Positions 1-64,000 of a DNA stretch of 64,000 nt are shown here, piece by piece. Position numbers and translations under genes: made by a program. Position 1 is the stretch's first letter; each line of letters opens with the position of its first letter. Location: positions 8,637 to 72,636 of the IMG/VR virus record IMGVR_UViG_3300031993_000055; one strand, written 5' to 3'. The stretch is from a virus. Lineage: Duplodnaviria; Caudoviricetes. Below the pieces are notes generated by a model. That model had not been told where the DNA came from, searched no databases, and worked only from the letters and a program-made list of their open reading frames with translations.

Positions 1-593
1 ATGCAGCCGAACTCGTCCTTGGGGTTCATGACGATGACGCGGTCGCAGCGCGAAGCGAGGTTCACACCGCTCGAGCAGCACATGCCGTCGACGAAAGCCA
101 CGGTAGGCTTGCCCTTCTCGCGGCAGTCGGCAATCATCATCTCGTAGTCGTTACGGCATGAAGACTGTCCGCCGGGGGTGTTGATGACAAAGATGTGGCC
201 TACCACCTGTGGGATGGTGTTGGCATACATCACCTGGTCGCGGAAATCCTTCGTGCCGTACGAGCATCCGTCACCGTCGCGGGTGACAGGACCGTCGACG
301 ACGACCACGTCGATGATCTCGTCATCGTCCTGCAGCTGCTCGTCGTTCCAGTACAGATGGTTCTCCACACGGTAGATATTACCTACATACAGCTTGTCCT
401 CGAAACAGGCGCCGAGGGTCTTGCCGTCTTTCTGATAGCCTTTCTTCGATAGGAAGTAGCCATGCTGCTTCTCTATGTCGTCTCCCAGATGCAGCTCTAC
501 GGCATTCTTCAGGGCATTGGCATAGTTCTGAGCAAGGTCGGGGCGGAAGTCCCAGACCTTGTTGTTCATGATTCGTAACAGAGATACATTCAT
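1..593 (-). CDS. S49 (SppA/ClpP-like) prohead protease, 3' end runs off the window
   Basis: Translated by hand (absent from ORF track): MNVSLLRIMNNKVWDF...VVVDGPVTRDG...HIFVINTPGG...KPTVAFVDGMCCSSGVNLASRCDRVIV, matching the S49 xxSPGG and KPVVAxVDGMxxS motifs. Confidence 0.85.
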   Translation of the reverse strand, partial: MNVSLLRIMNNKVWDFRPDLAQNYANALKNAVELHLGDDIEKQHGYFLSKKGYQKDGKTLGACFEDKLYVGNIYRVENHLYWNDEQLQDDDEIIDVVVVDGPVTRDGDGCSYGTKDFRDQVMYANTIPQVVGHIFVINTPGGQSSCRNDYEMMIADCREKGKPTVAFVDGMCCSSGVNLASRCDRVIVMNPKDEFGC

Positions 594-623
594 ATCATTG
601 ATGTTTTTGTGTTGTTGTCTACT

Positions 624-660
624 GCAAAATTACATTATAACCGTCTGGCCATCAAGGGCA
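624..660 (-). promoter_or_regulatory. Putative late promoter 1
   Basis: TGCCCTTGA-N19-TAATTTTGC upstream of the protease gene. Confidence 0.75.
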
Positions 661-1893
661 TCACTTCGTCTCGGGGTTACGGTGGGTCGCCGGGAAGGCC
701 GTGAACAGCTTCTTGCGGCCGTCGTGCAAAGCCTTGCGGTGGCGTCGCTCCTCGGCCTGCTCGCGGTGCTCGCGCTCCCATCTCTCCTTGGCCTCACGTG
801 CGCGCACCTCCTTATATATAGGCGTGTCTATGACTGCCTCGCCCAGGGCGTCGAGGTGCTCGGCCACGAACTCACAGGCAGCGGCCATGGCCTGCTGGGC
901 ATCCGTCATCGAGTCGCGGCGTGCCATGCGCTCCTCCTTGGGGCCTATGGTCATCTTGCGGCTCTCGACATAGAAACCCAGCGCGGTACGCAGCAGGACG
1001 ACGAGCTCATCGTAGACCTCACTGTCCAGCACCTCCTCCCCGCTGTCGCTCGAGTCCTCGTCGTTAGGCGGCGGACAGGGAAGCCCGAGGTTGGCATACT
1101 CCACGACAGCCTTCAGGAGCTTCAGGCCGATACGCGGCTTGAGGTAGGTGTTCTGGCAGAAGCGGATATCCCTCACCAGCGACACATACGCTGCACGTTC
1201 ACCCTTGATGTCCAGGTACTCGTTCAGGATACGCGCCGTCTGGAACAGCAGGTCCTTATGCAGGTAGAAGGCGTCAGCCTCCTGCCACAGGTCCGTGAAG
1301 TAGCGCTCATGCTTGGCATCGGCCTCGAGGAACAGCAGCAGCGAGTCCGTCGAGCGCCCTGCAGACATGAAGGCATCCTTGACCACGCGGTCCTTGGCCT
1401 TCTCGTCCGCACCGTCATAGCCGTCGGCAGAGACGACGTTCATGCCACCGCCCTCGTTGAAGGAGACGGTCAGCAGTCCTGCCTTGTGCGAGAGCATGCG
1501 GTAGAACTCTATCTGCTGGCAGTAGCGTATGAGCATGATGGTCTGCATGTCCTTCTCGGGCACCTCCCTGTTGTACTCAGGCTCCAGGGGGAAGCTGGCA
1601 GACTGGAACTCACCGCTGGCGATGGAGTCCATGCGTGCCGTGATGTCGGCATGCGGCAGGCTGGCGTCCTCCTTGGCCTTGTGGATAGGTATCACGGTCT
1701 CGGCGGTGATATCCTCATACTCCTGCGTCAGACGGACGTACTCGTTACACAGGTGATGGTACAGCGCCTCGCCCAGAAGCGGCTCGAGCGCCGTGCGCTC
1801 CTCCTCCTCCAGGTAGCTCTTGAGCTGGTCCACACGGTCCCATCTGGCCGTAGGCATGAGATGTATGATCTCGTTCTGTGAGGTTATGAACAT
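661..1893 (-). CDS. Virion morphogenesis protein, possibly head-tail connector-like (410 aa)
   Basis: Long ORF with genome-typical codons, own late-promoter motif, next to the prohead protease. Function inferred from context only. Confidence 0.45.
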   Translation of the reverse strand: MFITSQNEIIHLMPTARWDRVDQLKSYLEEEERTALEPLLGEALYHHLCNEYVRLTQEYEDITAETVIPIHKAKEDASLPHADITARMDSIASGEFQSASFPLEPEYNREVPEKDMQTIMLIRYCQQIEFYRMLSHKAGLLTVSFNEGGGMNVVSADGYDGADEKAKDRVVKDAFMSAGRSTDSLLLFLEADAKHERYFTDLWQEADAFYLHKDLLFQTARILNEYLDIKGERAAYVSLVRDIRFCQNTYLKPRIGLKLLKAVVEYANLGLPCPPPNDEDSSDSGEEVLDSEVYDELVVLLRTALGFYVESRKMTIGPKEERMARRDSMTDAQQAMAAACEFVAEHLDALGEAVIDTPIYKEVRAREAKERWEREHREQAEERRHRKALHDGRKKLFTAFPATHRNPETK

Positions 1894-1910
1894 AGCATAT
1901 CGTTTTTACT

Positions 1911-1947
1911 GCAAAAATAAGCAGGCGCCCCGCCAAAATCAAGGGCA
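1911..1947 (-). promoter_or_regulatory. Putative late promoter 2
   Basis: TGCCCTTGA-N19-TATTTTTGC. Confidence 0.75.
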
Positions 1948-1979
1948 GTCGTCGGGGCAGGAAAATAATCATGGATTTA

Positions 1980-2011
1980 TTTGGTGGTTTCGGAAATAAG
2001 TATTACCTTTG
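1980..2011 (+). promoter_or_regulatory. Bacteroidetes housekeeping-type promoter
   Basis: TTTG-N20-TACCTTTG. Confidence 0.7.
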
Positions 2012-2074
2012 CCCACGGTTAAAATTGGTTTCATGCACAATTTAATGATCCGGATATTTTTTTGAACAATAGAC

Positions 2075-2108
2075 TGAGACCGCCTGTCCGTGATGGATGG
2101 GCGGTCTT
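2075..2108. repeat. 34-bp hairpin direct repeat, copy 1 (left of hicAB)
   Basis: TGAGACCGCCTGTCCGTGATGGATGGGCGGTCTT, identical to 3025-3058; folds as a terminator-like hairpin. Confidence 0.9.
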
Positions 2109-2280
2109 GTCTTTATCATCGCCTGACAATGGCAGGACTTCACGACGACAATAAGCCCGGAACCGTTAAATAAATATAATAAAGGAAACATTTTTGTTTC
2201 TTTTCTTGCATAATAGAAACAAAAACGTTACATTTGCAATGTCTTTTAAGACAAACGTTCTTTTAAATCATTTTAAACAA

Positions 2281-2496
2281 ATGAAGTTTTCACAGTTCTA
2301 CAGGTTCCTCGAATCCCAAGGCTGGACAAGAGGAAAGGGCGGAAATCATCACAAGTATTTCAGCCCCGACTCACGCCACTGGATTCCCGTAGGACGCCAT
2401 GAATCGCAAGAGATTGGCCCCTGGTTGCTCAACAAAATGCTCAACGAAGCGGGATTGAAGGAGGTCTACAGACAGTGGAAAAAGAACAGGACGTGA
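2281..2496 (+). CDS. hicA: HicA family mRNA interferase toxin
   Basis: MKFSQFYRFLESQGW..GKGGNHHKY....IPVGRHESQEIG..LLNKMLNEAGL, typical HicA with the GSH-like His. TACATTTG promoter just upstream. Confidence 0.85.
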   Translation: MKFSQFYRFLESQGWTRGKGGNHHKYFSPDSRHWIPVGRHESQEIGPWLLNKMLNEAGLKEVYRQWKKNRT

Positions 2497-2563
2497 GTCG
2501 GTCGCCCGTCGCTATAGCGGCGATGGGCGACTCTAAGACAAAAACGAAAAAATCAGAATAATT

Positions 2564-2968
2564 ATGAATAAGGATGTTATAGACGTTATTATCGAAGTTG
2601 CTTCCGACGGCGGTTACTGCGCTTTTTCTGAGGACGTACCGATGGTGTATGCCAACGGACTGACAGAGACAGAGGTCAAGCGCGAGTACCTTGAGATGAT
2701 GGAGGAGCAAGCCGAGAACTGCATACAGCGCTCGGGCGAGCGCCCATGGTGGGCCGACGCACAGGTGCGTTTCGTCTATACCATATCGACGATGTTTGCC
2801 ACCTTCCCGTTCCTCAATGCCACCGCACTGGCCGAGTGGATGGGTATCAACCCCGGGCTTATGCGCAAGTACAAGGCAGGCCTGGCTACGCCTCGCGGAA
2901 AGAACCGCAAGATCATCAGCGAGAAGATGGCTATCCTGTCCAAGAAGCTTGCAGACTTTGCAATATAG
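2564..2968 (+). CDS. hicB: HicB family antitoxin with C-terminal HTH
   Basis: VIIEVASDGGYCAF...YANGLTETEVKRE N-terminus and LNATALAEWMGINPGLMRKYKAG HTH; directly downstream of hicA. Confidence 0.85.
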   Translation: MNKDVIDVIIEVASDGGYCAFSEDVPMVYANGLTETEVKREYLEMMEEQAENCIQRSGERPWWADAQVRFVYTISTMFATFPFLNATALAEWMGINPGLMRKYKAGLATPRGKNRKIISEKMAILSKKLADFAI

Positions 2969-3024
2969 GAAAATTGGTTTCGCGCCAAGAACTGTGAAAT
3001 AGGAGAATTTTAAAAAAGAACGTT

Positions 3025-3058
3025 TGAGACCGCCTGTCCGTGATGGATGGGCGGTCTT
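3025..3058. repeat. 34-bp hairpin direct repeat, copy 2; likely bidirectional terminator
   Basis: Identical to 2075-2108; lies between convergent hicB and the 3071-3928 gene. Confidence 0.9.
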
Positions 3059-3070
3059 CTTCTTCTTTTC

Positions 3071-3928
3071 TCAATAGTACACCCTGCCGTCCTCATAGCA
3101 GTAGACAGGCTTCCCGGCGATGCTGGCGATGACAGGCGCCTGACGCGCGTCGCTCTCATAGAAGAGCTGCGCCCAGTCGGCTGCCGCATAGTGCCGTCCC
3201 TTGTAGTGTGCTGCCGTCTCGGTACAGTTACGCGCCTCCCGGCTGATGGCATCGAACATCACCAGATGGTCATAGCTGATGCCATAGCGGCGGAGCCACC
3301 CTTCCGTCACCTCACGGTACTGCTTGAGACGGTAGGTGACGATACTGCCGATCCTGGTCGTGGGGATGACCATCGGCACAGCCTCGGGCAGGTACGCCTC
3401 GTAGGCCTCGCGGTCCGTATCCTTGGGCGGCTCCTTGCACATGATGCCGTCGATATCCCACATGCTCTTCTCCGTCTTGCCCGTATAGTGGTGCAGGATA
3501 TTCCACTCATACAGGTGCAGCCCGTCACTCTCCCGGTAGATATCCTCGAAGAAGATGTCCACCTTCTCCTTGGCCTCGCGCCCCTCGGCGAACACACAGG
3601 CGTAGATGACACCCTCCCCTCGCCCGGAAGCCTCTATGAGCGCGCGCGTGCGTCCCATGGCCTTGCCCTCATAGACCGTGTCGTCGAGCACCAGCACCCT
3701 ACCCTCCTGCATCCTGCGCATGATGGAGCCTCGGCCACCGCAGCTCATCTGGCGCCCCAAGAGGAACTCATCGAGCGTGGCCGCAGGGCAGCCCATGAGC
3801 TCCGAGAGCATCAGGGCCGCGATCATGCCCGAGCGCGGCACGCCCACGACGAGCCTAACATCCCCGGGCACCTTCCAGAGGTTACGGCTGATAGCCTGGG
3901 ACAAATCCTCATATCTGTGGTATATCAT
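3071..3928 (-). CDS. Phosphoribosyltransferase-like / HAD-like fusion protein (285 aa)
   Basis: VVGVPRSGMIAA and VLVLDDTVYEG (PRPP-binding loop-like), C-terminal LFYESD HAD-like segment; ATGA-coupled to the upstream glycosyltransferase. Confidence 0.55.
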   Translation of the reverse strand: MIYHRYEDLSQAISRNLWKVPGDVRLVVGVPRSGMIAALMLSELMGCPAATLDEFLLGRQMSCGGRGSIMRRMQEGRVLVLDDTVYEGKAMGRTRALIEASGRGEGVIYACVFAEGREAKEKVDIFFEDIYRESDGLHLYEWNILHHYTGKTEKSMWDIDGIMCKEPPKDTDREAYEAYLPEAVPMVIPTTRIGSIVTYRLKQYREVTEGWLRRYGISYDHLVMFDAISREARNCTETAAHYKGRHYAAADWAQLFYESDARQAPVIASIAGKPVYCYEDGRVYY

Positions 3929-5418
3929 GTCCAGAGGTCTTTATGTTCTTGGAGCCACTCATCGGGCGACTTCTCCTTCCACGAGCCATGGCCGAAATGG
4001 TAGATGAACGGCTCGAGCGACACATGGTGGTACGGCAGGCGCGCACGGTGTACCTCCTCGAGGAACCAGCAGCCGGTATCATAGGCGATATCAGGCTTGC
4101 GCGGCGTGAGTGCCCACATCTTCGGGTAGTTGTAGTACGAGAGGTTGTTGACCTTCACCAGCGGCACGTTGATGAAGCACAGGAACGGCAGCACGCGGTC
4201 GACGGTGATACCCCACTTCGAGGTGTGCGGCTTGACCTGTCCCACAAAGGTCTGCGTCTTGTCCCAGAACGACGTGATGTCCTGGCGTACCAGCACATCC
4301 GAGTCCATGAGAATAAAAGGGTTACGGCGCTTGTTGATGAGCCACTGGACGGTAAAGCAGTGCTTGGCACTGGCCCAGCCGTTACCCACGTCGACCTTGG
4401 TGGGATAGGCGGCCAGCAGCATGTTGAAGTCGATGATCTGTCCGTGGGTGTTGTCGATGACCTCCACCCCGTCCATGGGCACGAAGGGCGCCTTGTCGGA
4501 GTTGTCGAAGATAATCACCTTCACCCCGGGTGAGGAGCGCTGCAGCGAGCGCACGCAGCACTCGGTCATACGCGGCGTGTTGTAATGCACGATGCAGACG
4601 GTCACCTTATCCTTGCGCGCACGCTCGAAGGCCCCGACATAGGCCATCTTCTCAGGCGTACGCTCGTTATACAGGAAGAAGCGATCGCCGTATTTCCGCT
4701 CGAAGTTCTCATGGGGCGTGAAGCCCGTACCCTTCGACCACTTGTTCTGCATCCACTCCGAGATGGTCTTAGTGGTGTAGTGGCGTATCCAGCCCACGGA
4801 CCAGTCGAGCTCCTGGTGGCTCGAGGGCCTGCAGGGCTGCCCCGCTGCCGTATAGCAGTGGCGCGGCGCATCGGGGAAATGGGGCGACTTCCAGAAAGCC
4901 ACGTTCTTCAGGTGTCCGCGGACGATGCTCTTGACCTGCTCGTTCTCGGGGAAGGCATACTGGATGCACTTGTCCTTCTTGATGGGCTTGGTGAAACGCT
5001 CCGAGAGGCGGCGCCCGTCATCATAGAGGAGCCCACAGTCGCCGTAGCACTTCCAGTTGACCATGACACAGTCGGCATCGGTGGACTCGAAGGTCTTGAG
5101 CCACTTCCTGACAGTGGTGCGTCGCAGCTCGAGGAACTCGTCGAAATCGAAGAAGCCAACCCAGTCGTAGCCGTCGCCGTAGCGGGCGTACAGCTCCGTA
5201 TAGGCACGGCCCTGCACCGCGTCCTGGTCGCGGTAGTCATGGATGGATACACGGCCCGAGGAGACATAGTCCCCAAGGACGGACTCAAAGCGCTCCTCGC
5301 CCTTGTAGTTGTTGTCGGCGATGTAGATGTGGTCGAAACCCAGATCGAGATAATGTCCGACCCACTCGCGTGCATAGCGGTTCTCCCGCCTGCCGATGGC
5401 TATTACTGCTAACTTCAT
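3925..5418 (-). CDS. Two-domain glycosyltransferase (GT2-like fold)
   Basis: REWVGHYLDLGFDHIYIADNN and WVGFFDFDEF in the N-domain; VCIVHYNT, VIIFDNSD and FILMDSDV (DxD) in the C-domain. Start refined to MKLAVIAI. Confidence 0.85.
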   Translation of the reverse strand: MKLAVIAIGRRENRYAREWVGHYLDLGFDHIYIADNNYKGEERFESVLGDYVSSGRVSIHDYRDQDAVQGRAYTELYARYGDGYDWVGFFDFDEFLELRRTTVRKWLKTFESTDADCVMVNWKCYGDCGLLYDDGRRLSERFTKPIKKDKCIQYAFPENEQVKSIVRGHLKNVAFWKSPHFPDAPRHCYTAAGQPCRPSSHQELDWSVGWIRHYTTKTISEWMQNKWSKGTGFTPHENFERKYGDRFFLYNERTPEKMAYVGAFERARKDKVTVCIVHYNTPRMTECCVRSLQRSSPGVKVIIFDNSDKAPFVPMDGVEVIDNTHGQIIDFNMLLAAYPTKVDVGNGWASAKHCFTVQWLINKRRNPFILMDSDVLVRQDITSFWDKTQTFVGQVKPHTSKWGITVDRVLPFLCFINVPLVKVNNLSYYNYPKMWALTPRKPDIAYDTGCWFLEEVHRARLPYHHVSLEPFIYHFGHGSWKEKSPDEWLQEHKDLWT

Positions 5419-5463
5419 GTTGATATAGATATAGAGATTAAAATAAAAATCACTCCTCATTCC

Positions 5464-6357
5464 TCATTCCTCACTCAACCTCTCCTCTATCTCCCTGCGG
5501 ATGAGAGCGGCACGTATCTGCCAGTCCTGCGTGTGCGCGTTATCCTGGAAGCACACGATACCCGCCTCGTGGTCGCGGATGATGGCAGGCAGCAGGCTGA
5601 CGGGTGTCTCGGAGGTGATGAGCTGCGTGCGCGGCGCATGGTCCACCTCCAGCCCTGCGAAATGCTGGTAGAGCGTATAGAGGTAATGATTAAAGCTGCG
5701 GTCGGTACGCTTCAGCGGCGAAAGGTAGCGCAGGATCTCCTCCCCGTGGCGGCGCCATACCTCACGGCAGCTCTCCTTCAGGACAGGGGCGAAGCCATGG
5801 CCGTTGCGCAGCAGCACCGTGCGGTGACGGATGCCGAAGGGACGACCGACCATGTTCTGCTGGTACATGCACTTGCGGTGGAAGACATTGGCACCGCCTG
5901 GGTACGGCTTCTCGAAGTAGTGCTGGCAGGGCAGCCCGTCGCGGAAGAAGTCCTCAGGAGAGAGTGGCGACAGGGGGAACATGTCGTCGTTGGCATAGAT
6001 GAACCGCTCCGAGAGACCGGGGATATCCTTGAGGAACATCTCGATGCACGGCGAGGCGAAGCAAGGCAGGTGTTCCCTGGGAATGAAGTCGCCGTGGAAG
6101 ACGACCGTCAGGGAGAAGAAGGACTGCTCGCGCATCCACGGCTGCATCTGACCCTCGCCGGAGAGCAGGATATAGATACGGTGCAGCCATGGCATATAGC
6201 GACGGCAGCAGCGGATAAGGAGCTCCTCGGTACCCCACGAGCGCCAGCGGCACATCCTGGAGGCGTTGTTGGAGTCGCCGAAGCGGCGGCTGTACTGCTG
6301 CTGCCACTCGGGGTCTTCGGGGAAGACCATGGGAATGACTAAATCTATTTCGTTCAT
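5464..6357 (-). CDS. Stealth family hexose-1-phosphate transferase
   Basis: IDLVIPMVFPEDPEW (CR1-like), ELLIRCCRRYMPWLHRIYIL, FASPCIEMFLKDIPGLSERFIYANDDMF (CR2). Start refined to MNEIDL. Confidence 0.9.
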   Translation of the reverse strand: MNEIDLVIPMVFPEDPEWQQQYSRRFGDSNNASRMCRWRSWGTEELLIRCCRRYMPWLHRIYILLSGEGQMQPWMREQSFFSLTVVFHGDFIPREHLPCFASPCIEMFLKDIPGLSERFIYANDDMFPLSPLSPEDFFRDGLPCQHYFEKPYPGGANVFHRKCMYQQNMVGRPFGIRHRTVLLRNGHGFAPVLKESCREVWRRHGEEILRYLSPLKRTDRSFNHYLYTLYQHFAGLEVDHAPRTQLITSETPVSLLPAIIRDHEAGIVCFQDNAHTQDWQIRAALIRREIEERLSEE

Positions 6358-6381
6358 TTCTCCACGTATTTGTCTTGTTTT

Positions 6382-6419
6382 GCAAAGATACATCAGGCTA
6401 ACACGTAGAATCAAGGGCA
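6382..6419 (-). promoter_or_regulatory. Putative late promoter 3 (drives Stealth-GT-PRTase operon)
   Basis: TGCCCTTGA-N20-TATCTTTGC, 24 nt upstream of the Stealth ATG. Confidence 0.75.
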
Positions 6420-6613
6420 AAATAATCCCCTCCGCAGAGGGGAAAAAAATTATGTTAACAAAAAATATGCAGCGCCTCACGGCGTGAGAGTAAAATCTTT
6501 GTGCAAATATAAAGAATAAATTTCATACATGCCACGATTTTAAGAATTTTAACTCTGAAAAATAATGGCAGCCCCCGCCAAGCCAAATGACGGGGACTGT
6601 ATTCATAGGAATG

Positions 6614-9600
6614 CTAATGCTTCTCACCGTGTCTGTTCAGGGTCTTCTTGCCGGTGTCGTAAGCATCGACCAGCCCACCTCTGCCATAAACATCGAAGTG
6701 ACCCTTCACGCCGTTGACGAGGAGTTCCTCGAGCAGGGCGTTCTGGCGGTCGAGACTGTCCTTGAGACCGACAACCTGCGTCATGTCGGCAGATGACGTG
6801 CCGGTCATCTCGGTTACATCCTCGAACTCATCGAGGTTGCCGTCGGCAAAGGCAGGGATACCGCGCTTCATCGAACGGCGACGGCGCAGGGCCATCGAAC
6901 CGCCGTTGTAGAGCGTCTGGATAGACTGCCAGATACCGGTGTCGTCCATCTGCATCATGCGTGTGGTGTGCGCGTCGATGATGGCCTCGCGCCCCTTCTC
7001 GCCTGTCAGGTGGAACTCAGGACCCGTGGTGATGTGGGTACGGATGTTCTTGCCCATGTACTTGGCACGGTAGGTCTTACCGTCGGCACCGTCCACGTTG
7101 TAGTGGCGGCCAGGGGTGAGGGTGCTCGGGTCGGTGAACTCGTTGACGTTACCCTCGGCATAGGTGAGCATACCGGTGGCAAGACGGCCAGCGCCTACGC
7201 TTGCGCCTGTTACCTGCGCGATCTGGCTCTTGGCTTTGCCGACCTTACTCATGGCCACGGCCATCAGACCGCCTAAAAGTGCCGTCATGGCAGCAAAGGC
7301 GATAGGACCGGCGATAGGACCTAACTGCGACGCGGCCTTTCCGAGGATACCAGGGAGTTCAACCTTACCCTGAGCGTCGGTAGCAAGCATGTTGGTGGTC
7401 AGCATACCGATGGCCGTCTGACCTGCAGCCTGCAGGGCGAACGAGAGGAACTTCTGCGTCGTGTCCATATTCTCGTTACTCATCGTCTGATAGGCGATGC
7501 CGTACATGTTCATGGCAGAAGCCATGGCAGCATACTTACTCTGTGCGCTCGACTTCTCCTCCTTATCGGCCTGTTTCGAGGCATTGGTCTCCTTCTTGGC
7601 ATTCTCGGTCTTCGTCTGGGTCTGTGCATTAGAGTTACTGATGACAACACTCTTTACCTGATTGCTGGCATCAATCTCTGCCTGTGCAGCCTGCCCTGCA
7701 GCCTCTCCTACCTGCTGGTAGTAAGCCAGTTTATCCAAGGCGAAATTACCCGTAGACCCGGATTCCATGTTATCGCCTGCAGGCCCAGAGCCATAGTCGG
7801 CAGACTTGGAGGCGGCAAAGTCGCTACCAGTGTCGGCGCCTTCAGGAACCTGTCCACCAAGAGTCTGTGTCAGGGCGTTGACAGCCTCCGTATTGGCTCT
7901 TGTCGCCTCGTCATTCTGCTGTCCCCCAGAAGGATAGTTAGCACCCTTGTCCGCAGAGAAACCTACACCTGATGGCACACCTTCCACCTGAGGTTCTGAA
8001 CCGTAGTTGGCAAGCTTGTCGCTGGCAAACTCGTTTCCTACACCCGTGCCTGTATCATCCTTCTGGATCTTGATACCTTCAGCCAGCTTATTGGTAAGCG
8101 TGCCGATGCGCTCGGTATTGGCCTTGACGGCACTGGTATTGAGGTCCTCGGCAATCTTATTCAGGTCGAGCGCCCTCGTATTCTCGTCGACACCCTGGTT
8201 CTGCAAACTGGCATTAATCCAGTCGGTAATCCGCTCGGACATCTTGTTGTTCAGGTCGTCCCAGAGTTTCTTCCATGCCTCGGCCTGTGCGTTCTGACGC
8301 TCTATCTCATGCTCACGTTCCAGAGCCTCGCGCTCGTCGAGATGCTCATAGTGGGCGGTGGCTTTACTGGTACCGGCATTGTCGATGACGATATACGTAC
8401 CGGCACCGGGGCCGCCCTTTCCTGTGAGGTTCAGCTTGGCCAGCTCGTTGTAGTACTCGGCATCGCCTGCATGTGAGGCCTCGAACACCTGCTGCAGACT
8501 GCTTGACAAAAGCTCAGACCAAGCCCTCAAATCCTGATACAGGCGGTTCTGTATCTCCTCCTGTTCCCTGGCTATCTGGTTGGTCAGATCCAGCTGCTTC
8601 TTCTCTTCCTCGGTGATAGCAAGATTCAGACTCTTACGCACGTTCTCAGCGTCTGTACTTGCACGCTGGGCATCCCTTACCTTACCTTCAAGCCTGTACT
8701 GCTCAGCCAGCTTATCCAGATATTCGGCCTTCTCGTTACCTATCTTACGCATCAACGCAAACTGTGCGCGCTGTATACTCAGCTGAAGCTGCAGCTGCTT
8801 GATGGCAAGCTTGGATGCGATATTCTCACTGGCGGAGCCGGCACCAATCAGCTGGTTAGCACGACCTATGCTCTCCTGTTGCAGTCCCATGCGCGCCAGT
8901 GCTATATCCGTCTCTTTCTTCAGGTTCTTACCATCAGGCGTGAATATAAGCTTCCACATCATATCAGCATCCTTCTTGATACGTGAAGCCTCTTTACGGA
9001 TAGCGTCCTGCACGGCTTCGTAAGCCTTTCGCAACTGTGCTATCAATGCCTGCTGCACAGAGATGTCACCATCTATCTGTTTGGCCCACTCGTCAAAGCC
9101 AGCCTTAGAGACACGGTCTACCAGCTCTTTGACACCAAGAGTATAGGCATCCTCCAGCTGGTCGAGCAGGAATGCGGTCTTCTTGGGTACGTCGCCCTCA
9201 AGGATGCCCATCTTTGACAATGTCAGCTCAAGGTCTTCTACGATACTGTTCAATGGACGCTCCTTAGCCAGCGTGTCGGCCATGAACTTCACTTGCTTGC
9301 CGATGGACTTCTCCTGCTTCAGGTAGTCGCGTTCCCAACCCAGTCCGAGGTCGGCTTCCCACTTGCGGTATTCCGCCTCTCCACGACCGTTGGGATCTGC
9401 CTTGCGTACCATCTGGGCAAACTGCTTGGTCTTCTCAATACTCTTCTCAATGAACTTTACGTCGTCACCTGTGCGAGCGGCAATAATCTTATGTATAGCC
9501 TCCTGCTCATCCTTGACAACCTCGACATTCTTGTCAGAGTACATCTTCTGAAGCTCGGCCCGACGCTGGTGCCACTCGGCCTCATTCTTGATTGTCCTAA

Positions 9601-12600
9601 CCCACGCTTCACCCTCAGTGATGTCTTCGTTATTACGCTCGTCCTGAATCTTCTGGTTGCGCTCGGTATAGTAGGCATCCAACTCCTCGAGATAAGCCTG
9701 CAGCTCTGCCTTGAACTGCTTATGGCGGGCCTTCTGTTTGGCCGGATCCATCCAGTCACCTGTATTCGTCAGGTGGCGGGCGTGCAGCTCGTCCTGGATC
9801 TTCAGGCGTTCGGTGTTGTACCACTCGATGACAGTTCGCATATCGCTGGCCATACCACCTTCGATAGCCTTCTGGAGGGCCTTATCCTCTGCCAGTACGC
9901 TCTTGATGTCAGAGTCCGTCTGTATGGCATTGACAAAGTCCTTCATCTGCTTACGGCGGGTAACCAGCTGCTCGGCGTTCATGTCTGCATAGTTGGTGGA
10001 CTCGGCTCCGAGCTTTTCACCCCATCCGCCGTTGCCGCCACCTGTGCCGCCTTTGACCTCAGCCGGCAGCAGGCCACGCAGTCTCTTCATCTCATCCTCT
10101 GAGACAAGGTATGCTTCGGCAGTGGCCTTAGCCTGCTGGCTGATGTTCTTAGCGTTAGCCTCGATATATCCGCGAAGCTGCTCCTGTGCATTGACAAAGG
10201 CCTTCACCTGTTCCACATTCTTCTCGTTAATCTGTGGCTTCCAGCCCGGGAGAGGCATTTCCGTGCTTGCCTGGGCGTTCGCATTGCCCTGCCAGTTAAG
10301 AGACACTTTTCCGGCTGTCCTGTTGTTCCATCCCTTGCCAAGGAATCCTTGTTCGGATGGTGCGGCAGTTGCAGCGATAGAAGCAGGAACGGCATTCTGG
10401 CCGAAGTTCTTCAGTATGCCTATGAGATTGTTCAGATTGGCGTTTACATCACCCTGTATGGCGCGCTGCGTGTTACGCAGGTCAGCACGTGTACTGGCAG
10501 TAGACACAGCAATATCCTTTGCCTGGCTTCTTGCCTGCTTCGCATAGTCTGAGAGTGCGACGCGGATGGAGTTGGCTTCCTTTCCAGCAATCTCTCCGTC
10601 GGCAACGAGCCTGTTTGTCATATTGTAGGCTTCCTTCATGAACGTACGCCATTCGGTGTTGACGTTCTGGTCGGCGAAGCTCTTCAGCCTGTCCGTCACG
10701 GCCTGGATATCCGTATTGGTCTTGGCGCCTCCCCTTACTCTGGTCTCCAGATTTCCGTAAGCCTCGTTGATATCCTTGTTATGCTCGGAACGAACGGCAT
10801 TCTCCTGCTCGAGGATACGCTTCTCATAAGCTTCCTCGCGTATACGCTTGGCTATCAGCTCGTGCGCATTTGCCAGTTGGATGGCACTGTTGGTCTCACT
10901 GAGCATGTAACCGAGATACTTGCTGTATTTGGAGTTGATTTCCGATATGAGCCTACTGCGCTCATCCTGAGCAAGGTTGGAGTTCTTCAGCGGTGTAAAC
11001 AGACTGTCAAGAGCCTTCTTCTCGTCGCTGAGCTTCTGATTGAAAGCGCCGATCTCTGCTGCCGTCTCCTTTGTGGCCTCGTAGAAATCCCATAGCTTAT
11101 AGGCTGCATATATGACAGCCGCCGTGATGGCTCCGAATACATTCTGCTTCATGGCGACATCAAGCTTCTTCCATTCGATAGCACCTTGTGCTACAACCCT
11201 GTTATGGATACCCATCTGCCATGCCAGAGCCTTGAGTCCTGTAATGGCTACGGTAAAGAACCGTCCTGTAGAAGCTGTAAGCGCAGCCAGCGCATTAGGC
11301 AGTTTTACAAGGATTGCCTGGCCGAGACCAATCCTGATAGCGGCCCACATAACCAGAAGGGTCTTGAGTCCCTTTGCGATTACACCGTCGCTGGATACAA
11401 GGTCCGCAATAGAGCGCAGTCCGTCAATAATACGCCCGAAGAAACGCTGCGACTGGTCACCGACAAACCCTTCCTCGATCTGGTTCTTCAGGCGCTCCCA
11501 CTTAGCTGCAGTGGTGGCGTTCATCTTCTGGAACTCCTGCTCGATGGCTATATTCTCCTTATACGCCTGGCTTGCAACACCAAGCTGACGACGCAGCTCG
11601 TCGACATTCTGTGACAGACCAGCGAACACGATACCTGCACGGGCACCCTGCTGGTTCAAGTCCTTCATAATGTCGCGCATGCCGCCCATACCCATCATGG
11701 CCTCGATAGATTCCTCGTCCATGTTGGCATCCTTCATGTGCTGCAGAATCATCAGGATAACCTCCATACCCTTGCCTGCATCAAACAGGTCGCGGATGGT
11801 ATTTGGTGTTACTCCGATGGCACGTGCTATGTCAAATGCGTTATTCCTGATGGCAGGAATCATTCGGGACAGTGCCGTAGCAGACATCTCAATACGCATA
11901 CCGAGAGAGCTGATGGTAGAACCGAGGGCAGAGACCTGGTCGATAGTTATGCCGCTCTGTGCTCCCACAGCGCCCACACGCTTCACGAAGTCCGTGATTT
12001 CCGGTGCCGTAGATGCACTCGTGGCACGCAGACGGTCAATGGTAGATGCAATCTTCTCCATGGCAACAGCCGTCGCAGAAGAACCTTGTATCGTTCCTTC
12101 CTGCAGCTGCTTGCGGATCTTCTCCACCTCGCCGGTCGCAATGGCCACACGCATCATCTCCGTAGCAGCCTCCTTACCCATTTCAGGCAGGGCAATCATC
12201 AGCTTGTTGGCGGCCTCCGTAAATCCCTGGACATCCTCCAGCGTCTTCAGACCCAGCTGACCGGCAGCAGCAGAAATCTCCATCAGGTTGACAAGTGGTG
12301 TACGTACGTCCATCTTTTTAAGGTTGTTGCTCAGTCGTCCAACCTCGTCGGCAGTAAATCCCGTCGTCTTACGTACCTCACCCATCTTGTCGGAGAGCTC
12401 CAGGATATCGCCCATGGTGCTTGCAAGTTTCTGCATAGCGACAGCAGCACCCATGTAGAGTCCGATATAAGTCTTCAGTCGGCTCCACGCCTTGTCAAAT
12501 GAAGATGCCGTTCCCTTGGCCTGACCCTGAAGTTGTTTCAGCTGTATCTCCGCCTTCTTGGTGCTCTGAGCCAGCATCTCGTATTCCTTCGAGTTCTTAC

Positions 12601-13951
12601 CTATGGTGCCGGCCATCAGGTCAAGTTCTGCCTTGGCGCGTTTTACGGCTGCAGACAGCTCGTTCAGGTTCTTGGCGTTGGCGGGCTTGTCGATGATCTG
12701 GCGCATACGCTCACTGGTCATGCCGGTGTTGTTCATCTCAACACGCACCTTGTCCAGCGCATCCTTGTATTTCTGCCATTCGGCAGTACCCTTCTTCGCT
12801 GTCTCCAAGGCTTTCTGCAGTGCAGCCTCGGCCTGCTTCAGCTGTTTGTCGGTACCAGTAAATCCTTTGCCACCTGCATTAGCTGACACTTTCAGGGCAT
12901 CAGCAAGCGATATGGCTTCACCTCTGGCTATCTTCTCGACATCTGCATATTCCTTCAGATAAGCCTCTCCTTGCTGTACAAGCTTATTATAGTGCATCCA
13001 CATGGCACTGCCAGACTGCATGGCATCACGCAGCTGCGTCATCTGCTGGGTAGCCAGACGCACCTGGTCGACACCATACTTGCTGGTATCCTTCAATATC
13101 GTTTCTGCGCTTGCAGCCTTACGTCTCTTCTCTTCGTTCTGAACTTGTTTGAGCTTTGCCTCGTAACGGGTCAGTTCGGCGCTTCCCTGTTCTGCACCGG
13201 CAACCATGGCCTCCCAGAACCGCCTGGTATCACCAAGGGCAGCAGCCGACAGTGTCTTCAGGTTCTTCATCTGCTTGTTCATAGCAGTGATCTGGCTTGC
13301 CTGTGCTGCCTTCTTCTCTACTTCTGCCAGTCTACCAAGTTCTGCGGTGACAACCTTCAACTGCCGATCATAGACTTTCCACTCCTTAGAGCCACGAACC
13401 TCGAGTGTCAAAAGCTGCTCAAGATCTCTCTTTGCCTGTGATAGGGTAGCCTGACTCACGCCTCCCCCACTCTTGATTGTCTGAACCAAGGCCTTGAGGT
13501 CGTTGTTGGCTTTAAGGATATTTTCATCAAGCGCTACTATCAGCGCATCCATCTCCTTCCATTCTTGCGAACCTACTTTCACTCGCGACTGCGCCAACTG
13601 TGCAGCATTACGTGCAGCCTTGCTCAAGGCTGCGCTCATGCCTTCTACACTACCTTTCCCTCTGTTAAACTGCTTGATAGCTTCGTCAAGAGCACGCACA
13701 CCCTTCATGTTGTTCTGAAGGGCCCCCTGCCATTGTTTTGATACGCGCTCAGCATTCTTCAGCTCTGTCTCAAGCTTCTGAATCTGGTCAACAGGCATAT
13801 TGGTGTTACGGGCATTCTGCAACTCTTTTCTCAAGCGATCGACCTCGTCTCTCGCCTTTTTTGATTCCGTCTGCAGAGCCTGAAGTGCGGCATTGGCTTT
13901 ACCGGCATTAGCCTGAAAGTCAATATGGATGATGTCATGTCTTGCTGCCAT
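6614..13951 (-). CDS. Phage tail tape measure protein (2445 aa)
   Basis: Very long helical Ala/Gln/Lys-rich ORF with TP901-like core (EVRKTTGFTADEVGRLSNNLKKMDVRTPLVNLMEISAAAGQLG) and C-terminal AEGN...GEKGREAII motif. Confidence 0.92.
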   Translation of the reverse strand: MAARHDIIHIDFQANAGKANAALQALQTESKKARDEVDRLRKELQNARNTNMPVDQIQKLETELKNAERVSKQWQGALQNNMKGVRALDEAIKQFNRGKGSVEGMSAALSKAARNAAQLAQSRVKVGSQEWKEMDALIVALDENILKANNDLKALVQTIKSGGGVSQATLSQAKRDLEQLLTLEVRGSKEWKVYDRQLKVVTAELGRLAEVEKKAAQASQITAMNKQMKNLKTLSAAALGDTRRFWEAMVAGAEQGSAELTRYEAKLKQVQNEEKRRKAASAETILKDTSKYGVDQVRLATQQMTQLRDAMQSGSAMWMHYNKLVQQGEAYLKEYADVEKIARGEAISLADALKVSANAGGKGFTGTDKQLKQAEAALQKALETAKKGTAEWQKYKDALDKVRVEMNNTGMTSERMRQIIDKPANAKNLNELSAAVKRAKAELDLMAGTIGKNSKEYEMLAQSTKKAEIQLKQLQGQAKGTASSFDKAWSRLKTYIGLYMGAAVAMQKLASTMGDILELSDKMGEVRKTTGFTADEVGRLSNNLKKMDVRTPLVNLMEISAAAGQLGLKTLEDVQGFTEAANKLMIALPEMGKEAATEMMRVAIATGEVEKIRKQLQEGTIQGSSATAVAMEKIASTIDRLRATSASTAPEITDFVKRVGAVGAQSGITIDQVSALGSTISSLGMRIEMSATALSRMIPAIRNNAFDIARAIGVTPNTIRDLFDAGKGMEVILMILQHMKDANMDEESIEAMMGMGGMRDIMKDLNQQGARAGIVFAGLSQNVDELRRQLGVASQAYKENIAIEQEFQKMNATTAAKWERLKNQIEEGFVGDQSQRFFGRIIDGLRSIADLVSSDGVIAKGLKTLLVMWAAIRIGLGQAILVKLPNALAALTASTGRFFTVAITGLKALAWQMGIHNRVVAQGAIEWKKLDVAMKQNVFGAITAAVIYAAYKLWDFYEATKETAAEIGAFNQKLSDEKKALDSLFTPLKNSNLAQDERSRLISEINSKYSKYLGYMLSETNSAIQLANAHELIAKRIREEAYEKRILEQENAVRSEHNKDINEAYGNLETRVRGGAKTNTDIQAVTDRLKSFADQNVNTEWRTFMKEAYNMTNRLVADGEIAGKEANSIRVALSDYAKQARSQAKDIAVSTASTRADLRNTQRAIQGDVNANLNNLIGILKNFGQNAVPASIAATAAPSEQGFLGKGWNNRTAGKVSLNWQGNANAQASTEMPLPGWKPQINEKNVEQVKAFVNAQEQLRGYIEANAKNISQQAKATAEAYLVSEDEMKRLRGLLPAEVKGGTGGGNGGWGEKLGAESTNYADMNAEQLVTRRKQMKDFVNAIQTDSDIKSVLAEDKALQKAIEGGMASDMRTVIEWYNTERLKIQDELHARHLTNTGDWMDPAKQKARHKQFKAELQAYLEELDAYYTERNQKIQDERNNEDITEGEAWVRTIKNEAEWHQRRAELQKMYSDKNVEVVKDEQEAIHKIIAARTGDDVKFIEKSIEKTKQFAQMVRKADPNGRGEAEYRKWEADLGLGWERDYLKQEKSIGKQVKFMADTLAKERPLNSIVEDLELTLSKMGILEGDVPKKTAFLLDQLEDAYTLGVKELVDRVSKAGFDEWAKQIDGDISVQQALIAQLRKAYEAVQDAIRKEASRIKKDADMMWKLIFTPDGKNLKKETDIALARMGLQQESIGRANQLIGAGSASENIASKLAIKQLQLQLSIQRAQFALMRKIGNEKAEYLDKLAEQYRLEGKVRDAQRASTDAENVRKSLNLAITEEEKKQLDLTNQIAREQEEIQNRLYQDLRAWSELLSSSLQQVFEASHAGDAEYYNELAKLNLTGKGGPGAGTYIVIDNAGTSKATAHYEHLDEREALEREHEIERQNAQAEAWKKLWDDLNNKMSERITDWINASLQNQGVDENTRALDLNKIAEDLNTSAVKANTERIGTLTNKLAEGIKIQKDDTGTGVGNEFASDKLANYGSEPQVEGVPSGVGFSADKGANYPSGGQQNDEATRANTEAVNALTQTLGGQVPEGADTGSDFAASKSADYGSGPAGDNMESGSTGNFALDKLAYYQQVGEAAGQAAQAEIDASNQVKSVVISNSNAQTQTKTENAKKETNASKQADKEEKSSAQSKYAAMASAMNMYGIAYQTMSNENMDTTQKFLSFALQAAGQTAIGMLTTNMLATDAQGKVELPGILGKAASQLGPIAGPIAFAAMTALLGGLMAVAMSKVGKAKSQIAQVTGASVGAGRLATGMLTYAEGNVNEFTDPSTLTPGRHYNVDGADGKTYRAKYMGKNIRTHITTGPEFHLTGEKGREAIIDAHTTRMMQMDDTGIWQSIQTLYNGGSMALRRRRSMKRGIPAFADGNLDEFEDVTEMTGTSSADMTQVVGLKDSLDRQNALLEELLVNGVKGHFDVYGRGGLVDAYDTGKKTLNRHGEKH

Positions 13952-13963
13952 ATAAATATTAGT

Positions 13964-14524
13964 TTATCGTGTTGTTCTTTCTTTTCGACTTGACCAAAAG
14001 AGAGCCCTGTTTACAGCGGCTGCTGCACTTTGGGTATTGCCCATGGCATATACCATGAACACTGTTCCTACAAACGAGAAGTGTTTGCGGGCCATAGTGG
14101 CGAATTTGCCAGCCTGTTTACGCATCTCCGTAACAACATGGGGCTTTGCTTTTCGCATTCTCGAGGGAACCGTAATAGGCTGCCATCGAGGCTGTGGAAT
14201 GTCAGGGACGGGGCCGTTATATGGATTATTCTTACCTAAAGCCAACTCCACAAACTTAGCGTAATACAAATACCTGGCCGTAAACACCTGTACGTCACCA
14301 TTACTTGCCGCAAATGTTTTCCATACCAGAGAACGTTTCAGCCTTCCGCTTTTCCCTATATGCTGACGTTCAACATTCTGTTTAGTATCCCTGCCAGTAA
14401 TATTCACGAAATTGTTTATCCATGACATGATTCTTTCATCACGCCAATTCCATTTCCACGACAATACCTGATCGCCGTATTTATCGGTTGCCCAACTTCG
14501 TTCGTCAATAATGGATACAGCCAT
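13964..14524 (-). CDS. Putative tail completion protein (HK97 gp10-like)
   Basis: KSGRLKRSL...YAKFVELALG resembles gp10-like TGxLxRSI...YAxFVExG; adjacent to the tape measure gene. Confidence 0.5.
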   Translation of the reverse strand: MAVSIIDERSWATDKYGDQVLSWKWNWRDERIMSWINNFVNITGRDTKQNVERQHIGKSGRLKRSLVWKTFAASNGDVQVFTARYLYYAKFVELALGKNNPYNGPVPDIPQPRWQPITVPSRMRKAKPHVVTEMRKQAGKFATMARKHFSFVGTVFMVYAMGNTQSAAAAVNRALFWSSRKERTTR

Positions 14525-14543
14525 ATTATATACTTTTTATGGT

Positions 14544-14580
14544 TCAAAAATACAGTAATAGAGCTTGCAAATCAAGGGCA
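14544..14580 (-). promoter_or_regulatory. Putative late promoter 4
   Basis: TGCCCTTGA-N19-TATTTTTGA. Confidence 0.7.
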
Positions 14581-14683
14581 GACGCGGAAGAAAAAACAAA
14601 AGTGCAGGCAGCAAAGACACTACCTGCACAAACAAATACAATGGAATTATGACGTCATGTTCCCTCTGTCGTATTTTTATATA

Positions 14684-14720
14684 TCAAAGATACTTGTTTT
14701 CTGCTTCAATATCAAGGGCA
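14684..14720 (-). promoter_or_regulatory. Putative late promoter 5
   Basis: TGCCCTTGA-N19-TATCTTTGA. Confidence 0.7.
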
Positions 14721-14730
14721 GAGATTTCCC

Positions 14731-15243
14731 TTACTGTGTAATTTCGTTTTCCGAGGAATCCGAAGCACTTACTGACTCAGATGCACGCATCATCCTGACA
14801 GTTACCTCGGCCAGACAGTGCTGCCAGCGGCGCTTCAGGTCTCCTCCCTCACGCTCTGCGGTATCGAAGCGCTTGTACAGCTCCGCCTCCAGCAGCTGCA
14901 GTGACCCGGGTCCCGTGAGCGGCAGGCTGTCGTTCTGCAGCTCCTGCTCGCAGAAGGTGATAAAGCGCATGGCACGCAGCGCGGCATCGGCATGCGCCAT
15001 ACGTATCTTCCTGGCCAGCTGGCTGTAATGCTCCTTCGTCAGCTCAGGTGCCGTTATCTTCTCTTCACTCTCAGGCTGCTTTGCCTTCCTGCCTTTCTGG
15101 ACCATCAGCTCCATCAGTGCCTGTGCCGCCAGCTCCGCATCGTCGGGCTCTGGCGTCATAGGTGCCTGCCCCACCCCCTCTATCATCAGAGGCTGTGGCT
15201 GCTGCTTCTCCTTCCGCTGGAATATCTTACCTAACCATCTCAT
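14731..15243 (-). CDS. Hypothetical protein (170 aa)
   Basis: ORF with typical codon usage preceded by a late-promoter motif. Confidence 0.65.
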   Translation of the reverse strand: MRWLGKIFQRKEKQQPQPLMIEGVGQAPMTPEPDDAELAAQALMELMVQKGRKAKQPESEEKITAPELTKEHYSQLARKIRMAHADAALRAMRFITFCEQELQNDSLPLTGPGSLQLLEAELYKRFDTAEREGGDLKRRWQHCLAEVTVRMMRASESVSASDSSENEITQ

Positions 15244-15263
15244 AAGCGCTTCATGTTTATACC

Positions 15264-15300
15264 TGCAAGATAAGGTTCCAAAGCCCGAAGGTCAAGGGCG
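15264..15300 (-). promoter_or_regulatory. Putative late promoter 6
   Basis: CGCCCTTGA-N19-TATCTTGCA. Confidence 0.65.
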
Positions 15301-15397
15301 GTTCATACGTTTTTAGGAAAATTAACTCCCAAAATCATAATACTGCCGGATATTTTCCGTATATTTGCAGCCACAATCTAAAAGTTACAAACCTAAA

Positions 15398-16390
15398 ATG
15401 GAAAATCAGAAGTCAAAGAAACGCTACAGGAAGGTCTCCCAGGAGACCGTAGACAAGCTGCGTGCGCTCTATCAGGAGCATACGGCCAAGGAGTGTGCCA
15501 GAATCCTTCATCTCCCGGCGTCGGTGGTCATATACCAGATACAGAAGAACCACATCGACATAGAGGACAGGACAACGGTAACCAAGGCTGCACCGCCCCC
15601 GCACTCCGTTTCTCTGTCAGAGCCGATCAACAAGCACAGGGAGCGCATGTTAAGCGCCATCAGGAGCGAGTATGCCGACAACCCCACCTCCGACGTGGCG
15701 GAGCAGACATGCGCAAACTACTACACCGTGTCCCGCGCTGCCGGAAAGCTCGGCATCAAGAAGACGAAGTCGTACATGCGCAAGCGCTGGTCTACAGGCA
15801 ACCGCACCTCTATAGGCAAGGAGAGGCGCCAGCGCATAGAAGAGTACCTCAGGCAGCACTTCAGCGACACGAGGAACAGCGACCTGGCAGAGGCGCTCGG
15901 TATCGACCCGAAGACCGTCCGGCGCTATGCCCGCAGGCTCGGGCTCGTCAAGACCAAGGCGTTCATGGACTATTCGAGGTCGAAGAAGTTCGGAGGATAT
16001 TCTGATGAGTTCAAGGCATGGCGCCTGAAGCGTATCGCAGAGGTATTTCAGAAAGGCAGCGCCGAAGATCTGCAGAAGCTCGCAGAGGAGCTGTACATCA
16101 GCGTCGGCACAATCAAAACCATCGCCTATACCAACGGCATACGCCGGGCTAAAAAGGAAGACGACAAGGCGTTTATCGAGAGTCTGCGCGAATACTTTCC
16201 CACACATACGGACAGGGAGTGCGCCGAGCACTTCGGAACGAAGATAGATACCATCTGGTACCTCGCCAGGAAGTTCAGCCTGTACAAGGACAAGGACCAT
16301 GTCAAGGAAGTCCGCCTCGAGAACGGCAACCGCGCCTTTGCTGGATGGAAAAGGAAACAAATTAAAAAACAGGATATAGCGTATGAATAA
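15398..16390 (+). CDS. Multi-HTH-repeat DNA-binding protein
   Basis: Repeated modules such as FSDTRNSDLAEALGIDPKTVRRYARRLGLVK and FPTHTDRECAEHFGTKIDTIWYLARKFSLYK; TATATTTG promoter upstream. Confidence 0.7.
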   Translation: MENQKSKKRYRKVSQETVDKLRALYQEHTAKECARILHLPASVVIYQIQKNHIDIEDRTTVTKAAPPPHSVSLSEPINKHRERMLSAIRSEYADNPTSDVAEQTCANYYTVSRAAGKLGIKKTKSYMRKRWSTGNRTSIGKERRQRIEEYLRQHFSDTRNSDLAEALGIDPKTVRRYARRLGLVKTKAFMDYSRSKKFGGYSDEFKAWRLKRIAEVFQKGSAEDLQKLAEELYISVGTIKTIAYTNGIRRAKKEDDKAFIESLREYFPTHTDRECAEHFGTKIDTIWYLARKFSLYKDKDHVKEVRLENGNRAFAGWKRKQIKKQDIAYE

Positions 16391-16889
16391 GATTAAAACC
16401 ACACCGGCAGGGCTTGGCAAACTGTATGTCTGCCCACAGAAGGACTTCGAGGCAGGTACGGATACACCGCTGCATGAGATACCTCTGGAGCATGCCGACG
16501 GAACCGAAGGGAACCAGCCGAAGGAAGAGAAGAAAGGCTTTGCCTGCTCAGCAAACTTCGTCTTTGAAACCACACCCGAGTACGACAAGACCCTGCGAAA
16601 GCTGCTGAACCTCCATGGCCGCATGCCGCGTCGCAGGAAGAAAAGGATGCTCAACAGCGTACTCAGGCACAGGAAGCACATACTCAAGGTTCTGGATTAT
16701 CTGCCTGGAGAGTATTTCCCGGCACGCCAATACGTGCTGAAAGTCATGCTCTCAGGAGGTGTGCGCATGGAAGGACTCGGGAAGATAGTCGTCAGCGAGA
16801 CGGACTACCGCCTGGCGTTCCTCTGCATCAAGAGATTACTGATGGGACTCAGGCACGGCCTTGACAGGGTACTGAGGAAAGCCAGATAA
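16383..16889 (+). CDS. Hypothetical protein (168 aa)
   Basis: Overlaps the stop of the previous gene; followed by a terminator. Confidence 0.65.
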   Translation: MNKIKTTPAGLGKLYVCPQKDFEAGTDTPLHEIPLEHADGTEGNQPKEEKKGFACSANFVFETTPEYDKTLRKLLNLHGRMPRRRKKRMLNSVLRHRKHILKVLDYLPGEYFPARQYVLKVMLSGGVRMEGLGKIVVSETDYRLAFLCIKRLLMGLRHGLDRVLRKAR

Positions 16890-16891
16890 CA

Positions 16892-16931
16892 AAGTATGTA
16901 GGTAACTTCACAGCCACCTACATACTTTTTA
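16892..16931. terminator. Intrinsic terminator between convergent genes
   Basis: Perfect 12-bp stem AAGTATGTAGGT/ACCTACATACTT followed by a T-run. Confidence 0.8.
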
Positions 16932-16988
16932 CTAACAATCTAATCAAACCTAATCTTCTATGAATAACTAAAAACCTAAAATCATTTC

Positions 16989-18800
16989 TTAAACCTCTTT
17001 TCCTGATATTGTCTCTACCGTACCGGTCTTACTGTTATCAAGCGTTGTGAGCGTTTGGTCAATCACATGGAACTCCGCCCGCTCCCATTCATTGTAGGTC
17101 GCAATGACATTCAGGAACCTCTCGTAGCTGCGTTTCTGTACGGATAGCTGCTGCTGCTTCAGCAGGTGCATCTCGCGCAGGGCTGTGCCGCCATTCGAAG
17201 CTGCTGCCATGGGCACTCCGACCAGACGCGGGTCAACCTGCAGTGCGAGGAAGATAGGACTCGTAGAAAGTTCCAGCTCCTCCTTTCCGGCCTTTACCGC
17301 ATCGTTGGTTGTATCCTTGAAATCGACCACCTCGATGTTCTTGTGCTCCTTGCCGTCAGGATCTGTCCACATCCACTGGCGCATAGCCTTACCGTTGTTC
17401 TCGCGGTGCTGAAGGAAGCTCTCCATCGACTGGTCGAGCTGCTCGATAAACTCCTGCTGCTTATCTGGATTGCCTTGATATCCTTCGTCGGCGAACACCC
17501 GGTCCAGATAATCGAGACTCACATAATAACAACGAGAGAATGTCGTGTTGTTGTCGCGCTGCTTATACTTGTCGTAAAGTACCGTGGCCGAGAAGTCGAA
17601 AGCCTTCGAGGTGAAGACACTCCACCATGCAGGCTGCGGATAGAACGGCTTGTTAAGAGACGGATAGAATGTCGGGCAGACGATCCAGGTGGGTCTCTCC
17701 TTGATACGCTTCTTCAGGTTACTCTCTACGATATACTGGATCTCCGACAGCATGTGCTGCGGCATGGCGCACGGATATCTCTTGAAGGACTTGTCCTTCG
17801 TGGCATCTCCCGGAGTGGTGGTAGTAGCACCTGTAGAACCCTTCGTCCTGAGACTGTCACTGAAGAACACATCATGGATGTATCTGTTGGAGTCCATAGT
17901 ACCCAGTCTGCACGAATACGCTGGCAGCATATCGACTCGTGTGATCCTGGGCTTTACGGGATAGTCCCATCGGCGGGCTCGTCCCCGCTGCAGTCCGACA
18001 GTCGGGAAATAGATATCGAGCATCACATTGTCCTGCATACACTGCGACATGTGAAGGTCGAGATTGTTCTCTTCAAGGAACAGCTTGGCACCAGGCACGT
18101 AGGTAATATCGTCGTCAGACTTCACGTCAAATCCATACCAGGAGTTCTCCCATTTCTCCAGAGCCTCGCGGGCGCGTTTCAGGGCTGGCGACTCGTTTCT
18201 GGCAGGCTCGCGTCCTACGGCCACAAGACCGTCGTCGAGCAGCTGCTTCTCAACAGGATCCGTATCCGGCTCGTTCTTCTCGAGCTCGTCGATCTCCTTC
18301 TGCAGCCGCGCCCCGGCATCCCGGTACTCTACCAGCTCACCGTCAGGGAACCGGTACATCAGCCGTGCGCCAAGTCCTGTTATCAGGTCGGCAATATAGC
18401 GCAGAGGTGCGCCAGTATAGGGGCTTGACATGGCCAGTGGCGGGATAACGCTCGGAATATTGTCGCCTGCACCCCACTTCACGTAGTCGCCAAGATCGTT
18501 GCCGTCCTTGTCTTTCACGTGCTCGACAGTGTCTGTACGGCCGTCGAAACTCCAGGCGACCTTGCTGAGCGGGCCATTGCACCATATTCCTGCATTCATA
18601 CTTACAGCCATATCCTGTGCGCCGGCTGCTGCCGCGTCACCCAAAGCCAGCGAGATGTCACGCACCTTACCCGGCTTCAGCAGGTCGATGGCAACATACC
18701 TCTGGGACGTCAATCGTCTGTGCAGTTGGTTGAACTCCGATTGCGTCCTCGGTCTGTGTATGAATCCGACGTCGCTCTTGCTTTTATTATTTCTACCCAT
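16989..18800 (-). CDS. Phage portal protein (603 aa)
   Basis: Directly downstream of TerL; C-terminal IFLALQVDPRLVGV...NGGTALRE resembles Bacteroidetes phage portals. Confidence 0.7.
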   Translation of the reverse strand: MGRNNKSKSDVGFIHRPRTQSEFNQLHRRLTSQRYVAIDLLKPGKVRDISLALGDAAAAGAQDMAVSMNAGIWCNGPLSKVAWSFDGRTDTVEHVKDKDGNDLGDYVKWGAGDNIPSVIPPLAMSSPYTGAPLRYIADLITGLGARLMYRFPDGELVEYRDAGARLQKEIDELEKNEPDTDPVEKQLLDDGLVAVGREPARNESPALKRAREALEKWENSWYGFDVKSDDDITYVPGAKLFLEENNLDLHMSQCMQDNVMLDIYFPTVGLQRGRARRWDYPVKPRITRVDMLPAYSCRLGTMDSNRYIHDVFFSDSLRTKGSTGATTTTPGDATKDKSFKRYPCAMPQHMLSEIQYIVESNLKKRIKERPTWIVCPTFYPSLNKPFYPQPAWWSVFTSKAFDFSATVLYDKYKQRDNNTTFSRCYYVSLDYLDRVFADEGYQGNPDKQQEFIEQLDQSMESFLQHRENNGKAMRQWMWTDPDGKEHKNIEVVDFKDTTNDAVKAGKEELELSTSPIFLALQVDPRLVGVPMAAASNGGTALREMHLLKQQQLSVQKRSYERFLNVIATYNEWERAEFHVIDQTLTTLDNSKTGTVETISGKEV

Positions 18801-18821
18801 AGCTTATGTTGTTATTCTACT

Positions 18822-18858
18822 GCAAAAATACACGCACACCCCGCCAAAATCAAGGGCA
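18822..18858 (-). promoter_or_regulatory. Putative late promoter 7
   Basis: TGCCCTTGA-N19-TATTTTTGC upstream of the portal gene. Confidence 0.75.
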
Positions 18859-18866
18859 GAGAATAT

Positions 18867-20804
18867 TCATCCTCTCGGTATTATCAGGTTCTTATACCTG
18901 CCTCTCAATGCACCGCCTATCCTTGTACGCGGACTCAGGCCGTGATATTTCACGCCTATAATGAGGTCGTCAAAGGCATCTGTGATATCTGTCCTGGTGC
19001 GAGGATCTCCGCCAAGACTCTCCTCATCTGTCGCCTTGAGTTTCTCTCTTGATTTATCCTTCGAGAAAGTACCTGGCTTCAGGCCGGCATTCTCGAGGGC
19101 AGGTATCAGGTAGGTGTTCCGGTTAGGAGACTTGCAGATCCTGATTCTCGGTTTCTGGGCACCCGACATCAGGTCGGCCATCAGCTGGAACTTCACGGCA
19201 TGCGCCAGGGCTGCTCCCGTATCAATGGCTGTCACCTTGAACCCAAGGTCTGTCAGCTCCTGAGTGACCACGCGGTCGAATCGGTTGTCATCACCGTTCT
19301 CAACGGCATAGGCTGTCGAAGCGCCCTGCTTGACGGTAGCCGTAAAGTACAGTATGACCTCCTTGCAGCCCCGGCGCAGGAACGGCCTGTATATCCTTGC
19401 AAAGTCCCTGCAGAGGGACCTGAGCTTTCTCTCGTTCATCACGAATATAGAGCGCTGTACCAATACGTCCTCGCCTCTCAGCTGTCCGATGACGAAGCAC
19501 GACAGGTTGGCGTTAGCATCGAAGGCCAGCAGGAGCGGCTCGTCGTATGCCAGGTCCATATCGAGCTCACAGGTATCCTCGTCACCCAGTCGCCCGAGCT
19601 CATCGAGGTCCAGCTGCTCCGTCTCCACCTCCTGCATCCATCTGGTAGAGTCGAGTGCCTTGCCCTTCTTCTTAATGGTGTACTTGTCGGCCAGCATCGA
19701 ATAGCTGTCGCCGTACTCCACACTGTACTCCTCCTCCAGATAGCCGTGTATCGTCTCGATATCCAGGTTACAATAGAAACCGTCCTTGGCCGCTCCCTTC
19801 TCGGCACCGAGTATCATCAGCGCATAAAGCAGCGGCGGCATCTGTCGCTGCATATCACGGAACCATGCCAGTCCGAGCATACTGAGGTTCTCGGCACTGG
19901 AGAAGTTCCAGAAGCAGGTGCTGTCGGTCCTGAGCCGGTGCAGCTGTCTGAGGAAGTTGTCGTTCTGCGCGAGTGCTACCGCAGCCTTCGGATTGTGCTT
20001 CTCGAGGTACTTGAGCTCGGCCATCATCGTCGTCAGCTGGTCGTTGACATCATAACTCTGCGTATCCTTCTCGCGCTCCCAGAGCGACTGTGCCTGCGTC
20101 AGTCCTGCATCCGACACCCACAGCTGGCTGAGCCAGTGGTTGTTGACCTTCGGGTCGGTACCGTAGCCCCACGTCTTCTTCTGCGTCTTGCGGGCCGCAG
20201 GCGGCATGAAGTCACCACGCAGCGTAGGCAGTATCTCCTCCTTCACGCGCTGCCATGGCAGGTACTTGGTCTCGTCACCGATAAGTGCCGCGAGGTTCAG
20301 ACCGTTACCCGATCCACGCACTGCCATCGACAGCATCTGCCAGCAGAACCCGTTGGAGAAATGCACGATATTCTCCCAGTTACGCGGACGTGCCAGCGGG
20401 TAGTCCCAGTGCAGCTTGGCCGGTGCCTGTCCTAAGAAATAGAACTGCTCGAAGCCCAGGGAGTTGACGACCTTCAGGGCATTCGGCATCGTACGGGTAT
20501 AGAGCTGCTTGGCACTGGCACCGACGAAGCCGCCCATCTGACGGGGAAGCCCGATGGTGACATCCACCATGTGGACACCGATGAACGAGGTCTTGCCGGT
20601 ACCACGACCGGCACGCACATAGGTGGTACGTGAACCGAAGTTGCGCACCTCCTTCTGCCAGCGGTTCAGATAGACCTTATGCACACCATCGTGAGCATAG
20701 TCCACCGCCCCGCTCTCCTCGGGCTGCAGCTCGTCGACATCAGGCAGCATACGCGCCTCCAGACGGTCGCTGCTCACATTCGGGTTGGAACCTATTCTGC
20801 TCAT
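18867..20804 (-). CDS. terL: Terminase large subunit
   Basis: Walker A YVRAGRGTGKT, Walker B LIGDETKY, RNase H-like nuclease LAFDAN and TDITDAFD. Confidence 0.9.
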   Translation of the reverse strand: MSRIGSNPNVSSDRLEARMLPDVDELQPEESGAVDYAHDGVHKVYLNRWQKEVRNFGSRTTYVRAGRGTGKTSFIGVHMVDVTIGLPRQMGGFVGASAKQLYTRTMPNALKVVNSLGFEQFYFLGQAPAKLHWDYPLARPRNWENIVHFSNGFCWQMLSMAVRGSGNGLNLAALIGDETKYLPWQRVKEEILPTLRGDFMPPAARKTQKKTWGYGTDPKVNNHWLSQLWVSDAGLTQAQSLWEREKDTQSYDVNDQLTTMMAELKYLEKHNPKAAVALAQNDNFLRQLHRLRTDSTCFWNFSSAENLSMLGLAWFRDMQRQMPPLLYALMILGAEKGAAKDGFYCNLDIETIHGYLEEEYSVEYGDSYSMLADKYTIKKKGKALDSTRWMQEVETEQLDLDELGRLGDEDTCELDMDLAYDEPLLLAFDANANLSCFVIGQLRGEDVLVQRSIFVMNERKLRSLCRDFARIYRPFLRRGCKEVILYFTATVKQGASTAYAVENGDDNRFDRVVTQELTDLGFKVTAIDTGAALAHAVKFQLMADLMSGAQKPRIRICKSPNRNTYLIPALENAGLKPGTFSKDKSREKLKATDEESLGGDPRTRTDITDAFDDLIIGVKYHGLSPRTRIGGALRGRYKNLIIPRG

Positions 20805-20812
20805 AGATCACA

Positions 20813-21407
20813 TCAGTTAAACCACCTTATCTCAGGATGTCCTGTATATCCCTTCTCCCAGACAAACCAGCCGTAGGCCGTAGCACTGCCGGGTGCCTCG
20901 TCGAAGTCGCCGTTCTTGGCGCACTTGAAGCGTGAGCGGCTGACCCATACGCGAATGGGGGGGGGTAGAATTGAAGAGCGACGCGCGACGCTTGCCCTCC
21001 AGAAACGTCAGCTTCAGGAACATGGCCACCTTACGGCCTTCGGGGATAATCTCCAGCGCCTTCTCCACGAACTCCTGCGCAAAGGCATACGGCGGGTTGG
21101 TGATGATATCACCTTCCCACTTTTTGTTGTCTGCAGACAGGAAATCAGCAACCTCGCCGAAGCCACGGTCTACAAGGTCGCGGCTTACAACGTGATACCC
21201 GTGTGCTGTAAGCACCTTGCTGATATGTCCCTCGCCACAGCTGGGCTCCAGGATATCCTTACTGAACTGCTCTATCTTGCACAGCCACTCGGTAGCTGCC
21301 GGCTCGGTGGCATAGTAGTCCTTGTCTGCGCGGTCCTTGCTGCAGTGGTTACTCGCACCTATCGTCTTGAACGTCGAAGCGTTCCCGCCTTTCCAGTCTC
21401 TTGCCAT
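20813..21407 (-). pseudogene. N6-adenine DNA methyltransferase frameshifted in a C9 tract (possibly phase-variable)
   Basis: DYYATEP, ILEPSCGEGHIS, IITNPPY motifs. G9 run at 20957-20965; with 8 C the frame continues TPPIRVWVSRSRFKCAKNGDF..AYGWFVWEKGYTGHPEIRWFN-stop at 20813. Confidence 0.8.
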
Positions 21408-21522
21408 AACTCTCCTTAATAAACGACGCATGCAGGACTGTCTTTTGAACAGAACTTCTTCAAGGGACACTCAGCTTCCCTCTGAGGCGTACATACGTCT
21501 GATTTCTTTACGTTTCCCTTTC

Positions 21523-22170
21523 TCATTCCTCCTCGCTATTCATTTCCTCGGCACCGATGCCGCTGGCAGCCTCCATCAGGGCGACCTTGTCATCGACGGC
21601 CTTATGCTTCTCGTCGACATAAGCGCCATATTTGGCAATGATGCGCTTTGTCTCCTCGTCATCAATATTCTCCTTGGTATCGTCGACCTCACGGATATCC
21701 GTGACGACGACAGAAGGCAGGAAGGCAATCTTGTTCATGTCAGCCTGATCCGACTCCGGCTGGTTCAGGCGGTCGAGCTCCATCAGGCGCTTCGAGCCTT
21801 TGTCGAGCGCCATGACATCGTCGGTCTCCATGCCGATACGCATCATCCTGTCTGCAGCAGCGCGCACCTTGGCCTCCGAGACCTTGCGCGACGGCGGTGA
21901 CACATGCTCGATGACGAACTTCATCAGTGCCTGGTCCTTCTGTGCGGCATGGCACTCCGCCGGTGCATCGGCGAACTTCCCCTTGCACAGCTGGCGGAGC
22001 ATCTGGTCATAGTCCAGGAACGGGTTCTTGATCCACTGAAAGTACACATGGCTCACCCTCGCCAGGCGCTCCTTGTTCTCCTTGCGTATGTTGATGTCGC
22101 AGATAGGCACCCCGCTTTCGAAGTGCAGCAGCGACCATCTCTGTAGTTCCTGTGATAAAACCTCTCCCAT
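21523..22170 (-). CDS. Hypothetical protein, candidate terminase small subunit (215 aa)
   Basis: Helical protein with acidic tail upstream of TerL; positional inference only. Confidence 0.45.
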   Translation of the reverse strand: MGEVLSQELQRWSLLHFESGVPICDINIRKENKERLARVSHVYFQWIKNPFLDYDQMLRQLCKGKFADAPAECHAAQKDQALMKFVIEHVSPPSRKVSEAKVRAAADRMMRIGMETDDVMALDKGSKRLMELDRLNQPESDQADMNKIAFLPSVVVTDIREVDDTKENIDDEETKRIIAKYGAYVDEKHKAVDDKVALMEAASGIGAEEMNSEEE

Positions 22171-22174
22171 AAGC

Positions 22175-22738
22175 CTACCATTTGATGACCGTCTTTTTCT
22201 TGTCGTTACAGATGAGCCTGTCCCACCCTATTCCGTTCAGGCGGTTGAGCCAGCCCGGGAGGAACTTCTTCTGTGAGGGGATGGCGCCACGGCGCTCAAA
22301 GAATGCCTTGCGCTCCTTCCACAGCTGCTGGAACAGTGCCTTCTGGTCAGGATAGCTGTTGATGGCCGCGATGGTCTTCGGGCCGACAACACCGTCCATG
22401 GCGACGCTCAGGATCTTCTGCGGTAGCTTGATGCCATAGGCACCCGAGTTCCAGTACCAGTCGACCACGAGGTTGGCAACGGCCTGACACTCTATCTCAT
22501 CGGCCCGCCACTTATCCCAGTATACCGGCTTCATGATCTCGTAGATGGCGTCATACTCCGTGATGAGCATGACATCGCGCTCGTCGATGTCGCCATCACC
22601 ATCCTTGTCATAACCGTACCTGCGCCAGGTAGCCAGCGTCACACCCTTGTTGGTGGCACCGCCCTTGTCGCCCTTCACCTTGTTGTAGCCGCCTTCCCAC
22701 GAGAGGATAAACGGCGCCAGAATCTCAATCTTAGCCAT
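22175..22738 (-). CDS. Endolysin, glycoside hydrolase family 108 with peptidoglycan-binding domain
   Basis: ILSWEGGY..DKGGATNKGVT catalytic motif; C-terminal SQKKFLPGWLNRL. Confidence 0.92.
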   Translation of the reverse strand: MAKIEILAPFILSWEGGYNKVKGDKGGATNKGVTLATWRRYGYDKDGDGDIDERDVMLITEYDAIYEIMKPVYWDKWRADEIECQAVANLVVDWYWNSGAYGIKLPQKILSVAMDGVVGPKTIAAINSYPDQKALFQQLWKERKAFFERRGAIPSQKKFLPGWLNRLNGIGWDRLICNDKKKTVIKW

Positions 22739-22740
22739 AG

Positions 22741-23031
22741 TTATCGTCTTTTGCGTTTCTTGTCCTTATGACGGATGGCATAGATCTTCTGTGCCGTCCG
22801 CTTGTCGTGAGCCATGATAAGCTCACCCTTGATATAGAACTCCCTCTCCGAGAGGTCGACAGGATTCAGGCGGTGGTTACGCTCCTTCATGTGCCTGTCA
22901 CGCATCTCCATATATCTGCGGTCTGCAGGGCTCTTGTCATGGCCCGTATCATAAAACTCGCTTGGTCTGTAAGCCCTGCTGCGCGCCATGATGCCGAACA
23001 GTGCGGCCGCTATCTTTATCTGGTTGTTCAT
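22741..23031 (-). CDS. Hypothetical protein (96 aa)
   Basis: Tightly packed ORF in the late operon. Confidence 0.6.
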   Translation of the reverse strand: MNNQIKIAAALFGIMARSRAYRPSEFYDTGHDKSPADRRYMEMRDRHMKERNHRLNPVDLSEREFYIKGELIMAHDKRTAQKIYAIRHKDKKRKRR

Positions 23032-23046
23032 AAGCTCTTTTTTTAG

Positions 23047-23400
23047 TTAAACGATTTCCACTCCGTCGTTCCAGCCGTCATCAGGCTCGTAGCCGGGACG
23101 TTCCTTGACAAACATCACACGCATACCGCCGAGGCTATGCCAGCGGAAACCATGGCTCAGCAGCTCCTTCTCGGCAGCGGGCCACGGGTCGCCGGACTCG
23201 AAGGTGGCACGCAGCCCCATCGCGTCACGCAGCTGCGACTTGTCCATCACCTCCACCCCGATATCGAACCTCGGCATGGAGAGGTAACGCTGGGCGAAGG
23301 CTTCCACAGCCGCCTGGGCGTTCTCCTTGATGGCGTCAAGGTCGGTAACGACGAACTGTCCGTCCTTCGGCTCCTTATCCTTATCCTTATTCCTGCCCAT
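23047..23400 (-). CDS. Hypothetical protein
   Basis: Start refined to MGRNKDKDKE; overlaps the end of the upstream gene. Confidence 0.6.
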   Translation of the reverse strand: MGRNKDKDKEPKDGQFVVTDLDAIKENAQAAVEAFAQRYLSMPRFDIGVEVMDKSQLRDAMGLRATFESGDPWPAAEKELLSHGFRWHSLGGMRVMFVKERPGYEPDDGWNDGVEIV

Positions 23401-23908
23401 CGCATCCGATATTCTCGTACATATCCTCGTCGACGCACAGATCGAGCGGCTCGACACGCTCGAACTGTATCAGCACCGCATACCAGCCGTTCTCAAGCGG
23501 TCCGACGGTCGTGACATCCAAACCGATGTTCTCGATGTCGATCCTGGCGAAGTCGCCGTTGATACAGCTGCTGACCTGCTCCTCATGCTTCGCATAGAGC
23601 CATGTCAGGAAATTACGGGCATGGTACCATGCCTCCTCCTTGGCTATCGCGGCATCATTGCCGTCGCGCTGCTTCTCCGCCCTGACGAAGAAATAGATCG
23701 GGTAGTTACGGCTGGGTTTCGTATAAGGTCCCCCACCCTCTATACTCGATTCCATGACCACGCAAGGAGAGAACTGGTTGGCGATACCCTTGGCCATCTC
23801 CACAACGCCTTGGGTAGAGTCCGTCAGATAGAACCTGCGGTTTTGGGGTGTATCAAGCATCGGCTTATAGCACTTACACCACTGATGTACAATTCCGTGA
23901 AAAGTCAT
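23387..23908 (-). CDS. Hypothetical late protein (173 aa), possibly tail terminator-like
   Basis: ORF in the late operon with a beta-rich pattern; function is inference. Confidence 0.55.
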   Translation of the reverse strand: MTFHGIVHQWCKCYKPMLDTPQNRRFYLTDSTQGVVEMAKGIANQFSPCVVMESSIEGGGPYTKPSRNYPIYFFVRAEKQRDGNDAAIAKEEAWYHARNFLTWLYAKHEEQVSSCINGDFARIDIENIGLDVTTVGPLENGWYAVLIQFERVEPLDLCVDEDMYENIGCDGQE

Positions 23909-24059
23909 AGCGTCTACTGTTGAATGATTCTTGTCTGTACCCTGGCCAGGCTGGCCACGTCCTTGCGGAACTTATCCGCGTCTTCGAACATCTGAGCATG
24001 GAACATGTCTACCCATTGTCCCATGAAGTCTCTTTTCTGTACTGCATACATAGGCATAA

Positions 24060-25106
24060 CTATTTAATGGTTTCCAAATCAATCTGATAGACCTCTGCGG
24101 CACGCTTAATGGCATCCGTCACCTCACCGCCGAGCTTCAGGAGCTCCTTGAAGTTCTTCTGCCACTGCTTCCTGCGCTCGGGCGTATCCTTCGTGCGTGA
24201 ATCGCGCAGATACTTCTTGAGATACTCCAGGCGCTTGGCGTTCTTCTCAGCCTTCTGCTCAGCCTTCTTCTCAGCCTTCTGCTCGTCGGTCATAGGCGGA
24301 CGACCGGGCTTGCGGTCCTTCTTCTCCTCATCGGCAAGGTCGTTGATGTGCGCATTGCCGAAGATGTCGACCTCCACCTTGCCATTTTCCACGAGCTTGT
24401 CCCACTCGGCATCCAGCTCCCTGTAGATGGCCTTGATCCTGTTGTCGATACTGGTGGCCGTCTTGGCCCATGTAGCCAGCTTGTCGGGATGGGCATTCGC
24501 CTCTGCCAGCATGCTCATGTTCTCACGTGCCTTGTCCAGGTCACGCAGCAGCCCCCTTACCGAGGCGGCACGCTCCTGTGTCTTCTTGGGCAGCAGGTGG
24601 ACGTACTGGTCGATATGCTTGGGGCGGACGGGCTTCGGCTTCTCCGCCGTATGCTTCAGCGTCTCTTGAGTGTTCTGATGGATGTCAGCGACACGGCCAT
24701 TACTCGCACTACTCCCACCTGCAGGCTTCTGTGTACCGGGCGTCTTCGTCTGGCTGGAGGTGCCCTGCTCCTGGGCGACAGCACTGAGCAGCTTCACGAT
24801 ACGCTTGATACCTCTGGCACCCGACTTCACATAGAGCATGTCAGGCAGCCATGTGTTCTCCTTGCCTGTCAGCGCCGTCATCAGGCGCACACCCTCCGTC
24901 CATGCCTGGCACTCGCTGTCGTTCCAGCCGACACTCATCTGTATGGCGTTCTGGAATGCAGCGGACGGATCGTTCACCTTACCTGCCAGCAGCCTGGCTT
25001 TCTTCCCAAGCCACTCCCCTACCCTTTCAAGGTAGTCCTGCTTCTCCGAAACCGACATCGTGTCGATTCGCTTGAGATACTCGTTAATCTGGATCTTCTG
25101 TATCAT
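24060..25106 (-). CDS. Hypothetical protein (348 aa), first gene of the late operon
   Basis: Long ORF directly downstream of late promoter 8. Confidence 0.7.
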   Translation of the reverse strand: MIQKIQINEYLKRIDTMSVSEKQDYLERVGEWLGKKARLLAGKVNDPSAAFQNAIQMSVGWNDSECQAWTEGVRLMTALTGKENTWLPDMLYVKSGARGIKRIVKLLSAVAQEQGTSSQTKTPGTQKPAGGSSASNGRVADIHQNTQETLKHTAEKPKPVRPKHIDQYVHLLPKKTQERAASVRGLLRDLDKARENMSMLAEANAHPDKLATWAKTATSIDNRIKAIYRELDAEWDKLVENGKVEVDIFGNAHINDLADEEKKDRKPGRPPMTDEQKAEKKAEQKAEKNAKRLEYLKKYLRDSRTKDTPERRKQWQKNFKELLKLGGEVTDAIKRAAEVYQIDLETIK

Positions 25107-25167
25107 AACTTAACCTTATGGAAATAATTAGACTCCGCTTTTTGAAGACTTCATATTGTCTTTTAGG

Positions 25168-25204
25168 CGCAAGATACATATAATGAAATTCCAAATCAAG
25201 GGCA
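25168..25204 (-). promoter_or_regulatory. Putative late promoter 8
   Basis: TGCCCTTGA-N19-TATCTTGCG. Confidence 0.7.
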
Positions 25205-25230
25205 GCATATCAGACTCCCTAAAGTTAAGA

Positions 25231-25285
25231 TTGCTTAAATAATCATTTAATTATTTGCTTATTTGCTTAAATAAGCGTATATTTG
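25231..25285. repeat. Octamer repeats overlapping the parA promoter (parS/operator-like)
   Basis: TTGCTTAA / TTGCTTAT / ATAAGCGT units abutting the TATATTTG -7 box at 25278-25285. Confidence 0.65.
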
Positions 25286-25322
25286 CACCAAAGTTACAAC
25301 GTTTTTAAATATTGCGAATATC

Positions 25323-26174
25323 ATGTCTAAGAAAACCAAGACACATCAGCTGCGTCATATCGTAGCCGTGTCAAACAACAAGGGAGGTGCTGGAAAGACC
25401 TCTACAGTATTGAACCTCGCTTCGGCCATTGCCCGTCGCATTGAAGGTTATCGTGTTCTTGTTATCGACTGCGACCCGCAGCGTAACCTCTCCTATTTCC
25501 TCGGCTGGGATGACAAGTGTGAGCTTGACGGTTCGCCAACCATCTACACGGCACTATGTAACGAGCAGCAAGGATTACCCGTATATAAGGCTGAGAACGG
25601 CCTGTATTTCACGCCTGCATCTGTAAAGCTCAACGGCATCGACGCCATTCTCTCGATGCGTCCGGACCCCAACGATCTGCTGAGTCTTGTTCTTAAACGC
25701 AAGGTTGACGACCATACGGGAGAACTTTCCCCCACCACGGGCGAAGATACTACGGATATCCAGACGATGTTCGACTTCATATTCATCGACACACAGCCGG
25801 CTATGTCACGCATGACCTACAACGCCTTCTATGCAGCCGACGGCTACATCATTCCGACAGAGCTTGAGGAAGCCAGTGTCAAGGGTATGGCCAATATTGC
25901 GGTCGCTGCTGGTAACGTCGATCGCGGACAAGGCCGCTTGAAGTGTCAGGGTATCCTGATTACCAAGATAGACGCGCAACTGCGTTCTACCAAATACTAC
26001 GAGCCTAAGATTCGTGAGATGTTCAACGAGACATTCAAGACTTCCATCAGACGCAGTAAGGATGTGACAGAGAGCCAGGCCATGCGTGAGGACGTGTTCT
26101 CTACATACGGCAGCGGACGCGCCGCAGAGGACTATACGGCACTGGCCGCAGAGTATCTGAAGAAGTATGCTTAA
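25323..26174 (+). CDS. parA: ParA family partition ATPase
   Basis: Deviant Walker A NNKGGAGKTS, VLVIDCDPQRNL, FIFIDTQP, IIPTE, TSIRRSKDVTES. Confidence 0.92.
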   Translation: MSKKTKTHQLRHIVAVSNNKGGAGKTSTVLNLASAIARRIEGYRVLVIDCDPQRNLSYFLGWDDKCELDGSPTIYTALCNEQQGLPVYKAENGLYFTPASVKLNGIDAILSMRPDPNDLLSLVLKRKVDDHTGELSPTTGEDTTDIQTMFDFIFIDTQPAMSRMTYNAFYAADGYIIPTELEEASVKGMANIAVAAGNVDRGQGRLKCQGILITKIDAQLRSTKYYEPKIREMFNETFKTSIRRSKDVTESQAMREDVFSTYGSGRAAEDYTALAAEYLKKYA

Positions 26175-26318
26175 TTAAGTATTTAAGCAATTAAGCATAT
26201 AAGTAGATAAGCGATTAAGTATTTAAGCTTATGAGCAGGTACTTAAATAAGCAGATAAGCATTTAAGGAAATAAGCTATAAATTTAATAAGCATTTAAGC
26301 AATTAATTAAATAAGCAG
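26175..26318. repeat. In-phase 8-bp repeat array (18 slots, consensus WTAAGCAW), parS-like
   Basis: TTAAGTAT TTAAGCAA TTAAGCAT ATAAGTAG ATAAGCGA ... ATAAGCAG, between parA and its partner. Confidence 0.8.
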
Positions 26319-26323
26319 ATATT

Positions 26324-26725
26324 ATGGCAAAAGACAAATTTAAACAGATGCAGAGGGGGAGTGGTAGTTCATTCCAGGATACATTGGTACAGGCCGCTAC
26401 CACCGTTGCAGCCATTGAGCATCAGACAGAAGAACAGAAGCCGGTAGTACAGGTTCCGGTTTCATCAGCCAAACAGACAACCGATGCACCTCGCTTTATG
26501 CGCCTGCCTAATCCGCAGATACCAATGAGCGAGTACAACCTTGTCAGTATGTACATCAGCGGATTCTCGAATATGACCCGCCAGGACTTTGTCGAACTGG
26601 CCATCATAGAGAAACTGTATAATGATGGTTCTATGACTGCAGAGGATTTTAATAACCGTTATGAGGAGATTCGTAATCGCCCGCCACGCGGCCAGCGGAA
26701 AGGAACTAAGCAAACAAGCAAATAA
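26324..26725 (+). CDS. Small ParA partner, candidate centromere-binding protein (type Ib-like)
   Basis: 133 aa directly after parA; flexible N-terminus and RHH-like segment (RLPNPQIPMSEYNLV....MTRQDFVELAI). Confidence 0.6.
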   Translation: MAKDKFKQMQRGSGSSFQDTLVQAATTVAAIEHQTEEQKPVVQVPVSSAKQTTDAPRFMRLPNPQIPMSEYNLVSMYISGFSNMTRQDFVELAIIEKLYNDGSMTAEDFNNRYEEIRNRPPRGQRKGTKQTSK

Positions 26726-26777
26726 GCAATTAAGCATTTAAGTAAATAATTATCTAATCATCTAATCAATTAAGTCT
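26706..26777. repeat. Third octamer array (9 slots), parS-like
   Basis: CTAAGCAA ACAAGCAA ATAAGCAA TTAAGCAT TTAAGTAA ... Confidence 0.7.
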
Positions 26778-27839
26778 ATGAATACCAATTTTAACCACAT
26801 GGTACCGAAGTTTGACTTTGTGGCCATCGACATCGAGTACGCGGACAGCGCACAGCACATCTGCCAGGTAGGACTGGTCGTATCACACAACCTCGACATC
26901 ATCGAGAGGAAGTCATGGCTGATATGTCCGCCTGAAAACCACTACGAGGAGCGCTGTATGAACATCCATCACATCACGCCGCTCCACACGGTATGCTCGC
27001 CGGGATTCAAGGAGGTATGGCCCGAGATAGAGCCGTACCTGCGTGACCGCCAGATATGGGCGCATAATGCCGTGTCTGTGGAAAGTCCTGTACTGGAGAA
27101 GAACCTGCGCTACCATGGTATCGAGGACGGACCGTACCGTATCTACGACAGCCGCGACCTGTACCAGCGTCCCGACTGTGAGCCTAACAAAGGTAACGGT
27201 CTGGAGCAGTGCTGCATGGCGCTGGACGTCCCTTGCGAGAACCATCACGACGCGCTGGCCGACGCAGAGATGTGTGCCAGAATCATCATCAAATGGCTGG
27301 AAGGGTTCCAGCCCAACTGGAGTAATGTGCCTGTCAACGCCGAACAGCTGCGCAAGCTGCATCAGGCGAAACGCACGCTGCATCTGGGCGAGTTCCTGGA
27401 CTATTACAGCGACACGTCCTCTGGCGATGAAGATGTGCTCTGTGAGCTGTCGTCGACATACACAGGTGCGCCTATGCGTATTGTGGACGTGTTCGACAAA
27501 GGAGACAAGCTGCCTGGCGAGAACGAGGGTAGGGTAGATTTCAGTAGTCTCGACATCACGCCTGACAATCCTCTCAGAGGTAAGAAGGTGGTCCTGACAG
27601 GTGTGTTCCAGATCGGACGCGCAGACATCAAGACCGCGCTGGAGATGATGGGTGCCAAACGTACCGAAGGTGTCACCAGCAAGACAGATGCTGTGATTGT
27701 CGGCCAGATAAACGTCGGATTCAAGAAACTGTGCGACATCGAGAAACAGGAGTCATCAGGCCATCATATCGCGCGTATTGTGGGTGATGAAGACCTTTTA
27801 GCCCTACTTTATGGCGACGGAAAGAAATTTTTCTCCTAA
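26778..27839 (+). CDS. DEDDh 3'-5' exonuclease (DnaQ-like) with C-terminal BRCT domain
   Basis: FVAIDIEY, WAHNA, HHDALADAEMCA; BRCT LRGKKVVLTG...GVTSKTDAVIVG. Confidence 0.88.
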   Translation: MNTNFNHMVPKFDFVAIDIEYADSAQHICQVGLVVSHNLDIIERKSWLICPPENHYEERCMNIHHITPLHTVCSPGFKEVWPEIEPYLRDRQIWAHNAVSVESPVLEKNLRYHGIEDGPYRIYDSRDLYQRPDCEPNKGNGLEQCCMALDVPCENHHDALADAEMCARIIIKWLEGFQPNWSNVPVNAEQLRKLHQAKRTLHLGEFLDYYSDTSSGDEDVLCELSSTYTGAPMRIVDVFDKGDKLPGENEGRVDFSSLDITPDNPLRGKKVVLTGVFQIGRADIKTALEMMGAKRTEGVTSKTDAVIVGQINVGFKKLCDIEKQESSGHHIARIVGDEDLLALLYGDGKKFFS

Positions 27840-27842
27840 ATA

Positions 27843-27874
27843 TTTGGCCGTTTCAAAAAATAGTCGTACCTTTG
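27843..27874 (+). promoter_or_regulatory. Consensus Bacteroidetes promoter
   Basis: TTTG-N20-TACCTTTG. Confidence 0.75.
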
Positions 27875-27880
27875 CAACTC

Positions 27881-27987
27881 AATAAAAGCCGCACCGACAT
27901 GTGGCGGATTTTTTATAAACAATTCGATATTTTATCTCAGCGGAGGTAAGGCCCCGGGAGTTTGTAACTCTCCCGGGGGTTTTTTTT
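27881..27987 (+). ncRNA. Candidate ~105-nt small RNA beside the origin
   Basis: Bounded by a consensus promoter and a strong terminator (CCCCGGGAG..CTCCCGGGG plus T8); no convincing ORF. Confidence 0.45.
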
Positions 27988-28004
27988 GTTTATAAGCCAT
28001 CGGC

Positions 28005-28093
28005 CACCTACCAATTCGGAAAACCTTACGCTTCACCTACCAATTCGGAAAACTACATCTGGAAGAGATCCTTCACCTACCAATTCGGAAAAC
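28005..28093 (+). repeat. Three identical 20-bp iterons
   Basis: CACCTACCAATTCGGAAAAC at 28005, 28034 and 28074. Confidence 0.9.
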
Positions 28094-28322
28094 TCTGCCG
28101 GAAACCCGCGTAGACAGGGGCTTTGCCTTGTAGGACTATGGGCTGCATAGAGAGAAAAAAAGGCGAAGCCGCACCTAAACAAAAGAAAAAAAGAAAGAAA
28201 AAGACCCCAAAAAAAAGCTTTCCTCGAATCGAAATGATATATACACTATATATAGAACCCTATATAGAATATATATATAACAACGGAAAACCACGCTGAA
28301 AATCAGTTAGTTACGGAAAATA

Positions 28323-28550
28323 GTTTTCCGGGTTGGTAGGTATAGGTTTTCCGAGATGGTGGGTGCTGGTTTGCCGGTTTGGTGGGTGTCGGTTACCCGA
28401 AATAGTAGGTATAGGTTTACCGAGTTAGTGGGTATTTAGCCTTGAGGTTTACCGAAATGGTAGGTGGTAGTTTTCCGAGTTGGTAGGTGAGTAGGTTGCC
28501 CGAAATAGTAGTATAGGTTTACCGAATTAGTAGGTGGTGTTTTCCGAAAT
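28323..28550 (-). repeat. Ten degenerate iterons, inverted relative to the first cluster (putative origin)
   Basis: GTTTWCCGARWTRGTRGGTR-like units at 28323, 28346, 28369, 28392, 28415 (23-bp period), 28447, 28470, 28495, 28517, 28539. Confidence 0.88.
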
Positions 28551-28690
28551 AAAAGGCGCGAAATTATAACTACTTGATAATCAAAACAAAAGAATTTTAT
28601 ATGAAAACTGAAAAAATTCCCAAAAATATTTGGAAGTTTCAAAACTAATTTTTATCTTTGCAGCCAGTTACAACTTATAATTCCATTCTT

Positions 28691-29920
28691 ATGGCCAATA
28701 AAAAGAAGAAGAAAGATGTTACGCTGACGCTTCAGGACCTGATTACGCAGCCTCGCCAGCTGGCCCATCTCCCGATGATGAACAAGGTGACGGGCTATCG
28801 TGTGCTTATCGCCGTACTCCAGCGTCTGCAGGGACTGTGGGATATCGCCAAGATGCCACATGTCGACAAGGACGGTCAGCTGTATCTTAACTTCATTACC
28901 GACGAGTTCGAGGTCAAGCGCCAGAAGGACAGCACTTATAACGAGGGTGATGTGGTGTTTAAGCTGCACCTGAGCGATATCGCCGACGACTCGCATTATG
29001 ACGAGGCACGTGCCGCGCTGCTGTCGCTCACACACGTACAGTGCTTCATCCCGGTAAAGAACGAGGAGAACAACTACCGTACGGAGAACCTGATGCAGAT
29101 TAAGGGTCGGCGAGAGAACGGCAAGTTCGTCGGTACTGACTTCGAGGTGATCATACCGCGACTCATAGCCGAGAACACGCTCGACATCAATCTGTTCTCC
29201 AACTACACGCGCTTTGTGGGCTATACTGCTGGCCGCCTGCGCTCCAGCTTCTCGTACCCGCTCTATATCTACCTCTCGGAGGAGTGGCGGTACCATGGCG
29301 AGAAGTTCACCATTTCCATGCGCGACCTGCGTACACGTCTCGGATTCGTACGCGACATCGACGAGCCGGAGCGCGAGAACCGCTACAGCTCGTGGAGCCA
29401 GTTCTGCGACAAGGTCTTGAACCAGGCACAGAAGGAACTCGATAAGCTGGCCGAGAGTGGGGGAGCCGACTTCACCTTCACCTATCAGGGCTTGCTGCGC
29501 GGCACGCCGCTGCCGTCTTACAAGCGTCCCGATGCGGTGGCCTTCACCATCCTGCCGACAGAGGCCGGCCGTAATATCCAGAAGCAGAACGACTATGCGC
29601 CCAACAAGGAGATCTGCCAGAAGATGATGATAGACTTCTTCCACCTGCACATCAACCAGGCCCGCGCGCTGATGCGCCGTGTCACGCCTGTCATCATGCC
29701 CGGCTTCATCTGCCAGCTGCAGACATGGCACGACGAGTTCCTGGCCGGACAGCACTCGGATGTGAAGAACCTGGCTGCCTGGGTGTATAAGTCCATCGAC
29801 GAGTATATACGTACGGAGGAAGCGAAGTGCTTCACGCCGGCAGAAGAGATTAAGGACGAAGAGGTTCCTTCAGGGAACCCGGAGAATACTGACAATTATA
29901 AAGAGCAAGAGATATGGTAA
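28691..29920 (+). CDS. Plasmid-type replication initiator (Rep_3/RepA-like)
   Basis: LITQPRQL...YRVLIAVL, LRSSFSYPLYIYL, FTISMRDLRTRLG, YSSWSQFCDKVLNQAQKEL tandem winged-helix pattern; directly downstream of the iterons. Confidence 0.85.
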   Translation: MANKKKKKDVTLTLQDLITQPRQLAHLPMMNKVTGYRVLIAVLQRLQGLWDIAKMPHVDKDGQLYLNFITDEFEVKRQKDSTYNEGDVVFKLHLSDIADDSHYDEARAALLSLTHVQCFIPVKNEENNYRTENLMQIKGRRENGKFVGTDFEVIIPRLIAENTLDINLFSNYTRFVGYTAGRLRSSFSYPLYIYLSEEWRYHGEKFTISMRDLRTRLGFVRDIDEPERENRYSSWSQFCDKVLNQAQKELDKLAESGGADFTFTYQGLLRGTPLPSYKRPDAVAFTILPTEAGRNIQKQNDYAPNKEICQKMMIDFFHLHINQARALMRRVTPVIMPGFICQLQTWHDEFLAGQHSDVKNLAAWVYKSIDEYIRTEEAKCFTPAEEIKDEEVPSGNPENTDNYKEQEIW

Positions 29921-30489
29921 TCAATTATCCCGTACATTTCGGCATAGACAAGAGCGACCCACGTGCAGAGCTGTGGGGGGCAATACTGAAACATGTTCCT
30001 GAGGCTAAGTGGATAAATGCCTATGAGGAGGTGGCCAGATGGCTTGGCGATAACAAGAGTCGCGGTCTGATATGCGTAGGCTCATGCGGCCTTGGCAAGT
30101 CCGTTATCTGCTGCCAGGCGCTGCCATATCTCTTCGAGCGTCATTTTGAGATCGAGGCACCGCTGGTGGTTACCGCTCCTGATATGACCAGGCGTATCGA
30201 CGAGCTGCTGGCGTTCTGCGGCCATAACCGTATTATCATCATTGACGACCTTGGCACCGAGGCTGTAGAGACGGTGACTTTCGGCAACAGGCGAAAGCCG
30301 TTCTGCGAGCTTGTGGATAAGGCGGAGCGTACAGGCACGCTGCTGATTATAACAACCAACCTGCGCACTACCAAACACGCGCAGATAAACTATCCGAGTA
30401 TCGAGGAACGTTACGGAGAACCTACACTCGACCGCCTGAAGGCCATCACACACGTTGTGCTGTTCGAGGGCAAGAGTATGCGAGGGTAG
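29914..30489 (+). CDS. DnaC/IstB-like AAA+ ATPase (helicase loader)
   Basis: GSCGLGKS, IIIIDDLGTE, IITTNL, ERYGEPTLDRL. Confidence 0.85.
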   Translation: MVINYPVHFGIDKSDPRAELWGAILKHVPEAKWINAYEEVARWLGDNKSRGLICVGSCGLGKSVICCQALPYLFERHFEIEAPLVVTAPDMTRRIDELLAFCGHNRIIIIDDLGTEAVETVTFGNRRKPFCELVDKAERTGTLLIITTNLRTTKHAQINYPSIEERYGEPTLDRLKAITHVVLFEGKSMRG

Positions 30490-31090
30490 GGGAGGCGGTG
30501 CGTTTCTGTCTACGCTGCCATTCGCGTCGCATGGCTTCTACATAGACGTCGCAGGTCTTGGTGGCTGTACAGAAGGCCTCTATCATCTCTTTGGCGGTGT
30601 ATCTCTTACCGTGCTGTTTCTCGGCGAACTCCTTATCGAACCTGGTCACTGCCTGCCAGAACTCGTGGCGCAGTATCCTGAGCAGCTGGTTGGCCTGGTC
30701 GCGGCTGAAGCTGATATCAAGCGTCCACGGACGTAAGACACCGTTGGCATTCATATACATGGCCGGGCATTCTATGGGGACATACAGCTGCATCTGTTCG
30801 CGGTCGATACCGAACACGTTCTTGATTTCATCGGGATCTAACCTTAACCCCGCTTCTATACAGTTGTGTCTGGTCGCGCTCATGGCGTAACTCACGTCGG
30901 AGGGCTGGCCAGGCACATCCTCTGTAGCTTCAATCTTCATGGCTTCCTTTATGCCTGCGAGGTGCATCACGCATACCACATGCTGCTCCTTGACCATGGC
31001 AGCCCCAGCCAGCTCGCTCTGCAGCCAGCCGTGTATATAGTCTGTTACTTTCAGCCATGCAATCACAGGTGTCTTGTATTTCCTTTCCAT
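30446..31090 (-). CDS. Hypothetical protein (214 aa)
   Basis: ORF with a minus-strand TACCTTTG promoter near 31113-31122. Confidence 0.7.
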   Translation of the reverse strand: MERKYKTPVIAWLKVTDYIHGWLQSELAGAAMVKEQHVVCVMHLAGIKEAMKIEATEDVPGQPSDVSYAMSATRHNCIEAGLRLDPDEIKNVFGIDREQMQLYVPIECPAMYMNANGVLRPWTLDISFSRDQANQLLRILRHEFWQAVTRFDKEFAEKQHGKRYTAKEMIEAFCTATKTCDVYVEAMRREWQRRQKRTASPTLAYSCPRTAQRV

Positions 31091-31972
31091 TCGCTTATAT
31101 TTTTAGGTTCGGGTGCAAAGGTACGAAGAATTTTTGAAATAGGAATTTTCTGTTTACTATTATCTAATTTATCTATGTTTTTATCTCAAATCAAGAGATA
31201 ACGCTTCGTTTTCAGATAATTGTAAATAACTACTGATTATCAAGTAGTTACGCATTGAGAAGGGTGGTGTTTCGTGGTAATAATTATCTGAAAGCCAGAT
31301 AATTCGTAACCGATTGACACACAGAACGTTAAGCAAGGTAAAACAGGTAATTATCTGAAAAAGCCGTTTTTCGGCAAAAGTTTTTCAAAACTGCAGAAAT
31401 GTGAAATCTTATTTATGCGTCAAATCTCATCATACGTGCGCGGAACTCCTCGCACTCCACTACTTATGAAATAATAATCACAAATAAAGATAAATACTTG
31501 ATTATCAATACTTTATATAATATATAGAGATAATTTTTATATTTTTCAAACCACTTTTGAATCTCAAAAAATTATAAATAACCCCGATTTTTATCTGTAA
31601 ATAACTGATAATCAGTAAGTTATATATTATTTGCCGCATTTACAACAGCCAGATAACCTGATAAAAATCACCGCGAAAAGATGCGCGAAGAGAAGATAAC
31701 TCGCTGATTATTTGTAAGTTACAAATCTTTTGCTTATCTTTGCCCCGAATAATCACTGAATGTAATTTCTGAAAAAAGCGGCTTGCCGGGCGCGGCACAT
31801 GCTAAATTCATTATTAGTCTATTTTTTATTTCCGCCGTGAGGCGCGAAGTTTTTATTCCGATGCTTTAACGCAGTGATGCGCGATAGTGTCAGTTTTTTC
31901 ATAATGAAATTTTCCGGCCCCAAGTTGTAACTTTTTACTTATGGGCCGGTTTTTTTTGTGCGCCAGATTTTT

Positions 31973-32009
31973 AGCCCTTGTCAAAACGCCCTTTGGATTG
32001 TATCTTGCA
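31973..32009 (+). promoter_or_regulatory. Putative late promoter 9 (plus strand)
   Basis: AGCCCTTGT-N19-TATCTTGCA upstream of the spanin gene. Confidence 0.6.
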
Positions 32010-32031
32010 GATGGTTTCAAACAAAAAGCTT

Positions 32032-32640
32032 ATGCACAAACAAGATTTAAAAGAGTACGGACGTTCTACGTTCTATGCCGTCGTCATTATTCTGGTGGCG
32101 GTATGTATTATTATGCTGATAAGCAGCTGTGGTACAACCAAAGAATCATCCTTCCTCGAGCAGCATAAGATAAATACGCTGATGGAGCGTATGGACTCAG
32201 TCATCAAGACCAAAACTGTTGTTCAGCAGGACAGTGCCTGGCGAGAGACGATCCTGAGGCAGTTCCAGTCAATTCGCGAGAAGAGTGACACAAGTCACCA
32301 TGTAGTCGTCGACTCTGCAGGTAAGATTATTAAGGAGACAACAGTTATTAATAATGTCCGCGAGATCACCAGCGAGACTGACCGTCAGGAAATCCAGATA
32401 CTTAGCCATCGCATTGAGATGATGGATTCCACGATGAGTATGATGCGGCAGCAGCTCGAAAGGTCGGACTCCCTGCTGCAGGCAAAGGAGACGGTCATCG
32501 AGAAGAAAGTCCCTGCAGACTTATCCTGGTGGCAACAGGCACGTATATGGCTCGGTAATCTGATACTGGTGGCCCTGCTTGTGGCAGCTGCTATCTGGGT
32601 AGTGAAGAAGAAGGCCTGGTGGTTAAGACTCTTACGCTGA
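32032..32640 (+). CDS. Lipoprotein with C-terminal TM helix, candidate unimolecular spanin
   Basis: Signal peptide with lipobox (MLISSC), coiled-coil middle, LSWWQQ followed by a hydrophobic helix and KKK. Confidence 0.7.
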   Translation: MHKQDLKEYGRSTFYAVVIILVAVCIIMLISSCGTTKESSFLEQHKINTLMERMDSVIKTKTVVQQDSAWRETILRQFQSIREKSDTSHHVVVDSAGKIIKETTVINNVREITSETDRQEIQILSHRIEMMDSTMSMMRQQLERSDSLLQAKETVIEKKVPADLSWWQQARIWLGNLILVALLVAAAIWVVKKKAWWLRLLR

Positions 32641-32903
32641 TGAAGACGCTTGCATTATCTGAGCTCAGGCTTGTGGCCGAGTGCTTCAACGGGAAGCATG
32701 AGCGCGTCCCATGGCGTGTTTGGTATGTAGCTGCCTCGAATGGTGACTACATCTGTGGCGAGGAATGTATAACACTGGCTGTCGATGTCGACGGTCCTGG
32801 ATCGTATCCTTCACGACTGGTGGAGTTTACTGCATCTGGACAGAGACGTCGCTTGCGCGACTGTTGTATCCTCCGTGCGAACGATTTTATACTTATAGTG
32901 TAA
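32640..32903 (+). CDS. Hypothetical protein (87 aa)
   Basis: ATGA overlap with the spanin stop. Confidence 0.6.
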   Translation: MKTLALSELRLVAECFNGKHERVPWRVWYVAASNGDYICGEECITLAVDVDGPGSYPSRLVEFTASGQRRRLRDCCILRANDFILIV

Positions 32904-32949
32904 TTTGTAACACACTTTTAAGAACCTTTAATATTTTATTTATATTTCC

Positions 32950-33411
32950 ATGCAACCAAAGAAGTTTTTACAGAAATTTGCTGCTGCAGTTACCAAGCGA
33001 TGCGGCATTTGCCAGGCTACAGTAGAACAGGTTCTGCCTGCGGTGTTTGATGAGATCAGATGTCAGTTGGCCGAGAATAAATTCCCTTGTGTACCCATTG
33101 AGGGGTTTGGTACGTTTGCGGTGATTGATGTGCCCGAGCGCCAGCACCTCTACACGTATAAGGGTAAGAACGAGATGAAGACGCTGCCTGCCACCAAGCG
33201 ACTCAAATTCCGTGCGGCCAAGAACCTGCGCCGCGAGGTGATTGACGAGCGACGCTTCAACCCGACCAGAAAGAGCTTCAGCCGACATCCTCAGGATCCG
33301 CCTGTGCCCATGCGAAACAAGATGCTTTACCAGCCCAACAAGCATGGCATGAATAAGGGTGCAACCACCTACGCCCAGCCCGATGACGACGATGACGACG
33401 GGCTGGCTTAA
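32950..33411 (+). CDS. HU/IHF family DNA-binding protein
   Basis: VPIEGFGTFAV...ER....KTLPATKRLKFRAAKNLRREV. Confidence 0.85.
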   Translation: MQPKKFLQKFAAAVTKRCGICQATVEQVLPAVFDEIRCQLAENKFPCVPIEGFGTFAVIDVPERQHLYTYKGKNEMKTLPATKRLKFRAAKNLRREVIDERRFNPTRKSFSRHPQDPPVPMRNKMLYQPNKHGMNKGATTYAQPDDDDDDGLA

Positions 33412-33633
33412 CTGCCAGCAGGTTCGTTGCTTTATGCAACAGAAAGCCCGGGGGCAGGACCCGACTGCGATAGCCGAGCCCTGCTTTTATATTATATAAT
33501 ATGTATAGGGGCTGTTTTTATATACTCTTAGTTAAACAATATTAATTAATAAAGATATTACCTAAAATATTTGGAATTATAAAGATAATACCTTACCTTT
33601 GCAGCGAGTTAATAATTAAAGTTACAACAGGTA

Positions 33634-34146
33634 ATGGCAATGGAAAAAGTAAAGGTTACGAGCGACACGCTCTATAAGTTCTTAATGGATCACGATGTAA
33701 AGCTGGTTTGTCTGGCCAAGTACGCGCAGCTTTCAGAAGCATCGGTAAACGTATGTTTTAAACATTATCCTGGCACCAACGGCCAGCCGAGAGTTTTTAC
33801 ACAATCGGCACTCGATAAGATAAATATAGCACTTGTAAAAATAGCTAACGAATTACGAAATAGCATCCTGGTGTTTAATAATGAGATGGCTGTTACAAAT
33901 TCAAGAGGTAGCAGTTATGATGCTACTCTTATTGGACCTATCAAGCATATAGGTGAGTTTATTAATATTACAGCACTTACCCAGAGGTTGTTGGGGTGGA
34001 GTAAAAAGAAGAAAGATAGTATTCTGGTATCTCCAACATCTAAGGTTTATGGAAATATAAGCGAGGCCGACGCTGCAGTGATTAATACAGAGATAATTAC
34101 CATATCCGGTGTGTTTGAGTCTTATGAGGTAGTGTTAAACAGTTAA
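33634..34146 (+). CDS. Hypothetical AT-rich protein with its own promoter (moron-like, possible HTH)
   Basis: TACCTTTG at ~33594; composition differs from neighbours. Confidence 0.6.
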   Translation: MAMEKVKVTSDTLYKFLMDHDVKLVCLAKYAQLSEASVNVCFKHYPGTNGQPRVFTQSALDKINIALVKIANELRNSILVFNNEMAVTNSRGSSYDATLIGPIKHIGEFINITALTQRLLGWSKKKKDSILVSPTSKVYGNISEADAAVINTEIITISGVFESYEVVLNS

Positions 34147-34399
34147 CACATTAATGTTAAACTGTTAACAATTAAAATGTTAATTTAATAAGGTATTATA
34201 TGTTAAATACATATACATAATTAACAATATATTAAATTATAGTTGAATATATTCAATTAAGCAGGTAAATGTTTTCACGTAAAACATTTACTTGTTTTTT
34301 ATTCCTGTTTAAATATATTAAATTACTTCCAAGAGGTTTCTTATCCTGGATCGGAAACCTTTAACGCGTTGTGCACCCCGCGCCTCGCTGGGGGCGGCG

Positions 34400-35095
34400 G
34401 CCTGTTTTCAGCACCGCCGCCGCCGTGCATATATGCCACAGCCACCACAGGAACACCGCCGCAGATATAATAAGGAACGCAGCCACCACAGGAACACCGC
34501 CGCAGATGTAAAGAAAAGCGAAAGCGAAAGAACACCGCCAAAGATGCCACAGGAACACCACCACCGCCAAAGATGCCGCCGCCGTTCCTGTTTTTGTGAT
34601 TTGAAAAACATTAACACCACCACCACCAAAAAGCCGCCGTTTTGCTGCAAAGGTGAAAAATGTGTTCGCACACAAATCGGTTTTAAGCGTGGGCAAAAAT
34701 GCAATATAAAGCAATACCACCGGAACACAGAAAACCAAACAGGAAGGAAAAGAATATAATAACCCTTGGTTATATATTATTTTTCTTCCTGTTTGAAACT
34801 TCCGATTTTTTTACATTTTGTCTTGATTAAAATTTTGGTTTAGGCATTAATATATATAAATATATATATTAAAAGTTCGTTGTTTAGACAAAATCTAAAT
34901 AATTTATTGCTTCGTTTTTGGTGGTGCTGCAAACAGGCCACCGCCGAAGCCGATGCCGATGCCACCACCGCCGCCAAAGATGCCGCCGCCGTTCTGCGTT
35001 TCGATGTAAAGAAAAGCGAAAGCGAAAGCGAAAGAACACCACCGCCGATATAATAAGGAAAGCACCACCGCCAAAGATGCCGCCGCCGTTTTCGT
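34400..35095. repeat. Mosaic low-complexity repeat region
   Basis: CCGCCAAAGATGCCGCCGCCGTT at 34564, 34971 and 35068; GATGTAAAGAAAAGCGAAAGCGAAAG at 34505 and 35003. Confidence 0.8.
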
Positions 35096-35385
35096 GCCTA
35101 AATAGGTATATAATAAGCAAATAAAAGTTATAAAAACGTCTAAATAGCTGAAAAACAGATAGTTATAAAAAATTGATGTAAAGAAAACTTAACTAAAATT
35201 GATATAAATCAAGAAAATAAATAAAAAATAAAGAAAATACCTAATAAGGGAATAACGAATAAAGAAAATACCTAAATTTGCACCCGAAAACGTACCGAAA
35301 CGGAACGCCGCCACCGCCGAAGCGAAACGCCGAAGCACAGGCCGATATAATAAACTCAATTTTCAAAACTCTAAAAATTTCAATT

Positions 35386-36951
35386 ATGAAAAAGAACGTA
35401 ACAAACGCCGCCGCCGCCGCACAGGCTGCCGCCGCACAGGGAACAAAAAACGCAGCAAACGCCGCCGAAGTAAAGAACGCCGCCACCGCTGCCGAAGTAA
35501 AGAACGCCGTAGAAAAGGCCGCCGCCGTTTTGGCCGCCGATGCTGCCGAAGCCGATGCAAAGGCAAAGGCACAGGCCGCCGCCGATGCCGCCGCCACCGC
35601 CGAAGCAAAGGCCGCCGAAATTGTGGCCAAAATAAGAAACGGCCAAGTCTCAACCAAACAGGCACAGGCCGCCGCAGCATCTTCGGAAAAGGCCGCAGAA
35701 CGTGCCGCCGCACGTTTGGCAAAGGCCGCAGAACGACACGAAAAGGCAAAGGCCGATTATTCTGCCGCCGATGCCGCACGTGTTTCGGCCACCACCACAA
35801 AGGCCGCCACCGATGCAATAAAGGCAAAGGGAAAGGCAAAGGCCGCAAAGGCCACCACCGCCGCCGATGTAAAGGCCGCAAAGGCCACCGCCACCGCCGC
35901 CGCAAAGGTAGCAAAAATGATACGACGTGCCGCCGATGCAAAGGCCGCCGCCGATGCAAAGTTACAAGCCGAAGCACAGGCCGCCGCCGAAAAGGCTGCC
36001 GCCGTTTTACGTGCCGATGTAACAAAGGCACAGGCCGCCGCCGATGCCGATGCCACCGCCGCCACCGCTGCCGCCGAAGATGCTGCCGAAGCAAAAAAGG
36101 CCGCAAAGGCTGCCGCCGAAAAGGCATACCGAAGCCGTGTTATTTTGGCCGAAGCACGAAATGCAAAGGCACAGGCCACCGCCGAAGATGCTGCCGTTTT
36201 GGCCGTAGATGCCGCCGAAAAGAACGCCGCCGCCGTTTTGGCTGCCGCCGCCGATGCCTTTGCAAAATTGAGAAAAGAAAAGGCATACAAAGATGCTTTT
36301 AAGGCCGCACACGCCGAAGCCTTTTCGCTTTCCCGTGCCTGTAAAGATGTTGTAAAAATGTGGAAAATTTACGTGCCGCTTTTTAATGCCGCCGCCGTTC
36401 CTGTAAAGGCCGAAGATATTTCGCCGAAGATGTTCGCACCCGAAGCCGTTTCGCCGTTCTTACTTTGCGCCACCACCACAGGCATTAAAATAGGTATGTT
36501 TGGCCGTAGCCATATAAACGCCGTAACATCTTGGAACGCCGAAAAGGCCGCCGTTCTTTTGATAACTAACACAATTTTGCGCCGCCTTTGCGCCGCCGAT
36601 GCTGCCGCCGCCGCCGCCGAAGCACGTCAATACGATTTAATTCTTTCCGCCGCAACCGCTTTACAGGCTGCCGCCGCCGTAGATGCCGCACAGGCCGAAG
36701 CAAAGGCCGCCGCCGCCGATTTACAGGCAAAGGCCACCGATGCCACCGCCACCGATGCCGAAATAATTGCCGCCGATGCAAAGGCAAAGGCCACCGCCGC
36801 CACCGCAAAACAGGAACGCCGCCGCCGTAGTGCTGCAAAGGCCACCGCCGCCGCCGCAAAGGCCGCCGCCGAAGATGCTGCCGCCGCCACCGCAAAGGCC
36901 GCACAGGCCGCAGCAAAGGCCACCAAAACGGCACAGACTGCCGCAGCATAA
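35386..36951 (+). CDS. Ala/Lys-rich low-complexity protein (521 aa)
   Basis: TAAATTTG promoter at 35273, CAATTATG start, uninterrupted frame with one non-repetitive core (FSLSRACKDVVKMWKIYVPLF...). Confidence 0.65.
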   Translation: MKKNVTNAAAAAQAAAAQGTKNAANAAEVKNAATAAEVKNAVEKAAAVLAADAAEADAKAKAQAAADAAATAEAKAAEIVAKIRNGQVSTKQAQAAAASSEKAAERAAARLAKAAERHEKAKADYSAADAARVSATTTKAATDAIKAKGKAKAAKATTAADVKAAKATATAAAKVAKMIRRAADAKAAADAKLQAEAQAAAEKAAAVLRADVTKAQAAADADATAATAAAEDAAEAKKAAKAAAEKAYRSRVILAEARNAKAQATAEDAAVLAVDAAEKNAAAVLAAAADAFAKLRKEKAYKDAFKAAHAEAFSLSRACKDVVKMWKIYVPLFNAAAVPVKAEDISPKMFAPEAVSPFLLCATTTGIKIGMFGRSHINAVTSWNAEKAAVLLITNTILRRLCAADAAAAAAEARQYDLILSAATALQAAAAVDAAQAEAKAAAADLQAKATDATATDAEIIAADAKAKATAATAKQERRRRSAAKATAAAAKAAAEDAAAATAKAAQAAAKATKTAQTAAA

Positions 36952-36954
36952 ACG

Positions 36955-37365
36955 CCACCACAGGAACGCCGCCGCCGTGCGGCGTTCCGTTCTTTTCCCT
37001 GTAATATCGTAACTTTGGCCGTAGCGAAAACGGCACAGGGAACAAAGGCCGCCGCCGTTCCGAAACGGAACGCCACAGGCCACAGGCCACCGCCGAAGCG
37101 AAACGCCGAAGCACAGGCCGCCACCACATAAACAGGAACGCAGCAAAGGCACAGGCCACCGCCGAAGCCGATGCCGCCGCCACAGGCCACAGGCGAAACG
37201 CAGCAAACGCCGCCACAGGCCACAGGCCGCAGCGAAACGCAAAAAAAACGTTTTGCCGCCGTTTCCCTTTTGTGCCTGTTTTCCACAGGCCACCGCCGCC
37301 ACCGATGCCACAAAGGCACAGGCCGCAGCAAAGGCAACAGGAACGCAGCACGGCACACGAACGCC
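36955..37365. repeat. Mosaic low-complexity repeat region
   Basis: Reiterated ACAGGCC / CCACCGCCG; 35-bp direct repeat 37086-37120 identical to 35310-35344. Confidence 0.75.
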
Positions 37366-37942
37366 ACACGGCGTGACGTGTACGCCCAGACTGCGCAGGT
37401 ACGCAAACACAGGAAGTGGAATTTTGCTAAAACGCGAAGCAGACGTGGACGAAATTTGAAGATCCGTTCTGCAAACCTATCGGCGAAAATTCCGAAGCTC
37501 GAAAAGAGTTACTTCCACAGGCTATCACATTTGCGAAATGCTTTGTGAGATGCCACTACTATGCAACTTATTGACACGGTTGCAGGCGGGTGCATTATGT
37601 GGTTGCACACGCTGGGCGCAAAAGAGTGTTGAAACATCACGCCGCCCTGTTATTGCTATTGCAATCTTATAGGCAAACGGAGTCGGGCGGCTAAAACTAT
37701 ATGCCGCTTGGGTAAATACGACAGACGGACAGACTATCTGGGCCTGTATGACAGGACGAAATGTATCTTAAGTGATACTACCAGAGAGGAGGTGGACAAG
37801 ATATATCCGTATGCGTCTATATGCAACGCGGGTTCGCCTGGCTTGGTGTGCGTGAATGTACATCGGGTAAAAGAAATATGCACGTAGGCTGCAAACGTAG
37901 CGATACGGCATACGGAACTATAACCCCTAAATTTAAATCAAA

Positions 37943-38227
37943 ATGGCTACATTAAGAGATTTGTGTGCTAATGTCCCCTCAGCTATTGACCGTAAAGCGG
38001 TGGAGTATGAACTGATGCGCCGCAAAGCTATCAGCTATCAGAAGCGTATGGCATCGCTAAGCGCAGAGGATCGTGTGTTTGATGCGTGCAAGCAGTCGCG
38101 CCCAAGTAAGCGCAAAGTGCAGAACCGCTATAGCCGCGAAGAAGCTGGTACTATTGGTGCTATCACTATGGGCATCCGTACAGGGGCATATAGTGTATGC
38201 GTCTGCAAGACTCAGAACAAATGGTAA
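37943..38227 (+). CDS. Hypothetical early protein
   Basis: A-rich leader plus ATG, ORF track. Confidence 0.55.
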   Translation: MATLRDLCANVPSAIDRKAVEYELMRRKAISYQKRMASLSAEDRVFDACKQSRPSKRKVQNRYSREEAGTIGAITMGIRTGAYSVCVCKTQNKW

Positions 38228-38252
38228 AACTTAAAATATAGGAGATACAACT

Positions 38253-38495
38253 ATGGAAACAAACAACAAGATGCAGGAAGAACTTGCACAAATCAGGGAG
38301 AATTATAACCAAGGGTTTATCACCGCTTTCGAGGCTATCAAGCTGACTATCGACACGCTTGAACACGCAGGCGAAGACATCGAGGACGAGGACGAGCGCG
38401 ACGCATGGATGCAGACTGTGTACGCAAGTCATCGCGACTGCGAGCACTTCACGAAGGCATGGGAGGAAATCAGCGAACAATGGTATAACTTTTAA
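38253..38495 (+). CDS. Hypothetical early protein
   Basis: CAACTATG start, acidic 80 aa. Confidence 0.6.
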   Translation: METNNKMQEELAQIRENYNQGFITAFEAIKLTIDTLEHAGEDIEDEDERDAWMQTVYASHRDCEHFTKAWEEISEQWYNF

Positions 38496-38513
38496 CTATC
38501 GGGAGGATAAACT

Positions 38514-38972
38514 ATGACACATCGAGAGTTTATTGTGGTGGCCAAAGGTGGCCACGAAACACTATTGGTTAGGGCGCCTCGCCCCGTAACGCTGGCCTAT
38601 GCACGCAAGAACGCATGGCGTTGGACAAAGGTAGTAGACGAAGATAGTTTAGAGGAAGATGAATACGACGGCTATCTGTGCGACTATCGCCCTATGCGAG
38701 AGGAGGAGTGCGTGTTTGTGTATCCGTGGGATCGTGGACGCGAGGTGTATCTGCGCGAGCACGATAACCAGCGGGTGTGTTGCTATCTGCCCGTTATGGA
38801 CGTACTTTCAGGCATAGCTACTGGCGACAACACGCCTATGAAAGTGGCCAACAGTTTCGATACTGCATGGCATGAGTACGAGCTATACGCACGTATATTC
38901 GCCCAGCTGCGCAACGAGGGCTATATCAGTTTTGACTATAACGAGCCGAAAAACGGCTATCACTTTAATTAA
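38514..38972 (+). CDS. Hypothetical early protein
   Basis: AACTATG start, 152 aa. Confidence 0.65.
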   Translation: MTHREFIVVAKGGHETLLVRAPRPVTLAYARKNAWRWTKVVDEDSLEEDEYDGYLCDYRPMREEECVFVYPWDRGREVYLREHDNQRVCCYLPVMDVLSGIATGDNTPMKVANSFDTAWHEYELYARIFAQLRNEGYISFDYNEPKNGYHFN

Positions 38973-38984
38973 ACCCTATTGCCT

Positions 38985-39170
38985 ATGGCAGAAGAATCGA
39001 GTTGTTTAATGTTGCAAATGCGTCCGAAGTTCCAAGAGCTTAGGGACAAGCGTACCTATACCGAGGTACATGTGAAACGCATCCTATTCGGCTTTGCCCG
39101 AGACTTAGGGTGTAAGTGGGACGACCAGCGCCTACGCGACTTTATTGAGACAGCCTTCGACTTTGATTAG
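38985..39170 (+). CDS. Hypothetical early protein
   Basis: Short ORF in the co-oriented string. Confidence 0.5.
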   Translation: MAEESSCLMLQMRPKFQELRDKRTYTEVHVKRILFGFARDLGCKWDDQRLRDFIETAFDFD

Positions 39171-39225
39171 TCGGGGGCTGTTTTTGTTACCTATCTATCA
39201 CAAACAATTTAAAACAACAAATAAA

Positions 39226-39459
39226 ATGAAAAAGTTATCTATAATCATCGGCAAGTTTGTATTGGCACTATCTTGCGCTATCGGCATAGCGTGCTTGTTG
39301 ATAATAAACGAGTGGAACGACACGACCATTCTTGCATCGTTTTTGTTTGTGGGCATTATGTGCGCGCTGCTTCTCGGCCTGCTCGATATCGAGGACGAAG
39401 AGCCCAAGAAGCATCTGTCTATCAAGCGTGGCGCGCGCTCTATGCGCCAGGCAGCGTAA
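39226..39459 (+). CDS. Small two-TM membrane protein
   Basis: Two hydrophobic segments after MKKLSIII. Confidence 0.55.
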   Translation: MKKLSIIIGKFVLALSCAIGIACLLIINEWNDTTILASFLFVGIMCALLLGLLDIEDEEPKKHLSIKRGARSMRQAA

Positions 39460-39492
39460 AAACGAATATTAATCTCTAAAAATCACAGAATT

Positions 39493-39684
39493 ATGGCAAA
39501 CATGAAAGTTATGGCAAGCACCGCCAAGAAGAGTGCAAAGAAAGCTGCTGTTGTATCTATGGCAGCAGTGGCTATGCAGGCAGCTATTGCAGACCTGAAA
39601 GCAGAGTTTGGTAATGATTATATCCCTATGGACGGGACTGTTCTGACCTATACCTACAATCCGTTCGACGGAATGTTGGCCTAA
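39493..39684 (+). CDS. Hypothetical early protein
   Basis: AATTATG start, 63 aa. Confidence 0.5.
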   Translation: MANMKVMASTAKKSAKKAAVVSMAAVAMQAAIADLKAEFGNDYIPMDGTVLTYTYNPFDGMLA

Positions 39685-40093
39685 ACTATGGGAGGCTGGA
39701 GTATGAAAGATAAGCTTATCTATGCCTTGTTGTTATTGGGCATAATCGTGTGCGCTGCGGTAGTGGTGTGGGCGGTATACGAGACAGTAGTGTATAACAT
39801 CGAAAAATTGAGTTGACTATGGCAAAGACTGTCAAGATTGCGCCTGACCTCGAGGAGATTAAGCGCGAGGAGAATGTGTTCAGCTGCGAGTTTAACGGCA
39901 TGGCTATACGCTGGGCTATCGCAGACGACTGCAAGAATATGAGCTCCGACACTGAGCAGAACCTGAAGAAGTGGCTGTAAAATGCTATCGGTATGAGCGG
40001 TAAGCTATGGCAGGTGCCATGGCTCTTGAATAAGAACCTGCCGTTTGCGAGCGAGGTGTATGTGAATAATGAGAAAGTGGACTATCCTAAAGA

Positions 40094-40360
40094 GTGAAGA
40101 CGATGTTTGCAATCTATCGAAAAGATGTGGGCGGTCGCGTGGTCGATCGCTACTTCAAAGACTATAATGCTGCCAAGACAGAGCTGAATCACGACGTGGA
40201 ACGTATGTGCGACCTGGGCGGCAAAGTGACTGAACGTATCGACCGATTTAATTCGGCCAAAGGCTTCTATGAGTATGAGGTGCGTATGCAGCTGGCTAAC
40301 GGCGAGAAGTGCTCGCACGCTCTGATTGACGGCTATTTCGAGGATAACCCTGATGCTTAA
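40094..40360 (+). CDS. Hypothetical early protein
   Basis: ORF track, typical codons. Confidence 0.55.
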   Translation: MKTMFAIYRKDVGGRVVDRYFKDYNAAKTELNHDVERMCDLGGKVTERIDRFNSAKGFYEYEVRMQLANGEKCSHALIDGYFEDNPDA

Positions 40361-40554
40361 CGATTATGAACGAAGGATTATTTCCAGATCCCCGGGAGTG
40401 GCGTGGTCCGTCATTTCGTCCAGACCCTATGGCTAAAACTGTCAGTGAGGTCTATGCCGACTATCAGCGTTGGCAAGAAGAGGATACATCACGCAGTAAT
40501 GTGTCCTTCGAGGAGTATCTGAAGACCGAGGTGTGTAACTAAGCATATACGACT

Positions 40555-41337
40555 ATGGAGACAAGAAAGCGTATTTATCGCGGCAAGTATGAGCTAAGTC
40601 GCATATCGGTGCCACCAAGCGTGGCAGAGTATATCATGAGCAAGCGGGAGATGCTGCGCGACAAGCAGGCCCGCAAGCTCTACGAGGAACTGAAAGAGGA
40701 GTACCGCGTGACGACAGACTATAGCGACTGCCGTCGGTTGCAGTATCTATACGAGTTGTTCTGGGTGCTGGGCAGTGCTACGAGCATCAGCGTGCGCAAG
40801 GTGGACGAGCAGGAGTGCATCCCAACCGACTATCTGGAGCGTGAGGACTCTACGTGGGGATTCGACAAGGTGCAGCCCTGCTGGGTGCTATCGCTGCAGG
40901 TTGACGTAAGTAAGGAGCAGCGCGAGCAGTACCCGCAGCTGGAGGCTATCGTGGAGAAGAAGATGCGGAGCTTTAAGACCGACTTCTACTTTCATGACAT
41001 GATGACTATGAGCCGAGAGTTGTGCCGCCGACCGCTGCTATGGACTGTGAGTACAAGCCACACCTTTATCGAGGTGCACGAGGCTGAGGGCGAGGCCGAG
41101 GCATGGGTGAACTGCGACGACAGAGAGCGTATGCGAAAGTTTACCTATGGCGGCGAGGATGACACATGGATGGGGGCTGCGCTGCGCGTATCGTGCGGCC
41201 AGGACGACCTCTACTACTATCACGACGGGGCACAGCTACACAAGGTGAGCCGCGAGAAGTTCAAGGCTATCCACGACAATCATGTGGAGCGAGTGCGCCA
41301 GCTTATCAGAGAACAGTTAGAACGTAAAGCAGCTTGA
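40555..41337 (+). CDS. Hypothetical early protein (260 aa)
   Basis: ACGACTATG start, typical codons. Confidence 0.7.
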   Translation: METRKRIYRGKYELSRISVPPSVAEYIMSKREMLRDKQARKLYEELKEEYRVTTDYSDCRRLQYLYELFWVLGSATSISVRKVDEQECIPTDYLEREDSTWGFDKVQPCWVLSLQVDVSKEQREQYPQLEAIVEKKMRSFKTDFYFHDMMTMSRELCRRPLLWTVSTSHTFIEVHEAEGEAEAWVNCDDRERMRKFTYGGEDDTWMGAALRVSCGQDDLYYYHDGAQLHKVSREKFKAIHDNHVERVRQLIREQLERKAA

Positions 41338-41524
41338 GCTATGATTACGAGATTGAAGCTCTTTAATGGCCGCGTGGTGGTCATCGAGCAAACATGTACG
41401 GCTATCCGTGCCCGCTATGAGGGCGAGGATGAGAGCAAGAACATCACTACGGAGAAATACGTGGAGTTAGTGAGTAATGGTACGCCTATCGGAGGTATTG
41501 ATTGAACATTGACCATTGAACATT

Positions 41525-41887
41525 ATGGCAAACAAGTATCACATCTATGTGGGCGGTACGTACGACGTAAACACCCACACCTCAAGCGGTGGCACTCTCG
41601 ACGCTACGTTCGACACAGAGCGAGAGGCGTTCTACCATGAGAAGAAACTGCAATGGGAGTTTAAGAAAGGCATATATATGGTGTGCGATGGCGACGAGCG
41701 GTTTATGATCGAGCCCGTTATCCTGGACGGCGAGCAGCACTATAGCATCACCGACAAGCGCACACAGAGCAACTGCTACGGCCTGTGCCGCACGATGCAG
41801 GAAGCTATCGAGGCAAAGGAGTGGTGCGAAAAGTACCACTACGAGCATTGGTATAAGGAGTATTACGACCAATTTAAAGCAGCATGA
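41525..41887 (+). CDS. Hypothetical early protein
   Basis: CATTATG start. Confidence 0.6.
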   Translation: MANKYHIYVGGTYDVNTHTSSGGTLDATFDTEREAFYHEKKLQWEFKKGIYMVCDGDERFMIEPVILDGEQHYSITDKRTQSNCYGLCRTMQEAIEAKEWCEKYHYEHWYKEYYDQFKAA

Positions 41888-41890
41888 GGT

Positions 41891-42079
41891 ATGAAACCGA
41901 AACGTAAGAACTTTCTATCGTGGAGCGAGGCTTGGAGCCGTCTGCTCTCGGGTGAGATTATCGCAGCCTGCCGACTGAGTGCGGGGGCTTACACCTATCT
42001 CAGAAACCAGGCGTGGCGCATAGGCCGCGAGCTGGTGGACTCTGGTGCTGGAAGTTTTAGAACTTTTTCACTGAACTGA
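41891..42079 (+). CDS. Hypothetical early protein
   Basis: Tight spacing in the operon. Confidence 0.5.
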   Translation: MKPKRKNFLSWSEAWSRLLSGEIIAACRLSAGAYTYLRNQAWRIGRELVDSGAGSFRTFSLN

Positions 42080-42083
42080 AAGT

Positions 42084-42440
42084 ATGGCAAAGGTAAAATC
42101 GGTTACTATCGAGTTTGATTTCGATAAGATACTAAAAGGTGTTTTTATCGACAGCAAAAACAAGGACGTAAACACTATTTGCGACCGCTTGTTTGCAGAA
42201 AAATCTATACGCGATTGGTATATGGAGAATTATCCTGATGACGATATGGGTAAAAACTTGTCGAGCTTAACATGGTATAGTTTGTTATTGGCTCTACGCG
42301 AAAGCAGCAATGCGGTTAGTATTCTTCGCGTAGAAGACTCCCTTGTACGAGAGCGTTGCTTTGGTCATCTGGCCGAACTTATGGGTGTGCCATACGATGT
42401 TATCTACTATCTGTGGCTTAGAACGAATTGTAACTATTGA
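42084..42440 (+). CDS. Hypothetical early protein
   Basis: Tight spacing in the operon, 118 aa. Confidence 0.6.
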   Translation: MAKVKSVTIEFDFDKILKGVFIDSKNKDVNTICDRLFAEKSIRDWYMENYPDDDMGKNLSSLTWYSLLLALRESSNAVSILRVEDSLVRERCFGHLAELMGVPYDVIYYLWLRTNCNY

Positions 42441-42457
42441 CATAAAAAATTACGACT

Positions 42458-42832
42458 ATGGAGAAACTTAGAGTTGAAGTGTTTCGCCACCAGGCTTGGG
42501 GCGACTGCACCAATAATGGCGTGTCATCTCGCCACAACGAGATGTTACTGTTCTGGGATTGCAAGCGAGAGGATGCTATCGCCTATTGCGATGACAACGG
42601 CATCAACATCGACGGATGTCTTTGGCTGAAGCCGAGAGATTTATGGGGACACGATCACAGCGTGGCCGTGCCACTGATACATGAGACGAACATGGTTGGC
42701 CCCATGATGGGTGGCAACTTCGTCTATACCTGCGACAGCCGTATGCCTAAGATTGAGGGCTGGCTGCACGCTCCTATTGCGGTTCACGACCGCTATGAGA
42801 CACAGGAGGATTATAATTCAAATTTCGATTGA
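42458..42832 (+). CDS. Hypothetical early protein
   Basis: ACGACTATG start, 124 aa. Confidence 0.65.
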   Translation: MEKLRVEVFRHQAWGDCTNNGVSSRHNEMLLFWDCKREDAIAYCDDNGINIDGCLWLKPRDLWGHDHSVAVPLIHETNMVGPMMGGNFVYTCDSRMPKIEGWLHAPIAVHDRYETQEDYNSNFD

Positions 42833-42850
42833 CCACCTAAAACGACGGCT

Positions 42851-43033
42851 ATGGCACAGTATCATGCACAGCTTCTCAGCACCATGGTCAAAATCCATTC
42901 TGAGAAGTCTATCGACGAGGTTAGTGCGTATCTCCTGGCACACTATGACGAGCCTCTGGTGTATCTGTGGGATGTCGCCGACTATCCTGATGACCCCATG
43001 AGCTATACAGGGGATATAGAGATTACGGTTTAA
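42851..43033 (+). CDS. Hypothetical early protein
   Basis: ACGGCTATG start. Confidence 0.5.
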   Translation: MAQYHAQLLSTMVKIHSEKSIDEVSAYLLAHYDEPLVYLWDVADYPDDPMSYTGDIEITV

Positions 43034-43059
43034 TAATTTACAATAAAAAAATCACAATT

Positions 43060-44175
43060 ATGGAAAAAAGCAGAATCCATATCGCCAACGGAGTTCAGTA
43101 CTATTTCGGTGGCGACTACGGCTCTATCTTCATGGTCGAGCCAAAGACAATTTCCCGCTTCCATGAGCTGCACAACCAGCAGCCAGATGCGGACAAGTAC
43201 GGCGTGTTCTTCGCTTTCAGCAAGGAGCAGTTCAAGAAAGGCTACGACTCTATGGTGCGTCGCGGCTACATCAAGGACGGCGATAAAATCAAGGAGGGCC
43301 CTTTGGGCATGTACGGCACCGAGGACGAGATTCACCGTTTCTACGAGTTCTACGAGGAGCGCAACAAGAAGATTGCCCAGGAGTGCGACCCGCAGGAGGT
43401 CTACTTCTATGAGTGGAACAACCATGAGGTGTGTATCTCCTGCGACGATGACGAAGCTATGCGCTGTATCATTGACTATTTTGGCAAGGAGGCAGCCCAC
43501 AAGGTCGAGCGTGTCTATGCAGGTACGCCTATTAACGTGCTGGCCCCGCTCACTACCCGCGACGAGCACCTCAAGCAGTACGAGCACTCGTTGATGATGC
43601 TCGGTCGTCTGAGCTTCGACTGTGGCGGCTTCTTCTCAGAGGGCGACTGTCGCTATCATCGCCCGGAATGCCTGTGGGCAGGCAATATCAAAAAGCAGGT
43701 CGAGGAGATGCGCAAGCTCTATAACGGCCTGCCGGACGACATCAAGGACGAGAGCTGCATGAGCAAGGAGAAGATTGAGGACTATGGCAAGCGTTTCGAG
43801 CAGTGGGCTGACGAGGAGTTTGCCAAGGATATCTATAACCCTGTGCCGCCTACGCCTCGCAGTAAGTACAAGGGCTATGAGCTGGCGTTAGGTTACAAGC
43901 GTCTGCGCTATAAGGACGAAGACGGCAAATGGCAGACCCCCGACCACGTATGGTTCAGCAACGACACGCGCCGCTGTCATCAGGATAAGAGCTGTGTGGC
44001 AGGACGATGCTTTACAAGCTATCTCGGCAAGAAAGGCACCACGCTGACGCGCGTCTATATCGACACCGACTCCATGAGCTTTGAGCCCTACACGCTGCCA
44101 CACCTGTGCGACGTGTCGGCTAAGTATAACCCTGACTACCGTCAGAACAAACTCTATGACTTCTATCACGAGTAG
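43060..44175 (+). CDS. Hypothetical protein (371 aa)
   Basis: Long ORF with typical codons. Confidence 0.75.
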   Translation: MEKSRIHIANGVQYYFGGDYGSIFMVEPKTISRFHELHNQQPDADKYGVFFAFSKEQFKKGYDSMVRRGYIKDGDKIKEGPLGMYGTEDEIHRFYEFYEERNKKIAQECDPQEVYFYEWNNHEVCISCDDDEAMRCIIDYFGKEAAHKVERVYAGTPINVLAPLTTRDEHLKQYEHSLMMLGRLSFDCGGFFSEGDCRYHRPECLWAGNIKKQVEEMRKLYNGLPDDIKDESCMSKEKIEDYGKRFEQWADEEFAKDIYNPVPPTPRSKYKGYELALGYKRLRYKDEDGKWQTPDHVWFSNDTRRCHQDKSCVAGRCFTSYLGKKGTTLTRVYIDTDSMSFEPYTLPHLCDVSAKYNPDYRQNKLYDFYHE

Positions 44176-44208
44176 TTTTTTTTATTAACCCAAAAATTCA
44201 AAACGATT

Positions 44209-45255
44209 ATGACAACAAGAATCACTATGCCACAAGTGGCTACAGTCAACCCAAGTAGCAGACCTTTCGAGCCAGTTGAAATCCCTCTCGAGGATTTGCT
44301 GCTGTCCCGTGCCGACGAGAACGCTATGATTGCGCCTATCTCGGACAACACAGAGTGGTTCCCTCCTATCAGGGAGGGTAAGACCAGAGGTATCACTATG
44401 GAGCAGCTTCGTGCAGGCAGCGACATTGAGGACCGCAACGGCGCTATCCTCAATGGCATCAACGCCTATCAGCTCATCGGTCAGGTGGCGCAGATGGCCC
44501 GTAACTACCATGGAGAGGCCCGTATCAAGGACCTCTTCGTGGCCGACAACATCAACTCGAGCCTTGGTAACGGCATCGCCATCAACAAGCGTCTCAAGGA
44601 CATCTATCAGAAGCAGACGGGTACGGAGAACATCCCGTTCGCGGCGGCTACGTTCAACCGTGTGTTCTGTAACATCGAGCTGGTCGGCCAGCATACTGAC
44701 ACCCATATCGCCAATATCGTGGTGGCTACCAACCAGCAGGGTCTGCAGGTGGCTGTGGGTGCGCACTGCTATGCTTGCCGTAACCAGACTATCCTCGGCA
44801 AGGAGCACCTTGTCAGCAGCTATGGCCGTCGTAAAATCAGCACAGAGGATTTCCTGCGTGCCGTCGACCTGATGCTCTCCGGCTACCGCTTCGTGGATGA
44901 CATGGAAGCCCTGCGCCGTATGCAGGCTATCGAGCTCTCCGACGAGCATGTGCTGATGATTATGGGCTATCTGCGCCATATCTACGCCAAGTACAACAGC
45001 CGCACGAAGTCTATCCGAGACGAGGTAACGGGTAAGTACGACATCTATCCCATGGATGCCTCTCAGCTCAACCGTCTCGACCAGTGTATCGTTGAGACCG
45101 AGCGTATGCTTGGTGGCCGTCCTATGACTGTCTACGACCTCTATCAGGGTGCTACCACTATCTACAAGGTGGCCCGCACCGATATGCCCAATATCCTGCC
45201 GCAGAACCTCGCCTTCGTGCAGACGCTGAGTGAGATATTCGGGCAGGACTTCTAA
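44209..45255 (+). CDS. Conserved phage/plasmid-type protein, DUF932-like (348 aa)
   Basis: LQVAVGAHCYACRNQTI and MTVYDLYQGATTIYK resemble DUF932-like proteins (recollection, not a search). Confidence 0.5.
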   Translation: MTTRITMPQVATVNPSSRPFEPVEIPLEDLLLSRADENAMIAPISDNTEWFPPIREGKTRGITMEQLRAGSDIEDRNGAILNGINAYQLIGQVAQMARNYHGEARIKDLFVADNINSSLGNGIAINKRLKDIYQKQTGTENIPFAAATFNRVFCNIELVGQHTDTHIANIVVATNQQGLQVAVGAHCYACRNQTILGKEHLVSSYGRRKISTEDFLRAVDLMLSGYRFVDDMEALRRMQAIELSDEHVLMIMGYLRHIYAKYNSRTKSIRDEVTGKYDIYPMDASQLNRLDQCIVETERMLGGRPMTVYDLYQGATTIYKVARTDMPNILPQNLAFVQTLSEIFGQDF

Positions 45256-45302
45256 GAGAACAAAGGAAACAAGAGTTATTAATCCCCAAAATTCATACGA
45301 CT

Positions 45303-46007
45303 ATGAAACTGAATCTTTCAAACAACGTAAAGAAGAACGAGAGTGTAAACGTGCAGAACGCACATGTTAATAACCAGGTTATCGCAGCTGCTGCTGCAGG
45401 CCCTGCCGTCGATGCCGAGGCCGTCGAGATTAAGGACGAGCCTAAGGCCAAGGCTGCGCCTAAGAAGAAGGGTGCCGCCAAGAAGGCTGCGCCTAAGAAG
45501 AGTGCGCCCAAGACCAAGGACAGCTATCGCATCCAGGAGTACACCACCAAGAAGGGTGGTACCGCCTATCTGCTCTTCGGCTTCCAGACGAAGGAGGCCG
45601 CCGAGGCTGTGGCAGAGAAGTGCTCTAAGACCGTCTCTGCTTCATGGCGACGCAACGAGAAGGGCGAGCAGCTCTTCTGCCTGTCTCTGGGCTCACGCTA
45701 TGGCGAGGTTACCAAGGCTCTCTGCGAGGCGCTGAACAAGGGCGACAAGAAGGCTATCGACAAGGCTTGTGCCGCTTCCCGTGATATCTATGAGCTGGCC
45801 GTGGCTGCTGGCAAGGCAGAGCGTGAGGCCAAAAAGGCTGAGCGTGCTGCCGAGAAGAAAGCCAAGGGTGCCGAGTCGGCCAAGGGTGCTGCCAAGGATT
45901 CCAAGAACTATTCCGACAAGGACGTGGCCAAGATGCTCTCTGATATTATGTCGGGTAAAGGTGGTATCCCCGAGGCCGTGAAGAAACTTATGCAAGCTGC
46001 TGCTTGA
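45303..46007 (+). CDS. Lys/Ala-rich hypothetical protein (234 aa)
   Basis: KAAPKKKGAAKKAAPKKS tract; followed by a terminator. Confidence 0.7.
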   Translation: MKLNLSNNVKKNESVNVQNAHVNNQVIAAAAAGPAVDAEAVEIKDEPKAKAAPKKKGAAKKAAPKKSAPKTKDSYRIQEYTTKKGGTAYLLFGFQTKEAAEAVAEKCSKTVSASWRRNEKGEQLFCLSLGSRYGEVTKALCEALNKGDKKAIDKACAASRDIYELAVAAGKAEREAKKAERAAEKKAKGAESAKGAAKDSKNYSDKDVAKMLSDIMSGKGGIPEAVKKLMQAAA

Positions 46008-46015
46008 CTCTGAAC

Positions 46016-46046
46016 TATGGGGAGCCTCGTGCTCCCCATACTTTCT
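46016..46046 (+). terminator. Intrinsic terminator
   Basis: TATGGGGAGC-CTCGT-GCTCCCCATA followed by CTTT. Confidence 0.65.
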
Positions 46047-46084
46047 ATAACCTACGGATTTTACGGATTTAAATTATCACGATT

Positions 46085-46576
46085 ATGTCACACAGTAACA
46101 TCTATCAGATAAGTAGAAAGCCTATCGACAAAGACGACTACAAGACAAGTAGCGAGTATTATGACAACTCGAGCGACTTTGCCGACTATATCGGCGACGA
46201 GTTGGAGGGCGAACTGCGCGATAAAGCAATCAGCGAATTGGCTGAACTTATCAAAGACGTGTTCGAGTATATCGGAGACGGCGTGTTCGTATACAGGGGA
46301 AAGAGATTTATGCAGGGCTTCAAGCAGGACTGGGCAGACGAGATAAAGCATCTGGCCGAAGAGATGACGGCCGACAATATGACAAAGAACCAGCGACTCT
46401 ATAACATCGGCCAGACTACTCTGGAGACACACCTGCGCTCAGACTGCCGCGTGGATCTCGTGGATTGGTGCAACGGCGTTGCCAACCCCCTTGGAGAACT
46501 CTTTGAGTTTGCTGACTATAAGCTCCGCAAAGGCTGCAAGCTATACGTAGGAGCCGTTATCGACTATCACTTATAA
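46085..46576 (+). CDS. Hypothetical protein immediately upstream of the RT (163 aa)
   Basis: ACGATTATG start; 12-nt gap to the RT. Confidence 0.7.
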   Translation: MSHSNIYQISRKPIDKDDYKTSSEYYDNSSDFADYIGDELEGELRDKAISELAELIKDVFEYIGDGVFVYRGKRFMQGFKQDWADEIKHLAEEMTADNMTKNQRLYNIGQTTLETHLRSDCRVDLVDWCNGVANPLGELFEFADYKLRKGCKLYVGAVIDYHL

Positions 46577-46588
46577 ATACATACGACT

Positions 46589-48229
46589 ATGGAAGATATT
46601 TTGCTACAGAAGTTCTTCGAGTTTGAGCGTTGGGAGGCAGCTATCGCCAAGGGCATCGTCAAGGACGTGTCCAAGGCGTGGCTGTACCAGCTGTGCAAGC
46701 CCGAGACGAGAATGATGATGTACGAGGCTATACGCGACGGCAGGTACGAGATTGCCCCGCCGCATACGGCGCTTATCCCCAAGGACACGCCGGGCGAGTT
46801 TCGTACGGTATATGTGAACGAGCCTGCGGACCGTATTCTGCTGAGCATCGTCAACGACCTGCTCTTCGAGCTGATGCCCGACAAGGTGCATCCTGCCTGC
46901 AAGAGCTATCTCAAGGGTATCGGCTGCGGCAAGGTGGTACAGGAGGCCAGCAGTGCTATCGTGTACTATACCAGGGAGTGTCCGTATACCAAGATAGGGT
47001 GGAAGAGCGACCTCTCGAAGTATTTCGACTCGGTGCCTATCGAGTATATCGACGGTGCTTTCGACATGGTGGAGGAGCGCTATGGACACTCTGCTATCAT
47101 CGACGTGCTGCGCAAGTACTACCACTCGGATGTGTATATCACTCCTGAGGGCGAGGTGGCCTATAAGTACCAGAGCCTGAAGCAGGGCTGCTCGGTGGCA
47201 TCGTGGCTGGCCGACGTGCTGCTCTATCATATCGACGAGCAGCTCTCTGCCTTGGACGGTCATTACGACCGCTATTCCGACGACATGCTCTTCATCGGTG
47301 CGGAAGCCGAGAAGGGTATGGCTATCCTCATTGACGAGCTGGGCAAGATGCAGATGTGCCTGAATCCGAAAAAGGTGGAGTGGCTTGACGACAGTCATTG
47401 GTTCAAGTTCCTGGGCTTCTCTATCAAGGGTGCGAGCATCTCTCTGAGCTCTACCCGCATAAAAACCTTCCAGAAGGAAATCGAGGCATGGACTATTCGT
47501 CATCGTGCCCGCCACACCTTCCAGGGCGTCAAGCCATGGAGCGTGCAGAAGGCTATCAACGGCGTGAACCGCTATCTCTATAAGGGCGACGGCGACGGCC
47601 ACTCATGGGCTACGGGTGTGCTCTCTGTCATCAACGTACGACAGGATGTGGATACCCTCAATGCCTTCGTCATGGACTGCATCCGTGCCGTCCATACCGG
47701 TAAGAAGAAGATTGGCGGCTTAGGCTATGACAAGCAGGGTAAGGACGGCTGTATCGTACGTGGCAGAGGACGTAATGTTACTGCCAACAGACAGAAGACG
47801 GGCGACGATATCTCCGGCTATATCTCGCTGGGATGTATGCAGAACGCTATCCGTACTTCCAGGGCGGCCTATGATGCGCTGGTGAGGACACTGACACTTC
47901 CCAACCCACCCGCCCTTCACCCCGCCCCTGACCCCTCCCCTGCAAGGGGTGGGGAGACTACTATAGAGGCGCTTGAGACTGCCTATGCCGTCTATAAGCA
48001 CTCTATCCCCTCGGAGCAGACCATGCACCGCACGGCCCGCTTCTATGCCCTGCCGGAGTCGGAGCTGTCGGATGATGACATGCTCTATGGCGTACACCGT
48101 GAGCAGGCCGAGCGTGATTTGGAGAATGCCTTGCAGGGCTTCACCCTTCCCGAGGGCAGCGGGTGGTTCTGGCAGTCGTCCAACGACCCCGACCTCGTGG
48201 TGCTGCGCTCATGGTGCAAGGCAGCGTGA
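46589..48229 (+). CDS. Reverse transcriptase (YSDD) with extra C-terminal domain
   Basis: RT motifs in order: IPK..GEFRTVYVNEPADRIL, KSDLSKYFDSV, LKQGCSVASWLADVLL, RYSDD, LNPKK, FKFLGFSI. Confidence 0.95.
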   Translation: MEDILLQKFFEFERWEAAIAKGIVKDVSKAWLYQLCKPETRMMMYEAIRDGRYEIAPPHTALIPKDTPGEFRTVYVNEPADRILLSIVNDLLFELMPDKVHPACKSYLKGIGCGKVVQEASSAIVYYTRECPYTKIGWKSDLSKYFDSVPIEYIDGAFDMVEERYGHSAIIDVLRKYYHSDVYITPEGEVAYKYQSLKQGCSVASWLADVLLYHIDEQLSALDGHYDRYSDDMLFIGAEAEKGMAILIDELGKMQMCLNPKKVEWLDDSHWFKFLGFSIKGASISLSSTRIKTFQKEIEAWTIRHRARHTFQGVKPWSVQKAINGVNRYLYKGDGDGHSWATGVLSVINVRQDVDTLNAFVMDCIRAVHTGKKKIGGLGYDKQGKDGCIVRGRGRNVTANRQKTGDDISGYISLGCMQNAIRTSRAAYDALVRTLTLPNPPALHPAPDPSPARGGETTIEALETAYAVYKHSIPSEQTMHRTARFYALPESELSDDDMLYGVHREQAERDLENALQGFTLPEGSGWFWQSSNDPDLVVLRSWCKAA

Positions 48230-48235
48230 TATGAT

Positions 48236-48416
48236 GCTACCGCATAGTAGCTCCCTGCTTAGGACGGCAAGCTATTTCAGTACAGAAGACCTTGACTACT
48301 GTAAGGGGCCCAGGAGATGAGCCAGGTTATTACCGTGGCTCATCTCCTGGGAACCTTACCGTAGCAACGTCTTCTTTAACAACGAGACGCTATAGCGCTA
48401 TGCCATGCCGTAAGGA
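48236..48416 (+). ncRNA. RT-associated structured RNA unit 1
   Basis: GCTAC-CGCATA-GTAGC; TAGGACGGCAA; CTATTTCA; long hairpin 48284-48375; CTATA..TATGC-C (48399-48403); CC-GTAA-GG. Confidence 0.8.
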
Positions 48417-48432
48417 GCAGGTATCTCTCTTA

Positions 48433-48619
48433 TCAGTCCGCACAGACTGAAAAAACATTCCGTAGGACGGCAACTATTTCATACGTGCTGTATCTTAACC
48501 AGAGATGGGCCGTCTCAGTATTCAGGTTCATCACCGTGGACACTGAAGACGGCCCGATTTCTGGCTATCCAGCCCTTAATCGGAACTATACAGACAGATG
48601 TGCCGAGCTGTCAGGCGGG
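48433..48619 (+). ncRNA. RT-associated structured RNA unit 2
   Basis: TCAGTC-CGCACA-GACTGA; TAGGACGGCAA; CTATTTCA; hairpin 48487-48573; TGTGC-C (48599-48603). Confidence 0.8.
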
Positions 48620-48668
48620 ACACAAACAATTCACAATTAACAATTCACAATTTTAAAATTCTACAACT

Positions 48669-49829
48669 ATGCCAACAAAGAAGTCAACAACAGTGAAGAA
48701 GTCAACAAAGTCTGCAACCTCTAAGAAGACTATCGCTTCTAAGAAGACCGCTGCCAAGCAGCCAGTTACCAACACCAGTGCCCAGACCCGTGTGGTATGC
48801 CCCGAGTGCGGTGCCGAGTTCGATATCCTCGCACAGCACGAGCATACCGTCCAGAACGCCACCGTCATCGGTGCCGACTCCGGCATGGGTACTATCTACC
48901 TGCCGGTCAGCAAGCGAGGCGATGCCCTCAAGGCTGCGGGTATCGACATCTCGAAGTACTTCTCTATACAGCTGCCCAACGGCGGTAGCCAGTGGATGCG
49001 TATGGGAGGGGATGGTGTGCCTGTGGCCGTAGCCGCCGACGACCCCGTCCTGAAGGCTATCGCCAGTCAGGGTACCGTCCCCAACCGCAGCCTGTTCCGC
49101 CGCTGGATCATGTCGCAGATGTTCCATGCCCTGCAGAGCAGTGAGGGTATCACGGGCTGGATGGCTGTCCGCGGCTACGACTACCAGTGGAGGATGTTCA
49201 TCGAGGAGCTGCGTGTGCAGGCCAAGCTCTATGGCCGCGACATGGAGAACTTCCGTGCCCGTAACCGCTGGTTCAACAAGCAGGTGGCCGTTGCCATGGC
49301 CGGGCACTTCGTCGAAGAGGTCATGAAGGCCTGCAAAGACCGTCCGCAGCACAAGTGCAAGGGTACGCCCTATATCAAGTTCGACTACAAGGATGTGTTC
49401 GTGGACGACATCCGCAAGAAGATTATCGAGCCTATCTCGAGTCGTATCCACGCCATCCGTTATGCCGACAGCCCTCAGAAGCTCTACGAGGCCGTGAAGA
49501 AGTTCTGGTACGAGGGCCGCTGCAAGGGTAGTAACGCCTACGACCAGTGCCCCGAGTGGAAGGACGCCTTCAAGGGTGCGGGTGCCTACTTCACCATGCA
49601 GAACCTGCTGCGCTTCCATGGTGCCCTCTATCCTCTGGCAGCCGACTTCGGTCGTGAGCGCTGCAGCGACCTGGAGAAGCTCGAGAAGCTCGCCGGGCAC
49701 TACAAGGACGGTGAGGGCTTCCGTCTGATTGGTGTCATGAAGCTGATGCTCAGAGAGTGCGGCATCGACATCGACAAGAAGATGCAGGAGTGGTCTAAGG
49801 CCAAGGCTGCCAAGCAGGCTTCCAAGTAG
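48669..49829 (+). CDS. Hypothetical protein between RNA units 2 and 3 (386 aa)
   Basis: K/T-rich N-terminus, CPECG Zn-knuckle half, helical C-terminal domain; CAACTATG start. Confidence 0.8.
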   Translation: MPTKKSTTVKKSTKSATSKKTIASKKTAAKQPVTNTSAQTRVVCPECGAEFDILAQHEHTVQNATVIGADSGMGTIYLPVSKRGDALKAAGIDISKYFSIQLPNGGSQWMRMGGDGVPVAVAADDPVLKAIASQGTVPNRSLFRRWIMSQMFHALQSSEGITGWMAVRGYDYQWRMFIEELRVQAKLYGRDMENFRARNRWFNKQVAVAMAGHFVEEVMKACKDRPQHKCKGTPYIKFDYKDVFVDDIRKKIIEPISSRIHAIRYADSPQKLYEAVKKFWYEGRCKGSNAYDQCPEWKDAFKGAGAYFTMQNLLRFHGALYPLAADFGRERCSDLEKLEKLAGHYKDGEGFRLIGVMKLMLRECGIDIDKKMQEWSKAKAAKQASK

Positions 49830-49836
49830 CCTCTCT

Positions 49837-49996
49837 ATGGTGGCGCATACCACCATGGCTTCCCGTAGGGCGGCACGTGTTCATAGAGATCCGACTGAAC
49901 AGAGATGGTACCTTCAGCCATGCGTGAAGGTACCATCTCTTACGTCGGATCTCTTTCAATCGTAAGACTATAGCACTATGCCATGGCCGCAAGGCG
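49837..49996 (+). ncRNA. RT-associated structured RNA unit 3
   Basis: ATGGTGG-CGCATA-CCACCAT; TAGGGCGGCA; TGTTCA; hairpin 49885-49954 with perfect 16-bp inner stem; TATGC-C (49977-49981); GCC-GCAA-GGC. Confidence 0.85.
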
Positions 49997-50008
49997 GGAG
50001 GAGTTCAT

Positions 50009-50182
50009 CAGGTCGTACAACCTGTCATGCTGCAAGGCCGGCTTCGATTTAATTATACAGTAACTTGACAAGGCTACTGATCGCGTGACAAGTCTAATCA
50101 GACTCGTAACGCGATCTTTACCCTCGCAGGTTGGACTGTACATATCATCATCCTAAAGCGTTGTACCACAAGTCGGCAGGGC
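50009..50182 (+). ncRNA. RT-associated structured RNA unit 4
   Basis: CAGGT-CGTACA-ACCTG; AAGGCCGGCT; hairpin 50056-50140; CATCA; TGTAC-C (50162-50166). Confidence 0.78.
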
Positions 50183-50190
50183 AGCTTATC

Positions 50191-50347
50191 GGGGCAGCAC
50201 AGCCCTATACCAATAGCAAGGCATCAACAGTTCAGAAAGCAGGTGTAAAACTCCTGGATTCCTACTGGGTAATACCCAGTATACAGCCAGGACCACACCT
50301 GCTCCTTCATCAGCATCCTATAGACGATGTGCCAGGCGATGCAGAGC
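50191..50347 (+). ncRNA. RT-associated structured RNA unit 5
   Basis: GGGC-AGCACA-GCCC; TAGCAAGGCA; GTTCA; hairpin 50238-50303; CATCA; CTATA..TGTGC-C (50328-50332). Confidence 0.78.
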
Positions 50348-50358
50348 TTATCCTTTTT

Positions 50359-50532
50359 AGTGGCGCATACCACTTTTTGTAACCTATAGAGCAGCAAACT
50401 TTTCAGAGCCGGCGTGCTTAAAGCTGGTGAAGAAGTCATCCTCAGGACTAATCATCCTGACTATGACTTCTTTACCAGCTTCACACGCCGCTTCATCAGC
50501 CGTGTAAAGACGATATGCCATGACTGCGAGGT
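50359..50532 (+). ncRNA. RT-associated structured RNA unit 6
   Basis: AGTGG-CGCATA-CCACT; TAGAGCAGCA; TTTCA; hairpin 50406-50491 with 19-bp stem; CATCA; TATGC-C (50513-50517); ACT-GCGA-GGT. Confidence 0.82.
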
Positions 50533-50538
50533 AGGTTC

Positions 50539-50716
50539 TTAGGGAGTGTGAACTATCATTTGAGACTCCAAGCCGTACGTATTTCAGAACATCCTGCACA
50601 ATTACCTGTAGCTTGGTCAAGATGCCCGTGTGCTATCCACACGGGCATCTGAACCGCTACAGGAGAGCAGGATGTGTACATCATCCCTATACAGCTACAC
50701 ACCATGGTACGGAGAG
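50539..50716 (+). ncRNA. RT-associated structured RNA unit 7 (most divergent 5' end)
   Basis: Weak 5' stem around AGTGTG; TATTTCA; hairpin 50588-50674 with perfect 13-bp inner stem; CATCA; CTATA..CACAC-C (50697-50701). Confidence 0.72.
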
Positions 50717-50719
50717 GAG

Positions 50720-50894
50720 TGGTGGCGCATACCACCGACGATGACTGTAGGACGCTATGTGTTCACTACACGAGCTATCAATAAGCGTTAGCTCAGTAGG
50801 GCGGCCATCAATAAGATGGCGGCCTTACGAGCTTACGCTTCTAAGCTCGTGTGACATCACACGTATAAAGGACTATGCCATGAAGCGTCAGGCA
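50720..50894 (+). ncRNA. RT-associated structured RNA unit 8
   Basis: GGTGG-CGCATA-CCACC; TAGGACGCTA; TGTGTTCA; hairpin 50767-50851; CATCA; TATGC-C (50873-50877). Confidence 0.82.
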
Positions 50895-50994
50895 GTCGTG
50901 ATGTGTTAGCCCGCAGCGGCTTCGACCTGTGTCTTTGATGACACTGCGGGTACTATGATGTATCATAATTGTGATGATTTTTAGAGTTTTTTTG

Positions 50995-51030
50995 GGGCGG
51001 TCTGTCGTGAGACACGCTGCCCTTTGTTTT
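50995..51030 (+). terminator. Intrinsic terminator after the six-unit cluster
   Basis: GGGCGG-TC-TGTC-GTGA-GACA-CG-CTGCCC followed by TTTGTTTTT. Confidence 0.65.
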
Positions 51031-51059
51031 TGAACGGTTTTTCATTATTATAACGGCTT

Positions 51060-51239
51060 ATGAAACAGAAAGATATTCATCAAGCTATCCAGGACGGCAA
51101 GGTGGTCGTGCTCAAGGGCGACCCCAAGTGCCGGCTATGCAGCGACCTCTTCGGTAACCTTATCGTGGTGTCGCTCAGACCCGACGAGCCCACAAGGCTC
51201 GCTACTCTCAAAGACAAGCGTAACGCTGTCATCAGATAA
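51060..51239 (+). CDS. Small hypothetical protein (59 aa)
   Basis: MKQKDIHQAIQDGKVVVLKGDPKCRLCSDLFG..., translated by hand. Confidence 0.5.
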   Translation: MKQKDIHQAIQDGKVVVLKGDPKCRLCSDLFGNLIVVSLRPDEPTRLATLKDKRNAVIR

Positions 51240-51270
51240 AGAAAAGTATAATCCCAAAAATTCAAAGACT

Positions 51271-52623
51271 ATGACAAATGTATTGGAATTTACAGGCAAG
51301 AGCCTTCTGGATGTGTTCTATAAGGCTGGCGAAGACCTGGCAGCAAAGCTGCGTACCGACAAAGGCGAGACGCGCACGTCGTTTACCGCCAAGGAGCTGG
51401 CTATACCCGTATATAAGGGCGGGCCGGCACTGATATATCCGGAGGCCAAGACCGACGGCGAGACACCCAGTAACATACTCTATTTCGTGAACACCGACAA
51501 TAGCCGCTATCAGATGGCACAGGAAGACCTGTTCGAGATGATGGCGCACATGGAGAGCTGCGAGCGACTGAAAGAGGCCAAGCGCCGCCGATTCACTATC
51601 AGGAACATAGAGAAGGAGCAGAGAGATGTGGTGGCTCGTGCCACATTCGATGCAGACAAGATGCTGCCTAAGCTGAAGAAATGCTGGGATGCTACCGACT
51701 CGCTGCGCCCCTGTTTGCAGCAGCCTGCGCTGGAGCTGAAGACGGGGGTCATCGTATGCAGCAACGGCCATATCCTTGCAGTCCACAAGGCCAGGAACTA
51801 TCACATAGAGATGAGTGGAGAGCCCATGGAGGATACGGTGTTCCTGCCCAGAGAGGTAACCCAGATGAAGGGTGCTATCACTATCGAGGTGGAGAACAAG
51901 AAGTTTGAGTACACCGTACATCAGAGCAACGGCAAGGATGTTACCACTACTACCGACGGACTGCTCGTAACGGCTACCGATGCCAACGGCAAGCAGGCCG
52001 ATGTGCGACAGGAATACCGCTATCCCAACTGGCGCAGCACAACACCGCAGCGTGTAGGTAAGGCCATAGAGATAGATGCGAAGCTGTGGGGCGACACGGC
52101 TAAGAGGATTGCGCCACAGGTTAATCAGGCAAGCTTCCTGATGTGGCTCGATGCCGAAAAGGGTAGCGAGGTTATTGCCTTCAAGGGAGAGAACTACGAC
52201 TTCTCGAAGGATATCAATATCAGCGTACCTCTGTCGGCAAAACTGCCGTTCAGTGTGCTGGTAGGTATGAAGACACCTGCGCTTGTAGACACGATGGCTT
52301 TCGAGCCCAAGGTGATGCACTATACCGACTCTAAGCACGCCGTGATGTTCGTGGCCGACGATACCTATGTGATACTGATGCCTATGCTGCTGCCAGACGG
52401 GTCTGGTAATGGCAGCGGTCCGCAGGACCAGAAGGACTTCATCACGTTCAGCGTGGATAAATGGATAGGGCAGGAGGCAGCGCCTATAGAGAAACCGAAG
52501 CCAGCCGCCAAGGCCAAGGCAGCAACCAAGACAAAGACCGTGGCCCAGGCTGCCAAGACAGAGCCTACTCTTGAGGAAAGACTACGTGAGGCACTGGAGA
52601 AGCAGCTGTTAGTAGCGGCGTAG
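51271..52623 (+). CDS. Protein with a DNA polymerase III beta-clamp-like domain (450 aa)
   Basis: DSLRPCLQQPALE...VIVCSNGHILAV...VFLPREV...YRYPNWRSTTP resembles clamp motifs (RPxLxG, VATDGHRL, GxYPNY). Confidence 0.6.
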   Translation: MTNVLEFTGKSLLDVFYKAGEDLAAKLRTDKGETRTSFTAKELAIPVYKGGPALIYPEAKTDGETPSNILYFVNTDNSRYQMAQEDLFEMMAHMESCERLKEAKRRRFTIRNIEKEQRDVVARATFDADKMLPKLKKCWDATDSLRPCLQQPALELKTGVIVCSNGHILAVHKARNYHIEMSGEPMEDTVFLPREVTQMKGAITIEVENKKFEYTVHQSNGKDVTTTTDGLLVTATDANGKQADVRQEYRYPNWRSTTPQRVGKAIEIDAKLWGDTAKRIAPQVNQASFLMWLDAEKGSEVIAFKGENYDFSKDINISVPLSAKLPFSVLVGMKTPALVDTMAFEPKVMHYTDSKHAVMFVADDTYVILMPMLLPDGSGNGSGPQDQKDFITFSVDKWIGQEAAPIEKPKPAAKAKAATKTKTVAQAAKTEPTLEERLREALEKQLLVAA

Positions 52624-52656
52624 GCTTGTTATATGGATCAAATAAACATGACGACT

Positions 52657-53106
52657 ATGAAAAAGTACAATGTAAGTATGACTATGACGGTCGAGTTTAC
52701 CGTCTGTGTGGAAGCCGAGAACGAGAGCCAGGCTGAGACAATCGCTATGGATAAGGCGGTTGCCGAGGAAGCCTACTATCTGAAGCACTATAACTCTGTA
52801 TGGGAGCGTGAGGTGCAAGATGTCCAGGAGTCCGAGGATGACGAACCCGAGGATGACAAGTCCGAGGAGAAGAGCCATATAGACAAGGCTATCGACTATG
52901 TCCGCGAGAACATGAGCCTGGATGATTTAGCTATCCTCAGGGCGAATATAGACAAGAGCTATGCGATGCACCTTGTACCGGATGAGTATACACCTGGCTG
53001 CGACCGCGTAGTAGACCTGCTGGAGGAATACGGACTGGAGCACCTTCTTGAAGACCGCTGGTGGGAAGACGAACGTGATATCGACCAGATTCTGATTGAG
53101 ATTTAA
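52657..53106 (+). CDS. Acidic hypothetical protein, DpnD/PcfM-like N-terminus
   Basis: KKYNVSMTMTVEFTVCVEAENESQAETIA; ACGACTATG start. Confidence 0.6.
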   Translation: MKKYNVSMTMTVEFTVCVEAENESQAETIAMDKAVAEEAYYLKHYNSVWEREVQDVQESEDDEPEDDKSEEKSHIDKAIDYVRENMSLDDLAILRANIDKSYAMHLVPDEYTPGCDRVVDLLEEYGLEHLLEDRWWEDERDIDQILIEI

Positions 53107-53116
53107 AACTATCATC

Positions 53117-53285
53117 GGCAGCGCATACTGCCAGGTTTTCTCTTCAGGGCGGCAAGATTTAGCACGACGGCCTTAATAGCTGGTCGCCCCGGCGCTCAGA
53201 GTCATATTTGACTCTTCCCGCCGGGTTAATCAGCTACATCCGTCGCATCATCGAAGTTCTGCAGCACTATGCCCCGCCGCAAGGA
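53117..53285 (+). ncRNA. RT-associated structured RNA unit 9
   Basis: GGCAG-CGCATA-CTGCC; CAGGGCGGCAA; hairpin 53165-53245; CATCA; TATGC-C (53268-53272); CC-GCAA-GG. Confidence 0.82.
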
Positions 53286-53318
53286 AGAGATGGAATTTAG
53301 AATTAAGATTTGAGGTTT

Positions 53319-53522
53319 ATGAATGAGAAAGAGTTTTTGCAGAACTTATGGGATGTATTGCATGGAAATACTACCTATATCACTCTCGAGCAGTTTCGTG
53401 AGAAGTACGATCCTCTGTTCGTGCAGGTTGATTACGATACCAAGAGTATCCGTCTGATGGATGACCATAACGAGTGGCACTTGACACTGCAGAAGGTTTG
53501 GTGCGACGAGACAATGGCCTGA
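53319..53522 (+). CDS. Small hypothetical protein between units 9 and 10 (67 aa)
   Basis: MNEKEFLQNLWDVLHGN...; fills the gap between the two RNA units. Confidence 0.6.
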   Translation: MNEKEFLQNLWDVLHGNTTYITLEQFREKYDPLFVQVDYDTKSIRLMDDHNEWHLTLQKVWCDETMA

Positions 53523-53529
53523 TGATATC

Positions 53530-53707
53530 AGCAGCGCATACTGCTATAGTCTGCTTGAGTGCGGCATGTGTTCAGATGCCGGTTAATTAAACCTCCGCGG
53601 ACCATCCGGATTATCCAGGTTAATCACCTGGATAATCCCGAGGTCCGACTTCGGATTAGACCGGCATTTCCATCAATGCTGTATAGCTATATGCCCCGCC
53701 GCAAGAA
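53530..53707 (+). ncRNA. RT-associated structured RNA unit 10
   Basis: AGCAG-CGCATA-CTGCT; GAGTGCGGCA; TGTGTTCA; hairpin 53575-53668 with perfect 12-bp inner stem; CATCA; TATGC-C (53690-53694); CCGCAAG. Confidence 0.82.
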
Positions 53708-53734
53708 GCAGACATATTTATTAACAATCCTAAA

Positions 53735-54124
53735 ATGAATACGATTATGGCAAAGATTATTGCACCGATTGACAACAAGAACCTGATGGAAGACGGGTTC
53801 GAGGATGATGTGTTCGAGGATTTCTATTGGGGTCCTGACCACAGGATGGGCTCGAAGCGCCGCCACATGATAGGTTGCGTGAAGACCGAGAACTATGATG
53901 CTATAGTAGCGGTGAACTGGTGCTTCGCCAGCCACACTATAGACATCCAGGTTATAGGTATACAGCCTACGGAGAACATCGACGACGTTCGTAACGAGGT
54001 GTTCGACCACTACGAGCAGGTGTTCAAGGCATGGCAGTGTGAGGACAACGAGGGGCTGGTGGTTGAGACCAAGCGTGTGCTCGGCATCCTGACCGTAAGT
54101 TTCTATTTTGAGTGTGAGGACTAA
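53735..54124 (+). CDS. Hypothetical protein (129 aa)
   Basis: Co-oriented ORF. Confidence 0.65.
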   Translation: MNTIMAKIIAPIDNKNLMEDGFEDDVFEDFYWGPDHRMGSKRRHMIGCVKTENYDAIVAVNWCFASHTIDIQVIGIQPTENIDDVRNEVFDHYEQVFKAWQCEDNEGLVVETKRVLGILTVSFYFECED

Positions 54125-54137
54125 AACATAAAGCATT

Positions 54138-54590
54138 ATGGCAAAGATGATTAGACATGACTTCAGCGGCATCCATGATGCGCTGAACAAGATGGTTATA
54201 GCAGAGGTGAAGGCAGCGCTGGAGAAGCTTCCTGAGAAGTGGATTGAAAGCCACAGCCTGTGCAGGATTGTTGTGAGCGATATCGACAACTACGAGCCTA
54301 AGGACTTGTCGGTTGACAGCGCATGGATCGGCGACGACGGCAAACTCTATTTCGACGGGCACTATATGCCAGTACCCGATAACGAATACGAAGAGCCTGA
54401 GACCTACGAGGGCAGCGAGGAGGACACTGATATGCTTGACATCACCGACTTTGGCTATCTGATTGAGCAGATTGCGAATACGGTAGAGGGCGACGCGACC
54501 TACAATCTGCCTAACGCAAGCGTGTTGACCTGCGGCTATGTGGCAGAACTCTCGCTGAAACAAGCTATCGAAAAGACAGTAACTGTTTAA
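54138..54590 (+). CDS. Hypothetical acidic protein (150 aa)
   Basis: Co-oriented ORF. Confidence 0.65.
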   Translation: MAKMIRHDFSGIHDALNKMVIAEVKAALEKLPEKWIESHSLCRIVVSDIDNYEPKDLSVDSAWIGDDGKLYFDGHYMPVPDNEYEEPETYEGSEEDTDMLDITDFGYLIEQIANTVEGDATYNLPNASVLTCGYVAELSLKQAIEKTVTV

Positions 54591-54603
54591 ATCATCAACG
54601 ACT

Positions 54604-55053
54604 ATGAAGAAAGAGACATGGAACGCCGCTGGCACGAAGATGATTATCGACAGCGGCTGGAAGGAGTTTGACCGCCAGACGAACCTGTTCGCCACTGGCA
54701 ACGTGTATGCCAACACGCAGTACAGCAGCTTCATCAGACCTTGGAAACAGACTGAGTGCAACGGCTTCACGAACCCTGAGGGGCATCTGATGGACTTCGA
54801 CCTGAAGGCCTATGACAGATGGCACATGCCGCAGGATATCGAGGACTATCTGAAGGATAAGGAGCGTGAGGACAGCGTGATTCTCTATATGTTCTTCATC
54901 GTGAACAAGGAGAACCATGTTGAGCCGTTCTGCTGGGCTATTACCGATAAGGACTATCATCTGGTCATGCACTGCATCCAGAGAGGTTATAAGCAGAGCT
55001 ATCAGCGTCGCCTCCGTGCGGCAGCAGAGGCTCTTAGTTACGTTACACAATAA
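54604..55053 (+). CDS. Hypothetical protein (149 aa)
   Basis: ACGACTATG start. Confidence 0.65.
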   Translation: MKKETWNAAGTKMIIDSGWKEFDRQTNLFATGNVYANTQYSSFIRPWKQTECNGFTNPEGHLMDFDLKAYDRWHMPQDIEDYLKDKEREDSVILYMFFIVNKENHVEPFCWAITDKDYHLVMHCIQRGYKQSYQRRLRAAAEALSYVTQ

Positions 55054-55268
55054 ATGTTGCGACTATGACTGCAAAAGAATTTTTCAGTAGTCTTATAGGA
55101 CTGACTATCGAGGAAGCCTGCAAGAGGCTTGGATGTTGGTGGGTGCTTGATTCTTCCCGCTCTGCCTTCCATGCTTCTGCAGGACGCGAAAGCAAGAACG
55201 GGAAGTATACCGTGTATTTCGACTTGTCAAAGTGGCGGTAAGATGTTTAATCCAAAAATACTACAGTT

Positions 55269-55505
55269 ATGAGACAGACAAAGACATTGGCACAGGTTGC
55301 CACAGAAGCAGAGGAGCACATGGATGTGGATGTAAATGTCGGCGGCTTCGACTCGTTCGCCAGCTTCATGTCCTATTACAATCAGCACTACAAGCCGGTG
55401 CTCCAGAAGGTGTCCGAGGGCTATACGCCTATCGGTGATGATGCAAGACTGCTGCGCTTCTTCCTGAGTGAGATGCTCGAGGCGTTTGCTGAAAGTGAAG
55501 GATGA
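55269..55505 (+). CDS. Hypothetical protein (78 aa)
   Basis: Co-oriented ORF. Confidence 0.55.
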   Translation: MRQTKTLAQVATEAEEHMDVDVNVGGFDSFASFMSYYNQHYKPVLQKVSEGYTPIGDDARLLRFFLSEMLEAFAESEG

Positions 55506-55538
55506 ATAAACGTTGTATTTGATATAGACTAACAGGTT

Positions 55539-55709
55539 ATGACAGACAAGAAGAAAGCTTCACAGGTTCTGCAGTACATGGAGGACGAGCTGGATGGTCA
55601 TACTATCATCCAACTTCTGAATCCATTTCTAAAGGACGAGGACCTGGCCGGTATATACGACGGCCTGGTTAATGACGGCGTGATATCCAAGGACGGGTAT
55701 TGCATGTAA
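55539..55709 (+). CDS. Small hypothetical protein (56 aa)
   Basis: MTDKKKASQVLQYMEDELDG..., translated by hand. Confidence 0.5.
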   Translation: MTDKKKASQVLQYMEDELDGHTIIQLLNPFLKDEDLAGIYDGLVNDGVISKDGYCM

Positions 55710-55738
55710 GGACTGACAAACAAAAATCGGGAATAATC

Positions 55739-56113
55739 ATGATTGTTACAGCAAACTATGTGCTGGTTGCCACAGTCGGGAACCAGCAGTTTCTCTTCAG
55801 CTACGAGGAGATAAACGTATTGGACACTCTCGATGCCTTTTGGCACGAGGACTGGCCTGAGACTATCTCGGGCGGTCAGGACAGCGGTGAGTTTCCTATT
55901 GATGTATATGCGATGGAGAACGGCAAGGCGATACGTAAGTATGAGTTTACGTTCAACAGCTGTATCTTTAACCACTTCTTCGACAAGGGCTGGAGCGCAG
56001 ATAGCAAGGAGCCAGGTCAGCGCTATACGCTCGACAGGTTCGCTAAGGATATCGAGCGAAGAACGGATGATGATGGTCATCCTGATGCGGCCTCCAAGAC
56101 TAAGGTGTGTTAA
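55739..56113 (+). CDS. Hypothetical protein
   Basis: Co-oriented ORF, start refined. Confidence 0.6.
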   Translation: MIVTANYVLVATVGNQQFLFSYEEINVLDTLDAFWHEDWPETISGGQDSGEFPIDVYAMENGKAIRKYEFTFNSCIFNHFFDKGWSADSKEPGQRYTLDRFAKDIERRTDDDGHPDAASKTKVC

Positions 56114-56397
56114 ATCTCAAGAAAAACTTGTTTGGTATCGAATTATTCACTACCTTTGCAGGCGAAAGTTACGATAAGATTATGAAACCAGAGTATTTTC
56201 TTATTGCAATTCTTGCAGCTGTCATGGTTGGTATAGTGTATAACTTAATAGCTTACCATCGTGACAAGGCAGAAGCATCAAGATGATGCTGCTGCAACCC
56301 TCTCTTTAGAATTTTATTATCACACAACGGATACCCTCTGCTAAACAAACGGCAGGGGGTGTCTGGTCTTTGTATTAACTTAAAAACAATTACGATT

Positions 56398-57054
56398 ATG
56401 GTAACAAAGAAACAACTGGTTATCGAGCGCATCACTCAGATGATGGCTGATATCCATCGTGCCTATATTAACGAGGAGATGTTCAAGCAGCCCCTCTGGG
56501 TGCATCAGAGTATGAGCGGTAACCACTGCATCAGTATCGACCTGTATCACTTCGGTGGCGACGGGCATCCTGTATGCGATGGACTCAAGCCCTGTCCCGT
56601 CGCTATGGCCGACGGCAAGTCCGAGGCAGGTGACGTGTTCTGTATGTCCTACGACACCAACAGGACTCCAAGACTGGTATTCCTTTACGAGCCTATCGCC
56701 AGGGATGCTGCGTTGGTCGAGACCGATGCGGATACCCTTCCTGAGGTAGCCCTGCAGAATGTGGCCGCCTGGCTCAAGGGTCAGATGCTTGAGTGCAGCC
56801 CCTTCCGTGAGAATAAGCAGAATGACGCTACCTCGCTGTTCTTCTACATGTGGAACCGCTGGTGCGAGGAAGAGTGCAGGATCGTCTTCCATGACGACGA
56901 CTACAACCACTTCTGGAAAAAGTGGTGTGGTATCTATGATGAGTACGGACGCTTCGGCAAGGTGGAGCATTTCTATGCCGAGCTCTCCAATCATAACCGT
57001 GATAAGCTTCTGGCCCGTGCCAAGAAGCTCTTCGACGGCAACAGTGAAAAGTAA
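56398..57054 (+). CDS. Hypothetical protein
   Basis: ACGATTATG start. Confidence 0.65.
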   Translation: MVTKKQLVIERITQMMADIHRAYINEEMFKQPLWVHQSMSGNHCISIDLYHFGGDGHPVCDGLKPCPVAMADGKSEAGDVFCMSYDTNRTPRLVFLYEPIARDAALVETDADTLPEVALQNVAAWLKGQMLECSPFRENKQNDATSLFFYMWNRWCEEECRIVFHDDDYNHFWKKWCGIYDEYGRFGKVEHFYAELSNHNRDKLLARAKKLFDGNSEK

Positions 57055-57076
57055 AACCCATTTAATTTCTACAACT

Positions 57077-57844
57077 ATGCAGACGATTTCCATTGATTTA
57101 AGTCCTCAGGTAAGACACTATGAGGCGTACGGACGTCAGAAACTGGCGGACGTTCATTTCCGTATCGAGAACAAGGCGTACACCATTTCGCTTAACGACC
57201 GTTCAAGGGAGGCCCGTGAGGCAGGAGAGAAGGCCGTCCAGGCTTTCGATGACGAGGTGGTGGAACTTCTGAAGAAGGATGGCTGGAAGCTGCGCAGTGA
57301 GAACTACGGTCCCGGTTCATGTCCACAGCTGACGAAGGATGCGCAGTATCTCTACTGTCATCCACATGATATCAGCGGTTCGGTAAACGTAGAAGATGTC
57401 GAGCGCCTGGAGAAGCTCTTCCGCTCGATGAAGTCCTGCGGCTACCGCTGGACCGACAACTACGGCGACGTGATCGTGACGACCTCCGAGGCCGACGAGT
57501 ACCAGCTGTATCTGGATTACTATCCCATGGGTATCGCAACGACGATGCAGCATTATCTGACAACCAAGCGCAGAGACCTCTATAAGGACAAAGGCTGCGT
57601 GGAGCATGCTGTCTGTAACTGCATTGCGATCCAGAACCGTCGTATAGACCTGGATGAGATTGACTGTGGCTCTCCTCACATGAGAAAGCCACTCTGCGAG
57701 TTTGTGGTAGCGGAGTACGACCGACTGCTCAAACTCGGCTATATACGTGAGTCGAAAGCCTTGAATGGACAGCGTACACTGGCACGCTGGGCCAACAAGG
57801 CTGAGATAAGAGAGATAGAGAAGAAATGTAGAACTCAAAACTAA
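57077..57844 (+). CDS. Hypothetical protein
   Basis: CAACTATG start within the 56759 ORF frame. Confidence 0.65.
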   Translation: MQTISIDLSPQVRHYEAYGRQKLADVHFRIENKAYTISLNDRSREAREAGEKAVQAFDDEVVELLKKDGWKLRSENYGPGSCPQLTKDAQYLYCHPHDISGSVNVEDVERLEKLFRSMKSCGYRWTDNYGDVIVTTSEADEYQLYLDYYPMGIATTMQHYLTTKRRDLYKDKGCVEHAVCNCIAIQNRRIDLDEIDCGSPHMRKPLCEFVVAEYDRLLKLGYIRESKALNGQRTLARWANKAEIREIEKKCRTQN

Positions 57845-58054
57845 GTACGCTTATGGTAGAGAATTGGATTCTGGCTATTTTGGTTATCCTGGCATTGCTC
57901 AAGAAGTGCTAATGGATGTGATTGGTGTAACGCTCCGTGCCATGGATGGCCGTGAGCAACGCATGCTGGTATGGCTCCCGACTGAGGCGACTCGTCGGGA
58001 GTTCTATATGAAGGCAGAGAAAAACGGATTGCAAGTGATTATTAACGATTAAGA

Positions 58055-58336
58055 GTGATGGAAAAGAAACTGTATATCGTCCACCAGAAGTGTGTGCAAG
58101 GCTACGAGACACGCTGGGAGGACTATAATGTCTACAGCCACGAGGATAATGCCCTGAACAAGCTTCAGGCTGTGAAGAGAGAGGACATGATGCCGATCGT
58201 GGAGGAGGAGAACTGGGAGGTGAAACGCGACGAGCCTAAATGGTTCGAGGCACGACGCGCCTACGACGGTGGGGGCAGCTATGTGATAGTGAAGATTATC
58301 ACCACGTTCCTTGAAGACGGACATGTTGAACATTAA
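58055..58336 (+). CDS. Hypothetical protein (93 aa)
   Basis: Co-oriented ORF. Confidence 0.55.
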   Translation: MMEKKLYIVHQKCVQGYETRWEDYNVYSHEDNALNKLQAVKREDMMPIVEEENWEVKRDEPKWFEARRAYDGGGSYVIVKIITTFLEDGHVEH

Positions 58337-58347
58337 TTCTTGCGGCT

Positions 58348-58749
58348 ATGACACAAAATCAGGAGATAGCAAAGACGATTATGCAGCAGCTTGGTGGTAA
58401 CCAGTTCGTTGCCATGACAGGTGCCAGACAACTGGTGGCCATTGAGAAAGGCGTGCGCTTCCGCATTGGCAGGAACGCCACGCAGACAAACATGGTGCGT
58501 ATCACCCTGCGTGGTGACGATACCTACAACATGCAGTTCCTCTATGTGAGAAACGCCCCCAACCCCTATACTGCGCTTGCGAAATACATAGGGCGCGGTA
58601 TGAACCCTTTCGAGGCTGAAAAGAAGGTTAAACAGCAGATATCTACAGCCGCAGAGCCTAAGGTGCTGCGTGAGTATAAGGGAGTCTACTGTGACCAGCT
58701 TGCAGAACTTTTCCGAGAGTATACGTGTCTTAATACCAGACTATTCTAA
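58348..58749 (+). CDS. Hypothetical phage protein (133 aa)
   Basis: IAKTIMQQLGGNQFVAMTGAR...VRITLRGDDTYNMQF...GVYCDQLAELFREYT, a pattern common in small phage proteins. Confidence 0.65.
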   Translation: MTQNQEIAKTIMQQLGGNQFVAMTGARQLVAIEKGVRFRIGRNATQTNMVRITLRGDDTYNMQFLYVRNAPNPYTALAKYIGRGMNPFEAEKKVKQQISTAAEPKVLREYKGVYCDQLAELFREYTCLNTRLF

Positions 58750-58759
58750 AATATTGGAT

Positions 58760-58966
58760 ATGGCAAACTTTCATTTTGAGATAGGGCAGCGCGTTATAGT
58801 GGAGCACTACGGCGCTGGCAGGATTGAGACTCTTCCGTATAACGAGAAGAGTGATGTCTATGGTGTGTGGCTTGATAAGCCTGAAATGATAGAGACTTCA
58901 CACGGTACTGTTCCCAACCACTGGGTGCCGGTGCCCGAGAAATACATGAGAAAATGTCAAAACTAA
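58760..58966 (+). CDS. Small SH3/CAP-Gly-like protein
   Basis: FEIGQRVIVEHYGAGRIE....YGVWLDKP. Confidence 0.5.
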   Translation: MANFHFEIGQRVIVEHYGAGRIETLPYNEKSDVYGVWLDKPEMIETSHGTVPNHWVPVPEKYMRKCQN

Positions 58967-58979
58967 AACTATTACGGCT

Positions 58980-59270
58980 ATGAATGACCAAGAAGCAAAA
59001 GTACTTTTGCAGCAACATATTGAGCGTGATAACAAATTGCGTGCTGCAGGCAGTCCGTGGGTAGATGCTCCGATGTTTACAGAAACAGGGGCTTTTAATA
59101 TTCCGACTGCTGACGAGAGTAACTACTGGGATTACGTGGCAGGTATTATAGACCTACACGAAGCTGCTTGCGAGTTCTGTAGACTCAACTGGGATCCATA
59201 CGTTGATGAAAAAGCAACGATGGAGCGCTTTCGTAGAATAGACGAGAAATATCACAAACTTGAGAATTGA
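58980..59270 (+). CDS. Hypothetical protein (96 aa)
   Basis: ACGGCTATG start. Confidence 0.55.
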   Translation: MNDQEAKVLLQQHIERDNKLRAAGSPWVDAPMFTETGAFNIPTADESNYWDYVAGIIDLHEAACEFCRLNWDPYVDEKATMERFRRIDEKYHKLEN

Positions 59271-59275
59271 CGACT

Positions 59276-59848
59276 ATGGCAAAAGTAAAATATAGCAATC
59301 CTGAGACGACTGCGAAGATTGTAGCGTTTCTGGAGCAGGTGAAGAAGTATGGTAGTCAGAGCCGCTATATCGGCATGGACGACTTTGAGGACAAGTATGT
59401 GAAGCAGGAACGGTTCCGCTCGGAGTTCAAACGCTTTGAGGAAATCGTAAAGACTATCCACCGAGAGGATCCCGACTCGTATCGTTCGTGGTACGACTGC
59501 TTTAAGGACGACCGCCAGTATCTATCCTGTCAGGCGTTCTACACTGATACGGAGACCGGTACTGGTTATCAGGTGTGGCGCGAAGCACCCAAGTATAAGT
59601 ACGAGAAGGCCCGCTACGGTGTGCATGTGTATAAGCCTGCGACGCTCGACAACAAGATCGAGGTGATGCAGCGAAAGGCCGACGGACTGGAGCGCGAGAT
59701 ACACTACCGCAACGAACGTATGAAGCGGATGTGTGGCCGCATTATCGACGACATGAAAGCCGAGAACGCTGCTGCCGCCAAACTACTGAACGAGGTGCTG
59801 ACAGAGCTCAGCCAACTAAGAGAAGAGAAACTTAAAAAAGTAGCGTAA
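59276..59848 (+). CDS. Hypothetical protein with C-terminal coiled coil
   Basis: ACGACTATG start. Confidence 0.65.
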   Translation: MAKVKYSNPETTAKIVAFLEQVKKYGSQSRYIGMDDFEDKYVKQERFRSEFKRFEEIVKTIHREDPDSYRSWYDCFKDDRQYLSCQAFYTDTETGTGYQVWREAPKYKYEKARYGVHVYKPATLDNKIEVMQRKADGLEREIHYRNERMKRMCGRIIDDMKAENAAAAKLLNEVLTELSQLREEKLKKVA

Positions 59849-59865
59849 CTAAAACCATTACGGCT

Positions 59866-60117
59866 ATGACGGAATTACTCAAAGGAAGGAAGGTCGATAT
59901 ATCTGTTGCCGTGTGTCATCCAGGCACGCAGGACATTATCGACATCTTCGACGATATGCACCAGGCAAGAGCTGCGGTGAAGAAGTTAGGACAGGATATC
60001 TGCTACTGGTGGCTTGCTGCCGAGTGGATTAACGATGATGGAGACGTGAACCCTGCATGCTGGGGTAAGACACGTGGTGATGCTTTGAACAGACTAAGAA
60101 CGGTTTTAAATAGTTAG
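59866..60117 (+). CDS. Hypothetical protein (83 aa)
   Basis: ACGGCTATG start. Confidence 0.55.
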   Translation: MTELLKGRKVDISVAVCHPGTQDIIDIFDDMHQARAAVKKLGQDICYWWLAAEWINDDGDVNPACWGKTRGDALNRLRTVLNS

Positions 60118-60120
60118 ACT

Positions 60121-60315
60121 ATGGCATATACAATCAAAAGATTTAACGAGCTGTTGCAGCGAACGGAGTATCTGCTCAGGACCAGACCAACAAGATGGAC
60201 AGACGACAAATCGCTGTGCCTGAAAATGGACAGGATAAAAGTCGCAAGAGAGAGTGAGTGGCTGAACTTTATCGGTCAGCCACACGAGGTAATCTTAGTA
60301 GAAGGTAATCACTAA
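60121..60315 (+). CDS. Hypothetical protein (64 aa)
   Basis: Tight spacing. Confidence 0.5.
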   Translation: MAYTIKRFNELLQRTEYLLRTRPTRWTDDKSLCLKMDRIKVARESEWLNFIGQPHEVILVEGNH

Positions 60316-60658
60316 AAACAATGATACCCTGAACTTCAAATACGAGGATGCGGATGGTGACCATCACCACTTCGCTATTATGGACTGAATTTAATACGAA
60401 TCATTATGGCAACTACTGACTACATGGATGATGACATGCGGGAGCTGATGGATTGCATGAGCAAGGCAATCGTCCCGAAGAGCAGACGCAGAGGTGTGTA
60501 TCGTACCAACTATCACACCCCTTACTATCATGACAGCCGCTATCGCAAAGTGGCATAGCGGCTGGAGATGCGTTAAGAAATTCTAAATATTCACTTAAAA
60601 GTGAAGATATATGGAGAATAAGTCCTATCTTTGCAACGTAAAAAAGTTACAATGCCTT

Positions 60659-61135
60659 ATGAAAGAAGCAAAATTAAAAACAATATCCGGAAACGATAAC
60701 GTCTGCATTTACTCAATCTGTTTTGATGGAAGCGACGAAAGCGAATTTGAAAAGTTCTTGAATAAATTCAAGGACAATGCTCGTTATAATAAGGCGTTTA
60801 ATATAATCTTGCAGGCTATAAGCAAGTGTATGGCAGACGGCGTATTGGAGCGATTCTTCCGACGTGAAGGAAAACAGAGTGATAGCGTCGCTGGTTTGGC
60901 TATTGACTCTCAGCGCCTTCGCTTATATTGCCTGCGTATGTCAGAACAGATTCTGATTCTTGGGAATGGTGGCATAAAAAACAAACGTACATACGAAGAG
61001 ATTCCCGAGCTTATGGGATATGTCATAGACCTCCAGTTGTTTGAGAAGGCCTTAAAGGAAGCTCAACGCTCAGGTCGTGTAACCATCGAAAGGAATATGA
61101 TTACTGGTATTGAAAGTGCAACATTCACGATTTAA
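60659..61135 (+). CDS. Putative RelE/HigB-like toxin
   Basis: Own TATCTTTG promoter (60626-60633); FFRREGK..RLRLYCLRMSEQILILGNGGIK pattern; followed by an Xre-HTH gene. Confidence 0.6.
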   Translation: MKEAKLKTISGNDNVCIYSICFDGSDESEFEKFLNKFKDNARYNKAFNIILQAISKCMADGVLERFFRREGKQSDSVAGLAIDSQRLRLYCLRMSEQILILGNGGIKNKRTYEEIPELMGYVIDLQLFEKALKEAQRSGRVTIERNMITGIESATFTI

Positions 61136-61201
61136 TTCTTTAGAATATGATTACTGGTATTGAAAGTGCAACATTCACGATTTAATTCTTTAGAATATGA
61201 T
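61093..61201. repeat. Exact 50-bp tandem duplication
   Basis: GAATATGATTACTGGTATTGAAAGTGCAACATTCACGATTTAATTCTTTA twice, plus a 9-nt partial third copy. Confidence 0.9.
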
Positions 61202-61460
61202 GACCAACGAACTTTTTCAGCAGTGCCTCGATGCGATACCTGAAGACCAGAAGGCTTCGTTTGAGTTATCGTATAATGTGGCAGCGAGGCTTGATATGCT
61301 GCTCAAGTCTAAGAACATGACGCGGCATGAACTTGCGCGTCGACTTGGAAAACGCGACTCGGAGATATCCAAGTGGCTTACAGGTCGGCATAACTTTACT
61401 CTAAACACTATTGCGAGCATTGAATCTGTTATTGGAGACAGGCTTATTAAGACGCTTTGA
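61197..61460 (+). CDS. Xre-family HTH protein, putative HigA-like antitoxin
   Basis: KNMTRHELARRLGKRDSEISKWLTGRHNFTLNTIASIE. Confidence 0.8.
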   Translation: MMTNELFQQCLDAIPEDQKASFELSYNVAARLDMLLKSKNMTRHELARRLGKRDSEISKWLTGRHNFTLNTIASIESVIGDRLIKTL

Positions 61461-61529
61461 TGTGTTTTTATTTTCCAGTTGGCGACAAACAGTTGCCGAC
61501 TGAACAGTGTTAATTAAAGATTTTGGGTT

Positions 61530-61958
61530 ATGAAACAGAATTATTATTTGGCGGTTATACAGGCTGCAGTCGCGAACAACGACTTCGAGTTTAACGCAGA
61601 AGATAGCATCATGGATGTGTTCCAGCAGGCTTACGACAATCTCATGGATGAGCCTGTAGGAAAGACGTTTGTACATACAGAACTTAACTTTTCCGGCATG
61701 TCCATGAACTACACGTTCTGCGACGAAGATACTGATTTTCAGAGGCACGTGACGAGTGAGCAATTTGACTTTCTTTGGAAATACAAGGCCAAGGACGAGG
61801 TGTTGTTCAGAGATAAAGGAAACGGAGAGTTTGAGCCCGTTGACTGGTTTGAAGTGCCGGTGGATGGAGAACCTGACAGGGATAAGTACATCTTTGTTTT
61901 CGACAAGGAGATCCTGAGCGACGGACGCTTAGCCATGCTTTATGATTATTTTGAATAA
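61530..61958 (+). CDS. Hypothetical acidic protein (142 aa)
   Basis: Co-oriented ORF. Confidence 0.6.
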   Translation: MKQNYYLAVIQAAVANNDFEFNAEDSIMDVFQQAYDNLMDEPVGKTFVHTELNFSGMSMNYTFCDEDTDFQRHVTSEQFDFLWKYKAKDEVLFRDKGNGEFEPVDWFEVPVDGEPDRDKYIFVFDKEILSDGRLAMLYDYFE

Positions 61959-61976
61959 CTATAGGAGGACGAGATT

Positions 61977-62282
61977 ATGGTAACATTTTATGATTCACTA
62001 CCATTGAACGTGGTTAGACAGCTAATTAAGGTAGAGTTGATGGAAACTTGTAAGACTACCGAGGTGGAAATCAAGTCCATCGAGTTTGATGACAATGTTT
62101 ACGGTTTAGACGAAGACCCGAAATCACAGGAAGTGGGCCAGCGTATGAAAGTGACTGCAGATGTCAAAGGTTCTGTCTACGAAAACGATAACGGTATTCA
62201 TTCTTGGGTATTGGAGTGGAGTGCTGATATGTGTCAGTTCATTTCTGTTTGTCGTGACGACCAGTGCGATGCTGCAGTATAG
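61977..62282 (+). CDS. Hypothetical protein (101 aa)
   Basis: Co-oriented ORF. Confidence 0.55.
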   Translation: MVTFYDSLPLNVVRQLIKVELMETCKTTEVEIKSIEFDDNVYGLDEDPKSQEVGQRMKVTADVKGSVYENDNGIHSWVLEWSADMCQFISVCRDDQCDAAV

Positions 62283-62358
62283 GAGGATAAGATTATTGCG
62301 CCGACTGTTATGCTTGGCGTTTAAGATAACCGAACAGAAAACTTAAAACTTTAGAACA

Positions 62359-62853
62359 ATGAAAAGACTATTTGTAATCGCGCTGATGACAGTTATGTGT
62401 ATAGCTGCTGGCGCACAAGGTAAATGGACGGTGTCACATCGTGAGGCTGATCCGCTGATTAACCAGAAGGCCAAGGATATCTATATCTACGAGGCTCCTG
62501 GCATAGGAACCGTGGTTGTATGGGACTGGAAGGATGCGAATTTCCGCCTGATTACCGAGAACGGATTCTTCCATCAGATTCGTTTGGCGGATATAGGGCT
62601 TTGCGTTCCTGTCACTGTAGGCTTCTACGATAACGATGGAAACCTGAAGTCGAAGTTCCAGCTGATCATGTTCGAAGAGGATAATCACGCTGGCAAGTTC
62701 ATTGCCACTGGCGCATACTATATGCTTGGTCGTGGTAATATCCGCAAGGCGATGAAACAGATGAAGTCCGGCGACGGCTATCTGCGTATTATCGCCGACC
62801 TCTATAACCGTTCTAAGTTCGACATCAAGATTACTCCGTTTGAAAAGCGATAA
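62359..62853 (+). CDS. Secreted/periplasmic protein with signal peptide
   Basis: MKRLFVIALMTVMCIAAGA-Q Sec signal with Gln at +1, as is typical in Bacteroidetes. Confidence 0.7.
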   Translation: MKRLFVIALMTVMCIAAGAQGKWTVSHREADPLINQKAKDIYIYEAPGIGTVVVWDWKDANFRLITENGFFHQIRLADIGLCVPVTVGFYDNDGNLKSKFQLIMFEEDNHAGKFIATGAYYMLGRGNIRKAMKQMKSGDGYLRIIADLYNRSKFDIKITPFEKR

Positions 62854-63046
62854 TATATAGCCACACATATTATATGTAATACGTGCGCGCGCAGGGGAGA
62901 CATCCCAGTTGTCAAACAGTCTTTGACAGCTCGCGCCGGTTGCATAGTCAATGTGCTAAAGACATACATGCAGACAGTTGCATAGTATTGTAGAATTTTT
63001 GGGTTGGGCACTCTTCGCTGTGAAGCGAGGGGTGCCCTTTTTTTTG

Positions 63047-63724
63047 TTAATCCTCGCCATCAGGCTCGGATGCTTTCCTCGTCGTTCCGCCAAGCTGGTT
63101 GTTGATACGTCTTACCAGGAAGTTATGTGCATCGAGCAGCCTCTGGTATTTCTCAGTGAGTTCGTCGACACGTGTAGTAAGACTGTCTATCTTACTGCGC
63201 AGCTCCTTGACTTCGCCTGTGGATCGCTCGGCAGGTTTCTTTCCCCTGCCTTCCTTGTTCGGGTCTATGAGAATCCGGAACGGGTCAATGCCGAGCGCCT
63301 CACATGCCAGGAGGAACCTGTTGACTGGCGTCCGTCTTTCGGCTGTCAGTGACTTGCGCAGGTTATAATAGCTGATGCCGGTAGCTTCGGCTGCCTTCTT
63401 CCACGTCAAGTCGTTGCTGTCGCCGATGATATGGCTCAGTGCCATGTCGTCGTAATAGCATGTCTTGAAGTTCTCGACGATATAGTATTCCCGCTTTCCG
63501 ATGATATCGGCCGAGCCCCGAGAGAAGAACCTACGCACCGGAACATGAAGGCTGTTGGAGAGGGCCAGCAGATGCTGAATGGTTATCAGGTCCGTATCTG
63601 CCAGGATACGATACCATGTCGAGCTGGGAATGGAGGCTGTTTTTATCAACTCAGGCGTCGCTATGAAAAGCACGTCGCTCAGTGTAGTTATAAGCTTGGT
63701 GTTGAGTCGTACGCGATTATTCAT
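63047..63724 (-). CDS. Tandem Cro/CI-type HTH regulator with C-terminal coiled coil
   Basis: Two HTH-like repeats (LIKTASIPSSTWYRIL..ITIQHLLALSNSL; WKKAAEATGISYYNLRKSL..VNRFLLACEAL); divergent from the next gene. Confidence 0.6.
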   Translation of the reverse strand: MNNRVRLNTKLITTLSDVLFIATPELIKTASIPSSTWYRILADTDLITIQHLLALSNSLHVPVRRFFSRGSADIIGKREYYIVENFKTCYYDDMALSHIIGDSNDLTWKKAAEATGISYYNLRKSLTAERRTPVNRFLLACEALGIDPFRILIDPNKEGRGKKPAERSTGEVKELRSKIDSLTTRVDELTEKYQRLLDAHNFLVRRINNQLGGTTRKASEPDGED

Positions 63725-63922
63725 AAACTTTAAAATATGTATATAAAATTAAAATGAGAAAAATTTTCCCAAAAATATATTGTTGTTTGCCGAAAATGTT
63801 ATATCTTTGCCCCAAAGTTACAACATTTCCGTGAATTTTCCAAAGAAAATATTGGAAAACTGCTGTAAAACATCGACGGATGTGCAGATTTGACGGATTG
63901 TTTATATTAAATTAAACCTAAA

Positions 63923-64000
63923 ATGAAGTATTTTAGAAACCTATTGACGGCCCTCCTGGGTATAGATACATATCAGAACGATATGGTCAAGCAAGACTAC
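63923..64000 (+). CDS. Start of an ORF running off the window
   Basis: CTAAAATG start, MKYFRNLLTALLGIDTYQ...; TATCTTTG at 63802-63809. Confidence 0.45.
   Translation, partial: MKYFRNLLTALLGIDTYQNDMVKQDY

What the first reader, a model, noticed from the sequence alone, without database searches (positions are those of the whole stretch)
48241..53694. Covarying loop-to-3' pairing (pseudoknot or closing helix) across the units
Seen: the 5 nt in the first loop always complement a 5-mer ~135-160 nt downstream. GCATA/TATGC in units 1, 3, 6, 8, 9, 10; GCACA/TGTGC in units 2 and 5; GTACA/TGTAC in unit 4; GTGTG/CACAC in unit 7. That is three independent compensatory variants, and the 5' stems also change while staying paired (GCTAC, TCAGTC, ATGGTGG, CAGGT, GGGC, AGTGG, GGTGG, GGCAG, AGCAG). 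Long stems contain G.U pairs on the plus strand (e.g. 50420-50438 with 50462-50480), and 3' loops are GNRA in several units (GTAA, GCAA, GCGA). Inference: selection acts on a plus-strand RNA fold. The pairing would bring the purine box next to the 3' end of the long hairpin, as the a1/a2 repeats do in retrons.
Basis: partly seen in the sequence, partly recalled or inferred. Interest (0 to 1): 0.85.

Follow-up and report, generated by a model that had tools for sequence, protein, structure and literature searches.

The report
Pseudoknot in UG27 phage template RNAs
The loop-to-tail pairing is a real, selected RNA pseudoknot in ten folded RNA units beside a cattle-gut phage reverse transcriptase, but these UG27 RNA arrays and a pseudoknot in them were already described in a September 2026 preprint, so this is a rediscovery.

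Summary
All ten + strand units (48236-53713) have a 5-mer near the 5' end that complements a 5-mer 131-159 nt downstream. In nine units the 5-mer lies in a 6-nt hairpin loop; unit 7 has no such hairpin.

Covariance models that did not contain this pairing found 99 units in related phages and 129 in a second RT clade, all on the RT strand. The pairing is kept in 98.0% and 99.8% of cells. Double changes occur at all five positions, with 18 G.U against 1 A.C in the second clade.

It crosses two closing helices that I found (P1, and P2 = GRCGG box with CCGYC), so it is a true pseudoknot.

The neighbouring genes are a UG27 reverse transcriptase, with the small accessory protein fused to it, and the large accessory protein. 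bioRxiv 10.64898/2026.09.22.753630 already describes UG27 ncRNA arrays with a basal hairpin and a pseudoknot. It shows that the central hairpin is copied into short ssDNA.

This scan found the same pseudoknot before in other genomes.

Verdict: real, ordinary for this family, already known. The role of the cDNAs and the priming chemistry remain open.

The parts
46589..48229 (+). UG27 reverse transcriptase (546 aa) with the small accessory protein (RTas346) fused at its C terminus
   Evidence: PADLOC RT_UG27 at 2.1e-202 over residues 1-435. RTas346 at 3e-21 over residues 457-544. Pfam RVT_1 at 1.5e-15. R-Y-S-D-D is invariant or nearly so in 24 homologues. Homologues of about 540 aa cover 98-100% of the query, so the fusion is conserved in this clade.
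48236..48422 (+). Unit 1
   Evidence: 5' hairpin GCTAC/GTAGC with loop CGCATA at 48241-48246. Pseudoknot 48242-48246 with 48399-48403 (TATGC). TTCA at 48276; AAC-N7-TATAG at 48381-48395. Model R2 115.9 bits, but this unit was in the seed.
48433..48622 (+). Unit 2
   Evidence: 5' hairpin TCAGTC/GACTGA with loop CGCACA. Pseudoknot 48440-48444 with 48599-48603 (TGTGC). ATC-N7-TACAG at 48579-48593. Found by R1 at 28.6 bits without being in its seed. R2 76.8 bits.
48669..49829 (+). Large accessory protein (bORF, RTas337), placed inside the array
   Evidence: PADLOC RTas337 at 2.5e-105, residues 41-377 matching profile positions 2-316 of 316. No Pfam, NCBIfam or PHROG family.
49837..50001 (+). Unit 3
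   Evidence: 5' hairpin ATGGTGG/CCACCAT with loop CGCATA. Pseudoknot 49845-49849 with 49977-49981. ATC-N7-TATAG at 49959-49973. R2 116.5 bits, seed member.
50009..50188 (+). Unit 4
   Evidence: 5' hairpin CAGGT/ACCTG with loop CGTACA. Pseudoknot 50015-50019 (GTACA) with 50162-50166 (TGTAC). ATC-N7-TAAAG at 50144-50158. Closing helix GCCGGC/GTCGGC. R2 26.0 bits, E 5e-7, never in training.
50192..50353 (+). Unit 5
   Evidence: 5' hairpin GGGC/GCCC with loop AGCACA. Pseudoknot 50197-50201 with 50328-50332 (TGTGC). ATC-N7-TATAG at 50309-50323. R1 19.1 bits and R2 44.8 bits, never in training.
50359..50538 (+). Unit 6
   Evidence: 5' hairpin AGTGG/CCACT with loop CGCATA. Pseudoknot 50365-50369 with 50514-50518. 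ATC-N7-TAAAG at 50495-50509. R2 92.3 bits, seed member.
50542..50722 (+). Unit 7 (atypical: core present, no canonical 5' hairpin)
   Evidence: Core: TTCA at 50583, ATC-N7-TACAG at 50680-50694, P2 CCGTAC/GTACGG, P1 ACTCC/GGAGT. GTGTG at 50546-50550 complements CACAC at 50698-50702, but it lies in a 26-nt leader and not in a 6-nt loop. No significant hit with R1 or R2.
50721..50899 (+). Unit 8
   Evidence: 5' hairpin GGTGG/CCACC with loop CGCATA. Pseudoknot 50727-50731 with 50874-50878. ATC-N7-TAAAG at 50856-50870. P2 GACGCT/AGCGTC. R2 102.3 bits, seed member.
53117..53291 (+). Unit 9 (alone in an intergenic gap)
   Evidence: 5' hairpin GGCAG/CTGCC with loop CGCATA. Pseudoknot 53123-53127 with 53268-53272. 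TTTA at 53158. ATC-N7-TGCAG at 53250-53264. R2 102.2 bits, seed member.
53530..53713 (+). Unit 10 (alone in an intergenic gap)
   Evidence: 5' hairpin AGCAG/CTGCT with loop CGCATA. Pseudoknot 53536-53540 with 53690-53694. ATC-N7-TATAG at 53672-53686. P2 TGCGGC/GCCGCA. R2 111.2 bits, seed member.

Best explanation
The ten units are template RNAs of a phage UG27 reverse-transcriptase system. They are transcribed from the + strand.

Each unit folds in this order:
- a small 5' hairpin (P0) with a 6-nt loop;
- a basal stem (P1);
- a purine-rich internal loop (AGG opposite A(A)GG);
- a second stem (P2, GRCGG with CCGYC);
- an asymmetric internal loop carrying UUYA on the 5' side and AUC-N7-UANAG on the 3' side;
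- a long variable central hairpin.

Five bases of the P0 loop pair with the five bases that start 18-19 nt 3' of the A of AUC. This pairing crosses P1 and P2, so it is a pseudoknot.

Shown here: the fold and its covariation, the strand, and the UG27 gene set.

Shown elsewhere for five homologous systems, not for this phage: the RT together with both accessory proteins copies the central hairpin, from AUC to just past UUYA, into ssDNA of 50-100 nt.

Inferred, at about even odds: the pseudoknot, together with P1 and P2, forms a rigid platform. This platform holds the single-stranded AUC-N7-UANAG arm at a fixed distance and presents the start site to the RT complex. What the cDNA hairpins do is not known.
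For: Gene set:
- RT_UG27 at 2e-202, with RTas346 fused to it.
- RTas337 at 2.5e-105.
- The record is an IMG/VR virus contig.

Models and strand:
- The models held P0, P1 and P2 only, never the pseudoknot.
- They recover 9 of 10 window units, including units 4 and 5, which were never in training.
- They find 178 units in 79 related loci and 129 units in 34 loci of a second clade, all on the RT strand.

Pseudoknot counts:
- A8 (99 units): 98.0% paired, all five pairs with double changes; controls slid by 1-3 columns pair at 23-44% for the whole structure.
- A9 (108 distinct units, none in training): 99.8% paired, 4 of 5 pairs with double changes, G.U 18 against non-pairs 1.
- Variants seen: GCAUA, GCACA, GUACA, GAACA, GCACG, GCGCA, ACACA, ACGCA, ACACG and GUGCG, each with its complement.

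Other support:
- An unbiased MI-APC scan puts pseudoknot pair 9-250 among the top pairs.
- Geometry is fixed: AUC to pseudoknot is 18 nt in 81 of 98 units; pseudoknot to P2' is 3 nt in 83 of 98.
- All ten window units carry TTYA and AWC-N7-TRNAG, the motifs that bound the cDNA in the preprint.
Against: - No RNA or cDNA data exist for this phage.
[quoted passage not shown] Its figure is not held, so I could not check base by base that its pseudoknot is this pairing.
- Unit 7 lacks the P0 hairpin.
- P0, P1 and P2 counts come from alignments fitted to those helices and so lean towards them. The pseudoknot counts do not.
- Units within and between related phages share ancestry, so cell counts overstate the number of independent events.
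Confidence: 0.85

Rival explanations
1. The complementarity is chance or simple co-inheritance. Duplicated units carry both 5-mers along, and no pairing is selected.
For: Six of the ten window units share one variant. A naive loop-plus-complement scan gives 57 hits on + and 39 on - in the window. Many units in related phages are orthologues.
Against: - Ten complementary variants were seen.
- There are 18 G.U intermediates and one non-pair in 108 distinct units of a clade never used for training.
- With partners shuffled among units, 63-68% of cells pair for the whole structure, against 95-97% observed.
- With partners slid by 1-3 columns, 23-44% of cells pair.
- The pairing was not in the models that made the alignments.
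Confidence: 0.02
2. The structure acts at the DNA level or on the other strand. Examples would be single-stranded DNA hairpins such as ssDNA promoters of a transferred strand, or a minus-strand RNA.
For: The central hairpins fold as well on the minus strand: summed MFE -518 against -492 kcal/mol, and G.U 16 against 11. A DpnD/PcfM-like trace in a neighbouring ORF (E 0.0096, below the cut-off) first made me think of a conjugative leading region.
Against: - In the scaffold helices G.U is 59 and A.C is 12. In the pseudoknot of A9, G.U is 18 and A.C is 1. On the other strand these would be mismatches.
- Every one of the 178 and 129 model hits is on the RT strand.
- The record is a virus contig with a UG27 RT.
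- The strand symmetry of the central hairpin is expected if its complement, the cDNA, must also fold.
Confidence: 0.03
3. The P0 loop pairs not with its own unit but with the 3' site of the unit just upstream. The units would then be linked into a chain, or the different 5-mers would keep neighbours from cross-pairing.
For: In tandem blocks the P0 loop lies about 40 nt from the upstream unit's 3' site, closer than to its own. In the window none of the 6 adjacent pairs share a code (P about 0.03). In A8 9 of 31 do, against 44% expected (P 0.02).
Against: - Own-unit pairing is perfect in 10 of 10 window units.
- Units 1, 3, 9 and 10 have no upstream neighbour and still carry P0.
- Unit 2 against unit 1, unit 4 against unit 3, and unit 5 against unit 4 would each have a C-A mismatch (read).
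- In the independent clade A9, neighbours are cross-compatible more often than expected (81% against 65%), so there is no avoidance.
Confidence: 0.03
4. The units are retron-like msr-msd RNAs. The pseudoknot would place a conserved G of the purine box at the template's 3' end for 2'-OH priming, giving a branched RNA-DNA product.
For: - A short ssDNA is made from a hairpin enclosed by closing helices.
- The AGG of the 5' internal loop is conserved, and its middle G may pair with the C that follows the pseudoknot's 3' strand (GC 78, AC 11, UA 3).
- The preprint's text never mentions priming.
Against: - The RT belongs to UG27 of class 2 UG/Abi. Retron models match only weakly and below their cut-offs.
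- Two accessory proteins are needed, which retrons do not require for synthesis.
- The G-C hint rests on three related units.
- The AGG is not invariant; it varies to AAG, AGA, CGG and AUG.
Confidence: 0.07

Closest known systems
UG27 reverse-transcriptase ncRNA arrays (bioRxiv 10.64898/2026.09.22.753630, September 2026; ncRNA first suggested by Mestre et al. 2022, PMC9226505)
   Same: - UG27 RT plus the cluster-346 and cluster-337 accessory proteins.
- Phage context.
- An array of sequence-diverse units with a common fold.
- UUYA and AUC-N7-UANAG in an asymmetric internal loop.
- An extra hairpin at the base, and a pseudoknot.
- Extra units in neighbouring intergenic gaps.
   Different: - Here the small accessory protein is fused to the RT. 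The words 'fused' and 'fusion' do not occur in the preprint.
- The median unit length is 175 nt in my set, against the reported peaks at 149 and 167 nt.
- Unit 7 keeps a complementary 5-mer without the basal hairpin.
- No experiment exists for this phage.
Retron msr-msd RNA
   Same: A structured ncRNA next to an RT. Closing helices enclose a hairpin that is copied into a short ssDNA.
   Different: - A different RT clade.
- One RNA per retron, against an array of ten here.
- The closing role is played by P1 and P2, not by the loop-to-tail pairing.
- No branching G or 2'-5' link has been shown.
- Two accessory proteins are needed for synthesis.
DRT2 (UG2) ncRNA
   Same: A class 2 UG/Abi RT with its own structured ncRNA, which contains a pseudoknot involving a hairpin and serves as the template.
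   Different: DRT2 has a single ncRNA upstream of the RT, makes long concatemeric cDNA and is a host defence system. UG27 has arrays, makes short hairpin cDNAs and is phage-borne.

Membership tests
UG27 RT system with ncRNA array | RT of the UG27 group | tested here: met
   PADLOC RT_UG27 at 2.1e-202, profile positions 1-420 of 420. The next best model, UG26, scores 2e-33.
UG27 RT system with ncRNA array | Small (cluster 346) and large (cluster 337) accessory proteins nearby | tested here: met
   RTas346 at 3e-21, fused to RT residues 457-544. RTas337 at 2.5e-105 at 48669-49829.
UG27 RT system with ncRNA array | Array of about 135-170-nt units: a main hairpin interrupted by an asymmetric internal loop with UUYA and AUC-N7-UANAG | tested here: met
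   All ten units have TTYA and AWC-N7-TRNAG around a 74-103-nt central hairpin; unit 1 has AAC and unit 9 has TGCAG. Across 98 related units ATC occurs in 91.
UG27 RT system with ncRNA array | Extra hairpin at the base of the unit, and a pseudoknot | tested here: met
   Nine of the ten units have the P0 hairpin, and all ten have a complementary 5-mer pair. Covariation is shown. Whether the published pseudoknot has the same partners could not be read, because the figure is not held.
UG27 RT system with ncRNA array | Phage-borne | tested here: met
   The window is part of a 72.6-kb IMG/VR virus record. The relatives found are IMG/VR contigs.
UG27 RT system with ncRNA array | RT-dependent short ssDNA from the central hairpin | not testable with these tools
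   Shown for five other systems in the preprint. No RNA holder is listed among public runs for this phage.
Retron | Retron-clade RT | tested here: not met
   The best retron models are weak: RT_Ec107-like at 1.3e-6, and NCBIfam retron St85 at 32.6 bits against a cut-off of 235.
Retron | a1/a2 inverted repeats closing msr-msd, with a conserved branching G | tested here: inconclusive
   P1 and P2 close each unit and an AGG follows P1. The G is not invariant, and no branch can be tested here.
Any Rfam 15 family | Match to a curated covariance model | tested here: not met
   No match at gathering score in the window. At E up to 5, only chance-level hairpin matches to miRNA, sRNA and lncRNA models, all far below their gathering scores.

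The most novel reading that the evidence does not exclude
The pseudoknot, with a possible extra G-C pair between the AGG purine loop and the C just after the pseudoknot, might act as a molecular ruler. It would set the first templated base 18 nt away and place a scaffold 2'-OH for retron-like branched priming. The priming chemistry of UG27 is not stated in anything I could read, so this is not excluded.
Probability: 0.08. Interest if true: 0.6.

Novelty: already known. Interest (0 to 1): 0.3.

Why it matters
UG27 systems are widespread in gut phages. The preprint counts 14,118 loci and 82,314 units. They make libraries of short DNA hairpins whose purpose is unknown.

The pseudoknot is one of the few invariant architectural features next to the reverse-transcription start. 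It is therefore a natural handle for mutagenesis and for re-programming the template. This window adds nothing new in kind.

It does add:
- independent, model-unbiased covariation support for the pseudoknot, including G.U intermediates;
- a clade in which the RT and the small accessory protein are fused;
- a unit that keeps the pairing without the basal hairpin.

Tried and rejected
- **Rfam:** nothing at gathering score or up to E 5. No tRNA or tmRNA genes.
- **Conjugative leading region or ssDNA promoters:** my first guess, from a sub-threshold DpnD/PcfM trace. I dropped it once the RT proved to be UG27 on a virus record.
- **PHROGs:** no family for seven large ORFs outside the locus, nor for the bORF and the 450-aa ORF at 51271-52623, so the phage could not be classified.
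the candidate pair 273-280 shows only C-G and U-G plus 19 non-pairs, with no double change. The same letters covary as the P2 3' strand and the first P1 pair.
- **G.U in the long stems as a strand marker:** not discriminating.
- **Neighbour avoidance of pseudoknot codes:** weak in the window and in A8, reversed in A9; rejected.
- **Weak R2 hit at 2362-2523 on the - strand:** 15.9 bits, and it lacks the ATC-TANAG and pseudoknot part. Treated as a false positive.
- **Public runs:** no RNA holder is listed.
- **Contigs of four DNA or unlabelled runs laid on the array:** only anecdotal variants, because most differences were not listed. Examples: 48524/48537 A-T to T-A, 48258 C-G to U.G.
- **Promoter and terminator scan:** uninformative for this host type.
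- **MAFFT alone:** it misaligned the units with variant loops.
Full report
**What is in the sequence**

Between 48236 and 53713 the + strand holds ten units of 162-190 nt. Units 1-2 and units 3-8 are tandem blocks. Units 9 and 10 each sit alone in an intergenic gap.

Nine units start with a 4-7-bp hairpin, which I call P0. Its stem sequence differs from unit to unit. Its 6-nt loop reads CGCATA, CGCACA, CGTACA or AGCACA.

Unit 7 also has the complementary pair GTGTG/CACAC. There, however, the GTGTG lies in a 26-nt leader without a canonical hairpin.

A single such match is not rare: a naive scan gives 57 on the + strand and 39 on the - strand of the window. What matters is that the 3' sites are in register. 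Only 4e-4 of the ways to deal the ten 3' sites among the ten units keep all matches (my arithmetic).

**The rest of the fold**

- P1 is a basal stem directly after P0, for example CCTGCTT/GAGCAGG in unit 1.
- P2 follows a short purine loop.
- P2 covaries inside the window: ACGGCA/TGCCGT in unit 1, CCGTAC/GTACGG in unit 7, GACGCT/AGCGTC in unit 8, and TGCGGC/GCCGCA in unit 10.

Inside P2 lies an asymmetric internal loop, with TTYA on the 5' side and AWC-N7-TRNAG on the 3' side. This loop brackets a 74-103-nt central hairpin.

The 3' partner of the P0 loop lies inside P2, while P0 lies outside P1. The pairing therefore crosses both helices. It is a true pseudoknot, not a closing helix.

**Test on relatives**

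I built a covariance model from six window units with P0, P1 and P2 only, and deliberately left the pseudoknot out. I then iterated twice.
- R2 finds nine of the ten window units. These include units 4 and 5, which were never in any training set.
- With an alignment of RT homologues I fetched 80 IMG/VR loci. R2 finds 178 units in 79 of them, all on the RT strand.

On 99 units from 30 sources (alignment A8):
- The pseudoknot columns pair in 98.0% of cells, and all five pairs show changes on both sides.
- For the whole structure, partners slid by 1-3 columns pair at 23-44%.

A second RT clade was fetched with a distant RT. It gave 129 further units, none used in training (alignment A9):
- 99.8% of cells are paired, and 4 of 5 pairs have double changes.
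- The intermediates are the classical ones: G-C, G.U, A-U. There are 18 G.U cells and a single A.C cell.

Ten complementary variants were seen in all. An MI-APC scan that assumed no structure ranks all helix pairs at the top, including pseudoknot pair 9-250.

**Strand**

In the scaffold helices G.U outnumbers A.C by 59 to 12. Every model hit is on the RT strand.

The central hairpins show no strand bias: 11 G.U on the + strand against 16 on the - strand, and a slightly lower folding energy on the - strand. The symmetry fits a hairpin whose complement, the cDNA, must fold too.

The candidate mini-hairpin pair shows no double change.

**Identity**

- The ORF ending just upstream of unit 1 (46589-48229) is a UG27 reverse transcriptase (PADLOC 2e-202). 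Its last 90 residues match the small accessory protein RTas346.
- The ORF between units 2 and 3 is the large accessory protein RTas337.
- The window is part of an IMG/VR virus record. Public runs that hold it are labelled bovine gut metagenomes.

Mestre et al. 2022 (PMC9226505) defined UG27 as a class 2 UG/Abi RT of gut phages, with clusters 346 and 337 and a putative ncRNA.

The preprint 10.64898/2026.09.22.753630 (24 September 2026) reports the following:
- arrays of about 150-nt units with a conserved fold;
- the UUYA and AUC-N7-UANAG motifs;
- 82,314 units in 14,118 loci;
- RT-dependent ssDNA of 50-100 nt in five systems, running from AUC to just past UUYA;
- loss of that ssDNA when either accessory ORF was deleted, tested in two of the five systems.

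All the defining features that I could test are met here. The family is not in Rfam 15. This scan has reported the same pseudoknot in other genomes.

**How it most likely works**

Shown here: the fold, the strand and the gene set.

Shown elsewhere for homologues: the central hairpin is the template.

Inferred: the pseudoknot with P1 and P2 makes a rigid platform.
- The distance from the A of AUC to the pseudoknot is 18 nt in 81 of 98 units.
- The distance from the pseudoknot to P2' is 3 nt in 83 of 98 units.
- The central hairpin, by contrast, varies freely.

This looks like a docking and measuring device for the RT complex at the template's 3' boundary. I put this role at about even odds. One reason for caution is that the preprint reports a population of units without the pseudoknot. 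The function of the cDNAs is unknown, and the authors found no obvious complementarity to phage or host genomes.

**What did not hold**

- The idea that different pseudoknot codes insulate neighbouring units looked promising in the window (0 of 6 neighbours alike). It reversed in the independent clade.
- A possible sixth pair, between the middle G of AGG and the C after the pseudoknot, rests on three related units.

**Verdict**

The RNA-fold and pseudoknot reading is right. The retron-style details are only an analogy. The feature is already known.

Noticed in passing
window 47900-48229 (RT residues about 437-546): The small accessory protein of UG27 systems (RTas346) is fused to the RT through a Pro-rich linker. 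Homologues of about 540 aa cover 98-100% of the query, so the fusion is conserved in this rumen, Prevotella-like clade. The human-gut relatives match only residues 2-435. The preprint text does not mention fusions.
   Followed up: partly
window 48276-53674 (central hairpins of the ten units): The central hairpins fold as well or slightly better as the minus strand: summed MFE -518 against -492 kcal/mol, and G.U 16 against 11. The scaffold helices, by contrast, are clearly + strand RNA. This is consistent with selection on the cDNA hairpin as well as on the template.
   Followed up: partly
window 50908-51033: Just after unit 8 there is a P0-like hairpin, AGCC-CGCAGC-GGCT. The complement of its loop, GCTGC, lies 104 nt downstream, inside a G+C-rich stem that is followed by a T run. 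It could be a decayed or truncated unit, or chance. No model hit.
   Followed up: no
window 50543-50569 and 50716-50720: In unit 7 the leader holds GGAGT, the same letters as the P1 3' strand. Either copy can pair with ACTCC (50565-50569), which makes an alternative fold possible in the one unit that lacks the basal hairpin.
   Followed up: no
alignment A8 columns 37 and 254 (in the window, for example G48263 and C48404 of unit 1): The middle G of the AGG internal loop and the C that follows the pseudoknot's 3' strand could form an extra pair (GC 78, AC 11, UA 3). The three U-A cases are related first units, so the evidence is thin.
   Followed up: partly
window 48625-48652: An exact 14-nt tandem repeat (AACAATTCACAATT, two copies) lies just upstream of the bORF start. 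Contigs of two other runs lack 7 nt at 48633.
   Followed up: no
window 661-36951: None of the seven large ORFs I tried outside the RT locus matches any PHROG family. A further 2445-aa minus-strand ORF at 6614-13951 was not searched. This phage lineage seems poorly represented among described phages.
   Followed up: no
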